Shown: positions 1 through 64,000 of the stretch, piece by piece
Layout: each line of letters opens with the position of its first letter
How positions within the stretch are numbered: the first letter of the stretch is position 1
Source of the DNA: Nitrosopumilus sp.
GTDB taxonomy: Archaea; Thermoproteota; Nitrososphaeria; Nitrososphaerales; Nitrosopumilaceae
Direction: 5' to 3'
Assembly (NCBI GenBank): GCA_965197525.1
Contig: OZ240211.1
Location: 384,001-448,000 of the forward strand
DNA: 64,000 bases
The notes under the pieces: generated by a model
Databases searched by the model: none
What the model saw: only the letters and a program-made list of their open reading frames with translations
What the model was told of the DNA's origin: nothing
Made by a program: the position numbers and the translations under genes

Positions 1-2389
1 CCGTGTAGGTGTGGTCCACTCCTGTAGGTGTAGTGTCAGTAAGTGGATTGCTTGCCTCATCTGTTATACCGTGTCCTGACGATACCAGATCAAGGTTGTA
101 TGTGCCGTCCTGAGTTGCAGAGACTGTCACGTAATACATATTGCCAGAACCTGAGATCGATGTTACAGGGTTTGACGTATCGCTGTTACTACCAGGATTG
201 ATCGTAAGCGTCCAGCTGTTCAGGGTGCCGTCATCGGCAGCTGCATAGTTGTCGTTTATCTGTAAAGTCCAGGTGCCTGCAATGGAGACGCCTGCAAAGT
301 CTGGTGTGTATGTCTGGTCTATGTCATTGGCGCTGCCTCCAGAGCGGTTGTGAACGGTCTTGGTTGTACCATCAGGTGCAATAAGATCTATCTTGAGGTC
401 GCCTTTGTATGTGTGGGAGACGTCGACTGCAAGCGAGACTGACGTAACAGTACCAGAGTCTGGGACTGTGATGGTATCTGTTATGGTGTTAGCTGCAGTT
501 ATGGCAATGGCAGGAGAACGTGTATGTGTGAACTGGGCAGAGCTTGATCCGCCCGTGCTGTCAGAAGACAGGGCAAAGTCAGTTGTATCCACGCCGGTTA
601 CATCCTCGCTGAATGTCACCTCGTAGACTAGCGTCTGGCTGTCCGTGTTTTCTGTAGCTGGACTAGACCGCTCAATTGATGATAGTGTTGGTGCAGTGGT
701 GTCAGCAGTGGTGTCAGCAGGTACAGTATTGACGGTATACGTCTCGTCAGTACCTGTGGTTGGAATCACGTTTGTTAGTGGATTATTTGATTCGTCTTCG
801 ATGCCGTGTCCTGACGATATCAGATCAAGGTTATATGTGCCGTCCTGTGTGGCCGAAACCGTTACTTGGTACGTGTCGCCAGAACCTGAGATCGATGTTA
901 CGGGGTTGGACGTATCACTACTACTACTACCAGGATTGATCGTAAGCGTCCAGCTGTTCAGGGTGCCGTCATCGGCAGCTGCATAGTTGTCGTTTATCTG
1001 TAAAGTCCAGGTGCCTGCAATGGAGACGCCTGCAAAGTCTGGTGTGTATGTCTGGTCTATGTCATTGGCGCTGCCTCCAGAGCGGTTGTGAACGGTCTTG
1101 GTTGTACCATCAGGTGCAATAAGATCTATCTTGAGGTCGCCTTTGTATGTGTGGGAGACGTCGACTGCAAGCGAGACTGACGTAACAGTACCAGAGTCTG
1201 GGACTGTGATGGTATCTGTTATGGTGTTAGCAGCAGTTATGGCAATGGCAGGAGAACGTGTCTGTGTGAACTGGGCAGAGCTTGATCCGCCCGTGCTGTC
1301 AGAAGACAGGGCAAAGTCTACCGAATCCACGCCGGTTACATCCTCGCTGAATGTCACCTCGTAGACTAGCGTCTGGCTGTCCGTGTTTTCTGTAGCTGGA
1401 CTAGACCGCTCAATTGATGATAGTGTTGGTGCAGTGGTGTCAGCAGGTACAGTATTGACGGTATACGTCTCGTCAGTACCTGTGGTTGGAATCACGTTTG
1501 TTAGTGGATTATTTGATTCGTCTTCGATGCCGTGTCCTGACGATATCAGATCAAGGTTATATGTGCCGTCCTGTGTGGCCGAAACCGTTACTTGGTACGT
1601 GTCGCCAGAACCTGAGATCGATGTTACGGGGTTGGACGTATCACTACTACTACCAGGATTGATCGTAAGCGTCCAGCTGTTCAGGGTGCCGTCATCGGCA
1701 GCTGCATAGTTGTCGTTTATCTGTAAAGTCCAGGTGCCTGCAATGGAGACGCCTGCAAAGTCTGGTGTGTATGTCTGGTCTATGTCATTGGCGCTGCCTC
1801 CAGAGCGGTTGTGAACGGTCTTGGTTGTACCATCAGGTGCAATAAGATCTATCTTGAGGTCGCCTTTGTATGTGTGGGAGACGTCGACTGCAAGCGAGAC
1901 TGACGTAACAGTACCAGAGTCTGGGACTGTGATGGTATCTGTTATGGTGTTAGCTGCAGTTATGGCAATGGCAGGAGAACGTGTCTGTGTGAACTGGGCA
2001 GAGCTTGATCCGCCCGTGCTGTCAGAAGACAGGGCAAAGTCTACCGAATCCACGCCGGTTACATCCTCGCTGAATGTCACCTCGTAGACTAGCGTCTGGC
2101 TGTCCGTGTTTTCTGTAGCTGGACTGGACCGCTCAATTGATGATAGTGTTGGTGCAGTGGTGTCAGCAGTGGTGTCAGCAGGTACAGTATTGACGGTATA
2201 CGTCTCGTCAGTACCTGTGGTTGGAATCACGTTTGTTAGTGGATTATTTGATTCGTCTTCGATGCCGTGTCCTGACGATATCAGATCAAGGTTATACGTG
2301 CCGTCCTGTGTGGCCGAAACCGTTACTTGGTACGTGTCGCCAGAACCTGAGATCGATGTTACGGGGTTGGACGTATCACTACTACTATA
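1..2389 (-). CDS. Continuation of the same giant surface protein in the shifted frame, running off the window start
   Basis: Near-identical copies of the repeat translated in the upstream ORF. Hand translation of 1-196 on the minus strand is open (PGSNSDTSNPVTSISGSGNMYYVTVSATQDGTYNLDL...). One C is missing between 2387 and 2388 relative to the copy near 3120. Confidence 0.8.
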
Positions 2390-3560
2390 CTACCAGGATT
2401 GATCGTAAGCGTCCAGCTGTTCAGGGTGCCGTCATCGGCAGCTGCATAGTTGTCGTTTATCTGTAAAGTCCAGGTGCCTGCAATGGAGACGCCTGCAAAG
2501 TCTGGTGTGTATGTCTGGTCTATGTCATTGGCGCTGCCTCCAGAGCGGTTGTGAACGGTCTTGGTTGTACCATCAGGTGCAATAAGATCTATCTTGAGGT
2601 CGCCTTTGTATGTGTGGGAGACGTCGACTGCAAGCGAGACTGACGTAACAGTACCAGAGTCTGGGACTGTGATGGTATCTGTTATGGTGTTAGCTGCAGT
2701 TATGGCAATGGCAGGAGAACGTGTCTGTGTGAACTGGGCAGAGCTTGATCCGCCCGTGCTGTCAGAAGACAGGGCAAAGTCTACCGAATCCACGCCGGTT
2801 ACATCCTCGCTGAATGTCACCTCGTAGACTAGCGTCTGGCTGTCCGTGTTTTCTGTAGCTGGACTAGACAGCTCAATTGATGATAGTGTTGGTGCAGTGG
2901 TGTCAGCAGTGGTGTCAGCAGGTACAGTATTGACGGTATACGTCTCGTCAGTACCTGTGGTTGGAATCACGTTTGTTAGTGGATTATTTGATTCGTCTTC
3001 GATGCCGTGTCCTGACGATATCAGATCAAGGTTATACGTGCCGTCCTGTGTGGCCGAAACCGTTACTTGGTACGTGTCGCCAGAACCTGAGATCGATGTT
3101 ACGGGGTTGGACGTATCACTACTACTACTACTACCAGGATTGATCGTAAGCGTCCAGCTGTTCAGGGTGCCGTCATCGGCAGCTGCATAGTTGTCGTTTA
3201 TCTGTAAAGTCCAGGTGCCTGCAATGGAGACGCCTGCAAAGTCTGGTGTGTATGTCTGGTCTATGTCATTGGCGCTGCCTCCAGAGCGGTTGTGAACGGT
3301 CTTGGTTGTACCATCAGGTGCAATAAGATCTATCTTGAGGTCGCCTTTGTATGTGTGGGAGACGTCGACTGCAAGCGAGACTGACGTAACAGTGCCAGAA
3401 TCTGGGACTGTGATGGTATCTGTTATGGTGTTAGCAGCAGTTATGGCAATGGCAGGAGAACGTGTCTGTGTGAACTGGGCAGAGCTTGATCCGCCCGTGC
3501 TGTCAGAAGACAGGGCAAAGTCAGTTGTATCCACCCCGGTTACATCCTCGCTGAATGTAA
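130..3560. repeat. Tandem array of about 4.6 near-identical 723-741 bp coding repeats (Ig-like plus P-domain)
   Basis: The same anchor recurs at 360, 1098, 1821, 2561 and 3302 (periods 738, 723, 740, 741). Confidence 0.95.
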
Positions 3561-5931
3561 CTGAAAAGTCAAGGCTGGTTTCAGACGTGGTTTCAGTTGT
3601 AGGTGAGTTTCTAGTTATGGATATCAATGAGGGAGAGATAGCGTCAATCGTGTAGGTTTCATCAGGGTCAGGACTGGTATCAGTTAGTGCAATACCTGTA
3701 GAATCAAGGATGTCATGGTTGTTTGATATAAGATCCAATCCTATTGTACCACTGTTTGATGTTACATCTACTGTGACGGTGTAACTAGAATCAGAACCTG
3801 AGATGTCAGATACAGAACCTGTACCGGTGCCTGATACGGCAAAGTCAGATGTATCAACTCCAGTCACTGATTCGCTAAAGGCGACTGCAAATTCAAGTGA
3901 TGCAAGGGAGGTTAGTTCTGATGTAGGTGAGCTTCTGGTTATGGATGTCAACGAGGGGGCTGTAGTATCAATGGCGAATATAACTGTGTTTGAGACCAAG
4001 TTCTTGTTTTGTGCAAGATCGTCTACAGAGTCAGCAGGAATGAATATGGTAAATGTGTCAGCCGTTATTTCGCTTACGGTGAACTCGAATGTTTGATCAT
4101 TATCAATAGTGCCAAGATTAGAGACAGTGCCACTGGATACAACTATATCAGAGTCAGTAAACGTCGTAGAGTTTATCGATCCTCCAAAATCTACTGTAAA
4201 TGATAGGATCTGTTTTGAAGTGGGAGATGAAACATCAGTAGTAATTAGTGGTGTGAGTGATGAGATAGCGCTTACTGAAAATAATTCATCGGTGTTAAAG
4301 GTGGTGTCTGTCAGAACGCCAGATACAATTACTTGTATCATACGGTGATTATTGCCATTCTCAAAGACAGAGTTACCAGCTGCAGTCACAGTAACCTCAT
4401 ACACACCTGCATTAGTTGGTGCTTCCTTGAATGCCAGAGTGTCAGAACCAGACACTATCTCAAACAATGTAGAGTTACCACCTGTTCCAATTGCATATGT
4501 TGGGTTTTGTACTGCAAGTGCATCATTCTGTGGCGTTATATCAATGACGTTAAGTGAATCAGTATAAGAAAAGTCTACAGAATCCGGTGTAATGTACCAT
4601 GGGCCCAAGTTCTGGTCAAAGGCAATAGTGTAGTCGAACATGTCAAACATGGTGGTAACTGAGGAGACATCCCAGTTGGAGATATCACTGTTAAATGCGT
4701 TGGCACCGTCAAACATGTTGGACATGTCGCTAACTGAGGAGGTGTTCCAGGTAGAGATATCACCGTTAAATTTGAGGGCATCTTGGAACATCTCAAACAT
4801 GTTGGTAACAGACGAGGTGTCCCAGTTAGAGAGGTCTCCGTTAAACACTCTGGCATATTCGAACATGAATGACATGTTGGTAACAGACGAGGTGTTCCAG
4901 TTAGAGAGGTCTCCGTTAAATTCGTGGGTATTGACAAACATCTCAGACATGGTGGTAACAGACGAGGTGTTCCAGTTGGAGATATCACCGTTAAATTCGT
5001 GGGTATTGGCAAACATGGCAAGCATGCCTGTAACAGACGATGTGTTCCAAGTAGAGAGGTCTCCGTTAAACACTCTGGCACTGTTGAACATGTTTGACAT
5101 GTTGGTAACAGACGAGGTGTCCCAGTCAGAGATATCACCGTTAAATTGTTTGGCATGGAAGAACATCTCAAACATGTTGGTAACAGACGTGGTGTTCCAG
5201 TTAGAGAGGTCTCCGTTAAATTGGCTTGCAAAGCGGAACATGTTTGACATGTTGGTAACAGACGATGTGTCCCAATCAGAGAGGTCTCCGTTAAATTGTT
5301 TGGCATAACGGAACATGCCAGACATGTCAGTAACCTGTGACAGATCAGGTGCATCAGTGGCGTGGTAAGTCATCTGACTTGCACCGCGGAATGCATTCTT
5401 CATAGTAGACCACTGGATGTCCCCCCATTGGTTAATTGAGTGAAGTAATGTAGGTGTGGAGCCATTGCCGTCAAGATTTATCCGCGACAGGTCGCCAGTC
5501 ATGGTAACACGATAAGAGGCAGGTGTAGTGTATGTGTGTGTGACTGGGCCGTTAGAATTTACCGTGCTTGTGTCACCATCACCCCAATCTATAGTCAAAG
5601 TTCCTGCTGAATGTATCTTTACAGGTATACGTATCTCTTGGTTGATCCCAGTCGTAACCCACGTAGTCAGAAATGGATCATCATATGTTTGTGTTTGCGC
5701 GTAGGCATATATTGGAATTTCTGTGTATACAGTATCGTGTAATGAATCTAACTTGTCCACTAAAAACATGTCCAGTTGTGTTGCAGTCAACATACTGACA
5801 GATATCAAAAGTATAATGCTTAGAATCATTGTTCTATATTGTGAGTATCTGCAGAGGTTGAGATATTTGGTAATGCCGCGTGGTGTACGTTCTTCTATTG
5901 CCGACAATATGTGCAACATTCCACTCTCCAC
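2359..5931 (-). CDS. Giant surface protein, 5' part: signal-like N-terminus, DUF285/BspA-like repeats, Ig-like domains, and Ig-like repeats with inserted proprotein convertase P-domain; ends prematurely at a frameshift
   Basis: 1190-aa ORF. Hydrophobic MILSIILLISVSMLTA...AYAQ segment (probable start 5829). About 10 x 25-aa repeats of type FNGDLSNWNTSSVTNMSxMF. P-domain motif VDVSHTYKGDLKIDLIAPDG...GTWTLQIND. Confidence 0.85.
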   Translation of the reverse strand: MESGMLHILSAIEERTPRGITKYLNLCRYSQYRTMILSIILLISVSMLTATQLDMFLVDKLDSLHDTVYTEIPIYAYAQTQTYDDPFLTTWVTTGINQEIRIPVKIHSAGTLTIDWGDGDTSTVNSNGPVTHTYTTPASYRVTMTGDLSRINLDGNGSTPTLLHSINQWGDIQWSTMKNAFRGASQMTYHATDAPDLSQVTDMSGMFRYAKQFNGDLSDWDTSSVTNMSNMFRFASQFNGDLSNWNTTSVTNMFEMFFHAKQFNGDISDWDTSSVTNMSNMFNSARVFNGDLSTWNTSSVTGMLAMFANTHEFNGDISNWNTSSVTTMSEMFVNTHEFNGDLSNWNTSSVTNMSFMFEYARVFNGDLSNWDTSSVTNMFEMFQDALKFNGDISTWNTSSVSDMSNMFDGANAFNSDISNWDVSSVTTMFDMFDYTIAFDQNLGPWYITPDSVDFSYTDSLNVIDITPQNDALAVQNPTYAIGTGGNSTLFEIVSGSDTLAFKEAPTNAGVYEVTVTAAGNSVFENGNNHRMIQVIVSGVLTDTTFNTDELFSVSAISSLTPLITTDVSSPTSKQILSFTVDFGGSINSTTFTDSDIVVSSGTVSNLGTIDNDQTFEFTVSEITADTFTIFIPADSVDDLAQNKNLVSNTVIFAIDTTAPSLTSITRSSPTSELTSLASLEFAVAFSESVTGVDTSDFAVSGTGTGSVSDISGSDSSYTVTVDVTSNSGTIGLDLISNNHDILDSTGIALTDTSPDPDETYTIDAISPSLISITRNSPTTETTSETSLDFSVTFSEDVTGVDTTDFALSSDSTGGSSSAQFTQTRSPAIAITAANTITDTITVPDSGTVTSVSLAVDVSHTYKGDLKIDLIAPDGTTKTVHNRSGGSANDIDQTYTPDFAGVSIAGTWTLQINDNYAAADDGTLNSWTLTINPGSSSSSDTSNPVTSISGSGDTYQVTVSATQDGTYNLDLISSGHGIEDESNNPLTNVIPTTGTDETYTVNTVPADTTADTTAPTLSSIELSSPATENTDSQTLVYEVTFSEDVTGVDSVDFALSSDSTGGSSSAQFTQTRSPAIAITAANTITDTITVPDSGTVTSVSLAVDVSHTYKGDLKIDLIAPDGTTKTVHNRSGGSANDIDQTYTPDFAGVSIAGTWTLQINDNYAAADDGTLNSWTLTINPGSIVVVIRPTP
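4640..5330. repeat. 75-bp tandem coding repeats (DUF285/BspA-like, 25 aa each)
   Basis: Recurring gttggtaacagacgaggtg..ccagttagagaggtctccgttaaa every 75 bp, about 9-10 copies. Confidence 0.9.
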
Positions 5932-5940
5932 CTAATCTCT

Positions 5941-5954
5941 CCCCCCCCCCCCCC
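5941..5954. repeat. C14/G14 homopolymer upstream of the giant surface-protein gene
   Basis: 14 consecutive C on the plus strand in otherwise AT-rich DNA. Confidence 0.95.
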
Positions 5955-6454
5955 ACAACAGCATTCTTCAGACTAGCTAAAACTATAGTCAATATTGCAG
6001 TCAGAGAGGAGTTTGAGAATTGGATGTCACGTATACAGAATCTGTTTTTATTGTTCTTGTAAATGCACTTGCCAGTACTGCTACTATTATTATTAATATA
6101 ATTTGATTTTTTACCATTATTTTGTAGACAACAATACGGTAATTGACTGGAGGTTTCTTTATCGTATTTTTGACAACTTGAAGTTTTACCAAATACTTTG
6201 TCTTGATTGGGATCAGTAACGACACTACTTGAAAGAATTATAAAAGTCACATAGAATGTTAAAAACAGTCATCATATAACAAAGAGGTCATCTAAACTAG
6301 TCTTAGGCTAGTAAGTACACATTAGAGATTATTGGCAGTATTGGACAAAAAGCTGTTCATTTTGCAATCAAAATGACATTATGCAATAATCACTACTAGA
6401 TCTTTAATCTGAACAGGTTTTTATCATGTGTAAAAAACTTGAAACCAAAAGTTC

Positions 6455-6740
6455 ATCAAGGTCGGGGATTCCTGCCAACATATCTCATCACATCAAGCTT
6501 TGGTTCCTATGTCCTGATGTCTTAAAATAACACGTGACGCATATTTTCAAACGTAGCATAATATTCTGACACTAGTGTCATGTTTTGCCTGATGCCAATA
6601 TTTCTCAATGGCACTAATCTCTGGCAGTTGGCAGGTATAACATCCTCATATCCTTGTTTTGGGATACAAAATCAGCAAGTATTCACGTCCACTCTTGATT
6701 TGTGTTTATGTGAAGATCGATGTGGATTGCAGTTAGGCAC
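6455..6740 (-). pseudogene. IS630-family transposase relic (C-terminal part, several frameshifts and stops)
   Basis: Stitching minus-strand frames gives HKSRV..REYL..QNKDMRMLYLPT..PEISAIEKYWHQAKHD..LVSELYATFENMRHVL..PKLDVMRY. This matches the IS630 DDE C-terminal pattern LYLP..SPELN.IE..W...K. Confidence 0.6.
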
Positions 6741-7685
6741 GGATTAAGAGATGACATGAACAATTATCAAAATCATTTACTATAGATGCAGTTTTTTTAA
6801 GATCTTCTGGTTTTGTGTCCATACATAAGTTTAGTATGATGTGACCAATACGGTTTGTAGTCCAGTAAAATTTACATACCGATAAACTTTTGATTATCAG
6901 TATACAAATTGATGCTAGGTGCTGTGATCCCATGTATATTAAAAATTAAAGACATGCTAACTAAATAATAAGATTAAACCAACAGCCAAGGCAGATACTG
7001 AAATTCCCATCCAGATATAGAATTTTGCCATCAATACAATTTATTGAAGACGCCAGAATTAATAGTTTAGCCCTAGTTTTCGCAAAACTATTTAATAGAA
7101 ATACTGAATTATTTATTTCGATTTAATACATGACTATACGATAATCTACTTTTGTTTTTTCAAATTATGCAAATTCGTTTTAACAATTAACTAGATATGT
7201 TTTCTGAATCCAAATGATAGTATTGGTATGATGATGTTGAAAACATTATTACACATAAAAAAAGCTCATCCAGATAAAGATGTGAAACATCTATGGGGAT
7301 TATCTTCGGGAAGCATGATGAATGTTATCAGCTAGACTTGATTGTTTTGGGCATTTATTTCTGATATCTTGGAGATTATCATCTCTTCAAGTTATTGTAG
7401 GAGAGACATATGCGATGAACTCGTATCAGTTACATCAAACCTGCGATCCAAGTATTTGAATAGTTGGATTTAACGTATCAAAAGATAAACATCAAGCATA
7501 TACTAGTCAATATATTAGAAGAAGGGTAAACTATTTACAAGATCTTATGTTTGTGGAATAGAGGGATATTGCAAGCCAAAAGAGTACAAACACATTTGTA
7601 TACTATAACAGATTCCAACAATTACATTTTTGGGAAACTATCTGTCAATCGTACCATCATTAGTATCAAAAATATAAAATGTGAT

Positions 7686-9596
7686 ATGAATACGGTAGGA
7701 ACTCTGTCACTTTTTGCGATACTTGTGACATGTGCCGGCATCACATATCATGACTACCAGACAGACTCATTACTCAATACATATATGAAATCTCTAATAG
7801 TGCACATGGTAAGCGCATATGACGTGTACTCTGTACAGATAACAACACTGATGCACTCAGGACTAGTAATAGTAGGACCAAATCCTGCATTCGCTGCACA
7901 GGGTACGGACATAGTCACGGTAACAGACATCCACAACGGTAACGGTTTTGAAATGGGCGGTCCGTGGGATGTGACAACATACAAAGATGACACAGGGAAC
8001 ATCTATGCCGTGGTGCTAGCCCGCATGGCAGATGCAGTTCAGATCATCGACATTACAGATCCTGCAAATCCGTCTGTGGTATCGACTCTTCGGGACAACG
8101 ATGAACTTGCCCTCGACGACCCGGTAGCCATTGCAATATATGACTATGATGGCATAGTCTATGCACTGATAGCAGCACACAATGGCAATGCATTTCAGAT
8201 CATCGACATTACAGATCCTGCAAATCCGTCTGTGGTAGTCACACTTGAAGACAACGACGATTTCGGACTTGATGGGCCGTTGGGATTTTCGATTTATGAG
8301 GATCATGGCAGTGAGAACGTCTACGCCATAATCGCAGTTCACTTTAGCGATGTGGTACATATAGTTGACATTACAGATCCTGCAAATCCGTCTGTGGTTA
8401 CCAGTATTAAAGACGGAGGAGATTTTGCACTTGATGGTCCCGGAGGAGTGGCAGTATACAACTATTATGATGATCACAGTAGTGATACTGCAATATATGC
8501 CATAGTCATAGTATACGATACTGATGCAATCCAGATCATCGACATTACAGACCCGATCCATCCGTCTGCAGTGACCACAATTTGGAACGGAGATAATGAT
8601 GGTAATGATGAAGAGTTTACACTTGACAAACCATGGGGAGTTGTAATGCACGAGGATTTAGATTCGGCTTTTGCCATAGTTATGACACAGAGGGGCAGCA
8701 CGATACAGATCATCGATGTTACTGATCCCATCAATCCTTTCGTAGCTGTGACCCTTAGAGGTGATGAAGGCTTTGAGGTTGCCACACCTGTCAGCTTTGA
8801 GATATATGAAGATGGCAACAGGACCTATGCTATGATCACATCGCTAGTTAACAGCACGGTTCAGATAGTTGATATCACTGATCCAATCAATCCATCAATA
8901 GTATCCACCCTTCAAAATGAAGATGGTTTTGATATAAAAGGTCCAGCCGGAGTTGCAATATATGAAGACAGTAACAACAACGGCACCCATGCCGTGATAA
9001 CAGGATTCGCTAGCAACACAACCAAGATCGTCCAGATTGGTGCAACAGGTATGATGATGACGGAATCATCGTCATTTGTGGAGGAGGGCTCGTTAAATGA
9101 TAATGAATCTCAGGAGATGCTAGTACAAGACATGGTAGAGGAAGAGGGGGAGAAGGAAAAGATGTTAAAAGACAATGACAACAAAGGCGGCGGATGCCTC
9201 ATTGCAACTGCAGCTTATGGAACAGAGATGGCACCACAAATCCAAGAATTAAGAGGAATTAGAGACAACATCATTTTAACCACAGAGTCAGGATCCGTAT
9301 TCATGCAAGAGTTCAACCGCGTATACTATTCATTCTCACCTACAATTGCAGACATGCAAAGACAGAGCTATACGTTTAACATGGCAATAAACATACTCAT
9401 CTTACCAATGATAAGCACGTTATCCATAATGACGTTGGCAGATGATGGTGATAATAGTTCCGAGTATGCAGTAATCAGTCTAGGAGTACTAGTAGTGGCA
9501 TTGAATCTAGGTCTGTATGTGGGGTTGCCCGTATTTACAGGACTTTGGATACGTAAACGTATACAGCAGCAGCAGCGTGTAATCAAACGACGATAA
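7686..9596 (+). CDS. LVIVD-like repeat (beta-propeller) surface protein with C-terminal CFI-box-CTERM anchor
   Basis: About 8 repeats of (V/I)QIIDITDPxNPSVV. C-terminal GGGCLIATAAYGTEMAPQIQELRxIRD motif followed by TM helices. The ORF is open from 7551; ATG 7686 precedes a signal-like segment. Confidence 0.8.
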   Translation: MNTVGTLSLFAILVTCAGITYHDYQTDSLLNTYMKSLIVHMVSAYDVYSVQITTLMHSGLVIVGPNPAFAAQGTDIVTVTDIHNGNGFEMGGPWDVTTYKDDTGNIYAVVLARMADAVQIIDITDPANPSVVSTLRDNDELALDDPVAIAIYDYDGIVYALIAAHNGNAFQIIDITDPANPSVVVTLEDNDDFGLDGPLGFSIYEDHGSENVYAIIAVHFSDVVHIVDITDPANPSVVTSIKDGGDFALDGPGGVAVYNYYDDHSSDTAIYAIVIVYDTDAIQIIDITDPIHPSAVTTIWNGDNDGNDEEFTLDKPWGVVMHEDLDSAFAIVMTQRGSTIQIIDVTDPINPFVAVTLRGDEGFEVATPVSFEIYEDGNRTYAMITSLVNSTVQIVDITDPINPSIVSTLQNEDGFDIKGPAGVAIYEDSNNNGTHAVITGFASNTTKIVQIGATGMMMTESSSFVEEGSLNDNESQEMLVQDMVEEEGEKEKMLKDNDNKGGGCLIATAAYGTEMAPQIQELRGIRDNIILTTESGSVFMQEFNRVYYSFSPTIADMQRQSYTFNMAINILILPMISTLSIMTLADDGDNSSEYAVISLGVLVVALNLGLYVGLPVFTGLWIRKRIQQQQRVIKRR

Positions 9597-9677
9597 TAAT
9601 GATAACACAATAGTACAAACCGCTAGTACCAATAAAAAAAGAATGATTTTATTTGAATAGCACATACAGACAATAAG

Positions 9678-10214
9678 ATGACGCAAGATAACGTTGTGAA
9701 TTGGACACAGGATACTCATCTAACCTGGTCGGATTTCAAAGCAGAATCAAATCCTTCAGTCTTTGAAGACACGTATAGCGTCATAAAATACAGATTCACA
9801 TGGACGGTAAACTCAGAAGAGATAGACGATCAGATTATGTTTGTAATTGAGGATATTTGCATTTTTACAGAGTTCTACCCCTTTTTATCGTGGATCAGAT
9901 ATTCAGAACCAGATGAAGAGTTGCTAAAACATGAACAAGGGGTTTTTGATCTAGCAGAGCTAGTAAAACAAGAGAATATTGAAGCGATGCAAGAAAGGTT
10001 TTATCACAAATACTTTCAGACAAGAGGTCAAAATCAGGAACAGCGAAAGCAGTTTGCCAAAGAGGATTCTGGGAACATGATTGCAAAGCAAGTAGAGCGT
10101 TTAGAGGAATCATTCAAACAGAGACGCAAGACATATCAAACTGAAACAAATTTTGGGCAAAATCGGACACCGCAGTCAGAGCATGATGCTATTTTTCAGC
10201 AGTTGCGGTCATAG
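9678..10214 (+). CDS. DUF922-like protein (putative Zn-protease fold, degenerate motif)
   Basis: LTWSDFKA N-terminal motif and LLKHEQGVFDLAEL, where the family pattern is HEQxHFD. Confidence 0.6.
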   Translation: MTQDNVVNWTQDTHLTWSDFKAESNPSVFEDTYSVIKYRFTWTVNSEEIDDQIMFVIEDICIFTEFYPFLSWIRYSEPDEELLKHEQGVFDLAELVKQENIEAMQERFYHKYFQTRGQNQEQRKQFAKEDSGNMIAKQVERLEESFKQRRKTYQTETNFGQNRTPQSEHDAIFQQLRS

Positions 10215-11027
10215 TAGTATGAACCATTCAATCTATTTGCACATCGTAGCGCAATTATCTAAATCAAATGAACCAAGATAATTGGACATATCATACATAC
10301 AGCCATAAATAACTAAAACGCAGAGTTATTCACGGATTCAAGGGAATTCTAAAATAAATTTACCAGAGAATGGCAGACATTCATAGATTTAGTATCCAGA
10401 TACGATAGTAGCAAGAGTTGGAAATTAATGAAAAAAGAAAACGTGATTTATGTATTTGATAGAATGAATAGTACGCCAATAATGAAAAATGTATAAGAAT
10501 GTGATTGGATAGTATTCAGATAAGATGGGTCAAAGAAGAGGAGGATAACTTGTAAAAAGAAACAGGTACGCAAATCATACAAGTTGATGACTAGTTGTTT
10601 GCAGTTGAGATTGTGTAAGATGGATAGAAAGACGGCGACAAAATATTATTTTTTATTTGCTTGCTTCTTTCTGTCCATAATTTCGCGGTTTCTCTCAATA
10701 TCTGAGTGCAGTTCAACATGGTCGTAGAGATGCTCTTTTGATTCAAATAACTGATCACAGTAATAACATTGATGCATGACTTACATACGTCGAACTTTAA
10801 TAAATCATTTGTGATACAAAATATAAAAAGAATCACATGAAAATAAGATTTATTGATTTTTGGAGAAAATTTGCGATAGTATTTAAATCAAACTAGCGAT
10901 AATCGTAAGTTATTTACAACGTATGTCAGAATCACTTGCTACACATAGCAACATCCGTTTACACAAATAACAGACAAACAAATAGAAACAATCGTGAATC
11001 AGACACAAACCAATATGTAATGGCAGA

Positions 11028-11336
11028 CTAGTCAGGAGATGAAGAGTTACATACAGGAACATCTCCGGTCTTTTCTTTAAAATCACAAATCAGATCTTGC
11101 TGAATCTTTTTTGGATTTGTAGTAAACATCCTTTGGTATGACGATGTTTTTTGCTTGCATTGATCGCCCTCAAAGTCAGTATCTACATACTTTGTAAACT
11201 GCTCCTCCATGTTATTTGTATGACCAATGTAAATGGGCATCTTGTTTCTATCGTACAGTACATAGACTCCCGAATGCGGCTTTACAAACTTGGCATTTTG
11301 GAGCCATACCCGCATCTTGTCGTCTAACAGTTCCAT
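11028..11336 (-). CDS. Small GIY-YIG nuclease-fold protein
   Basis: SGVYVLYDRNKMPIYIGHT (GVY...IYIG) motif. Confidence 0.7.
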   Translation of the reverse strand: MELLDDKMRVWLQNAKFVKPHSGVYVLYDRNKMPIYIGHTNNMEEQFTKYVDTDFEGDQCKQKTSSYQRMFTTNPKKIQQDLICDFKEKTGDVPVCNSSSPD

Positions 11337-11785
11337 ACCATTATGTATGATTACGGGATATTAAACTGATGTCCCAAACCAAGGTATCAGGTATTCCAAA
11401 GAGGCATAGACACAAAATCAATCAAGACCAACCTATTACAGACAGCTCACAAAGTGGTTTTACAGAATCAGTTATGAGCAATTAAAAATATATGCATCAA
11501 ATATGGCATAGGCAATGTTTGATAGTATGGGGCAATCAGATAGCAAATAATTCAAAGATAGTGCCTAAACTTATTTGAAACACATGTATTGACTAGTAGT
11601 TATTCGTATTATGGTATCGGGTAACACAAGATCATATAATCTAAAGTGGTCTAGTAGTTGTTTAGTGGCTTGTTTGTCTGTTTGTTTTGATTAATCATAC
11701 AAATTAGCATTAGATACACATGGGTATCATGTAAAAAACATAGAAAACACCGGATTAAATGCTTGTGCAATAATCATCACTAGTA

Positions 11786-11992
11786 TCACCGCCGCTCTGA
11801 GCAGCCACACTTGACATAGACCATTTTAAACTCACCCCCTGTTTTGATATTGTGCGACATTGGCCTATGACATTGTTGACAGGGAGTGAATCCAAAGTAT
11901 TCATCAACTGGAACGACCTTGTATGCCCAGGATTTTTTATCATCATCCCAATACACAGAGTTAATTTCAGCGGGGGTATCCATATGAACCAT
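11786..11992 (-). CDS. Small Cys-rich (Zn-binding) hypothetical protein
   Basis: 68 aa with CQQC and CGC; typical thaumarchaeal composition. Confidence 0.65.
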   Translation of the reverse strand: MVHMDTPAEINSVYWDDDKKSWAYKVVPVDEYFGFTPCQQCHRPMSHNIKTGGEFKMVYVKCGCSERR

Positions 11993-12557
11993 AATCTAAA
12001 CGATGTTATTTAATTTGACGTTATTTAGTTGAGTACTGTTGGTATCATAGCACATACTAGAATTCATCACAAGGGTCATGCATGCAAGTTAGCCATAGCG
12101 GATTGAACCGATGTTTAGATTATTTTAATACAAGTCGACTAACTAAACGCAACTGAAAACAGAGGGTAACATACTCGAGAGAGAAAGGTGCTGAAGAAGA
12201 TACTGCAGACATCAACTTCATAGAGATAACTATCAATTAATGCCAAGACAGTACGCAGGATGGATGTTTGTTCTGTATTTTCTTCTTCTTCTTCTTTTAC
12301 AATGCTATCGGACATTGGATTTTTGACAGTATTCCATGCATGTGAAAAATGTTTAACATACAAGATGTGCCGGAGATCCTGTCTTGATTGTACATGGTAC
12401 AATTTGGATATTTTTACATACAAACGCTTTGGTTTGTGCTCTATGATACAATACGCCATATGCTCTGCAGCGCTACACACTAACAACAGAAGGAAGTCAC
12501 GTTAGTTGAATTACAAGCATTGGTAGACAGAACCAAACACAGACGTAGATTTCACTA

Positions 12558-12812
12558 TTAACTGGTATGAGAGTCTACAAGATATGCTGCTTGTTCTCTA
12601 TCAGAATACAAGGCAGAATTATACTTTAACAACTCTAAAACGCTAGTAAATGCAGGACATGCTGTGTCTATGGAGAAAAGTTCTTGGCATTTGGGACATT
12701 GAATTACAGTATGCGACCCCCAATCGCACTCTATATTACCAACAAGATCAAAGACTACTAGTCGGTTACAAGTGCAATACAACTTGCTCTGAAATCTTTC
12801 ACCAAGAGTCAT
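12558..12812 (-). CDS. Small Zn-binding hypothetical protein
   Basis: CTC...CDWG...CPKC...CPAF motifs. Confidence 0.65.
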   Translation of the reverse strand: MTLGERFQSKLYCTCNRLVVFDLVGNIECDWGSHTVIQCPKCQELFSIDTACPAFTSVLELLKYNSALYSDREQAAYLVDSHTS

Positions 12813-13173
12813 ATCAAGATATTTTTCAGAGCGAATATAATTTATTAGTAATCATACAAGATTCTAACTATCTGTGTAATAGAGGTATTAGAATCAAGTA
12901 ATACTCTAAAAATTTCTTTCTGGCTATGTCAATCAATCAACTAGAACAAAACGCGTGACCTTGGGAATTAGAATAAAGTAAAAAAAAGAAAAAAGGATTA
13001 GTTTGAACTAGTTAGGCGGGTAAAGGCACTGAAGATAATAGATCTGCATATTCGAAAAATGTTAACATATTTGAGAACATTTGTTGGCGGGCTTAGAGGG
13101 TGAATTTCCGACTACTGATATCTCAGATGCGTGTGTTAGATTTTAATGACATGAGGCATGCCAACAAATAGCA

Positions 13174-13383
13174 TTGACACAATGTCCCACCTGCAAGCTT
13201 GCAATGGAATCCCATTCAACTGACGAATTAATGGAATGTTGTATAAAACAGATAGGAGATGAATTCGTAAATGGAGAAACAAACACATGTCCAAACTGCA
13301 AACATAACATTAAAGAACATACAGATAAAGAGCTGGCAGAGTGTACCATTGAATTTCTTAGATCGGATATCAATTTCAGATAA
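13174..13383 (+). CDS. Small protein with duplicated CxxC-x5-H-x6-C motif
   Basis: CPTCKLAMESHSTDELMEC and CPNCKHNIKEHTDKELAEC. Confidence 0.7.
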   Translation: MTQCPTCKLAMESHSTDELMECCIKQIGDEFVNGETNTCPNCKHNIKEHTDKELAECTIEFLRSDINFR

Positions 13384-13748
13384 AACAGTATATTAATAAA
13401 AAAAAAGAGAATCAAGAGCATCAACGATGCTTGAATTAAGAATTGCCAATAGTTGCAGGTTAGAACAGATAGCAACAATCATTCTAAGAAAACAGGGATA
13501 AGAAATTGTAGGGGATACATAGATGTACGTAGGTTAGTAGATATAGATACTGCTAAAGAATTTCAGTGGTACGTGGTAGTTTAAAAACGGCTAGTCATTT
13601 AATTGGAGTATACGAGTTTAAACAACAAGCAGATCGCATAGAAATTGTGCAGAAGAATCAACATAGGAAATTATTGATAGATGCTTAAAAATAGTGATCG
13701 AGTCATATTTAATGCCTGGAATAGATAATACTAGATAGAGGTAGAATA

Positions 13749-14093
13749 ATGCTTAGGAAAAGACCACATAAAAATTTCAAAAGGCAGAGATCAAATTTAA
13801 CGACAGAGCAAAAGATTGAAAAGTTTATTATAAGAAATTCAGATAACGGATTTTTTACAAAAGTATCAACTATTCAACATAAATTTGAGATTTCTGAGAA
13901 TATGACATGGGATATAGTAGGCCAACTACTTGTAGAGGGATTGTTGGAATCAACCCATGACGTAGTTACAGGAGAGATGAAGCTCTGTAAAATGGGCAAA
14001 ACATACAATATAATGGATTTAGAACAAAGGCGAAAAAGAGACAGGTATAGAGAAAATAAAAGGACGAAATCAAAGAGAGTCACAAATGAATGA
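13749..14093 (+). CDS. Basic hypothetical protein (possible winged helix)
   Basis: 114-aa ORF with the coding-strand purine bias seen in real genes of this window. Confidence 0.6.
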   Translation: MLRKRPHKNFKRQRSNLTTEQKIEKFIIRNSDNGFFTKVSTIQHKFEISENMTWDIVGQLLVEGLLESTHDVVTGEMKLCKMGKTYNIMDLEQRRKRDRYRENKRTKSKRVTNE

Positions 14094-14158
14094 TAAATTT
14101 AGATTAGTGCAGTTAGATGATAACAATCTCTAAATTTTAGACAATATGTAAAGATGTA

Positions 14159-14305
14159 ATGAACGACGACTATGACAGTAATGAGGAAGAGAAGAAAGTA
14201 GAGGAAGAAAAAGGAAAAGACGGTGATGGTGATAATGATAATAAGAATGATGATGAGAATCTACCTGCACAATACCATGGCGTATCAATTCCAACGAAAA
14301 AATGA
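14159..14305 (+). CDS. Small acidic protein, 48 aa (not in the ORF track)
   Basis: Hand translation: MNDDYDSNEEEKKVEEEKGKDGDGDNDNKNDDENLPAQYHGVSIPTKK*. Confidence 0.4.
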   Translation: MNDDYDSNEEEKKVEEEKGKDGDGDNDNKNDDENLPAQYHGVSIPTKK

Positions 14306-14373
14306 TCTGGATACTTGTTTTATGCAATCTTCTGTACGATTTGTAGAATGATCAAATTTGTTATTCTTACAGG

Positions 14374-14874
14374 TTAGCTACTAGTGTTATCATTACTATT
14401 ACTATTACTAGGACTATTGACAGCATTTTTCTCATAATAGTACTCTTGTTTTTTCAAGTCATTTTCAGATATAATTCGACATTTTTTCATCAGTACCAGT
14501 CTTGAGATCTGCTCATATGTGTTCATATCCCTAACGTCTGCGGCATATGCAATCTGTAACAACGGAGGTTTCTCTTTAATCATAGGTTTTGCTTGCTCAT
14601 ATCCACCACTCTGTCGCATGCCGGTTCTAAACAACCCTAAATTGGAGTCACTTACAGATACCTGAGGATCTTGATAACAACAGAGTGCAAACTCGCCATT
14701 GTTCTTCTCAATAATGGTTAATCGGGTAAATTTGTCACTCCAACTCTCTATTGTTTTAGCCATTAACGCGGCTTCTTTTTTATCCTCAAAGACAGTGGAG
14801 ACTACCAATCTATCCTTTTCGTATGCCCATGAAATTCCGTAAAAACTATCATGCCATGTTATATCAAAAGACAT
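14374..14874 (-). CDS. Hypothetical protein
   Basis: 166-aa ORF with globular composition and an SSR-derived NSNSN tail. Confidence 0.65.
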   Translation of the reverse strand: MSFDITWHDSFYGISWAYEKDRLVVSTVFEDKKEAALMAKTIESWSDKFTRLTIIEKNNGEFALCCYQDPQVSVSDSNLGLFRTGMRQSGGYEQAKPMIKEKPPLLQIAYAADVRDMNTYEQISRLVLMKKCRIISENDLKKQEYYYEKNAVNSPSNSNSNDNTSS

Positions 14875-15054
14875 ACATTACATACAAAATATTCAAATTA
14901 ATATATTTAAAACAGAATCACAGTGTGTCAACAAGACAAAAATCTGGTCATAGAAGAGTACGCGTGTACAACAACTATGTTTAAGATACAAGATGAGTTC
15001 AAAGCACAAATTTGATTCATCGAATCCCTTAAGTAATGTTTCAGATATGAAAAA

Positions 15055-15456
15055 ATGATGGATTTTGAAAATCTTTTGAAGAGAATAATGGATTCAGACA
15101 TCAATATTAGGCACAGTATAATTACTGACATTGATGGAAGCATTCTGTCTACGGGCCACAGAGAAGGAATTGTAAATTTTCTATCACAAGAAGAGACAGA
15201 AGCGTCACTTAAAAGAGCGGCAGTAGCATGGAAAGGAAGAAAACAACTGCGTCCAAAGATAGGAAACGGATTGTATGCAGTCGCAGCGTTTGAAAAGATT
15301 ACAAGAATAACATTCCCGTTAGGAGATGAAAATCTGATCTTTGTGAGCATGGGTTCAGACACTGTGCGAATGGATTTGCATGAAGGTGGACAGAAGCAGA
15401 TTGTAGAACAAGTACTGAATATTCTGAGTCGAGATCCTACAAAAGCAACCGTCTAG
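15055..15456 (+). CDS. Roadblock/LC7-like (DUF6659-type) thaumarchaeal protein
   Basis: IMDSDINIRHSIITDIDG...YAVAAFEKITRITFPL pattern. Confidence 0.55.
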   Translation: MMDFENLLKRIMDSDINIRHSIITDIDGSILSTGHREGIVNFLSQEETEASLKRAAVAWKGRKQLRPKIGNGLYAVAAFEKITRITFPLGDENLIFVSMGSDTVRMDLHEGGQKQIVEQVLNILSRDPTKATV

Positions 15457-15463
15457 AATTAGA

Positions 15464-15493
15464 TTAGGTAAAACCTAACTACTTTTTTGTTTT
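15464..15493 (+). terminator. Hairpin plus T-tract after the roadblock-like gene
   Basis: ttaggt-aaa-acctaa followed by acttttttgttttt. Confidence 0.4.
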
Positions 15494-15663
15494 TCATATC
15501 AGAACTTTGCATTAAAGATATTAGAGTGTAAACAGTATCAATTGAGATGATAAAGATTACGCATACCAAAGAATGCCAATACAGAAACAACAACGACATG
15601 CCACACAACAACTGCTTCTGTCAGTGTCACAAAATCGTAATGGCAGAATCTGCAAAGATGAGA

Positions 15664-15987
15664 TCAAAGGTTCTTTGACTTTTGTTCATTCTCAAAGCTG
15701 TCAATGATTTTAGTGACATTTGTAATTATAGTATCTTTAATTTGGGATTGGGTCATTCCGGATTTACTCATAAGTTTCATCTGATCAAGCAAGGCAAAAT
15801 GTACCCTACCTTGAAGGTAATCAACTATTCCAAAACCTTGTTTTGGAAAATTAGTTACAAATATGTCATCAAAGTCGTCGTCATCAGTAGTAGTAGTAGG
15901 TGGTTGTGCCACAATATCAAATAAGAAAGGCAAGTTATAAGATTTGGGACAGTAATGATTACTCGTTATTCCTTTTTTGAGATTCAA
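15664..15987 (-). CDS. Hypothetical protein (true start probably downstream)
   Basis: The C-terminal half GFGIVDYLQGRVHFALLDQMKLMS...IIDSFE looks like genuine coding sequence. Confidence 0.45.
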   Translation of the reverse strand: MNLKKGITSNHYCPKSYNLPFLFDIVAQPPTTTTDDDDFDDIFVTNFPKQGFGIVDYLQGRVHFALLDQMKLMSKSGMTQSQIKDTIITNVTKIIDSFENEQKSKNL

Positions 15988-16037
15988 CGTTTTACAATTA
16001 GCACGTACAGAGACATAGAAACAATGGCAGCAGAGTA

Positions 16038-16113
16038 CAGGGAACGATAGAGGTTAGGTTCCATACCTGCAAACCCGATAACTCGTGCTCAACCTAACCT
16101 CTTACCAGGGAAC
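16038..16113. other. 60-bp inverted-repeat-bounded element between 8-bp direct repeats (MITE-like footprint or structured RNA)
   Basis: CAGGGAAC at 16038-16045 and 16106-16113. AGAGGTTAGGTT (16049-16060) is the perfect reverse complement of AACCTAACCTCT (16091-16102). Confidence 0.6.
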
Positions 16114-16159
16114 CATGTAAAGATTTACAAATAATCATCAGACCGTAATGGGTAACTGC

Positions 16160-16510
16160 ATGACGAAATTCCTATACAAACCATACGAGGTCATCTATGT
16201 CAGGGATATGATAAAACTAAGTTTAGATGATTTTATAGGCATGATGTCATCACTAGAGGCAGCTAACGCATACTGGGTAGATGGCGTGCTGTTTGCCAGC
16301 TTTGCCATGACAGAATCAGAAGAGCTTGCAAAAAAAGAGATGCAAAATGAGATGTTCCTAGATAAGATAATCTTCTCATCATACAAAGAGTACGCAAAGA
16401 CTGTCAAATCATCGACAAACCTTGAGATAGGGGTACTGAACATGCAAAAGAGTAGACTGTATAGAGACTTGATAGTGTGGCTGAAGACACAGTCAGTATG
16501 GAATGAATAA
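16160..16510 (+). CDS. Conserved thaumarchaeal hypothetical protein
   Basis: ORF open from 16148; MTKFLYKPYEVIYVRD start at 16160. Confidence 0.7.
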   Translation: MTKFLYKPYEVIYVRDMIKLSLDDFIGMMSSLEAANAYWVDGVLFASFAMTESEELAKKEMQNEMFLDKIIFSSYKEYAKTVKSSTNLEIGVLNMQKSRLYRDLIVWLKTQSVWNE

Positions 16511-16781
16511 ACAGATGAAGAGCCGCCAAAAGGCATAAAGATATCATCAACGATTAACTGCCAACTTGGTAGCTAAAACACACACAAAAAAGAAGTTTTT
16601 TGTTGGTGTTTGTTTGTTTGTAAAAATCAGTAGAATACCAATATGGAGTTTATTCAAATTTGCGATATGTGCAAATATGATGTACAAGACAGGAACACTG
16701 TAACTATACTCAGACTATAACAACATGATCACGTATTTAGATCATCACATCACGAGATATGTCATACAGAAGATAAAATAT

Positions 16782-17462
16782 TCAGGATACGTTATTAAGA
16801 TAATATTGGTCTAATCTCTGCTGCAGTGGTTCCAAGTACATATCACATGTTTGAATGAATTCTTGACGAGTATTCTTCTCACTACTAACTAGGATTACAA
16901 CTTGTGGAATAGCAACTCCAGTTATCTCTTGAAACATTTGTGCATAACATACAGTTTGCAAGTAATATTCATACATATACTCGTCTTTCTGAGGCTTTCT
17001 CTTAGTCTTGTAGTCAATGACTGATAGTACACCATTATACTCTGCGAGCAAATCTGTAGTTCCTGCAACTTGGAGTTTATCAGAATGCATCTTTTGTTCA
17101 GTGCAAACCACATTTGTTACATTATTCAAATAGGGTTTAAGATTAGTAAAATGAGCAATAGATAACAAGTCAAATTCATCTATAGATAAATTATCACACA
17201 GATAATCCTCCATAATTTTATGCAATTGCGTTCCCGTCTCTTTTGCCCTGTCTGTGATATAGTGATGTGCAGGCTCGCTTGCCTTCCAGGATTCTAACAT
17301 ATCTTTTTTGTGTGCTGGAACGGTGGCAGACAGTACAGTACTAATGGAAGGATATACCTTGCCTGTACTGGTTTTATACCAATGCCCGTCATCTCTGTCT
17401 AGTAGAACAGGGGCATGAGATGATAGAAGCGCGTCTTTATTAGGCAACATAGTAGTCTGCAT
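16782..17462 (-). CDS. PD-(D/E)XK nuclease (MGME1/phage exonuclease, Cas4-like fold)
   Basis: YPSISTVL, GTQLH, TEQKM..AGTTD..IDYKT and QTVCY motifs. Confidence 0.8.
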   Translation of the reverse strand: MQTTMLPNKDALLSSHAPVLLDRDDGHWYKTSTGKVYPSISTVLSATVPAHKKDMLESWKASEPAHHYITDRAKETGTQLHKIMEDYLCDNLSIDEFDLLSIAHFTNLKPYLNNVTNVVCTEQKMHSDKLQVAGTTDLLAEYNGVLSVIDYKTKRKPQKDEYMYEYYLQTVCYAQMFQEITGVAIPQVVILVSSEKNTRQEFIQTCDMYLEPLQQRLDQYYLNNVS

Positions 17463-17496
17463 AACAAAGCAGTTATTGAATGAATTGCAAGACAGA

Positions 17497-17916
17497 TCAA
17501 CTGGTTAATTTCTTGAATTTATCAAATTCAGACTTGGTCTTTACGAATTGGTCAGTCATAATCTTTCCAAGGAAGAATATAGGTTCTAACTCTTCATTGA
17601 TTATAACAATCTCCTCGTCAAGAATTACTATATCAATAAACTCACTGCAAGGATATACGGTATACTCAAATGGTGTCGTATCACTTTGAATCTTTAATTG
17701 AAATCCCATCAATAGCCCTAAATCTTCGTGTTTGTTTAAAAATCCAATTAAAGACGCCTTTACGCTGAGATGATTTTTAGAGATTTCCAAAAGACGGGTT
17801 TGGTTATCGACACTAGGATCAACTATGCATGCAGTAGGTAGTTTGTTCCTATGCAAAATGATGGATTTATGAGTTGGAATATACTCATTTGAATCAGACA
17901 TTTTGTCTAGCGGCAT
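17497..17916 (-). CDS. Hypothetical protein
   Basis: 139-aa ORF co-oriented between the helicase and the nuclease. Confidence 0.6.
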   Translation of the reverse strand: MPLDKMSDSNEYIPTHKSIILHRNKLPTACIVDPSVDNQTRLLEISKNHLSVKASLIGFLNKHEDLGLLMGFQLKIQSDTTPFEYTVYPCSEFIDIVILDEEIVIINEELEPIFFLGKIMTDQFVKTKSEFDKFKKLTS

Positions 17917-17998
17917 ACAGAGATACTAATAATTTCGTTAATTAATTAATTTAGACATAGAGTAGTAGTAAACCATATACAAAAAGATAAAAAATTAC

Positions 17999-20785
17999 TC
18001 AGACAGACTTGAAGATATTAAAAACATTGTATGCGCCAATCTTTGAGAGATGTTTATTTTTTGTTTGGCAGTAATTAGTAGTGAATGTGCATTTTGGACA
18101 TCCGCCACCCCAGTCATCGTCGTCGTGGTTTGATGTCGACATTGATGATTGTGATGGCTGCGATGCATCCTTTGTGTTACTTGTTACATGGCATGTACAA
18201 TCATGTAACATGGCATAGCAAACTAGGAGAATACGCTTGAAATTATCAAATATTATTCTGCTACACCCATTAGCGCCATCAGAGGTATTATCATATAGAT
18301 AAATCACGCTATCCTGATAATACGTACCAATATCATTTGATTCAGATTTTGTAATGATCTTACTTGCGTTAACTAAAACATGAGCAATGGTGTGAATGTC
18401 AGAATCATCTGAACTAGAGGTTGTAGAACCAGGTATTTTTCCCACGATATCAGCAGGCAGTGTTATACATACCGCAGAATGCCTTGATTTCCAGTTAAAA
18501 TCACGCCAAGACGGAATCGAGTCACCATTAAAAGTCTCAAAACTATCCAAAGGATCATTATAGTTGCCTTTCTGATAACCGATAATAGTTCTATCAAGTT
18601 CAATGAGACCAAACCATAGTGATAGCTTTGTATTATTAGGCATTCTAGGAGAGATGATTGTCTTGTTAACAGCGTCTGATTCTGACATCTTTAAGATCTT
18701 AGTCTTTAGAACAGGAACTGTTCTTTTTTGATACTCGGTGGATTTGACCAAATATGCCCGAGCGCCGTTTTTAGTCTTTGTAAGAGAGTCTACTGCATAG
18801 GTTCCTTTATCAAAGTGATAGATGGCGTGCTGATAGAGTTGATAATACCCTGTAGGGGTATCACGGGTCCCAATCTTTTTAGAATCAAAATAAATCTCAA
18901 CTTCTCCTGCAGCACCTCGCAGACTAACACTGTTGGCAAAATCAAAGAACTGAGATTTGTCAGATTCCATAGCAGCATGCTGTTCTATTCCTAGTGACGC
19001 AGTATGTTTCTCTGCAATTATAGGGTTGTTTTTATTAATTTGGACGATATGATCCTGGTTAAGATATTCAGGCATGTGTCTTGCAAAGTAATGGCAGGTA
19101 GCATCCTGAGGATCAAACACGCAGATAACGTACGATTTTTGTCCCATTCTTCCTGCACGTCCAATTCTTTGAACAAACGAGTCATACTCGTTTTTAAATG
19201 ACGAGATGACGACATCCACATGACCTATGTCAATTCCCAACTCTAATGTGGGAGTGCATGATAAGGCGTCTAACTCGCCTAGCTTCATTTGACTCTCATA
19301 TAATTTTCTGTTTGATTGCTCAAGACCGCCCCGATGTACTTGGATTTTTATCTCTCGGTTTTCGTTCTCAACATTTGATGCCAGAAGTTCTGCATCGCTG
19401 TGTGTGTTACTAAAGATCAGTTGTTTTTTGTAGTTCTTAAAACACATTGATGTAAGCATCTCCATAGTTGTGCGCTGTCCTAACTTTCTAGGCATTATAA
19501 AAAACATATGCTTGTTTTGTAATCTAGACTGCTTGCTTGTAACACATGAAAACGAGTCTGCGGGAATATCAAGTAGATCAGAGAAGAACTCTCTGGAATT
19601 AGCCAGAGTTGCAGATGAGCCGATAAACTGGATTTTGCCCATGTACCTCTTCATTCTTTTTAATACATGGTATACATTTGAGCCATGAAAACTAGTGTAC
19701 GAATGGGCTTCGTCAATTACCATGATTTTTGCATTTTTGAACAGCTCGGACCATTTTTTATCATGGAGTATGAGATGATAGTTAATGAAATCAAAGTTGG
19801 TGGCAAGAATGAGGCATTTTGATTTAGACTCAGAGATAATCTGGTCTTTGTATTTTGCACTCTGACCTCCGTGGATAGAGTACGCTGCGATGGTGTCATT
19901 GAGATGACACGCTTCAATAAGCCCAGAGATTTTAGATACTTGATCATCAATTAGCGCGTTGAGCGGATATACCAGCAACGCTATAACACCAAAAGAGTAA
20001 CCCTCAGAAATTTTTTGCAGTATAGGAATGATAAACGCCTCAGTTTTGCCTGAACCGGTAGGTGCGGTGATAATAGAGTTATCCCCGTTTAGAATCGTGC
20101 GAGTAGCCTCTTCTTGAAATGAGAGCAGGCCTGAAAAGCCGTATCTTTGTAGCCCATCTAAGATATTCTTTGATAGTATGTCACTAAGCATGGTCAGAGG
20201 TATTTTATCAGGCTCAGGAGAGGTTAGACTCTCATAATGGATTAAAGCCAGTGACTCTTCTTTATGTCCTTGAACGATCTGATGGATTACTGGATCGTCT
20301 AACTCGGATTTTGGTATTTTTTGGATATCGTATAACATGTCATCAGATAGTGGAATATTTGATGATGTGTCAGTAGAGGATTTAGCATACGACATATCAT
20401 CCTGAGATGACACAACAAGAGTTTTTGATTCAATTTTACTCTTATGTGTAGTAGGGGAAGAGTTCTGAGAAGGCGACTGCTGCATCATGGCATCATCGGT
20501 GTAATCAGAAGGAATGTCAGAGGAAGTATCAGAACAGTTGTGTGGCAGGTCAGTACGTACATCTAATGGAATAAATTTACCACTGTCTGATTTGAATAAT
20601 TCATCCCAATAAATATCTGCACCACATCCTTTGTAGCATTTTTTTGTTTTTTGGGAATGGTTGTATCCTAGAGAGGATCTCTTTTTAACCTGAGCAGGAT
20701 TGCATTGGGGACATATTTTAGGACCTCCTACATCAGCTTTGTTTGATACAAGTCTAGTGCCGCAGTCATCGCAAAACTTTATCAT
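17999..20785 (-). CDS. SF2 DEAD/DEAH helicase with C-terminal DUF1998-type Zn-binding domain (YprA/Hrq1/SftH-like) and N-terminal Zn ribbons
   Basis: APTGSGKT (Walker A), DEAH, SAT, HRGG, LELGIDIG, QRIGRAGR, LYD...GANG, and CTC...CPKC. Confidence 0.85.
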   Translation of the reverse strand: MIKFCDDCGTRLVSNKADVGGPKICPQCNPAQVKKRSSLGYNHSQKTKKCYKGCGADIYWDELFKSDSGKFIPLDVRTDLPHNCSDTSSDIPSDYTDDAMMQQSPSQNSSPTTHKSKIESKTLVVSSQDDMSYAKSSTDTSSNIPLSDDMLYDIQKIPKSELDDPVIHQIVQGHKEESLALIHYESLTSPEPDKIPLTMLSDILSKNILDGLQRYGFSGLLSFQEEATRTILNGDNSIITAPTGSGKTEAFIIPILQKISEGYSFGVIALLVYPLNALIDDQVSKISGLIEACHLNDTIAAYSIHGGQSAKYKDQIISESKSKCLILATNFDFINYHLILHDKKWSELFKNAKIMVIDEAHSYTSFHGSNVYHVLKRMKRYMGKIQFIGSSATLANSREFFSDLLDIPADSFSCVTSKQSRLQNKHMFFIMPRKLGQRTTMEMLTSMCFKNYKKQLIFSNTHSDAELLASNVENENREIKIQVHRGGLEQSNRKLYESQMKLGELDALSCTPTLELGIDIGHVDVVISSFKNEYDSFVQRIGRAGRMGQKSYVICVFDPQDATCHYFARHMPEYLNQDHIVQINKNNPIIAEKHTASLGIEQHAAMESDKSQFFDFANSVSLRGAAGEVEIYFDSKKIGTRDTPTGYYQLYQHAIYHFDKGTYAVDSLTKTKNGARAYLVKSTEYQKRTVPVLKTKILKMSESDAVNKTIISPRMPNNTKLSLWFGLIELDRTIIGYQKGNYNDPLDSFETFNGDSIPSWRDFNWKSRHSAVCITLPADIVGKIPGSTTSSSDDSDIHTIAHVLVNASKIITKSESNDIGTYYQDSVIYLYDNTSDGANGCSRIIFDNFKRILLVCYAMLHDCTCHVTSNTKDASQPSQSSMSTSNHDDDDWGGGCPKCTFTTNYCQTKNKHLSKIGAYNVFNIFKSV

Positions 20786-21053
20786 TAGTAAAAAACTAAC
20801 TCTAAACTCTACATATAAGGTATGTGTAAAATTAAGTCAGTGTGTTAATTTAAAGACACGTTTTAAAAGAAAGGGTGATTGACAATATTGTATTACTTGA
20901 TTATCATCAAATCTGAGATGGTGATACATGTAGCGTTGAGAAAAATAACAGCGCCGTCAAACAATATTACACAGAATCAAAAGACAGAAAATCACAAAGC
21001 AGTTTATGTAACAGCAAGACAATAAATAAATAAATAAAATATTATAAGAAAAA

Positions 21054-21215
21054 TTACTGCAATGCAAAGTGAACATCGCAGAGTAATACTATACCACCAG
21101 GCAATGTTTTAGCAGTTACAGAGTTTGCCTCATTGACGCCGTTCCCACACACAAAGCATGCAATATCAGATACAGATGACTGCAATGGTACAGATTTTTT
21201 TGCAGGAAACCGCAT
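21054..21215 (-). CDS. Small Zn-finger hypothetical protein
   Basis: MRFPAKK...CFVCG...LCDVH; the ORF-track start at 21341 is probably too far upstream. Confidence 0.5.
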   Translation of the reverse strand: MRFPAKKSVPLQSSVSDIACFVCGNGVNEANSVTAKTLPGGIVLLCDVHFALQ

Positions 21216-21444
21216 ATCGTGTAATACTGCTTGAGTAGACATACTAGGTATACGATCGCGTATGTTATAAAGGTACCGTACTATACAGTACCATACTGTA
21301 TGAGGTATAATGTATGATGGAATCAGTGCAGAACTAGGCACAAATTTACAGAAACGAGGTCAGATTATGAGACACGGATCCGTGCACCATAGACAGAATC
21401 GTAGAGTCGATGTAAATAATAAACAGTTAAAATTTTGTTTATGG

Positions 21445-22803
21445 GTGAATGATGCTACCAGAAACACCTCTTCAGTAAGGATAATTCCAGTAGAGTTGCA
21501 TGGAAACCAATTTGAGGTTTACAATAAAATTGCTAGAAACTATTCATACTCGTTTCTATTTGAGACACTAGAGAGTGCCAAAATAAAAAATGCAATATCA
21601 ATTATAGGGTTTGACCCCAAGATAATATTCAAAGGGTATAAAGACAGAGTAGAGATTACTCAAGATGGAGCAGCAACCCAGGTCATAAAGACTACAAAAC
21701 CGTTTGCAGAACTAAAAAAGATATTAAAAAAATCCGATAATCATGCTTATCGATATCTAGGTGGCGCAGTAGGAATAGTGAACTATGATGCAATAAGACT
21801 AGTTGAAGACATTGAGGATTCGCACGGAGTAAAATATCCATTAATGGAGTTTGGAATTTATGATGATGGAATACTGTATGACAACACAAAGGGCAAGGCA
21901 TTTTATTTTTATCATGACGAATACAGGTTCGACAAGCTAAAATTTGACAAAGGAGAGTTCAGAGACTTTCACTCTAGCGACGTCACGCCATCTATAAGTA
22001 AAGAAGAGTTTTTCAAGGTTGTAGATAAAGCAAAAAAATACATCTATGAAGGGGACATATTTCAAGTCGTGCTGTCAATAAAATTTACATTTCAAACACA
22101 CGGGGATAATCTAAAATTATACAAAGCATTACGCAAATTAAACCCATCACCATACATGTACTATCTAAAACATGATAAAAAAAATGTTATTGGCACGTCG
22201 CCTGAAATGCTAGTCAGAATCACAGATGATATAGTGGAGACATTTCCAATCGCAGGTACAAGAAAGATTACAGATGATCAGATAAAAAATGCTCAGCGAT
22301 CAGAAGAACTGCTCAATGACGAAAAAGAGATAGCAGAACATACAATGCTATTAGATTTGGGGAGAAATGATATTGGCAAAGTATGCAAACCAGGATCAGT
22401 CAAAGTAGAGTCATTAATGAAGATAAAACAATTCAGCCATGTTCAGCATATGGTAAGTCATGTAACAGGCAAGATAGACTCGGATAATGACATGTTTGAT
22501 GCATTCCAAGCAATATTTCCTGCAGGGACAGTCTCAGGTGCGCCCAAAGTCAGAGCAATGGAGATAATTGACGAATTAGAGACGAGAACTAGAGAGGCGT
22601 ATGCTGGCGGAGTGGGATATTTTGCATACAACGGATATTGTGACTTTACAATAAACATTCGCAGCATATTCATTGATGGAGAGGAAGGATTCATACAAGC
22701 AGGCGCAGGAATTGTGTCTGACTCTACTGCAGAAGATGAGTTCAAAGAGATAGCACACAAATCAGGCGCCATGATTCAGGCATTAAAGGAAGCATCAGAC
22801 TAG
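21445..22803 (+). CDS. trpE: Anthranilate synthase component I
   Basis: GDIFQVVLS, LNPSPYM, SPEML, PIAGTR, EHTMLLDLGRND and GTVSGAPK motifs. Probable GTG start at 21445 (ORF open from 21310). Confidence 0.92.
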   Translation: MNDATRNTSSVRIIPVELHGNQFEVYNKIARNYSYSFLFETLESAKIKNAISIIGFDPKIIFKGYKDRVEITQDGAATQVIKTTKPFAELKKILKKSDNHAYRYLGGAVGIVNYDAIRLVEDIEDSHGVKYPLMEFGIYDDGILYDNTKGKAFYFYHDEYRFDKLKFDKGEFRDFHSSDVTPSISKEEFFKVVDKAKKYIYEGDIFQVVLSIKFTFQTHGDNLKLYKALRKLNPSPYMYYLKHDKKNVIGTSPEMLVRITDDIVETFPIAGTRKITDDQIKNAQRSEELLNDEKEIAEHTMLLDLGRNDIGKVCKPGSVKVESLMKIKQFSHVQHMVSHVTGKIDSDNDMFDAFQAIFPAGTVSGAPKVRAMEIIDELETRTREAYAGGVGYFAYNGYCDFTINIRSIFIDGEEGFIQAGAGIVSDSTAEDEFKEIAHKSGAMIQALKEASD

Positions 22804-22952
22804 ATGATTTGATGTTGCAAGATTGGCAGATTATCATCGCCGTCTCTTCATTCTGATACTAGCATTCGTTGGGATTATCTGTGTATTATTATCATTATTA
22901 CTATTATTATTATTATCATCAATACACAGTCATGCTAAAGAAACTACACAAA

Positions 22953-24459
22953 AGAGTTTATGATTAATCGGTTGGAAAAAAATTTCCGAAAAAATATTGG
23001 CATTACATATGGGGAGGTTAAAGCCCAACACGGGTAAGGCCCAACACGGTAAAATCAAAAAATCATGCGCAATCATGTGCATTTGGAATCTTCATGTGTA
23101 CCGGCTCGGCAGCATTATAAAATGAACAGACGCTATATCCTGCTCTTTATCTTATCCTTCCAGTATTGATAGGTATCATCCTGCCACATCTTTCGCTTGT
23201 TGTACATTCCACATATGCCGTTGAATTCTACGTTGAACTCTTCAGCAGTACCGTCGTATCGCCCGGACATGCGTTTCCAGTTTTTCACATGTGCAAAGAC
23301 GTTCTCTACAGGAACACGTCTTTTGGAGTGTGCCTTGTTTTGTGCTTTTTTGGTGGCAGTAAGCTTTCCTCCCTTGGGTTTTTTGTGTGGTACCTTTGCT
23401 GTTACCCCAAGAAGATAGTCCTGTATTCCCATGTATCCCCCGTCCAGATTCAGGCGTATGCGGTGGTCAGATGGTATGCGCTTTCCATTTATCATGCGAT
23501 CTGTCCATTTGCCAAAGTCTGGCAACCCTTGGGTCAATACAGTCAGGTCATGGCAGCTTCCCTCCCTGGAATCACTTATTCCAATGATGTAATTTTGCCT
23601 GTTTATCATCATGGCCGTGTTTATTGCAAACATTTTGCCCTTGCCAGAGTACTGTCTCTTTTGCTCGTCTTCGTCTTCAGGACGCGTGGTCTCTACAAGT
23701 GAGCCGTCTATGGTAATCTCACCACCGTCCCTGCCCGGTACAATCTCTTTGAACTCTTCTTCAGATTTTATCGTGGCAATGTACTTTGTAAGGTTGTCCG
23801 GTGTCACTACATATAGCTCATCATCGTACTTGTCTGCAAGCTTGAGATAGTTTGATACCGTGCTCTGATCTATACCAAAGAATGCACCAAGTGACTCCTG
23901 CCCCATGTTATGTGCCTTTCTTACCTGGGTCATGAGCAGAAAGTGCCGGATATACAACTTGCACTGGTTTCCGGACTCTTCTTTTCTATTATGGTCGTCC
24001 CGAAAGTGCGGGGCGTCGTTTGATTTTTTGATTATTCGGGTTAGATCCTCAAGCGTGTCATAAAATATCTCCTTTGTGTTTCTTGTAAGTGCGTTTATCA
24101 TCTTCTCATCTGAGAGCACATACTCTAACATTTCTTGTGCGTGAAGCAATCTTGTAGGCAGCACGGATGAATGCCTCATCTGTCCAAGCTCCGTATTCCA
24201 TAATGAGTCCTCCTTTGCTAGCCGTGTCTTCAGTCTCGAGATCTCTTTCTCTTTTTTCTTGTTCTCTTTGATCTGTTTTGTCTTCAGTCTCAAATTCTCT
24301 TTCTCTAACTTTGCCATCTTGGCCTCTAGTTTAGTTAGAACTTGTTTGTCCATTACCATATACTTGCAAGAGGTAAATTTAACGGCACGAGTTTAGTTTA
24401 ATAGAAAATTTGGCAAATTTTTCTGATCCTGTTTTTCTGGTCGATTAATCATAAACTCT
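22953..24459 (-). mobile_element. Complete 1507-bp IS5-family (ISL2-group, Harbinger-related DDE) insertion sequence
   Basis: Perfect 18-bp TIR AGAGTTTATGATTAATCG (22953-22970 and 24442-24459). AAA flanks both ends (22950-22952, 24460-24462), a candidate 3-bp TSD. Confidence 0.85.
23133..24359 (-). CDS. DDE transposase (DDE_Tnp_4 type) with N-terminal coiled coil
   Basis: IDGS, QYSGK, GSCHD, LDGGYMG, PHKKPKGGKLT and RRVPVENVFAHVK motifs. Confidence 0.9.
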   Translation of the reverse strand: MVMDKQVLTKLEAKMAKLEKENLRLKTKQIKENKKKEKEISRLKTRLAKEDSLWNTELGQMRHSSVLPTRLLHAQEMLEYVLSDEKMINALTRNTKEIFYDTLEDLTRIIKKSNDAPHFRDDHNRKEESGNQCKLYIRHFLLMTQVRKAHNMGQESLGAFFGIDQSTVSNYLKLADKYDDELYVVTPDNLTKYIATIKSEEEFKEIVPGRDGGEITIDGSLVETTRPEDEDEQKRQYSGKGKMFAINTAMMINRQNYIIGISDSREGSCHDLTVLTQGLPDFGKWTDRMINGKRIPSDHRIRLNLDGGYMGIQDYLLGVTAKVPHKKPKGGKLTATKKAQNKAHSKRRVPVENVFAHVKNWKRMSGRYDGTAEEFNVEFNGICGMYNKRKMWQDDTYQYWKDKIKSRI

Positions 24460-24474
24460 AAAGTCAAAAGTACA

Positions 24475-24726
24475 TTACGGATCATCTGACTTTTCAAGCA
24501 ACTCTTTGATTACACGAGTTCTGACATTCGCATACTCCCATTGCCGCAGATTCGCTTGCTTGCACTCCTCCTTGATTATCAGTCCTGCCAGACCGTTACT
24601 CCAGATGTGACGTCTGGTATCGTACACCTGGATTATCTTTCCATGTTTTGTAACCTTGATTGCGCCATGACATCTTTGAATCACACGTGGTGTTACCATT
24701 CGATAGATCTTCTCAAAGTCTGTCAT
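24475..24726 (-). CDS. Conserved thaumarchaeal hypothetical protein
   Basis: MTDFEKIYRMVTPRVIQRCHGAIKVTKHG...; the ORF is open from 24789. Confidence 0.65.
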   Translation of the reverse strand: MTDFEKIYRMVTPRVIQRCHGAIKVTKHGKIIQVYDTRRHIWSNGLAGLIIKEECKQANLRQWEYANVRTRVIKELLEKSDDP

Positions 24727-25405
24727 GTCATTACTGCACCGTGTCGTGTCAAAAAGGTTCTGGTTATGGTGTAGAATTCTACCGTACAAAAATCATATTG
24801 CCTATGCATTAAACGCCTGACTAATTGTTTTGTCTCGGTTTTTCATGGATTTGTTTATAATTTCGGCGGTCGGATCCGAAGTAATCACACTCATCAAGTA
24901 TGATTACATCCCGAGGTTCTTAAACATGATAGAATTGAAACAACATACAATTCCGTCAAGCGTGTTTGGCTTGCGCTCTGTCCTGATTTGGGACTGATTC
25001 GTGGTAGAGTCTTTATCATCTGCCGCGCCGAACACGTATTCATGCCCCAGAAATGTCCAAGATGCGGAAGCTCCAAGGTGACAGAGAGAGTCTACGAATT
25101 CCGATTGAGATTGGGAGAAGGGTGGACTTGGGCATTCTGCATTCGTTTGAACTGGAAGATTTTTTAGTACCATGTTTGCTTGGTTTGCTTGGAGGGTATG
25201 TGTTTTTGGTCATGATTAGTGGTCTGATTGGCAACGCACCTCTGCTCAAGACAATTTTCGATTGAAAGCGTTTTATACACCGTTCAAATTCAGTTGACAT
25301 GCCTAATCTGATCTGATTTTGAACCAATTAGGCATAGTTGATGATAATTAGGAAACAAAGTCATACAACAGACATGAATATATACAAAAAGGAATTACAA
25401 AAAAT

Positions 25406-25801
25406 ATGAAAGATCCTGTTGTTGCTTACAAAGAGAGATTAGAAATTATATCTAGTTTGACAAAAAAAGAAGAATATGCAAATTGTTTTAATATTGCAAA
25501 AAATTTGACTAATTTTAGTTGGACAATGGAATTAAAAGATGAAGTATTTATCAGTGAAATTTTAGAAGCGTTATTCAGTGAACTGAATTTACTGATACAA
25601 AAGTATAAGATACCACCTGAAAAAAGAGAGGAACTAAAGAAAGAGCTAGTCAAATACATGGAAAAATTAATTTCGATATATGACGAAAAAAACTCGGATA
25701 AACTATATGATTGCTTGAAAGATTTTAGATATTGCGCAACTTTTCATCAACTTAACGCATGGCAAAAATATCCAGAACGACTAGAAGGTAGGTATGCATG
25801 A
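25406..25801 (+). CDS. AT-rich helical hypothetical protein, first gene of the TA-containing operon
   Basis: 131 aa; its stop overlaps the next start. Confidence 0.65.
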   Translation: MKDPVVAYKERLEIISSLTKKEEYANCFNIAKNLTNFSWTMELKDEVFISEILEALFSELNLLIQKYKIPPEKREELKKELVKYMEKLISIYDEKNSDKLYDCLKDFRYCATFHQLNAWQKYPERLEGRYA

Positions 25802-26087
25802 TAAATTGACTCTGTTAACAGAATTCCAAAAAAATGAAGAAAAACAAAAATCACAACTAATATATCGTAATTTATTAGAAATCAAAGAAAAACCACCTAA
25901 AGAAGCACATGAAATTATTGTTAGAATACTTTACAACCAACAAGAGCGTATACAAAAACTAATCGAGCATAACCGAGAACTATGGTTACAAATTCAGACA
26001 TATAAAAATAATCAACAGGAGACAACGCAAGATATTATGAGAGAAATCTGGGATAATGAAGAGGATGAGTTCTGGGATAGCCTTTGA
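25794..26087 (+). CDS. Putative antitoxin of the PemK/MazF module
   Basis: Overlaps the toxin. Acidic C-terminal IWDNEEDEFWDSL resembles the WxxxEEDxxWxxL tails of PemK-associated antitoxins. Confidence 0.55.
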   Translation: MHDKLTLLTEFQKNEEKQKSQLIYRNLLEIKEKPPKEAHEIIVRILYNQQERIQKLIEHNRELWLQIQTYKNNQQETTQDIMREIWDNEEDEFWDSL

Positions 26088-26418
26088 ACCTCAAGAAATT
26101 CTTTTGACTAGTGTAGTATTCCCTGAACAAAAATCTAAACAACGGCCTGTGTTAGTTATTTCCAAATTTTCAAAACAGGATTCTAGAAATACGTTCATCT
26201 GTTTACCAATAACATCTTCTTTATCTGATGATCAATTTGCAATGGGCATCGATGCTGCAGATATGCAGGATGGTCGTTTGTATAAACCAAGTCAAGTCTT
26301 ATGCGAATATTATTTTACACAATTAAAAACACATGTAATTAAGAAAATCGGAAAAGTTACCCCACAATTCTATCAAAAAATTAAACAAAAAATACGTCAA
26401 GATATTTTAGATATTTAA
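26056..26418 (+). CDS. PemK/MazF-family endoribonuclease toxin
   Basis: FPEQKSKQRPVLVIS, CLPITS, LYKPSQV and IKKIGKV pattern. Confidence 0.8.
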   Translation: MKRMSSGIAFEPQEILLTSVVFPEQKSKQRPVLVISKFSKQDSRNTFICLPITSSLSDDQFAMGIDAADMQDGRLYKPSQVLCEYYFTQLKTHVIKKIGKVTPQFYQKIKQKIRQDILDI

Positions 26419-26895
26419 ATTCAAAAAATAAACATGATTATCTCACACCATGAGGCATTTGCCACTTTATTGGTGAATAGAACATCTGTGTACGGATTGA
26501 TCGAGATCCATGATGCCACATACAGCATTGAGTTTACCGAAATAGAGCATGTGCACTGGTTATATGAAAAGAATATACCGTGTACCCTGATTAGATTATT
26601 CAGTTTCGTTTAGATCAAAAAACCACAATTGGTTGAGAGACAAATAACACATTCAAATATTGGATCTTAAGACTAATTTTCCACATAATTCACAGTTTTC
26701 CAAAATAACAGATCAGACAGAAAACAGAGAATGTAACATTTTATATATTTCCCAATCACCAACTATGTCATGAGTCACACATCAGGTAAATCTCACAAGA
26801 TATGTACCACTACTAGATGTACGACTCGTTGTTTTTGGCTTTTGGGATAAGTTGTCAAATATTCAAGATAAAAAATGTACATCGGAGGTGACGTT

Positions 26896-27504
26896 ATGAA
26901 ATTTCTCATAATTGACAATTATGACTCATTTGTATATAATATTGCACAGTATCTAGGAGAGTTGGGAGTAGATTGTGATGTTGTCAGAAATGACAAAATT
27001 ACAGTAAAAGAGATAGAACAGACAGGAGGATACGATGCAGTAGTAATATCACCCGGACCGGGAACACCAATCGATAAAAAATATTTTGGAGTGTGTAGTG
27101 ATATAATCAGAGATATCGGACACGATATGCCAATTCTTGGTATATGTCTTGGACATCAAGGGATCATCGATGCGTTTGGAGGCACTGTGACTAATGCAGG
27201 TACAGTCAGACATGGAAAGACCAGCCCGATAACATATACAGACTCTGAGCTATTTCAAGACGTAGAGAACCCATTTCAAGCAACAAGGTATCATAGTCTA
27301 GTAGGCGATAAGACAGTAATTCCCGACGTACTACAAGTTATAGCAACAGCAGATGATGACAATGAGATCATGGCAGTAAGACACAGAAAACACCTAATCC
27401 AAGGCGTGCAATTTCATCCAGAGTCAATAATGACCAAAGAAGGTAAAAAAATTCTCAGGAACTTCATAAGACAGGTAAAGACACAAAAGGCAATACGGCG
27501 ATGA
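26896..27504 (+). CDS. trpG: Anthranilate synthase component II (glutamine amidotransferase)
   Basis: IIDNYDSF, ISPGPG, GICLGHQ, ATRYHSL and QFHPES motifs. GGAGGTGA Shine-Dalgarno at 26884-26891. Confidence 0.93.
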   Translation: MKFLIIDNYDSFVYNIAQYLGELGVDCDVVRNDKITVKEIEQTGGYDAVVISPGPGTPIDKKYFGVCSDIIRDIGHDMPILGICLGHQGIIDAFGGTVTNAGTVRHGKTSPITYTDSELFQDVENPFQATRYHSLVGDKTVIPDVLQVIATADDDNEIMAVRHRKHLIQGVQFHPESIMTKEGKKILRNFIRQVKTQKAIRR

Positions 27505-28577
27505 TGATGGTGATGACAAGCAGTGAGAGTATGACGATGTCACATATTATAATGAAATTACAGCAAGGAGAAGATCTAACAGACGATGAGATCGACTGTG
27601 TTATGACAGACATGCTTTCTGGAAGAGCAGACAAACAGAGTATAATAGATTTTTTATCAAACCTGACAAGAAAAGGAGAGACTGACGACGAGTTAGTAGG
27701 CATGTTAGAGAAGATGCAAGAGTTTTCGTTACAAGTGGATATCAAAGATAAAACATCAACTGCAATAGACATGTGTGGGACAGGAGGGGACAGACTTGAG
27801 ACGTTTAACATCTCAACTACTGCGTCGTTTGTAGTAACAGCTGCAGGCGGATTAGTTGCAAAACATGGAAACCGCTCTAGTCTAGGAGTTTCTGGCAGTT
27901 CTGATATCTTTGAGTATTTCGGATATAGTTTGAACAAAGAACCAGTAGAGATTGCAGACATCTTAAGAGAGAACAACATCTGTTTTATGTTTGCGCAAAA
28001 ATTTCATCCGGCAATGAAGCACGTGGCTGCTGCAAGAAAGCAGATAAAGACGAGAACGGCATTTAATCTTCTAGGCCCATTGTCAAATCCCGCAATGGTG
28101 AAAAATCAGCTAGTAGGAGTGTCAAGTATGGAACATTTGAAGAGATTGCCTGTAATTCTGAAGAGAAGAGGAGCCAAAAACATCATATCAGTTTGCTCAA
28201 ACAACGGAATGGACGAACTATCAACTAGTGGGGTAAACCAAATATGTGTATTAAAAGACGGCAATATCACAACAGCTGCGTTAGATCCGCTAGATGTAGG
28301 GTTGCACAGATCAAGGTTGGCAGACATACAGATAAAGACAAGAGAGGATGCAATACGATCATTTGTAAATGTGTTAAACGGGACGGCAAACCAGGCAATG
28401 ATTGAAACCACAGCACTAAATGCGGCAGGGGGATTGATAGTGGCAGGCATGGCAGACAACTTTGATGATGGGACAAATCTTGCATTAGACACAATAAAGA
28501 ACGGTAAAGCATTCAGATGCTTGAGACAGTTTGTTAAAAATACAGGAGATGTGTCAAAACTAGATGATGTGATATAA
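27501..28577 (+). CDS. trpD: Anthranilate phosphoribosyltransferase
   Basis: DMCGTGGD, FNISTT, AKHGNRS, RTAFNLLGPL and GMDE motifs. Confidence 0.93.
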   Translation: MMMVMTSSESMTMSHIIMKLQQGEDLTDDEIDCVMTDMLSGRADKQSIIDFLSNLTRKGETDDELVGMLEKMQEFSLQVDIKDKTSTAIDMCGTGGDRLETFNISTTASFVVTAAGGLVAKHGNRSSLGVSGSSDIFEYFGYSLNKEPVEIADILRENNICFMFAQKFHPAMKHVAAARKQIKTRTAFNLLGPLSNPAMVKNQLVGVSSMEHLKRLPVILKRRGAKNIISVCSNNGMDELSTSGVNQICVLKDGNITTAALDPLDVGLHRSRLADIQIKTREDAIRSFVNVLNGTANQAMIETTALNAAGGLIVAGMADNFDDGTNLALDTIKNGKAFRCLRQFVKNTGDVSKLDDVI

Positions 28578-29352
28578 TGGCAGGCAATATTCTAAAAAAA
28601 CTAGTGAATAATTCTCAGATAGCAATTGATGATGGGGCATATGATGTTGACGTTAACTTGCAGAGATCAGAGAAGGATTTTAAGACGATAATAAAGACAA
28701 ATACACATGCAACGCTACTAACTGAGATAAAGTTCTCATCGCCGTCATTGGGAAAGATCAGAACACCGAGTGATGCTGCCAGCATAGCAAGGCAGATGGT
28801 GGCAGGAGGTGCAAGGGCCATATCAGTACTTACACAACCACATCTGTTTCATGGATCACCTGACTATCTCATAAACGTAAGACAGGCAACTGACGTGCCA
28901 ATACTGATGAAGGATGTCATGATAGACCATATTCAAATTGATGCAGCAGAAAAGATTGGAGCAGACTACATACTGGTAATACAATCACTGTACAATCAAG
29001 GATACCTCAAAGATATAGACGAGTTTATCAGATATGCCCATAATAAAGGATTAGAGGTGTTATTAGAGGTGCATACAAAAAAAGAGCTGCAAGATGCTCA
29101 AAACACCATGGCAGATATAATCGGCATAAACAATCGAAATCTTGATACGCTAAACATAGATGTCAAAAATACAGAAGAGTTGTTGGCAGGGTATCAAAAG
29201 ACGACGGTGCCAATAATATCAGAGAGCGGGATAGAGACAACAGATGATATAAGATATCTAAAAAAATGCGGAGCTGACGCATTTCTAGTGGGAACAAGCA
29301 TAATGAAGAGCAGTAATATTGAACAACATGTCCGAGGATTGGTGAATGCGTT

Positions 29353-29356
<4 letters not shown>
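28577..29356 (+). CDS. trpC: Indole-3-glycerol phosphate synthase
   Basis: [33 protein letters not shown] and FLVGTSIM motifs. Confidence 0.92.
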
Positions 29357-31402
<2,046 letters not shown>

Positions 31403-31799
31403 GTGGCAGTCGACTGAAACAAAGTACGCTGCCAACTCTTCAATGTTTTTCGATCCCTAGTTAAGTTAGTATTTCTTCAAGATATATCAAGTGTGAAATG
31501 CTTAATTTTTTAATAATTTACCACCCTGATTTAACACGAGTTCTAAAAATCCCCAAAATTTAACAGTGTAGAAATACTGTATTAGTATCGTTTGTGATCA
31601 CATTGAATAGAGGGATAAACCGTTTTTCGATAAATTCAGACAAGCCAAAAACAGTTCAGAATACTTTGGCTGATTGATCAGCTGTTTATTTTGCTCCATT
31701 CCTTGTATTTTATGACAATTGACTTTTCTTAGACTATATCAGATGCTTGACATGCCATCAATACAAAACATACAAAAACTAGATATTCGTTTTAGTAAC

Positions 31800-33416
31800 G
31801 TGAAGACAAAGTTCATTTTTGTGACAGGAGGGGTAATGTCAGGCCTTGGCAAGGGTGTAACTACGTCATCGATTGCAAAGTTACTACAGTTAGCCAATCA
31901 AAGGGTATCATGTGTCAAGATAGACCCATACCTCAACTACGATGCAGGCACGATGAATCCAATAGCACATGGAGAGGTCTTTGTCACAGAAGATGGGGGA
32001 GAATGCGACATGGATATTGGAAATTATGAGAGATTTCTAAACCAGGATCTTACCAAACACCACAACATCACAACAGCGCAGGTATACTCTACAGTCATAA
32101 ATGCAGAGAGAAGAGGTGAATATCTAGGGGCATGTGTTCAGATAATTCCTCATGTGACTGACGAGATTAAAAACAGGATAACAGGTATTGCCAAAGACGA
32201 AGAGTTGGATTTTTTAATTGTAGAATGTGGCGGTACTGTAGGCGATATTGAGTCACTGCCATTCTTAGAAGCACTCAGGGAACTACGAATGGAGAAAGGA
32301 GCACAAGGAGTCATCTTTGTCCATGTAACATTAGCGCCATCATTAGATGTTGTAGGAGAACAGAAAACAAAACCTACACAGCACAGTGTTCAGGAATTAA
32401 GAAGAATAGGAATTCAACCCGACTTTCTAGCAGTAAGATGCAGTACCCCGCTAGAGGAGAAGACCAAGAAAAAGATTGCAATGTTTACAAACGTTACAAT
32501 AAAAGACGTACTATCATGTCACGATTCAGAGTCAATATTCAAGGTGCCTCAAATACTATACAAGCAAGACGTCATGAAATCGATATGCGCAAAATTAGGG
32601 AATGAAGAGACAACACTAAACCCAATAATTAATTTTGATGAATGGAACAAGATAACAGACGAGGCTGTAACAACAGATAGTATAAGTGACAAAATCAGGA
32701 TTGCGATAGTTGGAAAGTATGTGACACTAGCTGATAGTTATGTCAGTGTAAATCATGCACTAAAACATGCGGCAGCAAAGATAAAACGAGCAATAGACAT
32801 TGACTGGATAGACTCAGAGTTAATCACAGATTATGATGGCATATTATCAAAGTATGACGGAATTCTAGTTCCAGGCGGATTTGGTATTAGGGGTTCTGAG
32901 GGGATTATTAAAACTGCAAAATATGCGCGTGAAAATAATGTACCATACCTTGGAATATGTTTCGGATTCCAACTAGCTGCAGTAGAGTTTGGAAGAAGCG
33001 TATTGAATTTAGAGGATGCAAACTCAACTGAGATAAAAAAGGATGCAAAAAACCCAGTTGTGGATTTACTACCAGAGCAAAAAGATGTTGAGGATATGGG
33101 AGGATCGCTCAGATTGGGTGCAAATGAGATTAGAATCAAAAAAGGCACAACCGCAGAAAAAATTTACAAAAATACAGTAATCAGCAAGCGTCACAGGCAC
33201 AGATATGAGATTAACTCAGAGTACATTGCAGAGTTTGAGAGAAATGGAATGATATTTTCAGCAGATAGTGACAATAGTCGACGGATGGAGATACTAGAGA
33301 TCCCGTCACAGAAATTTCACATAGGAGTGCAATTCCATCCAGAGTTTAACAGTAGACCAGGATTCCCTGAAGAGTCTTTTCTAGCGTTTGTTATAGCGTC
33401 TACTGAAAAACCATAA
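31800..33416 (+). CDS. pyrG: CTP synthase
   Basis: [37 protein letters not shown] and QFHPEF motifs; probable GTG start at 31800. Confidence 0.95.
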
Positions 33417-33522
33417 ATTCGAATAAAAAAATTCCCAGATGTAATGCCTAGATGAATAAATATTGAGAGGGAGAGAAAAAAGAGGAAATGCAACGATGCA
33501 AATGAAAATCACAGCAGACACA

Positions 33523-34536
33523 TTATTCAATTTTGGAAATTTCATAAATCTTTTGTCTTGCATCTCGAATTGAGATTTTTTTCTTGACATAACCCTTCTT
33601 CAAAAGATTGCTTAATCCAAGTCTGACAGTTCGGTCAGGAAGGAGTGTTTTGTTTACTAGATCTTTTTGCGTTAACGCACCCTCATACTCTAAAGTTTTT
33701 AACAACAGTTTAGAACTCGGAGGCATACTAAGCAAATCTTCTGCTAGGTGTACCTTTTTGGCAAGAGCAGATATAGCGGTAGAATCTTTTTTAAGTCGGA
33801 TAATTTTAGCAGATGGAAAGAATTGAGTGCATTCTACAGTGTTGTTTACCTTGTACCGGTCCAATCCGTCAAGAATGGCCTCGCAATGCACTCTAGCAAA
33901 TATATCATCAATCTCAATAGAGCTGTTATTTGAGACGATGATTGGTCTACGAGTAACATCAAGAGAGTTTACTGAAATTATTTCAAATACTGCTGAATCC
34001 TGGAATAAGACAGGTCCGCCTGCAGACATTGAATATGCAGAAGAACCTATAGGGGTAGACACTATAATACCGTCACTGTTATCATGCCATACTTCATCGC
34101 CGTTAACTCGCAGCGAATGTTCCATGAGTATTGCACTCTTCGATGAGAATATAGCAACATCATTGAGTACAGGATAAACACCCTTTCCGTCAATTTTAAC
34201 GCCCAGTCTTGGGACATGTTCAATGGAATAGTTCTGTTTTTTTAAGATGTTAACATAGGTAGAGAATTCACGTAACTCAATCTGTGCTAGAAATCCTCTT
34301 GATTCACCATCACCTATTCCCAATACTGGGGATGCAGAGTCAAATGTCCTATGAAAATAGTTTCTGACTCCCTTATCACCGCCTAGAACAATGATACAGT
34401 CTACTTGTTTGTTCTTTGATTTTGTAATTGAGAATGACTTGATCTTGTTCTCATCAAGTATTTTTTTAATCGATTTGGCAGCGGCATCAGTTGCCTCAGA
34501 ACTATAGATGCCCACTCTCATTTTATAGTCAGCCAT
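33523..34536 (-). CDS. nadK: NAD(+) kinase with C-terminal MarR-like HTH
   Basis: LGGDKG, LND, DGIIVSTPIGSSAYSMSAGGP motifs; the C-terminus LEYEGALTQKDL...RTVRLGL is a wHTH. Confidence 0.8.
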   Translation of the reverse strand: MADYKMRVGIYSSEATDAAAKSIKKILDENKIKSFSITKSKNKQVDCIIVLGGDKGVRNYFHRTFDSASPVLGIGDGESRGFLAQIELREFSTYVNILKKQNYSIEHVPRLGVKIDGKGVYPVLNDVAIFSSKSAILMEHSLRVNGDEVWHDNSDGIIVSTPIGSSAYSMSAGGPVLFQDSAVFEIISVNSLDVTRRPIIVSNNSSIEIDDIFARVHCEAILDGLDRYKVNNTVECTQFFPSAKIIRLKKDSTAISALAKKVHLAEDLLSMPPSSKLLLKTLEYEGALTQKDLVNKTLLPDRTVRLGLSNLLKKGYVKKKISIRDARQKIYEISKIE

Positions 34537-34568
34537 TACTACTCTTATACAAAACAGTTGTTATATCT

Positions 34569-34805
34569 TGTTCTGTCAGGTTATCGAGAGCTAAAAAAAG
34601 GTGATACAATGAGCAGCGATTCTAAATGATAACAGATACAAGTATTATCTTTTTGTCTAATCATCGAGTAAAAATAAACTGGCAGACCGGCAATCCAAAT
34701 AGTAGATATAACAGTCAACAATACGAGATTTGACTCGTTAACTTGAGAGAAAAATGACATCAATTTTTGAGTTAATATATTAGATCTCTATAACCCGACA
34801 GAACC
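34569..34805. mobile_element. 237-bp non-autonomous element (MITE-like) of the GGTTCTGT-TIR family
   Basis: Left end TGTTCTGTCAGGTTATCGAGAGCTA and right end (reverse complement) GGTTCTGTCGGGTTATAGAGATCTA match at 21/25. Each is 20/25 identical to a TIR of the TnpB elements. No TSD seen. Confidence 0.7.
34581..34763 (-). CDS. Small hydrophobic ORF carried inside the MITE-like element
   Basis: 60 aa with one TM-like stretch LVLLTVISTIWIAGLPVYFY; its stop lies within the left TIR. Confidence 0.3.
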   Translation of the reverse strand: MMSFFSQVNESNLVLLTVISTIWIAGLPVYFYSMIRQKDNTCICYHLESLLIVSPFFSSR

Positions 34806-34838
34806 TAGTTCTCAGATGAAAAACGTTCATTAATTCAT

Positions 34839-35735
34839 TTATCCCAAGGCGTCAAATATGGACTCGAAGGTAGAGTACGGTTGTGCTCCTGCCACACTCT
34901 CTTGTCCATTAGACGAGATGATTAGAAATGACGGAGTTGATGTTACATCGTTGGCATATGATGCAGCAGTGTTGGCATCCACTCGCTCTAGATATTTGTT
35001 AGAATCCAGGCATTCATTGAAGAGATTCGTATCAAGTCCGAGATCGGAGGCAAATGCCTTGAGATTCTCTATTGAAGCCCAACCGCTGTTAGGGCGGCCT
35101 GACTGGGATGTATAAAGTGTGTCGTGGTACTGCCAATACATGCCTTGATCCTCTGCACAGTATGATGCCTGAGCTGCATTCTCCGAATCAGTTCCAATAA
35201 ATGCAATATCTACAAATATCAAGTTAGCTTTTCCGGTTTGAATATAATTTTCAGATATTAATGGTTTGGTGTCAGTAAACCACGCCTTACATTTTGGGCA
35301 CTGATAGTCACCAAACTCTACTATTGTAATTCCAGCATCAGGGCTCCCTTGGACAGGGGATTCAGTATCGATGATTGTGTAACTTTGTGTGCCCTCTGTC
35401 ATCGTATCACTGTCTTGCATTGTGCCTTCTTTTAGCGCGGCATTCTCTTCTTTTAGCGCTGTATTCTCCTGTTGTAGACCATCTACTGTCTGCTCTAGAT
35501 CAGTGATTCTGCTTGACTGATTGGTTTGTATGATTCCTGCCTCGATCAGAAATTCGATGGCAGATAGTAGGTTTGCGTCACTTACCTGATCATCTGTCCA
35601 TAATGTAAACAAGTTCTTTATCCATGAAGGTATAGCATCACTTTGAGAATACGCCACTCCTGCGATGCTGCCAAACACCAAGAGTCCTGCAAGTCCAAAG
35701 AACAACAGATTCTTGGAGGCATTAGGCACGTGCAT
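34839..35735 (-). CDS. Secreted DsbA/thioredoxin-family protein with thaumarchaeal IPSWIK domain
   Basis: Signal peptide, IPSWIKN, EFGDYQCPKC (CxxC) and VTSTPSF motifs. Confidence 0.85.
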   Translation of the reverse strand: MHVPNASKNLLFFGLAGLLVFGSIAGVAYSQSDAIPSWIKNLFTLWTDDQVSDANLLSAIEFLIEAGIIQTNQSSRITDLEQTVDGLQQENTALKEENAALKEGTMQDSDTMTEGTQSYTIIDTESPVQGSPDAGITIVEFGDYQCPKCKAWFTDTKPLISENYIQTGKANLIFVDIAFIGTDSENAAQASYCAEDQGMYWQYHDTLYTSQSGRPNSGWASIENLKAFASDLGLDTNLFNECLDSNKYLERVDANTAASYANDVTSTPSFLIISSNGQESVAGAQPYSTFESIFDALG

Positions 35736-35987
35736 GACAAAATTACAACAATCTTGTTATTATGTTTAGCTAACCGTCTGCTACAATAGATTCTGAGCTA
35801 ATTTAAGAGATATTTGCCAGTCTTCTAATAAGACATGTATGACTATGACGTGTTACAGACATAGAGTTTTGATATCATTGATAGATGGTCGGCATTCCTC
35901 ACATGTGCAACAAACATATCAAGGAACTACATATACACAACGAAGAATCATTCAACCAAATCCTGCTTTCATAACCAAATATTGGAA

Positions 35988-36860
35988 TTATAAATCGCGG
36001 AATTTTACGAGATTATAAAAATAAGAGGCATTGGTTTGTACTGTTCCCTTTTTAGGAATTTTTTGTAATCCTACGTTTTGGGATTCAAGTGCGGCCTGGG
36101 CTGCACCTCCTGCAAAACAGAGTGCCCACAAAAAATCACGCTCCTTGAGCATGGTACAACAAAATGTAGAAGAGAATATATCACCTATTCCAGTAGTATC
36201 ATAAATTTTTTTATTTGGAAGAGTGATAGAATACACTTTGTCTTTTACCAACAGGGAGACATCTGATTTATCGGTTAGTAGTACATATTTGGCACCCTTT
36301 TTTTGTAACGATAGCATGATTTCATCGTTATTTGTTCCAGATACAAGTTGTCGTGCCTCATCAGGATTTATTTTGATGGCATCAACTCCGGATAGATCCA
36401 GATCTGTATTTTGCAAAAAAATATTATTTTGTGCATCTTTCTGTCTTAGAAAACCTTGAGGATCAACGAACAAAAAATTTGAATCGTTTTTTATTCTTTG
36501 AAATACAGCCCAGGAGATCTCATGATATATGGGACTCACAAGATGACAATCCGAGTCACTGCCAGGATAAGATATGGGAGTGCATTGGTTTTCAAGCTTG
36601 AGTGTTCTATCAGGACCATTAACTGAGATTGCGAATCGGGTAGTCTTTTTGTCTGATTCAGAGTCAGGAAAATTGATCTTGTGTTCAGTCAGATATTGTT
36701 TTGGAAAATCAGGACCGAATTTTGTAAACAGGTCTACATCAAATTTGAACTCTCGCGCAGTAATCCCACAATAACATGCCGCACCACCTATCTGTTCATA
36801 TCTATTCCCAGCAACAGTTATCGTATCAATTGCACAGTGCGATAAAACGGCTATTCTCAT
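35988..36860 (-). CDS. PfkB/ribokinase-family carbohydrate kinase
   Basis: IGGAACY, VDPQG, KINPDEA and DTTGIGDIF motifs. Confidence 0.85.
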   Translation of the reverse strand: MRIAVLSHCAIDTITVAGNRYEQIGGAACYCGITAREFKFDVDLFTKFGPDFPKQYLTEHKINFPDSESDKKTTRFAISVNGPDRTLKLENQCTPISYPGSDSDCHLVSPIYHEISWAVFQRIKNDSNFLFVDPQGFLRQKDAQNNIFLQNTDLDLSGVDAIKINPDEARQLVSGTNNDEIMLSLQKKGAKYVLLTDKSDVSLLVKDKVYSITLPNKKIYDTTGIGDIFSSTFCCTMLKERDFLWALCFAGGAAQAALESQNVGLQKIPKKGTVQTNASYFYNLVKFRDL

Positions 36861-37235
36861 TACTGACTTAATTTTGTATTTAGATTTTAGTTTTATGCAT
36901 GATGATAATTATGATCAGAGTTATCGCCAGAGAATAAGGCCACTGTCATGTATCATAATCAGGATTTGTCATTTATATCATTTAGATAGATGATCAGTAG
37001 TGTTACTAGAAGTACCACGACGTTTTCTAAAACAGGTATGACAGAGAATTTCCCCCTTGAGGAATTCAAGTTCAACACCAGATCTAAAACAGTGGTGACA
37101 GAGACCACGCATCATATATCACTACTTATAGCCATAACTAGAATTAAAAGATAGAGGTCAACGAGTTGTACGGGCTCAGATACGTGTTTTTACATCATCA
37201 TACAAGATTATAAGGAGGAAAAACTGTTTATGTTC

Positions 37236-37523
37236 ATGCCACTAAAACGTGCAAGCAGAGGCCGTACAAAAGGAGGAAAAGGCTCTTCAGGAGTTGTACA
37301 GTGTACAAACTGTGGACAGACGGTCCCAAAAGACAAGGCAAAAAAAGTGACATCCAAATTGAATTTAGTAGAGCATACACTAGCAAAAGAACTGCGAGCA
37401 CAGGGCGCATATATTGCATCACCCACAGTCTTGAAGCATTACTGTATCTCATGCGCAATTCATTTTAAAATTCTAAAGATCAGATCAGCTGATAGTAGAC
37501 GAAAACGCGGAAAACTGCGCTAA
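37236..37523 (+). CDS. rps26e: 30S ribosomal protein S26e
   Basis: MPLKRASRGR..CTNCGQTVPKDKAKK..YCISCAIHFKILKIRS. Confidence 0.95.
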   Translation: MPLKRASRGRTKGGKGSSGVVQCTNCGQTVPKDKAKKVTSKLNLVEHTLAKELRAQGAYIASPTVLKHYCISCAIHFKILKIRSADSRRKRGKLR

Positions 37524-37527
37524 TCCT

Positions 37528-38115
37528 TTAATCTTTTATGTGTCTTGTAGTAAATATCATCCTTTGAATTAATGTAATTCCAGCAATTGTTATTACAATC
37601 ATAACAGCATAATCCATAAAGCCTATAATTCCAACTATGGCAATAACCAAGAGCCTCTCTGCTCTCTCACCAATTCCGATACCTTGTAATTTTATGTGTA
37701 TGATATCTGATTTTGCTCTAGCATAACTCACTAACAACGACAAAGTAATGGCAAGCAGTACAAGATAAGGTTCGGCATATCCGCCAATTAGAATTCCTAA
37801 AAATATTGCCACTTCTGCAATTTTATCAAACATAGAGTCAAGGTACGAGCCCTTGAGTGATGTCTTACCTGTAACCCTTGCAACTTGACCATCAACCATA
37901 TCAAAGAATCCAGATATTAATAACAGAACGCCTCCCAAGATTAATCCAAACTCTACTGCATCTATTACGGCATATATCACAGCAGAAGCCAAAGCAAATA
38001 TCAATCCTATACCAGTCCAGAAATTTGGAGACAGTCCAGTAGATGCAAACCCTTTGCCAATCTTTTCAAGTGCGGGTTTGAGAGTATTCCGTAGATTATT
38101 TAACACAGGATACAC
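37528..38115 (-). CDS. CDP-alcohol phosphatidyltransferase (archaetidylinositol-phosphate synthase-like)
   Basis: FDMVDGQVAR...G.YLDSMFDK signature and ERAERL motif. Confidence 0.9.
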   Translation of the reverse strand: MYPVLNNLRNTLKPALEKIGKGFASTGLSPNFWTGIGLIFALASAVIYAVIDAVEFGLILGGVLLLISGFFDMVDGQVARVTGKTSLKGSYLDSMFDKIAEVAIFLGILIGGYAEPYLVLLAITLSLLVSYARAKSDIIHIKLQGIGIGERAERLLVIAIVGIIGFMDYAVMIVITIAGITLIQRMIFTTRHIKD

Positions 38116-38155
38116 ACAACATCACTTACTAATAAACGAAATTAGTAACTGGTCA

Positions 38156-38222
38156 CATCCCACTTGATTCGTGCCTATGAACGGGTTGATGCGGACCGCA
38201 GTTAGGCTCAGATTAAGGGATG
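38156..38222. ncRNA. Candidate structured small RNA or leader
   Basis: Nested stems CATCCC/GGGATG, GCCTA/TAGGC and TGCG/CGCA; a TATATA box at 38241-38246 points into it on the minus strand. Confidence 0.35.
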
Positions 38223-38360
38223 GCGTACAGTTATCGAAATTATATAGATACAACAGGCATGCAAAAAAAATGCAGGTTAAAGGAATGATGATAGGATAAG
38301 TGTCCAAGTTGAGTACAAGATCAATATTCGGTGATCAAATGAAAGATCCTTGTCTATCTC

Positions 38361-38408
38361 TTCTTATTCTTATTCTTATTCTTATTCTTATTCTTATTCT
38401 TCTTATTC
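38361..38408. repeat. (TTCTTA)n hexanucleotide microsatellite
   Basis: Six perfect units, a TTC partial, then another unit. Confidence 0.9.
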
Positions 38409-38699
38409 AAGAAATTTGGATCATTGCTCTTTGGATTGTTTTTATCGTTGGATTTCTTTAGATAAATCATCATCTCGACTTTATTCAGATGTGTGTTTTT
38501 TTAGGATGTATAATCAATATGGGAGACATCATGGAACATTGCACATATATGCAACAGCTTCCAGTTTGGTATTTTTTATTCTTCTAAATATTTGCGCAAG
38601 CTTGACTAGAAGAATTTTTCAGTTACAAGTGTATTATGGTAATAGACACACAACAAGTTTTAGAATGTTTTATGAAACTAGTGTTATTAGAAAAAATGT

Positions 38700-39266
38700 T
38701 TATAATATATTTGGGTTAGAATGTCTTTTGGAATCAGTGTCGTTACTGCGATTGCTGCTTTTGTCTTTGCCCAGTATGATATTCCGTACCTTGACCATCT
38801 TTCGTGCAAGTATGAATCCACCACCTGACATACAGCTGCCAATTATGACGTGTAATATGTTGGAATCCTGTTGCGGTGCAAACAGTATGACGTATGTGAA
38901 CCCGCCTATCATGAGTAGTACACCAAAGGCTGCAAAGATTGCCATCATGATTGGAACACGTGGTGGAGCAGGTGGAAGTACGGGTTCGCCGTCAGGAGTA
39001 ATTGGTTTTTGGGCAAAATCAAGATCTTTGCATACATGACAGCAACGGTGTCGTTTTTTGTTACTCCATGTTGTAGTTAGAAAGTAGAATGATTGTTTGC
39101 AGGAATCACAGGTGCGTTTTGGTAGTGTGATCTTGCCATGATCATCAAAGTCTTGACCTATCTTGGTCATACAACTCTTGCAGTAGTAGCCTTGAACACG
39201 CCATTGTTTTTGAAAGTTGTATTTTTTCCACCCCAGTGTGATGTTGCAACCGGCACATGACGTCAT
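38700..39266 (-). CDS. Membrane protein with N-terminal CxxC Zn-finger pairs
   Basis: CAGC..CKSC..CDSC..CHVC followed by two TM helices; overlaps the transporter stop by 4 bp. Confidence 0.7.
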   Translation of the reverse strand: MTSCAGCNITLGWKKYNFQKQWRVQGYYCKSCMTKIGQDFDDHGKITLPKRTCDSCKQSFYFLTTTWSNKKRHRCCHVCKDLDFAQKPITPDGEPVLPPAPPRVPIMMAIFAAFGVLLMIGGFTYVILFAPQQDSNILHVIIGSCMSGGGFILARKMVKVRNIILGKDKSSNRSNDTDSKRHSNPNIL

Positions 39267-41293
39267 TTCTTCTCTGTTCCCGTAGTTTCTGCCGTAGTGG
39301 ATGCCGAGTCGCTGCTATTTCCTCCATTCCCTCGAATTACTTGCGCAATGCCGTGTCGTGCCTCTATAACTGGCAGGAATATGATAAACCCTGCTGCCAC
39401 GCTAACCCAGACTACAGATATTGCGACCCAGGCACCGTAACTGAATTGATCAAATACGTAACTTGATGCAATCAAAGGCATTGGCCATGCTATGATTAGT
39501 ACAAGTGTCATAAGACCGCCGCCTTTGAGACTGAACTTGAATGCGCGTTTGAGAGTCTCTTCGTTCTCTGTTACCTGAGCTGATGCTGCAGCGCTGAGCT
39601 CTACTAGTGTGATCTTCTCTCTGAGATCCTTCCAGTCAAACGTGGTCTTGGATGCAAGGCTGCCAAATATTGCAACTGCTCCGCCAGTCAGAATGCCTGC
39701 AACGTTGCCAAACAGCATGGAAAAGTTGTGGCCAAGACTTGCCAGGGTTACCTCCCCTCCGTACTCTGGCAGTGATGCTGCAACTGATACCCAAGTGGTC
39801 ACAGCTACTACCAGGCCGATTATTGCACCTGCAGTTGCTGCAACGCGGTTTGTTCTCTTCCATAGTATGGTCAAGGCAATTGGGATGACAGCTGAGCCAA
39901 TTAAGATACCCATAGCAAGATAGACGAATCCCAGGCTTAGACCCAGACCGAGTAGCAGTACTGCAAGACCTCCCATGCCTATGCCGAATCCCACGATAGT
40001 TGCACGCGAGACTTTTACTAGCTGTTTGCCTGATGCGTCGGGGTTTTTGTACGTCCGGTAGATATCATACGTAATTAACGAGGATACTGCGATTAGTTCA
40101 GCAGAGCCTGCTGATGTTACTGCCATGAATAGCATGGTCAGAACCATGATGGCGCCTACCTCTCCCATAAGGGCAGTAGCTGCTGCAGGGACTACTAGAC
40201 CAAGCTGAACCTGTTCTGGGGTAAGGTCCACATCAAGCGCTATCGCAGTCAGTCCCATGGTAGTTGCAAGAGTGAACGGAATTGCAAACCAGCATGCCCC
40301 TCCTAGCAGAAATCCCTTTACTGTGGAGGAGGGTTTTGCAGCTATGGCCCGCTGCCAGTACGCCTGATCTACAAATACTGTACCAAAGTTACCTACAATG
40401 TTGATTATACCAAACATCAGACCTCCGATGGATGCCATGGTGAGGAACGCACCTGCGGCATTGCCCTCAACCGGTCTCAGGTCTGCTGCAGCTACGAGCT
40501 TTTCATACATTCCCTCTATGCCGCCTGTAATGTCGGTACTGAGGTATACTGCAGCTACAAACGTTAGAATTACTACAAATATGACTATGGTATGCATGTA
40601 ATCGGCTACAAACGTTGCTTTTAGACCGCCTACCAACGTGTATATCATGACGCCTATGGGTATCAGGAATGCTGCCATGGAGATGTCCATGCCGGTCAGA
40701 CCGTTTACTACAGCTGAGCCTCCTAGCAGTAACATGGCAGTCACTATCATGTTAGTCATCAGTGCAAATACCAAGAATACCTTGTGCGAGCCGTTACCGA
40801 ACCTTGCACGAATAATCTCAAGAAAAGTGTGCGCGTTTGGCGCCTTTCGTTTTAATTCTATAGCTAAAATACCAAATAACAAGACCTGAATTGATGCGCC
40901 TGCGGCATACCAGAATGGACCACTGATACCGTACTGGTATGCTACTGTCGAGGATTGTAACAGAGTAGCAGCCCAAGTCCATGCAGACACTATGGCTGCA
41001 GCAGTCAGACCGGTCTTGATGGTTCTACCTGCTGTGTTGAACATCTCAGATGTTTGATGGACTCCAAGATATCGTTCCTCAATCTTTACTTCTACTGAGA
41101 TGATTACTGCAAATACCGCACCTAGTCCGACAACTATTGCCCAACCAATCCATTCTGGAAGTGCCTCTCCTATTGCAAAACCTTCAGAGATTTCACCTGC
41201 AGCATATGCAGACTGTGGAAGAACTCCAGCTGTAGCGATTGATGTAACAAAGATAACAAACAGTGCAACAGGAACGGTTTTTCTTATCGCCAC
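39263..41293 (-). CDS. Urea active transporter (Dur3-like, sodium:solute symporter family)
   Basis: SAWTWAATLLQSS, GNFGTVFVDQAYWQRAIAA and many TM helices; directly downstream of ureC. Confidence 0.9.
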   Translation of the reverse strand: MAIRKTVPVALFVIFVTSIATAGVLPQSAYAAGEISEGFAIGEALPEWIGWAIVVGLGAVFAVIISVEVKIEERYLGVHQTSEMFNTAGRTIKTGLTAAAIVSAWTWAATLLQSSTVAYQYGISGPFWYAAGASIQVLLFGILAIELKRKAPNAHTFLEIIRARFGNGSHKVFLVFALMTNMIVTAMLLLGGSAVVNGLTGMDISMAAFLIPIGVMIYTLVGGLKATFVADYMHTIVIFVVILTFVAAVYLSTDITGGIEGMYEKLVAAADLRPVEGNAAGAFLTMASIGGLMFGIINIVGNFGTVFVDQAYWQRAIAAKPSSTVKGFLLGGACWFAIPFTLATTMGLTAIALDVDLTPEQVQLGLVVPAAATALMGEVGAIMVLTMLFMAVTSAGSAELIAVSSLITYDIYRTYKNPDASGKQLVKVSRATIVGFGIGMGGLAVLLLGLGLSLGFVYLAMGILIGSAVIPIALTILWKRTNRVAATAGAIIGLVVAVTTWVSVAASLPEYGGEVTLASLGHNFSMLFGNVAGILTGGAVAIFGSLASKTTFDWKDLREKITLVELSAAASAQVTENEETLKRAFKFSLKGGGLMTLVLIIAWPMPLIASSYVFDQFSYGAWVAISVVWVSVAAGFIIFLPVIEARHGIAQVIRGNGGNSSDSASTTAETTGTEKK

Positions 41294-41492
41294 AATGATT
41301 AACTGTCAGAAAATTACTTAGCATTTGACGAGTTATGTCTAGTTATATGTGATGTGTCAGACTCTTGATGTTTGATGAACAAGCATAATGTAAGATTTCA
41401 AGTACAATGAATAAAACAGATCAGAGAACATACAGAATGTAAGATTAACCAAATATAGGCATTTTAGCCGATGTCGGCTAGAAGACTAGCTA

Positions 41493-43208
41493 TTAAAACA
41501 GATTGTACAGTCTAGCCAAAGATACAGTCTTTGCCGGTTCTACTGTTGCAATTGTACCATCAACTTTGACCTCGTATGTCTCAGGATTGACGTCAATGGT
41601 CGGTGTAGAGTCATTGTACAACATGTCCTTTTTGCCAATATTCCTGCAGTTTCTTACAGGAACCAGTTTTTTGCGAGACGATAGTTTTGATGGCAGGCTG
41701 TTATCCAATGCCAATTGAGATGTAAAAGTGACGGATGTGTTTTGTACTGTCTTTCCCAATGCCCCAAACATGGGACGATACACTACTGGTTCAGTGGTAG
41801 GAATAGAGGCATTGGGATCGCCCATCAGTGAATAGGCAATAAATCCGCCTTTGATTATCATCTTGGGCTTTACACCAAAAAATTGAGGGGTCCAGATAAC
41901 GATATCAGCTAGTAGTCCAGGTTTGATTGCGCCAACATAATCTGCAATGCCGTGAGTTATTGCATTGTTTATTGTAATCTTGGAGAGATATCTTTTTACT
42001 CTGAAATTATCGTTTTGTGTATTTCTATCTTCGGGCAGCGATCCGACCATCTTTTTCATCTTATCTGCTGTCTGCCAATTTCTGGTTGTAACCTCACCTA
42101 CTCTACCCATAGCTTGACTGTCAGACGACATCATGCTGAGTACACCCATATCATGCAGAACGTCCTCAGCTGCGATAGTCTCCCCACGAATACGAGATTC
42201 TGCAAAGGATATGTCTTCAGGCACCAGAGGATTAAGATGATGGCATACCATCATCATGTCCAGATGCTCTGCAAGTGTATTTACAGTAAAAGGTCTTGTA
42301 GGATTAGTAGATGATGGCAATATGTTTTGCTCTGATGCTATCTTGATAATATCTGGGGCATGACCTCCGCCTGCGCCCTCAGTATGATATGTATGTATAG
42401 CTCTACCATTAATTGCTTGTATTGTATCGTCAACGAATCCACATTCATTTAATGTATCCGTGTGTATAGCAACTTGAGTGTCAGTTTTTTCGGCAACAGA
42501 CAAGGCAGTATCAATTGTCGCAGGTGTAGTACCCCAGTCTTCGTGTAATTTTAATCCACATGCGCCTTCTAGAATTTGATCCATTAAAGACGATTCAAGG
42601 GAGTCATTGCCCTTACAAAGAAATCCAAAATTTAAAGGCAAATCGTCTATAGCTTCTATCATCTTGTGAATATTCCATTTTCCAGGAGTACAGGTAGTAG
42701 CATTAGTGCCATCAGCAGGCCCTGTTCCACCACCTATCATTGTTGTAGTGCCATTACATATGGCATGAATTGCCTGTTGAGGTGAGATAAAGTGAATATG
42801 AGAGTCTATTGTACCAGGAGTGCATATGGTGTGTTCACCTGCAATTATCTCGGTATTTGATGATATCACCATATCTACATCATCTGAAATATTTGGATTG
42901 CCTGCGTTTCCTATACCGTATATCTTGCCATCTTTAATTCCGATATCTGCTTTGATAATACCCAAATAAGGATCCATAACAATTGCGTTGGTAATTACAA
43001 GGTCAAGCGAATCATTACGCAAGACACCACTTGCTTGACCTAACCCGTCTCGTATACTCTTACCTCCCCCAAATACCGATTCATCTCCGGGTTTTATCAG
43101 ATCGTCTTCTATCTGAATAATTAGATCAGTATCTCCCAGTCTAACTCTATCTCCAGTTGTAGGACCAAACAAATCCACATATGTTTTTCTAGGAATAGTT
43201 AACGTCAT
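41493..43208 (-). CDS. ureC: Urease alpha subunit
   Basis: [48 protein letters not shown] and SSDSQAMGR motifs. Confidence 0.97.
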
Positions 43209-43585
43209 GGTAGATTCATACCTCTGAAACCACGTTCACTTGCCTTTTGAAATGCATCATTTGTCCTTTCTGCAAGCAGACCGTTTACAAGACCGTTAAA
43301 ACCATATACAGTTTTTTTGCCAGTAAACTCTACAAGTTGAATATTGTTGCGTGTCTCCCCCGGTTCAAAGCGTATTGATGTTCCTGCAGGGATATTAAGA
43401 TGATAGCCATACGATAATTTTCGTGGAAATTCTAGTGCTTTGTTTGCCTCAAAAAAGTGTGTATGCGATCCTACCTGTATCGGTCGATCACCTGTATTAG
43501 TAACGTTTACAGATACGACTTGTCTGTTGAGATTGGCATGTATTGGTTCATCATGCAGATAGTATTGGCCAGGAATTACAGTCAT
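43205..43585 (-). CDS. ureB: Urease beta subunit
   Basis: [19 protein letters not shown] and [14 protein letters not shown] motifs. Confidence 0.96.
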
Positions 43586-43695
43586 GGTATAATCCTTGAC
43601 ACTCTAGGTGACATAACTTGAATTGGCGTCATAATTGAAGACTCTGTCACAGTCATTATTAAAATCATCATAATATAGTCATCCTTGGTATAGCA

Positions 43696-43998
43696 TTACG
43701 TAATAGGATCATGAATAGTCACCAGTTTTGTGCCGTCATCAAAAGTTGCTTCTACTTGAATAGAATGAATAATCTCTGCAACACCAGGTAACACGTCATC
43801 TTTTGACAAGACATGTTTGCCTTTGCTTATCAACTCTGCAACGGTCTTGCCATCCCGCGCACCCTCCAAGATAAAATCAGCAAGAATAGATACAGTTTCA
43901 GGATGGTTAAGTTTGAGTCCCCGATTCTTTCTGCGATGAGCCAATTGCGATGCAACAAATATGTCAAGCTTCTCAGATTCTCTAGGAGTTAACATCAT
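43696..43998 (-). CDS. ureA: Urease gamma subunit
   Basis: [19 protein letters not shown] and [19 protein letters not shown] motifs. Confidence 0.96.
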
Positions 43999-44041
43999 AG
44001 TTACAGTAATGTACTTCATGTATTTATCAATTAATTATATC

Positions 44042-45347
44042 GGTTCTGTGAAGTTATAGAGACCTTATTTATGAGGATAGGCGTACATAAATGCCCCAAA
44101 ATCATAGAATATTGGTTGAAGGCAATAAAGTCAATAGCACAAAAATATACGCCAAACTCTGACCTAATGGATATGATGGCCACATTCACAGAAATGGTTA
44201 ACCGTTGCATCAAGATAGGGTTAAAAGAAGACACACACAATATGAAAAGGCTATCATGTCTATGCTATCACGAATTGAGAGACTATGACATTTTATCGTC
44301 ATACAAACTAAATGCAATATCAAGGGCTACTGGCATATTGGCAAACAGAAGACAGTCAATAAAACGTGGTGTCAAGGTTAGATACCCAAAGGTAACAAAG
44401 CCGTTTATCACTAATTGTTACGGTATAAAACACAATGGTGCGCTACTCACAATCCCATACAAGAGTAGAAATTCAATCAACATCTTGTTAAACCCGCATA
44501 CCCAAAAAATCCTGTCGAATCCTGACTTGACAGTACGCTCGTTTTCATTGACTGCCTTTAGCATCAATCTTTGCGTTTCCAAGGAGACTGAACAGATAGA
44601 ATGTACCAAGACGGTAGGAATCGATAGAAATTTGAGGAATGTTACATGTGGCAATGAGGAGCAAGTAACATTTTACAAGACAAACAAACTGCTATCCATA
44701 AAAGAGAACACCATGCACGCCAGAGCCGGATTCCACAGAAATGATCGCAGAAAGAAAGGTCAATTCTGGAAGATAAAACAGCGAAGAATGGCCAATAGAA
44801 CAAAACAATACATACACAGAATATCAAAAGATATTGTGGATAATGCCGTCAAAGAAAAGGCTGTAATCGTTCTAGAAAACCTAAAAGGAATTAGAAAACT
44901 CTACAAAAAAGGAAATGGCCAAGGCAACAAATACAGGCGCAGATTAAACGGATGGCAATTCTACGAGTTACAACGCCAAATAGAATACAAAGCCCAATGG
45001 GTCGGGCTCCCGCCAGTCGAATATGTAGACCCAAAAAACACGAGCACGCAGTGTCCAAGATGCGGAAAGAAACTCCAAGAGGACATGCAACACAGACGTA
45101 AAATGTCGTGTAATAATTGTGGATTGTACACGGACAGAGACATTGTAGCTGCCATGAACATATCACGCAAACCGTCCCCTAGGTTTAGGGATAGCAGAGA
45201 TGACATAGGTGAAGCGCAGTCCGGTGTTTTTGAACCGGCGATGATGGAACCCTGCATACCGGTAATCCAGATAGTCGATATGTCAAAGTCGAGTGATAGG
45301 AGGATATAACTTGTTAAATCAACAGGTACCTATAACTTTACAGAACC
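44042..45347 (+). mobile_element. 1306-bp TnpB-only element bounded by IS6-like terminal inverted repeats (copy 1)
   Basis: Left TIR GGTTCTGTGAAGTTATAGAGACCTT (44042-44066) and right TIR reverse complement GGTTCTGTAAAGTTATAGGTACCTG (45323-45347) match at 21/25. No TSD (ATTATATC vs AAAATAAA). Confidence 0.8.
44116..45309 (+). CDS. tnpB: TnpB RNA-guided endonuclease (RuvC plus Zn finger), copy 1
   Basis: GIDRN (RuvC-I D), VLENL (RuvC-II E), CPRC/CNNC and DRDIVAAMNI (RuvC-III D). The TTG start at 44116 aligns with the start of copy 2. Confidence 0.93.
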   Translation: MKAIKSIAQKYTPNSDLMDMMATFTEMVNRCIKIGLKEDTHNMKRLSCLCYHELRDYDILSSYKLNAISRATGILANRRQSIKRGVKVRYPKVTKPFITNCYGIKHNGALLTIPYKSRNSINILLNPHTQKILSNPDLTVRSFSLTAFSINLCVSKETEQIECTKTVGIDRNLRNVTCGNEEQVTFYKTNKLLSIKENTMHARAGFHRNDRRKKGQFWKIKQRRMANRTKQYIHRISKDIVDNAVKEKAVIVLENLKGIRKLYKKGNGQGNKYRRRLNGWQFYELQRQIEYKAQWVGLPPVEYVDPKNTSTQCPRCGKKLQEDMQHRRKMSCNNCGLYTDRDIVAAMNISRKPSPRFRDSRDDIGEAQSGVFEPAMMEPCIPVIQIVDMSKSSDRRI

Positions 45348-45473
45348 AAAATAAATAAATGGCTATAATTTGTAAATTATTGATAATCATTAAAAAATAT
45401 TGTAACTAATTCAAGAAATTTGGCAATTAACAATAATTCTATATATACTATGATATCATTAGATATATGGCGT

Positions 45474-46316
45474 ATGGAAATAATTGACAACTCTATTGTG
45501 GAACCTATAGAGATCAGAATGATAAGACCATCAAAATTTCCAGTCAGATACAATAAATCGCCAACTTCGCCCGAACTTGCAAGCCTCAAAGCAAGCATAA
45601 AAGAACACGGATTGCTTCAGCCAATCATTATTAGACCATTAGAGCACGGATTTGAGCTAGTTGCAGGACATCGAAGATTTACAGCATGCAAATCGTTGCG
45701 TTGGAGATTCATTCCTAGCAAAATTAGAGACCTGTCAGACAAGCAAGCGTACGAGATTCAGCTCACAGAAAATATTCAAAGAAAATCCATGGACCCTATA
45801 GAAGAGGCAGAGGCATATCAAAAATATGTAAACGACTACGGCTGGGGCGGTGTGAGTGATCTAGGCAGAAAGATAGGAAAGAGTCAAGAATACGTATCTC
45901 ATAGAATGCAGTTACTGAGACTGACAGACAATGTAAAGGAGAAATTATTACACAGTAATTTGAGTGTAAGTCAGGCAATAGAACTTACCAATGTGGATGC
46001 AGCAATAAACGACGAACTTGTAAGTGAGATAGTAAATAACAAACTAACAGTAAAACAGATTCGAATCAGGAAAAAGGAAAAGATGTCCGATTTGGAGAAG
46101 CCGGTACCTGATAAAAAATCAAAGTCATTGAACTTGGTAAAAAAAAGTAATCTGACACTCAAAGTAACGTTATCAAGAATTGATGATATCATAGATGATG
46201 CACATAGTATCGACCCAAAGCACAGAGTGGAGATGATTAAATTTTTAATGAGTTTAAGACTAAATACTCATGCGATGATAGATGAGACAATAAAGTTTGG
46301 AAAGAGTATAAAATAA
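45474..46316 (+). CDS. ParB/Spo0J-family protein (orphan, no parA nearby)
   Basis: LKASIKEHGLLQPIIIR, ELVAGHRR, ENIQRKSMDPIEEA and an HTH; the ORF is open from 45420. Confidence 0.85.
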   Translation: MEIIDNSIVEPIEIRMIRPSKFPVRYNKSPTSPELASLKASIKEHGLLQPIIIRPLEHGFELVAGHRRFTACKSLRWRFIPSKIRDLSDKQAYEIQLTENIQRKSMDPIEEAEAYQKYVNDYGWGGVSDLGRKIGKSQEYVSHRMQLLRLTDNVKEKLLHSNLSVSQAIELTNVDAAINDELVSEIVNNKLTVKQIRIRKKEKMSDLEKPVPDKKSKSLNLVKKSNLTLKVTLSRIDDIIDDAHSIDPKHRVEMIKFLMSLRLNTHAMIDETIKFGKSIK

Positions 46317-46394
46317 TTAAAAAATATTATTTTATTTTTTTAAGAACCGATAAATGGAGGTGCCCATTCTCTAATGAATGCTTGGTATTCTTTC

Positions 46395-46892
46395 TCAGCT
46401 TGTATATGCAAGAGCAGAAAATGATGCATTTGTTTGTGGAACAAAATCATACACCTCGTAGATCTGAATAATATCTCCAAACAAATTGCGATAAATATCA
46501 CTCTCCTCATCTGCCATCGCATCAGATAAGAATGACTTTATTGTAATCCAATCATATCCGCCACGTGTCCTTCCCGAGAATAATACAAATGGTGCATCAT
46601 CAAGATATTTTTTTAATCCATCTAATCGCTTAGGTAATGCTTGAGAGGTTCTAAATCTAACTAGGTCAACACGAATAACACGTCGAGGCATCTTTTTAAT
46701 ATCAACAGTTATGGTGTATCCTTTGATCACCTGTTTTTCTTCTAGCTTTGATATTCTAGATTCAATCTCTTCTTCTGTGAGATTATAGTTAAATCCCTTT
46801 AGAAAATCCCAAATTTCAAAGACTTTTTGCCGAGAATTCTCAGATAGGGCTGAGAGTATCAACTCGTCAATCTTATCAATCATGATAGTCAT
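46395..46892 (-). CDS. Lrp/AsnC-family transcriptional regulator
   Basis: IDKIDELILSALSENSR...RISKLEEKQVIKGYTITVD. Confidence 0.8.
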   Translation of the reverse strand: MTIMIDKIDELILSALSENSRQKVFEIWDFLKGFNYNLTEEEIESRISKLEEKQVIKGYTITVDIKKMPRRVIRVDLVRFRTSQALPKRLDGLKKYLDDAPFVLFSGRTRGGYDWITIKSFLSDAMADEESDIYRNLFGDIIQIYEVYDFVPQTNASFSALAYTS

Positions 46893-47322
46893 ACCATAAT
46901 CAAGTATTTAACAATTAATTAATTGAATACAAATCTATGTGTAGTACGTTATAGACATAGATTGATACTAGAATAATATTTTATTTGAAAAGCCAATTAA
47001 TGCGACTGAAATGAATAATGCGTGTATTGAATCCGGTAGTTAGTCTCAAAGATATAAAAAATGAAATAGGTTAGCAGGTATGAAAAGTGATAATCTTGGA
47101 GTTTTAGTCCTTGCAAATACGGTGGGATAACCCAAACGTGCAGGATGCCAAATATCATTACAATACACTAGTTCACGTTATAGTACAGATGCAAGAATTC
47201 AGAACCAGCACAAGCATTAAAGAGAATAATCTGTTACAAAGTTATTGGGCACGACTAGCGGCAAGAATAGACAAATTTGTGCAAAAAAATGATTCATGTT
47301 AACTGCAAAAAACAATATAAAT

Positions 47323-47910
47323 CTAGGAGATAATCTTCAGCGGATCAGCGTTGGCGATCTCATTAATTGTCACACACATATGAAATTCATTACCTTGAAT
47401 TTTGACTGAGACGTTATCAATTGCAGAATAATATTTTTTGTTGTGCTCTGAATCCTCCAACTCGCATGTTACAAGCAGTCCGTGTGAGATCAAATACGAG
47501 ACATTCTCAGATATGATGCCAGGTTCTATGTTACTGATTCGTGATGCTATCTCCCAAATTGTAATGGGATAGTCAAATGCAATATCCAAGATTTGTTTTT
47601 TGACGTGATCTTCAAAGGATATTAGAATAGCATCCTTTAAGGATTCGTCTTTTATCTCTACAATATGATCAGATTTTGATTCCAATGAACAAAGCATCCC
47701 AAGGGTTTTTTTGATTAATGGCGTTCCACTAGAACCGAGAACTTGTTCGGTAATCAGTTCGAATTTTTTAAAATCTTTGATAGAAGAGAGCAGAGTCATA
47801 TTATACTTTTCAAAAACAGAACTCTTGATTTTGGTGATTTCATCATACCCAACAAAATCAGAGAATGTTTTCTCAAAAGGAGTGGCAAGCAAAGTCTCCA
47901 TGGCAGTCAT
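47323..47910 (-). CDS. Thaumarchaeal winged-helix transcriptional regulator
   Basis: C-terminal KKQILD...ITIWEIA...VSYLISHGLL wHTH pattern. Confidence 0.6.
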   Translation of the reverse strand: MTAMETLLATPFEKTFSDFVGYDEITKIKSSVFEKYNMTLLSSIKDFKKFELITEQVLGSSGTPLIKKTLGMLCSLESKSDHIVEIKDESLKDAILISFEDHVKKQILDIAFDYPITIWEIASRISNIEPGIISENVSYLISHGLLVTCELEDSEHNKKYYSAIDNVSVKIQGNEFHMCVTINEIANADPLKIIS

Positions 47911-47941
47911 TTACAAGCATCCACTCCTTTTTTCACCACAA

Positions 47942-48460
47942 TCATCGAAAAGCACTCTCACCTATTGGAAGTTTTGGTAAACGGAACAAGTTTACCTGCA
48001 ATCTGATTTGACATATCTTCGTTGATACACTAAACTCCGCCTTGGAGATGACCTTGTCATATAGACGCACACGTTTTTCAGATTTAGTATAGCCCACAGG
48101 CAGGATAAAACTATCTTGTAACAGTTCGTTGAACTTGCGATATACTGAGGATTGAGATGCCTTACACAAACTCAGCAATACATCTTTTGAGACAGGCTTG
48201 TCTATCAGCAAAAGAATACGGCGTTTTATTGAATCAGAGTATATGTCAATTATCTTTTCGGCAAGATTGTGCTCGTAGAGTTCAATCCACAATGCATCGT
48301 CATGGTCTTTTAGAATTGCCAATGCGGCTTTTACAGAAGATTCTCGAATCTTGTTCTCGCAGGCAAGCATGGTTCTTTGGCCCGGTTCAAGATGATTATT
48401 GGCATCTCGCAGGGTCTCCAAACATAACAACTGAGAAAGACGATTTGGCATCATATCCAA
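47942..48460 (-). CDS. Winged-helix (ArsR-like) transcriptional regulator
   Basis: IKRRILLLIDKPVSK..SQSSVYRKFNELLQDSFI. Confidence 0.6.
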   Translation of the reverse strand: MDMMPNRLSQLLCLETLRDANNHLEPGQRTMLACENKIRESSVKAALAILKDHDDALWIELYEHNLAEKIIDIYSDSIKRRILLLIDKPVSKDVLLSLCKASQSSVYRKFNELLQDSFILPVGYTKSEKRVRLYDKVISKAEFSVSTKICQIRLQVNLFRLPKLPIGESAFR

Positions 48461-48604
48461 TACGTCAAAATATTACTTAAAATGCACTATTTTTTCTTGG
48501 TTGTGAGAAAAAATATTTCATTTAAATACAAGTAAGAAACAGTTTAAATTAAAAAAATGTGACTATTTAAAAAAAATAGATGCGTGGTTATGCTCGTGTA
48601 CGAG

Positions 48605-48913
48605 TTAACCGCGCCCCATTGCGGCATATCGTCCTTTCTTTCCTCGAACAAACAGCATGGTAGCTACGCCTCCGAATATACCGCCTGCAAGTAGAGAAGC
48701 ACCAATAACTCCATCTGCTGCAAAGTAGGGAGTGCCAGAACCGAATGCGTCGGGGGCTGTTGCAAGAATCTGTTTGTTGGCAGGATCTTCTAACAGGTCA
48801 TACAATGTCCCCTTGTCAAGAATGTCGTATTGTGCTGCTGATGCAGGCTGTGTAAAACTTACCAGCATTGCAACTAGAAAGATTCCAGAAAAAAGGAAAT
48901 ATCTTTTCTGCAT
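48605..48913 (-). CDS. Small secreted or membrane-anchored thaumarchaeal protein
   Basis: Signal peptide ending ASAA and C-terminal TM VIGASLLAGGIFGGVATMLFV followed by a basic tail. Confidence 0.7.
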   Translation of the reverse strand: MQKRYFLFSGIFLVAMLVSFTQPASAAQYDILDKGTLYDLLEDPANKQILATAPDAFGSGTPYFAADGVIGASLLAGGIFGGVATMLFVRGKKGRYAAMGRG

Positions 48914-49090
48914 GTATAGAGATGGTCAACATGGTATAAAAGAACAGAAATGTTTTCTCACAAAAAAAAATAAATAAACTTTGGGCAGATTTGTTGTTCT
49001 TTATTGTCTGGGCTATACATACATCAGCTGACAATATCATAGCATTTAGAAAATATATGGTTTTGAGGTGTGAATCTATTCTCCAGTCTT

Positions 49091-49620
49091 TTAATGCATA
49101 TAGCTGCTGTTTATATCTTGAGAAAATGACACGCTTTTAATCCTGATTGCATTTTGTAAGAGAATTACATGTACTAGGTTTTTAAATCGAGCTTTTTTAC
49201 GTACGTGTTTGACACGGTGTCCCACAAGCTGTCGTTCTCCTGTGATTTCAGCATTGGGTACGTAGCATATAGTTATGTATCCTCCACGTAGCATATAGTT
49301 ATGTATCCTCCACGTAGCATATAGTTATGTATCCTCCACGTAGCATATAGTTATGTATCCTCCACGTAGCATATAGTTATGTATCCTCCACGTAACATAT
49401 ATGCAAATATTTTTGCATCTGCCTTGTCGGTCTTCTTTTTTGACTCTGCAATTAGTCGTGTCTGGTATGGGTTTGAGAGAACCACATCCAGGTTTAGGGA
49501 ATCTATCAGAAATCTGTATACTCCATACCGGACTGAAGATGGTAGGACTGCAAATGAACGCCAAGCCATAAAGTAAGATTCTTTGAGAAAGAAATTTGCA
49601 GCATCACACCGTTTTTGTTA
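49091..49620 (-). pseudogene. IS110-family transposase N-terminal fragment disrupted by a tandem repeat
   Basis: LDVVLSNPYQTRLIAESKKKTDKADAKIFAYMLRGGYITICYVP...RQLVGHRV..KNLVHVILL matches the DEDD IS110 N-terminal pattern (NP..TR.IA..K.KTDK.DA). Confidence 0.75.
49261..49394. repeat. Five perfect tandem copies of a 26-bp unit (VNTR)
   Basis: CGTAGCATATAGTTATGTATCCTCCA starting at 49261, 49287, 49313, 49339 and 49365, with no spacers. Confidence 0.95.
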
Positions 49621-49684
49621 CTTTTGAAAGTACTGTAAACAGATTATTTTTTGAGATTTTGGTTTCATAATTTTCGTAAAGCAT
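49604..49684 (-). pseudogene. Putative 5' stub of the AbiEii-like nucleotidyltransferase toxin partner
   Basis: An ATG overlapping the antitoxin 3' end gives MLYENYETKISKNNLFTVLSKVTKTV*, which runs into the IS110 relic. Confidence 0.35.
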
Positions 49685-50270
49685 TTTTCTCCATCTTTTC
49701 TAGTAACATATCTCCTGCTTCAATGCATACGCCACCCTCACTGTACAAATCCAATATTATTTGAGGTATGGATACCAATGTTAAATCATCTACTGTAAAT
49801 GATTTGTAAAATATATGGTCATCACCAATTAAAATTCTTACATTTCCTTTACCGACCAACCCGTTTTGTACTAACAACTCATGCCAACGTAGCTTGTCTG
49901 ATGGATGTATATAGATATCAGTTCGTGATGGAAATAGATAATTCTGTACTTTGTTATCTGCCTGATATGTTGTCAAGGCATATTCTAGATTGCTTTCTTT
50001 CAATAGTTCCAACGGTCTTTGTATCATGTATTCTCTATACTTTGGAACTATCTGCCATCGCTTCCACCACATCATCAACAATTTGAAATTCTTTACTCTG
50101 GTTTTTTGGACTATTCCTTGTTCTTCTAGTTTTTTTAATAAATTATGAATCCATGGATAGCCACTGTCTGCCAGCTTTGCTATTCGATATTTTGTCAATG
50201 TACCGCCAGGTTCGTTAAATAGTACTCTGGCCACTCTTCCTTTGATATTAGTTCGGATCTCCTTTTTCAT
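49665..50270 (-). CDS. Type IV TA AbiEi-family antitoxin-like protein (wHTH plus C-terminal domain)
   Basis: N-terminal HTH (LTKYRIAKLADSGYPWIHNLLKKL) and C-terminal DIYI...VSIPQIILDLYSEGG..EAGDML. Confidence 0.65.
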   Translation of the reverse strand: MKKEIRTNIKGRVARVLFNEPGGTLTKYRIAKLADSGYPWIHNLLKKLEEQGIVQKTRVKNFKLLMMWWKRWQIVPKYREYMIQRPLELLKESNLEYALTTYQADNKVQNYLFPSRTDIYIHPSDKLRWHELLVQNGLVGKGNVRILIGDDHIFYKSFTVDDLTLVSIPQIILDLYSEGGVCIEAGDMLLEKMEKNALRKL

Positions 50271-50298
50271 TCTATTGCTTTATTTTGATTAGCAGTTT

Positions 50299-50383
50299 TA
50301 ATAAATATATATCGTTTTATTTTAAATAGTAGTTCTAATAGATATATATCGTTTTATTTTAAATGTGCATCATAAAAACGATA
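50299..50383. promoter_or_regulatory. Repeated operator-like sites upstream of the AbiEi-like gene
   Basis: ATATATATCGTTTTATTTTAAAT at 50305-50327 and 50342-50364, plus the inverted half-site AAAACGATA at 50375-50383. Confidence 0.55.
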
Positions 50384-50652
50384 ATACGTGCCTAAATTAA
50401 ATTGATTAAATCAAAAAATACACGATTTTTTCTTTAAATATAGTACTAGTCGACCAGCAGATGGAATTGTACTTTTTCTAAACCCTCACAGTAAAAACAG
50501 ATCAAAAAAGTATTTTGTTATTGTAAATCTAGATAAAATTTTACCTCCTCTAAATAGACATAAAAAATTCTTCTAAAAATGATAGAAAAAGTGTCGAATG
50601 TCGCTACGTGTAGGCTTTAAATACAAATTTTGTAACATAGTATAGAAGAAAA

Positions 50653-50739
50653 ATGCCATATGAAGAAGTGTACTTTCAGCGACTAGAAGAAGAGAATCCT
50701 GAGGATTACAAAAAAATAACAAAACAAAAGGCTGACTAG
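50653..50739 (+). CDS. Small 28-aa ORF (not in the ORF track)
   Basis: MPYEEVYFQRLEEENPEDYKKITKQKAD*, with a TTTAAATA box about 35 bp upstream. Confidence 0.4.
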   Translation: MPYEEVYFQRLEEENPEDYKKITKQKAD

Positions 50740-50831
50740 TTTAAGACACTAAAGAACAGTCTAAAAAACAGATGATTGTCAGAGATACAAAAAGAGAGAG
50801 ATAAAACTCAAATTGTTATCAAATACAAGAG

Positions 50832-51206
50832 TTAGGCTTTGTTTGAACCATCGTTGTCATCGTCGGTATTGTTGCTGTTATTATTAGAATTGTTATTACT
50901 ACTACTAGGACCCACCATATCTTCAGGTCTTACCTTGCTATCCCAATTACCTCGTACACCTTGAATCAAAGCAATAACGCCTGCTCCAATAAACCCTATA
51001 ACTGCTCCAAAGAACAACGTTTGATTAAATGTTTTAGAATCACAACCAATCTCTACTGGCGGCATATCATCAAAATACTCGTAACATACCCCAAATTCAT
51101 CAGATTCGATTGATGCTGCCTGATAATCATGGCCAAAGCTACTCATAACAATAACCCCAACAAAGATCAGTACAATTCCAATAATGATAAATCGGGTATC
51201 ACTCAT
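50832..51206 (-). CDS. Two-TM thaumarchaeal membrane protein with Asn-rich tail
   Basis: Two hydrophobic helices, a C-x14-C loop and an SSR-derived NNNSNNN tail. Confidence 0.7.
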   Translation of the reverse strand: MSDTRFIIIGIVLIFVGVIVMSSFGHDYQAASIESDEFGVCYEYFDDMPPVEIGCDSKTFNQTLFFGAVIGFIGAGVIALIQGVRGNWDSKVRPEDMVGPSSSNNNSNNNSNNTDDDNDGSNKA

Positions 51207-51254
51207 CTATATCATATTTACAAGTTTGTTGTATTTACACTTTGACTTTTCATC

Positions 51255-51719
51255 TCACGTATCCTCAATCAGCACCTTGAGATTCTCAAGTGAGTGTTTG
51301 TAAAAGGATTTCAAAGACGCGTAAAAATCACAGAATTCAACGGAAGTCATGGAGTGGCTATTAAAATAGGACTGCCATTGTAGTCTCACCGTATTACCAG
51401 ACAAGGGTCTAATGGATAATGTTGCAACATATGCTCGTAATGGCAGTCCATGCGTTGCAACATATGTAAAAGATTCATCGCTATTCCATGCAACAACATG
51501 CTCTTCAACAATATTACCATCTGCAAATGATATCAGCCGTACTGCCCCAATACCGCGTGTCTTCTTTGAGATACATGTAACCTTAGTTACACCATCTGCC
51601 CAAGCTGCCAATCCCATAACATTGCTAATATGTTGCCAAACCTGCTCTTGTGATGCATTGATTTTGATAGTTTGTTTAAGCATGTCGGTATGAAATGATT
51701 TTTTTGGTTTACGAGTCAC
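51255..51719 (-). CDS. SRPBCC/polyketide cyclase (MxaD-like) family protein
   Basis: TIKINASQEQVWQHISN..W...GIGAVRLISF..G..VEEHVVAW pattern. Confidence 0.75.
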   Translation of the reverse strand: MTRKPKKSFHTDMLKQTIKINASQEQVWQHISNVMGLAAWADGVTKVTCISKKTRGIGAVRLISFADGNIVEEHVVAWNSDESFTYVATHGLPLRAYVATLSIRPLSGNTVRLQWQSYFNSHSMTSVEFCDFYASLKSFYKHSLENLKVLIEDT

Positions 51720-51726
51720 AATATTA

Positions 51727-53014
51727 GGTTCTGTGAAGTTATCGGGAGTTAACCCCTATAACTCGACTTTGACATATCGACTATTCGGATTACCAATGGT
51801 GTGCTGGGTTCCGTCATCGCCTGCTCAAAAGTGCCGGACTGTGCTTCACATATGTCATCTCTACTGCCCCTAAACCTAGGGGGCAGTTTGCGTGATATGT
51901 TCATGGCAGCGATGATGTCCCTGTCCATAAACAAACCGCAATTATTACACGACAATTTACGATGTTGTTGCATGTCCTCTTGGAGTCTCTTTCCGCATTG
52001 CGGACACTGCGTGCTCGTGTTTCTTGGGTCTACTGTCTCGACTGGAGGTAGTCCGACCCATTGGGCTTTGTATTCTACTTGGCGTTGTAACTCGTAGAAT
52101 TGCCACCCGTTCAATCTACGTCTGTACTTGTTACCTTGAGTGTTTCCTTTTCGGTACAATTTTCTTATTCCTTTCAGGTTTTCCATGACGATTGCAGTCT
52201 TGTTTTTGACTGCGTTGTCTACTATATCCTTTGAGATTCTGTGGATGTACTGCTTTGCTCTGTTAGTCAGTCTTCTCTGTTTTTCCTTGTAGAACTGATT
52301 TTTCTTCCTGCGGTCATTTCTGTGGAAGCCTGCCCTGGCGTGTATTGTGTTCTCCTTTATGGATAACAGTTTGTTTGTCTTGTAGACTGTCACCTCTTCC
52401 TCGTTCCCGCACGTCACATTTCTTAGGTTTCTGTCTATTCCCACTTGATTGGTGCACTCTATCTCTTGTACTTTTTTTGAAACACAAAGACTGATGTTGA
52501 GAGCAGTCAATGAAAACGAGTGCACCGTCAAGGCGGGATCAGATAGGATTTTTTGGGTGTGATCGTTGAGCAAAATGCTGATTGGGTTATGTTTCTTGTA
52601 TGGGATTGTTAGTAGTGCACCGTTGTGTTTTATGCCGTAACAGTTTGTCATAAAGGGATTTTTGAGTATTGGGTCTCTTATTCTGACACCTCGTTTGATT
52701 GATTGTTTTCTGTTTGATAATATGCCTGCAGCTCTTGATATTGCACATATCTTGTATGTTGATAAAATGCCATAGTTACGTAATTCATGATAACATAACA
52801 TGGACAACCTCTTCATATTGTGAGTGTCTTCTTTCAACCCTATCTTGATGCAATGATTGACCATCTTTGTGAATATAGCCATCATATCCATTAGATCAGA
52901 GTTTTGCGCATATTTCTGTGATATTGACTTTATCGCTTTCAACGAATATCTTACGGTTTAGAGGTTTATACATTTTAGGAATTGACATATAACTCCCGAT
53001 AACTTCACAGAACC
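51727..53014 (-). mobile_element. 1288-bp TnpB-only element with perfect 25-bp IS6-like TIRs and 8-bp TSD (copy 2)
   Basis: TIR GGTTCTGTGAAGTTATCGGGAGTTA at 51727-51751 with its exact reverse complement at 52990-53014. Direct repeat CAATATTA at 51719-51726 and 53015-53022. Confidence 0.93.
51749..52942 (-). CDS. tnpB: TnpB RNA-guided endonuclease, copy 2
   Basis: GIDRN, VMENL, CPQC/CNNC and DRDIIAAMNI are all intact. Roughly 80% identical by eye to copy 1. The stop codon lies within the TIR. Confidence 0.93.
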   Translation of the reverse strand: MKAIKSISQKYAQNSDLMDMMAIFTKMVNHCIKIGLKEDTHNMKRLSMLCYHELRNYGILSTYKICAISRAAGILSNRKQSIKRGVRIRDPILKNPFMTNCYGIKHNGALLTIPYKKHNPISILLNDHTQKILSDPALTVHSFSLTALNISLCVSKKVQEIECTNQVGIDRNLRNVTCGNEEEVTVYKTNKLLSIKENTIHARAGFHRNDRRKKNQFYKEKQRRLTNRAKQYIHRISKDIVDNAVKNKTAIVMENLKGIRKLYRKGNTQGNKYRRRLNGWQFYELQRQVEYKAQWVGLPPVETVDPRNTSTQCPQCGKRLQEDMQQHRKLSCNNCGLFMDRDIIAAMNISRKLPPRFRGSRDDICEAQSGTFEQAMTEPSTPLVIRIVDMSKSSYRG

Positions 53015-53038
53015 CAATATTACAAAAAATGAGAGGAA

Positions 53039-53045
53039 TTTTAAA
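53039..53045 (-). promoter_or_regulatory. Putative TATA box of the SRPBCC gene, displaced by the TnpB element
   Basis: TTTAAAA on the minus strand lies 30 nt upstream of the SRPBCC GTG in the reconstructed empty site. Confidence 0.45.
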
Positions 53046-53365
53046 TTTTATTCTAGTAAAAACAAGGATATTTTACGTTTATTCGTTTACCGTTGTGCTT
53101 GGTTCTTGAATCACAATACATCAAAAACAGAATCACAGTTTAACATAAAAAAAAGTGCCATAGCAGTCAGAATTCATACATGTGCTACTTGTCTTCCATC
53201 GTGCGTTGCCTGAGAGCGAAGATCAACAAAAGAGACAAAACTGAAATTTGTAATTTATGATTTATCAAACTGCTGTACCTAGTATCAACCTGTGTTCTCA
53301 GAGTCAGGCATAACATCGCACTAGACAAAAACAACTATTTTTAATCCCTAATAACAAATAGCAGT

Positions 53366-54652
53366 ATGGTATTTGGGTGGGGTAAAAAAAAGCAAGAAAA
53401 CCCAATGTTTGTAGAAGAAGAGCTGCCAAAAGTCAAAGAGATCACACTAGACAACATACCAGATATCGTATCAGAGGTAGAAGAACTGCGTAAGACACAG
53501 ACGCTATCTGATGTCAACACTCTAAGAAACAACACCAACCCACTAATTGATGACCTAATAAAGATAGGCAACCTCTTAGAAAAAGATGACTTGGACGTCG
53601 ATGATATTGACAGACATCTTGCAATAATCGTAGTTAGAGGAAAAAAACAGGTAATTGACATCATCAAAAAAGGCGTGGTGCCACTGCCAAAAATATCAAC
53701 ACTTGATGATGCCAAAAAACTAGATCATCTGTTAAATCAGATTCTTAAAAAAGTAGGCGACATACTAGGAAGACAGACAAGAGTGATACACATATTTGCA
53801 AAAAAATATGCAAACCAACTAAAAGATAATCTAGAGGTTATGCAGACAAATCATAAAGAGATTAACAAATTATTAAAGAATTTTGAAGCTACAAAACTAT
53901 TGGCAAAAGACATACGTGATACGATAACTCAAATAAACGATCTGACCAATACACATAAAGAAAAATCTCAAAAAATTATAAATGCAGGCACGAATATAAA
54001 ATCAATAAAAGAAGATTTAGCAAACGTACAGAGTTCTATCGAGAAAATATATTCATCAGACCAGTACAAGAAATATCAGGATTTAAAGGATACAATAGAT
54101 GCATATAGTAAACAAAAAAGAATTCTGCGAGAGATGATCAACTCTCAATTTACAAAGATATCACGCCCATTGAGCAGGTATCAGTATGGATCAGCATTGG
54201 AAAAGGAACAAAAACAGTTGTTAACAGAACTAACAGTAGATCCATTTGATGTAATGACAGTGCAAGACAAAGACATGATAGTTACAATACTAGAAAATAT
54301 TCAAAAAGGGGTAAAGTCGGGTTCCATATCTGTAAAAGATGCAGACAAGACGCAGCTCCAAATAACAGAGACAAAAGAGAGCATAGACGGATTCGTACAG
54401 CAGGTATCAGGATACCACAAGAGATACTCAGAGCTGCAAGAACAACTCGATGCGCTACAACCTAAAAACTTGGATTCTCTAAAAAAAGAGATTGCAAGAA
54501 TCACCTCGTTGCAAGAACAGACAATACTCAAATCCAAGGTATTACAAGAGGAGATATCAGAGATTGACTCTAACATTCCAAAACTCGTAGCACGGATAGA
54601 AAAGAAGACAAGAGAGTTGTCAAATGTCAGATATAAAATAACAATAAATTAA
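53366..54652 (+). CDS. Conserved thaumarchaeal coiled-coil protein (often labelled SbcC-like)
   Basis: 428 aa, heptad-rich, no Walker motif seen. Confidence 0.7.
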   Translation: MVFGWGKKKQENPMFVEEELPKVKEITLDNIPDIVSEVEELRKTQTLSDVNTLRNNTNPLIDDLIKIGNLLEKDDLDVDDIDRHLAIIVVRGKKQVIDIIKKGVVPLPKISTLDDAKKLDHLLNQILKKVGDILGRQTRVIHIFAKKYANQLKDNLEVMQTNHKEINKLLKNFEATKLLAKDIRDTITQINDLTNTHKEKSQKIINAGTNIKSIKEDLANVQSSIEKIYSSDQYKKYQDLKDTIDAYSKQKRILREMINSQFTKISRPLSRYQYGSALEKEQKQLLTELTVDPFDVMTVQDKDMIVTILENIQKGVKSGSISVKDADKTQLQITETKESIDGFVQQVSGYHKRYSELQEQLDALQPKNLDSLKKEIARITSLQEQTILKSKVLQEEISEIDSNIPKLVARIEKKTRELSNVRYKITIN

Positions 54653-54677
54653 ATTACTTTTGAGGGTACATTCAGAT

Positions 54678-55082
54678 ATGTTATTTAAAAAGAGAGAGTT
54701 CAAGCGCGAGGTACATCTAGAGAAGGACGTAGCAGATAGCATATTATCGTTTTGTAAGATAAAGCATCCAAATGAAGGAGTTTTGATACTAAAGGGCAAG
54801 TCAAAATATGGCAAGATACTAGTGAATGGACTAGTGATACCCCCATTTAGCGAGACAGGCCCCACATTTGCAGGATTCCCCCACTCGTTTCTTCCGTTTG
54901 ATATGAGCTATGTGGGGATGGTCCACTCTCATCCTAGCGGTTCAGCAGAACCGTCTGTAACTGACTTGCATAACTTTTTTGGACTAGTCTCAGTAATAGT
55001 AAGATCACCTTACAACGATGACTCAATATTTGCGTGGGATAGTGGTGGAAATTCCATACCACTATCAATCAAAGACAAATAA
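54678..55082 (+). CDS. JAB/MPN (Mov34) domain metalloprotease
   Basis: HPNEGVLIL and GMVHSHPSGSAEPSVTD (HxHx7Sx2D) motifs. Confidence 0.85.
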   Translation: MLFKKREFKREVHLEKDVADSILSFCKIKHPNEGVLILKGKSKYGKILVNGLVIPPFSETGPTFAGFPHSFLPFDMSYVGMVHSHPSGSAEPSVTDLHNFFGLVSVIVRSPYNDDSIFAWDSGGNSIPLSIKDK

Positions 55083-55126
55083 AACTGAATAAACTTTATA
55101 TTCTTTTTGAAGTTATATGAAACAAG

Positions 55127-55471
55127 TTGTTTAGCTATAAAACATATCTACTGTTCTTATTTGCATCTCTAGCTATAAGCATTGGTCTACAGATAATACT
55201 GCCATTCCCATGGGGTCTAGTAATAGCATTAGGGTTATTTATCGCATTTCCACTATTCCTAAGAAAACGATACATGAGCAGGATGCGAGGTTACGGAGGA
55301 AGTAGCTCTACTGGTAACAATGGCAGTGGCAGCGGCGGAGGAGGTTTCTTTGGCCTAGGTTCACAAGGCGGTGCAGGAAATGTAAAATATATCTGTCTTG
55401 TATGCAACAATAAACACAAAGGCGGTACATGTCCCCGCTGTGGTTCAAAGATGCAAAGAGCCGACTTTTAA
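55127..55471 (+). CDS. Membrane protein with C-terminal Zn ribbon
   Basis: Two TM helices, a Gly/Ser linker and CLVC...CPRCGS. Confidence 0.7.
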   Translation: MFSYKTYLLFLFASLAISIGLQIILPFPWGLVIALGLFIAFPLFLRKRYMSRMRGYGGSSSTGNNGSGSGGGGFFGLGSQGGAGNVKYICLVCNNKHKGGTCPRCGSKMQRADF

Positions 55472-55486
55472 TAAATGTGAATAACA

Positions 55487-55801
55487 ATGTCCTTGGATGA
55501 AATTCGTAAAAAGGTGATATTTCACAATTCGATAGATGTATGGATTTCAACATGTTTTGAGAGAGGCACAGATTGGAGAGATCCTCAAGATTATAAGAGA
55601 TTCATTGCGTATCTCTTGGAGAACAATCTAAATCTAAAGGCATTTAATCTATGTGCGCATGAGGCAGGAGCAACTGAGGATGAGAAGACACGGTTCGTAG
55701 ATCAGTTGGCTCTAACAAAACAAGAGGACCCAAACTCTTTAACATATACAATAAAGCTAAACGATGCTGCTTTGAGTATTATTCGCAGTTATAAGACATA
55801 G
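55487..55801 (+). CDS. Conserved thaumarchaeal hypothetical protein
   Basis: 104-aa ORF with normal codon bias. Confidence 0.7.
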   Translation: MSLDEIRKKVIFHNSIDVWISTCFERGTDWRDPQDYKRFIAYLLENNLNLKAFNLCAHEAGATEDEKTRFVDQLALTKQEDPNSLTYTIKLNDAALSIIRSYKT

Positions 55802-57214
55802 TCATCGTTTTAGTTTTGGATTAACTATTGAATCAAGTGCGTTTCCTATAAAGACAAAAGCCAGTCCGGTTATCGCAATCATCACTCCGGGAGGTACAAT
55901 CCACCACCACAATCCACGTGCCGCTGCACCAAAAGTGTTGGCATCATGCAGTATTTGGCCCCAAGTTGGAAACGAAGGATCACCCAAGCCTAAAAAGCTA
56001 AGACCAGCTTCGGTGGTAATGGCTGCAGGCACAGAGATTGCAATGCTTGCAAAAGCATATGGCAATAGTTGTGGTACAATGTGTCGCAGTATAATCTTGG
56101 AATCTTTTTGACCCATCATGGTTGCAGCATCCACATAACCATGAGTCTTGATTTGAAGAGATATGCTTCTTGCCACCTTTGCTATTCCTACCCATCCAAA
56201 GATCATCAAAAATCCCACCATCAAGAAGATACTATTACTTATTGTAACTGAGAGTATTATCAAGAATGGTAATGCAGGTAACGCATAAATGACGTCATTG
56301 AACCGCATCATCATCTCGTCAACGGTTTTACCCTTGTATCCAGCATACACACCGTAAAGTAACCCCATGATTACTGATGCTATTGATACCACAAGTCCGA
56401 TAAATAATGCCAGTGGTGTTCCCCAAAGTAATCCTATGGCCAAGTCTCGACGTAGTTCATCTGTACCCATAACACCAAATGCCTTACCACCTATGATTAG
56501 TTCAGATTCAGTTATGGCGTCATCAGGATTTATACTAAACAGATTTACATAAAATGTATAGTCGCCTTTAAGGGATGTATTGTGCACAGTATCAGAGAAT
56601 ATGATATCCTCAACTGACAATTGATCAAGTGAAAACCCAAAGTTTTGTGATTGTAGTGACAGATTTTTCTTTATTGCAGCATCAGTTGAAAACACTCTCT
56701 CATCATGGATAGTTTCCGTATCAGAATACGGAAGAGATGTAGATATTAAGTCAAGGGTTATGCCGTCTGGTCGCATAACTGACATTTGCAGAAGAGGAGA
56801 ACCAGAATACATAGATGAGAATTCATAGATAAAGTCATTTGGAAAGTCGTCATAGTCAAAATTCACCCCAAACCGGTGAGACGTGAGTGTAATCTCTTGC
56901 TGCGATACGACCTCAATGTTAGGTTGAGTTAAAATCGTGTGCTCAGGTATCTTGTCTGTCAAAAATATGTTGACCCACACAGGAATTGCAGTCTTGGGAT
57001 TGGCAATCCAGCTCTCAGGATTATTCCACTCTTGGAGTGTATGAATCGGAATCGTAACAAGAGCAATTACAGATACCGCAATCAAAATCATAAGAATTGT
57101 AATTCCCGCAATCCCCATCTTGCTTTTGAGAAACTCTTGCTTGATCTCGTTTGTAGTTATATTGCCACCACTGTTACTACTGCTGATACTGCCACCGGTA
57201 CTACTAGCACTCAT
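55802..57214 (-). CDS. Peptide/nickel ABC transporter permease (DppC/OppC-like)
   Basis: MGTDELRRD, YVDAATMMG..IILRHIVPQ (EAA loop) and LSFLGLG..PTWG motifs. Confidence 0.88.
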   Translation of the reverse strand: MSASSTGGSISSSNSGGNITTNEIKQEFLKSKMGIAGITILMILIAVSVIALVTIPIHTLQEWNNPESWIANPKTAIPVWVNIFLTDKIPEHTILTQPNIEVVSQQEITLTSHRFGVNFDYDDFPNDFIYEFSSMYSGSPLLQMSVMRPDGITLDLISTSLPYSDTETIHDERVFSTDAAIKKNLSLQSQNFGFSLDQLSVEDIIFSDTVHNTSLKGDYTFYVNLFSINPDDAITESELIIGGKAFGVMGTDELRRDLAIGLLWGTPLALFIGLVVSIASVIMGLLYGVYAGYKGKTVDEMMMRFNDVIYALPALPFLIILSVTISNSIFLMVGFLMIFGWVGIAKVARSISLQIKTHGYVDAATMMGQKDSKIILRHIVPQLLPYAFASIAISVPAAITTEAGLSFLGLGDPSFPTWGQILHDANTFGAAARGLWWWIVPPGVMIAITGLAFVFIGNALDSIVNPKLKR

Positions 57215-58266
57215 TGTCCTCGCCTAACTCTTGGATCAAAATAACCATAAAGTAGATCTGCGATAAATATACTGATCAAAAAGAACACAGTAAGTATGTA
57301 TGTAGCACCAATAATTACAGGAAGATCCATGACAGTTATTGCTTCAAAGTATAATCTGCCCATCCCAGGCCAGTCAAATACTGCCTCTGTGATTATGGCA
57401 CCGCCCAGAGAACCTGACAAACTGAGTGCCAGAATTGTAACGATTGGAGGAGCTGCATTTCTTAAAGCATGTCTGTAAATTATATTCTTGGGTTTAATTC
57501 CAATTGTTTTTTTTGCCATAATGAAATCTTCTTGCATAACGCCTACCATGAAATTGCGTACAAGATATGCCCATGCACCAAAACCGATCATTACAATTGT
57601 AATCAACGGTAAGGCCATGTGATATAGCAAAGAGCCAATGTATCCAGGATCAGATATTGGAATGTCAGGTGTTGCCCGTGCCGGAAATATTTGATATGTA
57701 AATGCAAACAAGAATATCATCAGCATGCCAATCCACCATACAGGAAAACTGGAACTGATAACTGCAAAACTTGATGTGATCCTATCAATCAATGAGCCGA
57801 CCTTGCTACTTGATAATGCTCCTAGAAATATCCCAATTACAGATATTATAATGGTTGCAGTGGTAAATAGCAATATGGTTCGTGGAAGTTTCTCAAAGAG
57901 TATGTCTTGTACGTTAGAGGATCCCTCATCACTTGTAAGGAACGTCGCATGTCCGAAATCTAATAACATGATCTTGTACATGGTGACACCTATTCTTTGA
58001 GGAGAGTACCACGGTTCATCCAATCCCAGAATTTGAATTCTAGTATCTATCTGAGCCTGAATATATTCCTCAAACTCTTCAACTGAAGAAAAACTCTCAG
58101 CTATAGCAGGATTATCAGTTACTTCTGTCCTCACTTGAAATGCAACACCCTGCTTTAAGATAGTATCCATATTAGAGCCTACAAGGGATATAGTTAGCAA
58201 TAATGTTATAATTAGAACACCGAACATAGTGGCAGCGCGTGTGGCAATGTATTTTTTGATACCCAA
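57211..58266 (-). CDS. Peptide/nickel ABC transporter permease (DppB/OppB-like)
   Basis: LDFG, LPRTILL, AKKTIG..HALRNA and ITEAVFDWPGMG motifs. Confidence 0.88.
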   Translation of the reverse strand: MGIKKYIATRAATMFGVLIITLLLTISLVGSNMDTILKQGVAFQVRTEVTDNPAIAESFSSVEEFEEYIQAQIDTRIQILGLDEPWYSPQRIGVTMYKIMLLDFGHATFLTSDEGSSNVQDILFEKLPRTILLFTTATIIISVIGIFLGALSSSKVGSLIDRITSSFAVISSSFPVWWIGMLMIFLFAFTYQIFPARATPDIPISDPGYIGSLLYHMALPLITIVMIGFGAWAYLVRNFMVGVMQEDFIMAKKTIGIKPKNIIYRHALRNAAPPIVTILALSLSGSLGGAIITEAVFDWPGMGRLYFEAITVMDLPVIIGATYILTVFFLISIFIADLLYGYFDPRVRRGQ

Positions 58267-58372
58267 TAACCTATGACGATGTAATCGGGTTTATAATAAT
58301 AGCCATAGCCAATGATTAGCGTTATTTCCCATAGTTTAATTACTGTAAAAAAACACCATGTGTTAGAAAGAC

Positions 58373-58714
58373 ATGTCATTTGATAGGGAAAGAGAAATGT
58401 TTGATGCGAAATGTGGAGATTGTGGAAACGATTGTCAGATACCATTCCAGCCCAAAGAGGACAGACCTGTTTATTGCAGGGAGTGCTTCCAAAATCATAG
58501 GCCTGCACCAAGATCAGGAGGCGGTAGATTTGGGAGACAGGGAGGCTATGGTGGCGACAGAGGTTCGAGATTTGGGAGACGAGATCGCAGACCGCGTGAA
58601 ATGTTTGATGCGAAATGTGGAGATTGTGGAAACGATTGTCAGATACCATTCCAGCCCAAAGAGGACAGACCTGTTTATTGCAGGGAGTGCTTCCAAAACC
58701 ACAAACAGTATTGA
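58373..58714 (+). CDS. Tandem CxxC-x17-CxxC Zn-ribbon protein with Arg/Gly-rich linker
   Basis: Two copies of EMFDAKCGDCGNDCQIPFQPKEDRPVYCRECFQNH separated by RGG-like sequence. Confidence 0.85.
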   Translation: MSFDREREMFDAKCGDCGNDCQIPFQPKEDRPVYCRECFQNHRPAPRSGGGRFGRQGGYGGDRGSRFGRRDRRPREMFDAKCGDCGNDCQIPFQPKEDRPVYCRECFQNHKQY

Positions 58715-58917
58715 TGAATAGTTTTCAGGAATTATTAAAATTCTCCAATATTATATTTTAAACCAGATTTACAAAAAATCATCTACATATCATGTATATT
58801 TGAATAGGAAATACAGCTCGTTTAGGATCAGGTACTTGACATATTATTATATGGCATTTGCAGGAATAGCGTACATCATCTCCTAGTGTAATAAAACATT
58901 ACATCATCTATGTATTG

Positions 58918-61900
58918 CTATGTGTTGTCAGTATTGACAGTATACGTATGGTCTACTCCAGTGGTGGCAGTATCAGTTAGAGGATTATCTGCAGAATCCT
59001 CGATGCCGTGGTTTTGTACAAGATCAAGGTTGTATGTCCCGTCACTTGATGCAGAGACTGTCACAAAGTACTGGCTGCCAGAACCGGATATGGAGGTTAC
59101 AGGACTGGGAACATCGGTGGTATCACCATAATTAATTGTGAGTGTCCAGCTGTTCAGAACGCCATAATCTTCATAGAGATAGTTATCGTTGATCTTCAGC
59201 GTCCATGTTCCCGATATTGAGGTGCCGTTAAAATTTGGTGTGTATGTAGCTACTATGTCGTCTGAACTACCACCTGAACGGTTGTGTAACGTTTTGGTTG
59301 TACCGTCGGGGGCAACCAAATCTACCTTTAGATCACCAATGTATGTATGAGTAATGTTTAGGTTAACTGAAACTGATGTAACATTTCCAGAATTAGACAC
59401 TGCTATAGTATCAATAATGTCTTGATTACCTGCTATGATAGTTGATGGTGATTCGGTCTGAGTGAACTGGCCAGTACCAGTACCCGGGTCAGAGCCACCC
59501 GTGCTATCAGAAGACAGGACAAAGTCAGACTGGGTTACACCGGTCACTGCCTCACTAAAGGTTACCTCGTAGACTAGTGTCTGGCTGTCAGTAGTTGCAG
59601 CAACAGGATTGTATCTCTCAATTGATGTGAGTGTTGGTGCTGTGGTATCAGCAGGTACCGTGTTGACAGTATATGTCTGGTCTACTCCAGTGGTGGCAGT
59701 ATCAGTTAGAGGATTATCTGCAGAATCCTCGATGCCGTGGTTTTGTACAAGATCAAGGTTGTATGTCCCGTCACTTGATGCAGAGACCGTCACAAAGTAC
59801 TGGCTGCCAGAACCGGATATGGAGGTTACAGGATTAGCAGCACCCGTGCTATCAGAAGACAGGACAAATTCAGACTGGGTTACACCGGTCACTGCCTCAC
59901 TAAAGGTTACCTCGTAGACTAGTGTCTGGCTGTCAGTAGTTGCAGCAACAGGATTGTATCTCTCAATTGATGTGAGTGTTGGTGCTGTGGTATCAGCAGG
60001 TACCGTGTTGACCGTGTAGGTGTGGTCTACTCCAGTGGTGGCAGTATCAGTTAGAGGATTATCTGCAGAATCCTCGATGCCGTGGTTTTGTACAAGATCA
60101 AGGTTGTATGTCCCGTCACTTGATGCAGAGACCGTCACAAAGTACTGGCTGCCAGAACCGGATATGGAGGTTACAGGATTAGCAGCACCCGTGCTATCAG
60201 AAGACAGGACAAAGTCAGACTGGGTTACACCGGTCACTGCCTCACTAAAGGTTACCTCGTAGACTAGTGTCTGGCTGTCAGTAGTTGCAGCAACAGGATT
60301 GTATCTCTCAATTGATGTGAGTGTTGGTGCTGTGGTATCAGCAGGTACCGTGTTGACAGTATATGTCTGGTCTACTCCAGTGGTGGCAGTATCAGTTAGA
60401 GGATTATCTGCAGAATCCTCGATGCCGTGGTTTTGTACAAGATCAAGGTTGTATGTCCCGTCACTTGATGCAGAGACTGTCACAAAGTACTGGCTGCCAG
60501 AACCGGATATGGAGGTTACAGGACTGGGAACATCGGTGGTATCACCATAATTAATTGTGAGTGTCCAGCTGTTCAGAACGCCGTCATCTGCAGATGGAAA
60601 ATTGTCGTTGATCTTCAGCGTCCATGTTCCCGATATTGAGGTGCCGTTAAAATTTGGTGTGTATGTAGCAACTATGTCGTCTGAACTACCACCTGAACTG
60701 TTGTGTAACGTTTTGGTTGTACCGTCGGGGGCAACCAAATCTACCTTTAGATCACCAATGTATGTATGAGTAATGTTTAGGTTAACTGAAACTGATGTAA
60801 CATTTCCAGAATTAGACACTGCTATAGTATCAATAATGTCTTGATTACCTGCTATGATAGTTGATGGTGATTCGGTCTGAGTGAACTGGCCAGTACCAGT
60901 ACCCGGGTCAGAGCCACCCGTGCTATCAGAAGACAGGACAAAGTCAGACTGGGTTACACCGGTCACTGCCTCACTAAAGGTTACCTCGTAGACTAGTGTC
61001 TGGCTGTCAGTAGTTGCAGCAACAGGATTGTATCTCTCAATTGATGTGAGTGTTGGTGCTGTGGTATCAGCAGGTACCGTGTTGACAGTATATGTCTGGT
61101 CTACTCCAGTGGTGGCAGTATCAGTTAGAGGATTATCTGCAGAATCCTCGATGCCGTGGTTTTGTACAAGATCAAGGTTGTATGTCCCGTCACTTGATGC
61201 AGAGACCGTCACAAAGTACTGGCTGCCAGAACCGGATATGGAGGTTACAGGACTGGGAACATCGGTGGTATCACCATAATTAATTGTGAGTGTCCAGCTG
61301 TTCAGAACGCCGTCATCTGCAGATGGAAAATTGTCGTTGATCTTCAGCGTCCATGTTCCCGATATTGAGGTGCCGTTAAAATTTGGTGTGTATGTAGCAA
61401 CTATGTCGTCTGAACTACCACCTGAACTGTTGTGTAACGTTTTGGTTGTACCGTCGGGGGCAACCAAATCTACCTTTAGATCACCAATGTATGTATGAGT
61501 AATGTTTAGGTTAACTGAAACTGATGTAACATTTCCAGAATTAGACACTGCTATAGTATCAATAATGTCTTGATTACCTGCTATGATAGTTGATGGTGAT
61601 TCGGTCTGAGTGAACTGGCCAGTACCAGTACCCGGGTCAGAGCCACCCGTGCTATCAGAAGACAGGACAAAGTCAGACTGGGTTACACCGGTCACTGCCT
61701 CACTAAAGGTTACCTCGTAGACTAGTGTCTGGCTGTCAGTAGTTGCAGCAGCAGCAGGATTGTATCTCTCAATTGATGTGAGTGTTGGTGCTGTGGTATC
61801 AGCAGGTACCGTGTTGACAGTATATGTCTGGTCTACTCCAGTGGTGGCAGTATCAGTTAGAGGATTATCTGCAGAATCCTCGATGCCGTGGTTTTGTACA

Positions 61901-64000
61901 AGATCAAGGTTGTATGTCCCGTCACTTGATGCAGAGACCGTCACAAAGTACTGGCTGCCAGAACCGGATATGGAGGTTACAGGATTAGCAGCACCCGTGC
62001 TATCAGAAGACAGGACAAAGTCAGACTGGGTTACACCGGTCACTGCCTCACTAAAGGTTACCTCGTAGACTAGTGTCTGGCTGTCAGTAGTTGCAGCAAC
62101 AGGATTGTATCTCTCAATTGATGTGAGTGTTGGTGCTGTGGTATCAGCAGGTACCGTGTTGACCGTGTAGGTGTGGTCTACTCCAGTGGTGGCAGTATCA
62201 GTTAGAGGATTATCTGCAGAATCCTCGATGCCGTGGTTTTGTACAAGATCAAGGTTGTATGTCCCGTCACTTGATGCAGAGACTGTCACAAAGTACTGGC
62301 TGCCAGAACCGGATATGGAGGTTATAGGATTGTGGATGTCAGTGGGATCACCATGATTAATTGTGAGTGTCCAGCTGTTCAGAACGCCGTCATCTGCAGA
62401 CGGATAGTCGTCGTTGATCTTCAGCGTCCATGTTCCCGATATTGAGGTGCCATTAAAGCTTGGTGTGTATGTAGCTACTATGTCGTCTGAACTACCACCT
62501 GAACGGTTGTGTAACGTTTTGGTTGTACCGTCGGGGGCAACCAAATCTACCTTTAGATCACCAATGTATGTATGAGTAATGTTTAGGTTAACTGAAACTG
62601 ATGTAACATTTCCAGAATTAGACACTGCTATAGTATCAGTAACATCTTGAGCACCTGTTATGGCAGTTGATGGTGAGTTGGTCTGAGTGAACTGGCCAGT
62701 ATCTGTGTCAGGACCGCCCGTGCTATCAGAAGACAGGACAAAGTCAGACTGGGTTACACCGGTCACTGCCTCACTAAAGGTTACCTCGTAGACTAGTGTC
62801 TGGCTGTCAGTAGTTGCAGCAGCAGCAGGATTGTATCTCTCAATTGATGTGAGTGTTGGTGCTGTGGTATCAGCAGGTACCGTGTTGACAGTATATGTCT
62901 GGTCTACTCCAGTGGTGGCAGTATCAGTTAGAGGATTATCTGCAGAATCCTCGATGCCGTGGTTTTGTACAAGATCAAGGTTGTATGTCCCGTCACTTGA
63001 TGCAGAGACCGTCACAAAGTACTGGCTGCCAGAACCGGATATGGAGGTTACAGGATTAGCAGCACCCGTGCTATCAGAAGACAGGACAAAGTCAGACTGG
63101 GTTACACCGGTCACTGCCTCACTAAAGGTTACCTCGTAGACTAGTGTCTGGCTGTCAGTAGTTGCAGCAACAGGATTGTATCTCTCAATTGATGTGAGTG
63201 TTGGTGCTGTGGTATCAGCAGGTACCGTGTTGACAGTATATGTCTGGTCTACTCCAGTGGTGGCAGTATCAGTTAGAGGATTATCTGCAGAATCCTCGAT
63301 GCCGTGGTTTTGTACAAGATCAAGGTTGTATGTCCCGTCACTTGATGCAGAGACCGTCACAAAGTACTGGCTGCCAGAACCGGATATGGAGGTTACAGGA
63401 CTGGGAACATCGGTGGTATCACCATAATTAATTGTGAGTGTCCAGCTGTTCAGAACGCCGTCATCTGCAGATGGAAAATTGTCGTTGATCTTCAGCGTCC
63501 ATGTTCCCGATATTGAGGTGCCGTTAAAATTTGGTGTGTATGTAGCAACTATGTCGTCTGAACTACCACCTGAACTGTTGTGTAACGTTTTGGTTGTACC
63601 GTCGGGGGCAACCAAATCTACCTTTAGATCACCAATGTATGTATGAGTAATGTTTAGGTTAACTGAAACTGATGTAACATTTCCAGAATTAGACACTGCT
63701 ATAGTATCAATAATGTCTTGATTACCTGCTATGATAGTTGATGGTGATTCGGTCTGAGTGAACTGGCCAGTACCAGTACCCGGGTCAGAGCCACCCGTGC
63801 TATCAGAAGACAGGACAAAGTCAGACTGGGTTACACCGGTCACTGCCTCACTAAAGGTTACCTCGTAGACTAGTGTCTGGCTGTCAGTAGTTGCAGCAGC
63901 AGCAGGATTGTATCTCTCAATTGATGTGAGTGTTGGTGCTGTGGTATCAGCAGGTACCGTGTTGACCGTGTAGGTGTGGTCTACTCCAGTGGTGGCAGTA
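58918..64000 (-). CDS. Second giant repetitive surface protein (Ig-like repeats with or without inserted P-domain), 3' part; its start lies beyond the window
   Basis: A reading frame of at least 1641 aa that continues to the window edge, built from near-identical 345-bp and 726-732-bp units. Confidence 0.88.
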   Translation of the reverse strand, partial: TATTGVDHTYTVNTVPADTTAPTLTSIERYNPAAAATTDSQTLVYEVTFSEAVTGVTQSDFVLSSDSTGGSDPGTGTGQFTQTESPSTIIAGNQDIIDTIAVSNSGNVTSVSVNLNITHTYIGDLKVDLVAPDGTTKTLHNSSGGSSDDIVATYTPNFNGTSISGTWTLKINDNFPSADDGVLNSWTLTINYGDTTDVPSPVTSISGSGSQYFVTVSASSDGTYNLDLVQNHGIEDSADNPLTDTATTGVDQTYTVNTVPADTTAPTLTSIERYNPVAATTDSQTLVYEVTFSEAVTGVTQSDFVLSSDSTGAANPVTSISGSGSQYFVTVSASSDGTYNLDLVQNHGIEDSADNPLTDTATTGVDQTYTVNTVPADTTAPTLTSIERYNPAAAATTDSQTLVYEVTFSEAVTGVTQSDFVLSSDSTGGPDTDTGQFTQTNSPSTAITGAQDVTDTIAVSNSGNVTSVSVNLNITHTYIGDLKVDLVAPDGTTKTLHNRSGGSSDDIVATYTPSFNGTSISGTWTLKINDDYPSADDGVLNSWTLTINHGDPTDIHNPITSISGSGSQYFVTVSASSDGTYNLDLVQNHGIEDSADNPLTDTATTGVDHTYTVNTVPADTTAPTLTSIERYNPVAATTDSQTLVYEVTFSEAVTGVTQSDFVLSSDSTGAANPVTSISGSGSQYFVTVSASSDGTYNLDLVQNHGIEDSADNPLTDTATTGVDQTYTVNTVPADTTAPTLTSIERYNPAAAATTDSQTLVYEVTFSEAVTGVTQSDFVLSSDSTGGSDPGTGTGQFTQTESPSTIIAGNQDIIDTIAVSNSGNVTSVSVNLNITHTYIGDLKVDLVAPDGTTKTLHNSSGGSSDDIVATYTPNFNGTSISGTWTLKINDNFPSADDGVLNSWTLTINYGDTTDVPSPVTSISGSGSQYFVTVSASSDGTYNLDLVQNHGIEDSADNPLTDTATTGVDQTYTVNTVPADTTAPTLTSIERYNPVAATTDSQTLVYEVTFSEAVTGVTQSDFVLSSDSTGGSDPGTGTGQFTQTESPSTIIAGNQDIIDTIAVSNSGNVTSVSVNLNITHTYIGDLKVDLVAPDGTTKTLHNSSGGSSDDIVATYTPNFNGTSISGTWTLKINDNFPSADDGVLNSWTLTINYGDTTDVPSPVTSISGSGSQYFVTVSASSDGTYNLDLVQNHGIEDSADNPLTDTATTGVDQTYTVNTVPADTTAPTLTSIERYNPVAATTDSQTLVYEVTFSEAVTGVTQSDFVLSSDSTGAANPVTSISGSGSQYFVTVSASSDGTYNLDLVQNHGIEDSADNPLTDTATTGVDHTYTVNTVPADTTAPTLTSIERYNPVAATTDSQTLVYEVTFSEAVTGVTQSEFVLSSDSTGAANPVTSISGSGSQYFVTVSASSDGTYNLDLVQNHGIEDSADNPLTDTATTGVDQTYTVNTVPADTTAPTLTSIERYNPVAATTDSQTLVYEVTFSEAVTGVTQSDFVLSSDSTGGSDPGTGTGQFTQTESPSTIIAGNQDIIDTIAVSNSGNVTSVSVNLNITHTYIGDLKVDLVAPDGTTKTLHNRSGGSSDDIVATYTPNFNGTSISGTWTLKINDNYLYEDYGVLNSWTLTINYGDTTDVPSPVTSISGSGSQYFVTVSASSDGTYNLDLVQNHGIEDSADNPLTDTATTGVDHTYTVNTDNT
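58920..64000. repeat. Mosaic tandem array of short (345 bp) and long (726-732 bp) coding units
   Basis: The anchor recurs at about 59609, 59954, 60299, 61028, 61760, 62105, 62831, 63176 and 63908. Confidence 0.95.

Follow-up and report, generated by a model that had tools for sequence, protein, structure and literature searches.

A TnpB-only insertion sequence with IS6-like ends in Nitrosopumilus carries an omegaRNA-like structure and a one-sided flanking motif that may guide conversion of empty sites

Introduction

TnpB is commonly thought to earn its upkeep by restoring transposons that have been excised scarlessly. The IS200/IS605 family is defined by the absence of terminal inverted repeats (TIRs) and of a target-site duplication (TSD), by subterminal hairpins, and by Y1 TnpA as the mobilising enzyme. 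In ISDra2, which has no TIRs, no TSD and a Y1 TnpA, excision is scarless and the TAM is the transposase's own target site.

TnpB proteins have also been described in association with DDE transposons. Section 9 of Altae-Tran et al. (2023, PNAS, PMC10691335) presents six such branches (DDE-1 to DDE-6), which have inverted repeats, and infers that solo TnpBs with matching ends move in trans. A 2026 review gives ISL2, IS630 and IS1031 as the partners of the DDE branches and does not name IS6 (PMC13565253). Where Fanzors occur in eukaryotic DDE transposons, the TAM includes the 5' TSD, and the 3' TSD contributes to the RNA scaffold (PMC13565253, section 6.2). The IS6 family, in turn, is characterised by 8-bp repeats and by short TIRs that have GG at their tips and contain a cTGTt motif (Varani et al. 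2021, PMC7986276); according to the same review, only one member has a passenger gene and none carries tnpB (PMC7986276).

Here, we analyse a tnpB unit with IS6-like ends located in a 64-kb stretch of Nitrosopumilus DNA (hereafter, the window). The host genome (G000) consists of one contig of 2.21 Mb, with 39.6% GC and 99% completeness.

Results

The tnpB unit (Table 1) spans 1288 bp (window positions 51727-53014) and is bounded by a perfect 25-bp TIR at both ends. The TIR sequence, GGTTCTGTGAAGTTATCGGGAGTTA, reads on the plus strand at the right end and on the minus strand at the left end with 0 mismatches, the chance expectation being 0 matches, and its tips begin GGTTCTGT. An 8-bp direct repeat, CAATATTA, flanks the unit on both sides. 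The sole long ORF within the unit is tnpB, whose stop codon forms the inner edge of the right-end TIR, and the contents of this ~1.3-kb unit are limited to tnpB and a predicted guide-RNA scaffold. No transposase gene was found within the 64-kb window. The analysis thereby recovered the features reported in the earlier note, namely the 1288-bp unit with its perfect 25-bp TIR and perfect 8-bp repeat, an intact tnpB as its only gene (a single long ORF with TnpB profile matches above their cut-offs) and a window devoid of a matching transposase. A 13.4-kb contig of a related organism joins position 51718 to position 53015, omitting 1296 bp (1288 + 8) and keeping a single copy of the 8-bp duplication. 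Given this precise empty site, the unit in the window is a true insertion.

Table 1. Coordinates of the TnpB element and its flanking features in the window
Feature	Position	Strand	Remark
Predicted guide template	51707..51726	-	20 nt just beyond the right end, in tnpB direction; begins with the duplication copy (8 nt, 51719-51726); inferred from geometry
Right-end TIR, 3' of tnpB	51727..51751	-	Tip would form the last scaffold bases of the omegaRNA
tnpB, 397 aa, RuvC D-E-D and CxxC..CxxC zinc finger intact	51749..52942	-	Profiles, alignment
omegaRNA-like structured core in the 3' third of tnpB	51770..51941	-	Covariation, lowered synonymous divergence, retention in MITEs
Hairpin with near-invariant loop CTAGGTTTA, inside the omegaRNA-like core	51864-51886	-	Fold of the alignment; the core also has a long-range helix
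Left-end TIR, 5' of tnpB	52990..53014	-	Perfect inverted copy of the right end
Second 8-bp TSD copy CAATATTA	53015..53022	.	Empty site in the relative has one copy
TAM-like motif TTG (CAA on the + strand)	53023..53025	-	Abuts the 5' side of the duplication when read in the tnpB direction

Just downstream of the right end of the element, an SRPBCC/polyketide-cyclase-like gene (window 51255-51719, minus strand) lies on the same strand, with its likely ATG ~40 bp from the insertion. The promoter of this gene was probably displaced by the insertion, and read-through from the TnpB element could drive its expression.

As the earlier note had anticipated, the same TIR bounds further copies in the host genome, and an empty site exists in a relative. 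The genome contains 16 full copies of the 1286-1289-bp unit with 92-100% identity, 12 of which have their own distinct and perfect 8-bp duplications, and tnpB is open in 15 of the 16. Several sister families in the same genome show 75-86% DNA identity together with similar ends and duplications. Additionally, MITE-size deletion derivatives of 208-497 bp bear both element ends and retain its final 270-350 nt along with a short 5' segment. Close relatives of this TnpB are rare within the genus. In summary, the TnpB element is a multicopy, active-looking insertion sequence. At first impression, tnpB would be expected in IS200/IS605, which could suggest another origin, in which each TIR would be left over from a different flanking IS copy and tnpB would be the relic of an IS200/IS605 (IS1341-type) element stranded between them. 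The recurrence of one unit in 16 full copies, of which 12 have TSDs of their own, and the precise empty site refute this origin; the miniature derivatives bearing the same two ends and the lack of a Y1 TnpA in the genome also speak against it, and its probability is practically negligible.

The window also holds a sister-family TnpB-only element at 44042-45347 (1306 bp, ~80% identical, GGTTCTGT-type ends), which has no TSD and whose left flank is without T-R, as well as a MITE-like 237-bp unit at 34569-34805 with TGTTCTGT/GGTTCTGT ends, a degraded remnant of the omegaRNA block and no TSD. In a second Nitrosopumilus genome (G313), two elements (L035 and L038) have swapped duplication halves, the left flank of one being the right flank of the other. 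Such reciprocal flanks are a mark of inter-copy recombination, which accounts for elements without a TSD. The TSD-less copies and this one reciprocal flank exchange in a relative are the only, and indirect, signs of a putative replicative cointegrate transposition.

The 397-aa ORF matches the NCBIfam guided_TnpB profile with 122.5 bits (cut-off 100) and the Pfam Cas12f1-like_TNB profile with 73.8 bits (cut-off 26.3), and a profile built for the family finds solved structures of TnpB and Cas12f, among them ISDra2 TnpB (E about 1e-11, PDB). The RuvC triad, assigned by motif to D170 (GIDRN), E254 (ENL) and D342 (DRD), and the zinc-finger residues C313/C316/C332/C335 do not vary among 11 sequences with identities as low as 61%. 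By profile membership, the ORF is a TnpB, an OMEGA RNA-guided nuclease with predicted cleavage activity. The dN/dS of tnpB between families (0.07-0.14) indicates that the protein is under strong purifying selection.

With regard to the mobilising enzyme, neither a Y1 TnpA (Y1_Tnp) nor a serine recombinase (Resolvase) gave a domain match in the 99%-complete one-contig genome. Eight IS240-type DDE matches were found in the host genome, five of which lie within elements with GGTTCTGT TIRs, and two of these five have perfect 8-bp duplications. Elements of the IS6-like DDE type that combine GGTTCTGT TIRs with 8-bp TSDs lie at G000 positions 746475-748444 and 1956395-1960520. Among the elements with GGTTCTGT TIRs, a clean one of 1970 bp (L017) encodes an intact 378-aa IS6-like transposase, and an IS6-like one of 3.2 kb, whose 30-bp TIRs are perfect (L020, G000:699962-703151), encodes an intact transposase of 383 aa. 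The latter element has as passengers an N6/N4 DNA methylase and an HNH endonuclease, i.e. a restriction-modification-like pair on a transposon. The partner transposases score 42-53 bits against Pfam DDE_Tnp_IS240 (cut-off 27), and their best NCBIfam match is IS6, with 103 and 121 bits, below the cut-off of 125, followed by IS1 with 55-61 bits. Their N-termini contain SWIM and IS1/IS1595-type Zn-ribbon modules fused to a catalytic domain of the IS240 type. When these proteins were used as tblastn queries against plasmids, 389 of 389 matches were annotated as IS6, at 26-29% identity. The transposase family is present in 115 of the 301 genomes of the order.

The termini of the two kinds of elements were compared. 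One sister TnpB family is identical to the L017 DDE element at 18 of 18 terminal bases, the family of the window shares 14 of 18 with transposase elements of the host genome, none of which has identical TIRs, and in the second Nitrosopumilus genome the end of a decayed transposase element is identical to a TnpB element end at 27 of 28 positions. A search of 80 TnpB loci and 30 DDE loci found no composite element with both a transposase and tnpB. IS1595 was considered as a partner and rejected, the genome having two IS1595 transposase genes with no GGTTCTGT-type ends found around either. One IS1595-family transposase gene (L145, G000:614149-617577) is located directly after a tRNA 3' fragment, and the N-terminus of its product (MNARQTRGQ) resembles those of the IS6-like transposases. 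A 171-bp MITE at G000:338241-338411, with GGTTCTGT-type ends, keeps the last codons of an IS6-like transposase; thus, the transposase elements also give rise to miniatures.

The lack of Y1 and serine TnpA, together with the presence of IS6-like DDE elements sharing GGTTCTGT ends and 8-bp TSDs, makes it well supported that the TnpB cassette is moved in trans by an IS6-like DDE transposase, the assignment to a particular transposase being putative. The proposal in the earlier note that tnpB lies between DDE-transposon ends and is mobilised in trans therefore gains support from the multicopy TSDs, the empty site, the IS6-like elements and the missing Y1 and serine TnpA. Its attribution of the ends and the 8-bp TSD to the IS6 type also holds, since the GG tips, the cTGTt motif and the 8-bp repeats fit the IS6 definition (PMC7986276). 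The expectation of an autonomous IS6 transposase within the same TIRs was borne out in part: similar ends do bound IS6-like transposases and agree fully for one sister family, but the family of the window agrees at only 14 of 18 bases. Compared with IS6 (IS26, IS257, ISS1; clade h with an N-terminal zinc finger), the elements are alike in their 8-bp duplications, GG tips and cTGTt motif, in the IS240-type DDE domain of the partners and in the occurrence of TSD-less copies, as expected after inter-copy recombination. They differ in that the partner transposases share only 26-29% identity with annotated IS6 transposases, fall just under the NCBIfam cut-off and add SWIM and IS1/IS1595-type Zn domains.

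To examine the RNA encoded in the element, the last 260 nt of 22 elements were aligned. The consensus fold comprises 24 pairs, with compensatory changes at 14, and includes an 8-bp hairpin, whose stem is wholly swapped between clades around a nearly invariant loop (CTAGGTTTA), and a long-range helix that closes the RNA core. For most sister families, dS amounts to 1.0-1.7 in the first ~273 codons of tnpB versus 0.33-0.65 in the last ~124, synonymous divergence being 2.5-3.5-fold lower in the 3' third than in the 5' part. These patterns point to a conserved omegaRNA-like structure within the 3' third of tnpB, the 3' extent of which we infer. In the sister families, a variable spacer of 40-110 nt separates the conserved RNA core from the TIR, so the scaffold may not reach the element end. 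At the tips, variation within the first 5 nt was seen in 2 of 86 right ends versus 25 of 86 left ends (P about 1e-6), which indicates that the right tip is under an extra constraint beyond transposase binding. The sequences further suggest that the loop GGUUU may pair with GAACC of the right tip as a guide-adjacent pseudoknot, a structure said to form in prokaryotic omegaRNAs (PMC13565253, section 6.2); both segments hardly vary, and covariation is therefore uninformative on this pairing. An Rfam scan of the element yielded no family match and a single chance lncRNA match. A fixed guide inside the element, after the conserved RNA block, was also considered and rejected, no non-self target for it being present in the genome. 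In one sponge metatranscriptome run, contigs lie over the element, more of them over the 3' part of tnpB and one passing the right end; such contigs show neither transcription, strand nor RNA ends and were left out of the evidence.

To characterise the insertion sites, each element was oriented with tnpB running from left to right, and only those with perfect duplications were counted (n=46). Twenty-five of them belong to the host genome and 21 to other genomes of Nitrosopumilus, Nitrosotenuis, other Nitrososphaeria and Bathyarchaeia, with TnpB identity down to about 40%. Immediately 5' of the left duplication copy, at positions -10/-9, T-R was present in all 25 host-genome elements and in all 21 from other genomes. 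The complete TTR occurred at this position in 19/25 and 16/21 elements, respectively, T-R being mostly TTG or TTA. On the mirror (right) side, T-R was found in 4/25 and 4/21 elements; across the genome, the background frequencies of TR and TTR are 14.5% and 4.4%. The base at -9 leans towards G in the family of the window (12G:4A) and towards A in the sister families (18A:5G; P=0.0025), and T-R holds across TnpB elements of differing TIR subtypes and phyla. The occupied left junction matches the predicted guide over 8 nt only. In canonical TnpB systems, the TAM precedes the left end and the DNA past the right end supplies the guide. The arrangement found here fits a role of TTR as the TAM, with a guide that would consist of the duplication and the right flank. 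MITEs without the RNA part are too few in the host genome to serve as a control for the motif.

A second TnpB-only family (1.64 kb; G000:874688-876323 and three more copies), unrelated to the main one, has other TIRs (GGGAATTAC...) and 8-bp TSDs. It shows no TTR at the matching position (n=4), and thus the geometry of TAM and TSD is not general to all TIR-bounded TnpBs.

The motif might instead reflect a target preference of the IS6-like transposase itself, which would move the cassette in trans with TnpB as a passenger that has another role or none. Some DDE transposases do have target preferences, and no transposase element of the genome has ends identical to those of the family. Nevertheless, transposase-only relatives with perfect duplications have T-R on just 2 of 18 sides, in a control of only nine elements from subfamilies other than the true partner. 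Moreover, the perfect 25-bp inverted ends offer little left/right cue by which a transposase could impose an orientation-specific motif, yet the motif is strictly one-sided and spans TnpB elements with different TIR subtypes and from different phyla. The strong purifying selection on TnpB likewise argues against a mere passenger, and we regard a transposase preference as an unlikely source of the motif.

The motif could also arise if TnpB, with or without the omegaRNA, recruited or positioned the DDE transposase at the TAM, so that insertion was directed right after TTR. The presence of T-R in 46 of 46 elements with intact TSDs, near-identical young copies included, is in line with this possibility, as the lack of exceptions even in young copies points to a filter that operates during insertion or very shortly afterwards. 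Such a role has no precedent for TnpB, the nearest being the Cas12k CRISPR-associated transposons; transposase and tnpB do not share an element at any of the 80 TnpB and 30 DDE loci. We consider this putative role quite improbable. If true, directed insertion would represent a minimal, CRISPR-free relative of RNA-guided-nuclease-assisted transposition, in which TAM recognition helps to choose the DDE insertion site.

Discussion

We propose, with a probability of roughly 0.6 for the reading as a whole, that the element is a non-autonomous insertion sequence in which tnpB, with its embedded omegaRNA scaffold, is packed between IS6-like terminal inverted repeats and in which TnpB converts empty sites under the guidance of a TTR TAM. 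An IS6-like DDE transposase encoded elsewhere would move the cassette in trans and create the 8-bp duplication. The omegaRNA would be read from the 3' third of tnpB via the right TIR into the flank, and hence the guide would comprise the 8-bp duplication and the sequence that follows it. The uninserted allele, made up of TTR, N8 and flank, would then contain a TAM and, after it, a fully matching target. TnpB would cut such empty sites, and repair from the occupied copy would convert them, either on sister chromosomes or in alleles met via DNA exchange. Only insertions landing directly after TTR would gain this drive, which would explain why T-R is found at all intact insertions.

Homing by the TnpB element is thus a predicted component of the proposal, covered by the probability given for the whole. 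Polyploidy is not known in Nitrosopumilus, which leaves the arena for homing uncertain. In addition, IS6 transposition is replicative and involves no excision, so the published rationale of restorative homing is not directly applicable (PMC13565253, section 6.2).

Compared with the ISDra2-type TnpB-omegaRNA of IS200/IS605 (PDB 8EXA, 8H1J), the element is alike in having a RuvC nuclease with a zinc finger, an RNA scaffold within the 3' end of tnpB, a guide expected from the flank past the right end and a T-rich motif 5' of the left end. In contrast to ISDra2, it has IS6-like ends, and its motif is separated from it by an 8-bp duplication, which would supply the first 8 guide positions. The perfect 25-bp TIRs, the 8-bp TSDs and the lack of Y1_Tnp in the genome place the element outside IS200/IS605, including the IS1341 group. 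As in the Fanzors of eukaryotic DDE transposons, a TnpB-type nuclease rides a transposon with TIRs and TSDs; unlike in Fanzors, the TSD is random sequence here and would be part of the guide and the target.

The branches in the published description by Altae-Tran et al. (PMC10691335) are alike in their inverted terminal repeats, in a tnpB 3' end located less than 250 bp from the element end (here, the stop codon lies inside the TIR) and in solo copies inferred to be mobilised in trans. As far as that description goes, the present family is set apart by a transposase that was found in the same element at none of the 80 TnpB and 30 DDE loci, although the family may overlap with one of those branches. 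The novelty that the earlier note had assigned to the pairing of TnpB with DDE ends was therefore overstated, such pairings being catalogued in PMC10691335, although IS6 is not among the partners named (PMC13565253). What is new here is the one-sided flanking motif, the embedded covarying RNA and the conservation of the right-end tip. The text of Altae-Tran 2023 (PMC10691335), as far as it was available to us, makes no mention of a one-sided TTR beside the duplication, and our literature search found no paper on a TAM abutting a random TSD in prokaryotes or linking TnpB with Nitrosopumilus.

A compact TnpB of ~400 aa with a short predicted TAM, distributed across Nitrososphaeria and Bathyarchaeia, may interest those who mine genomes for small genome editors. 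In the organisms studied here, TnpB does well in an element for which both the ends and the partner enzyme indicate a replicative DDE family that generates TSDs. The geometry of TAM, TSD and flank provides a concrete way in which an RNA-guided nuclease could still recognise an empty site, and the findings suggest that TnpB function decides which insertions persist.
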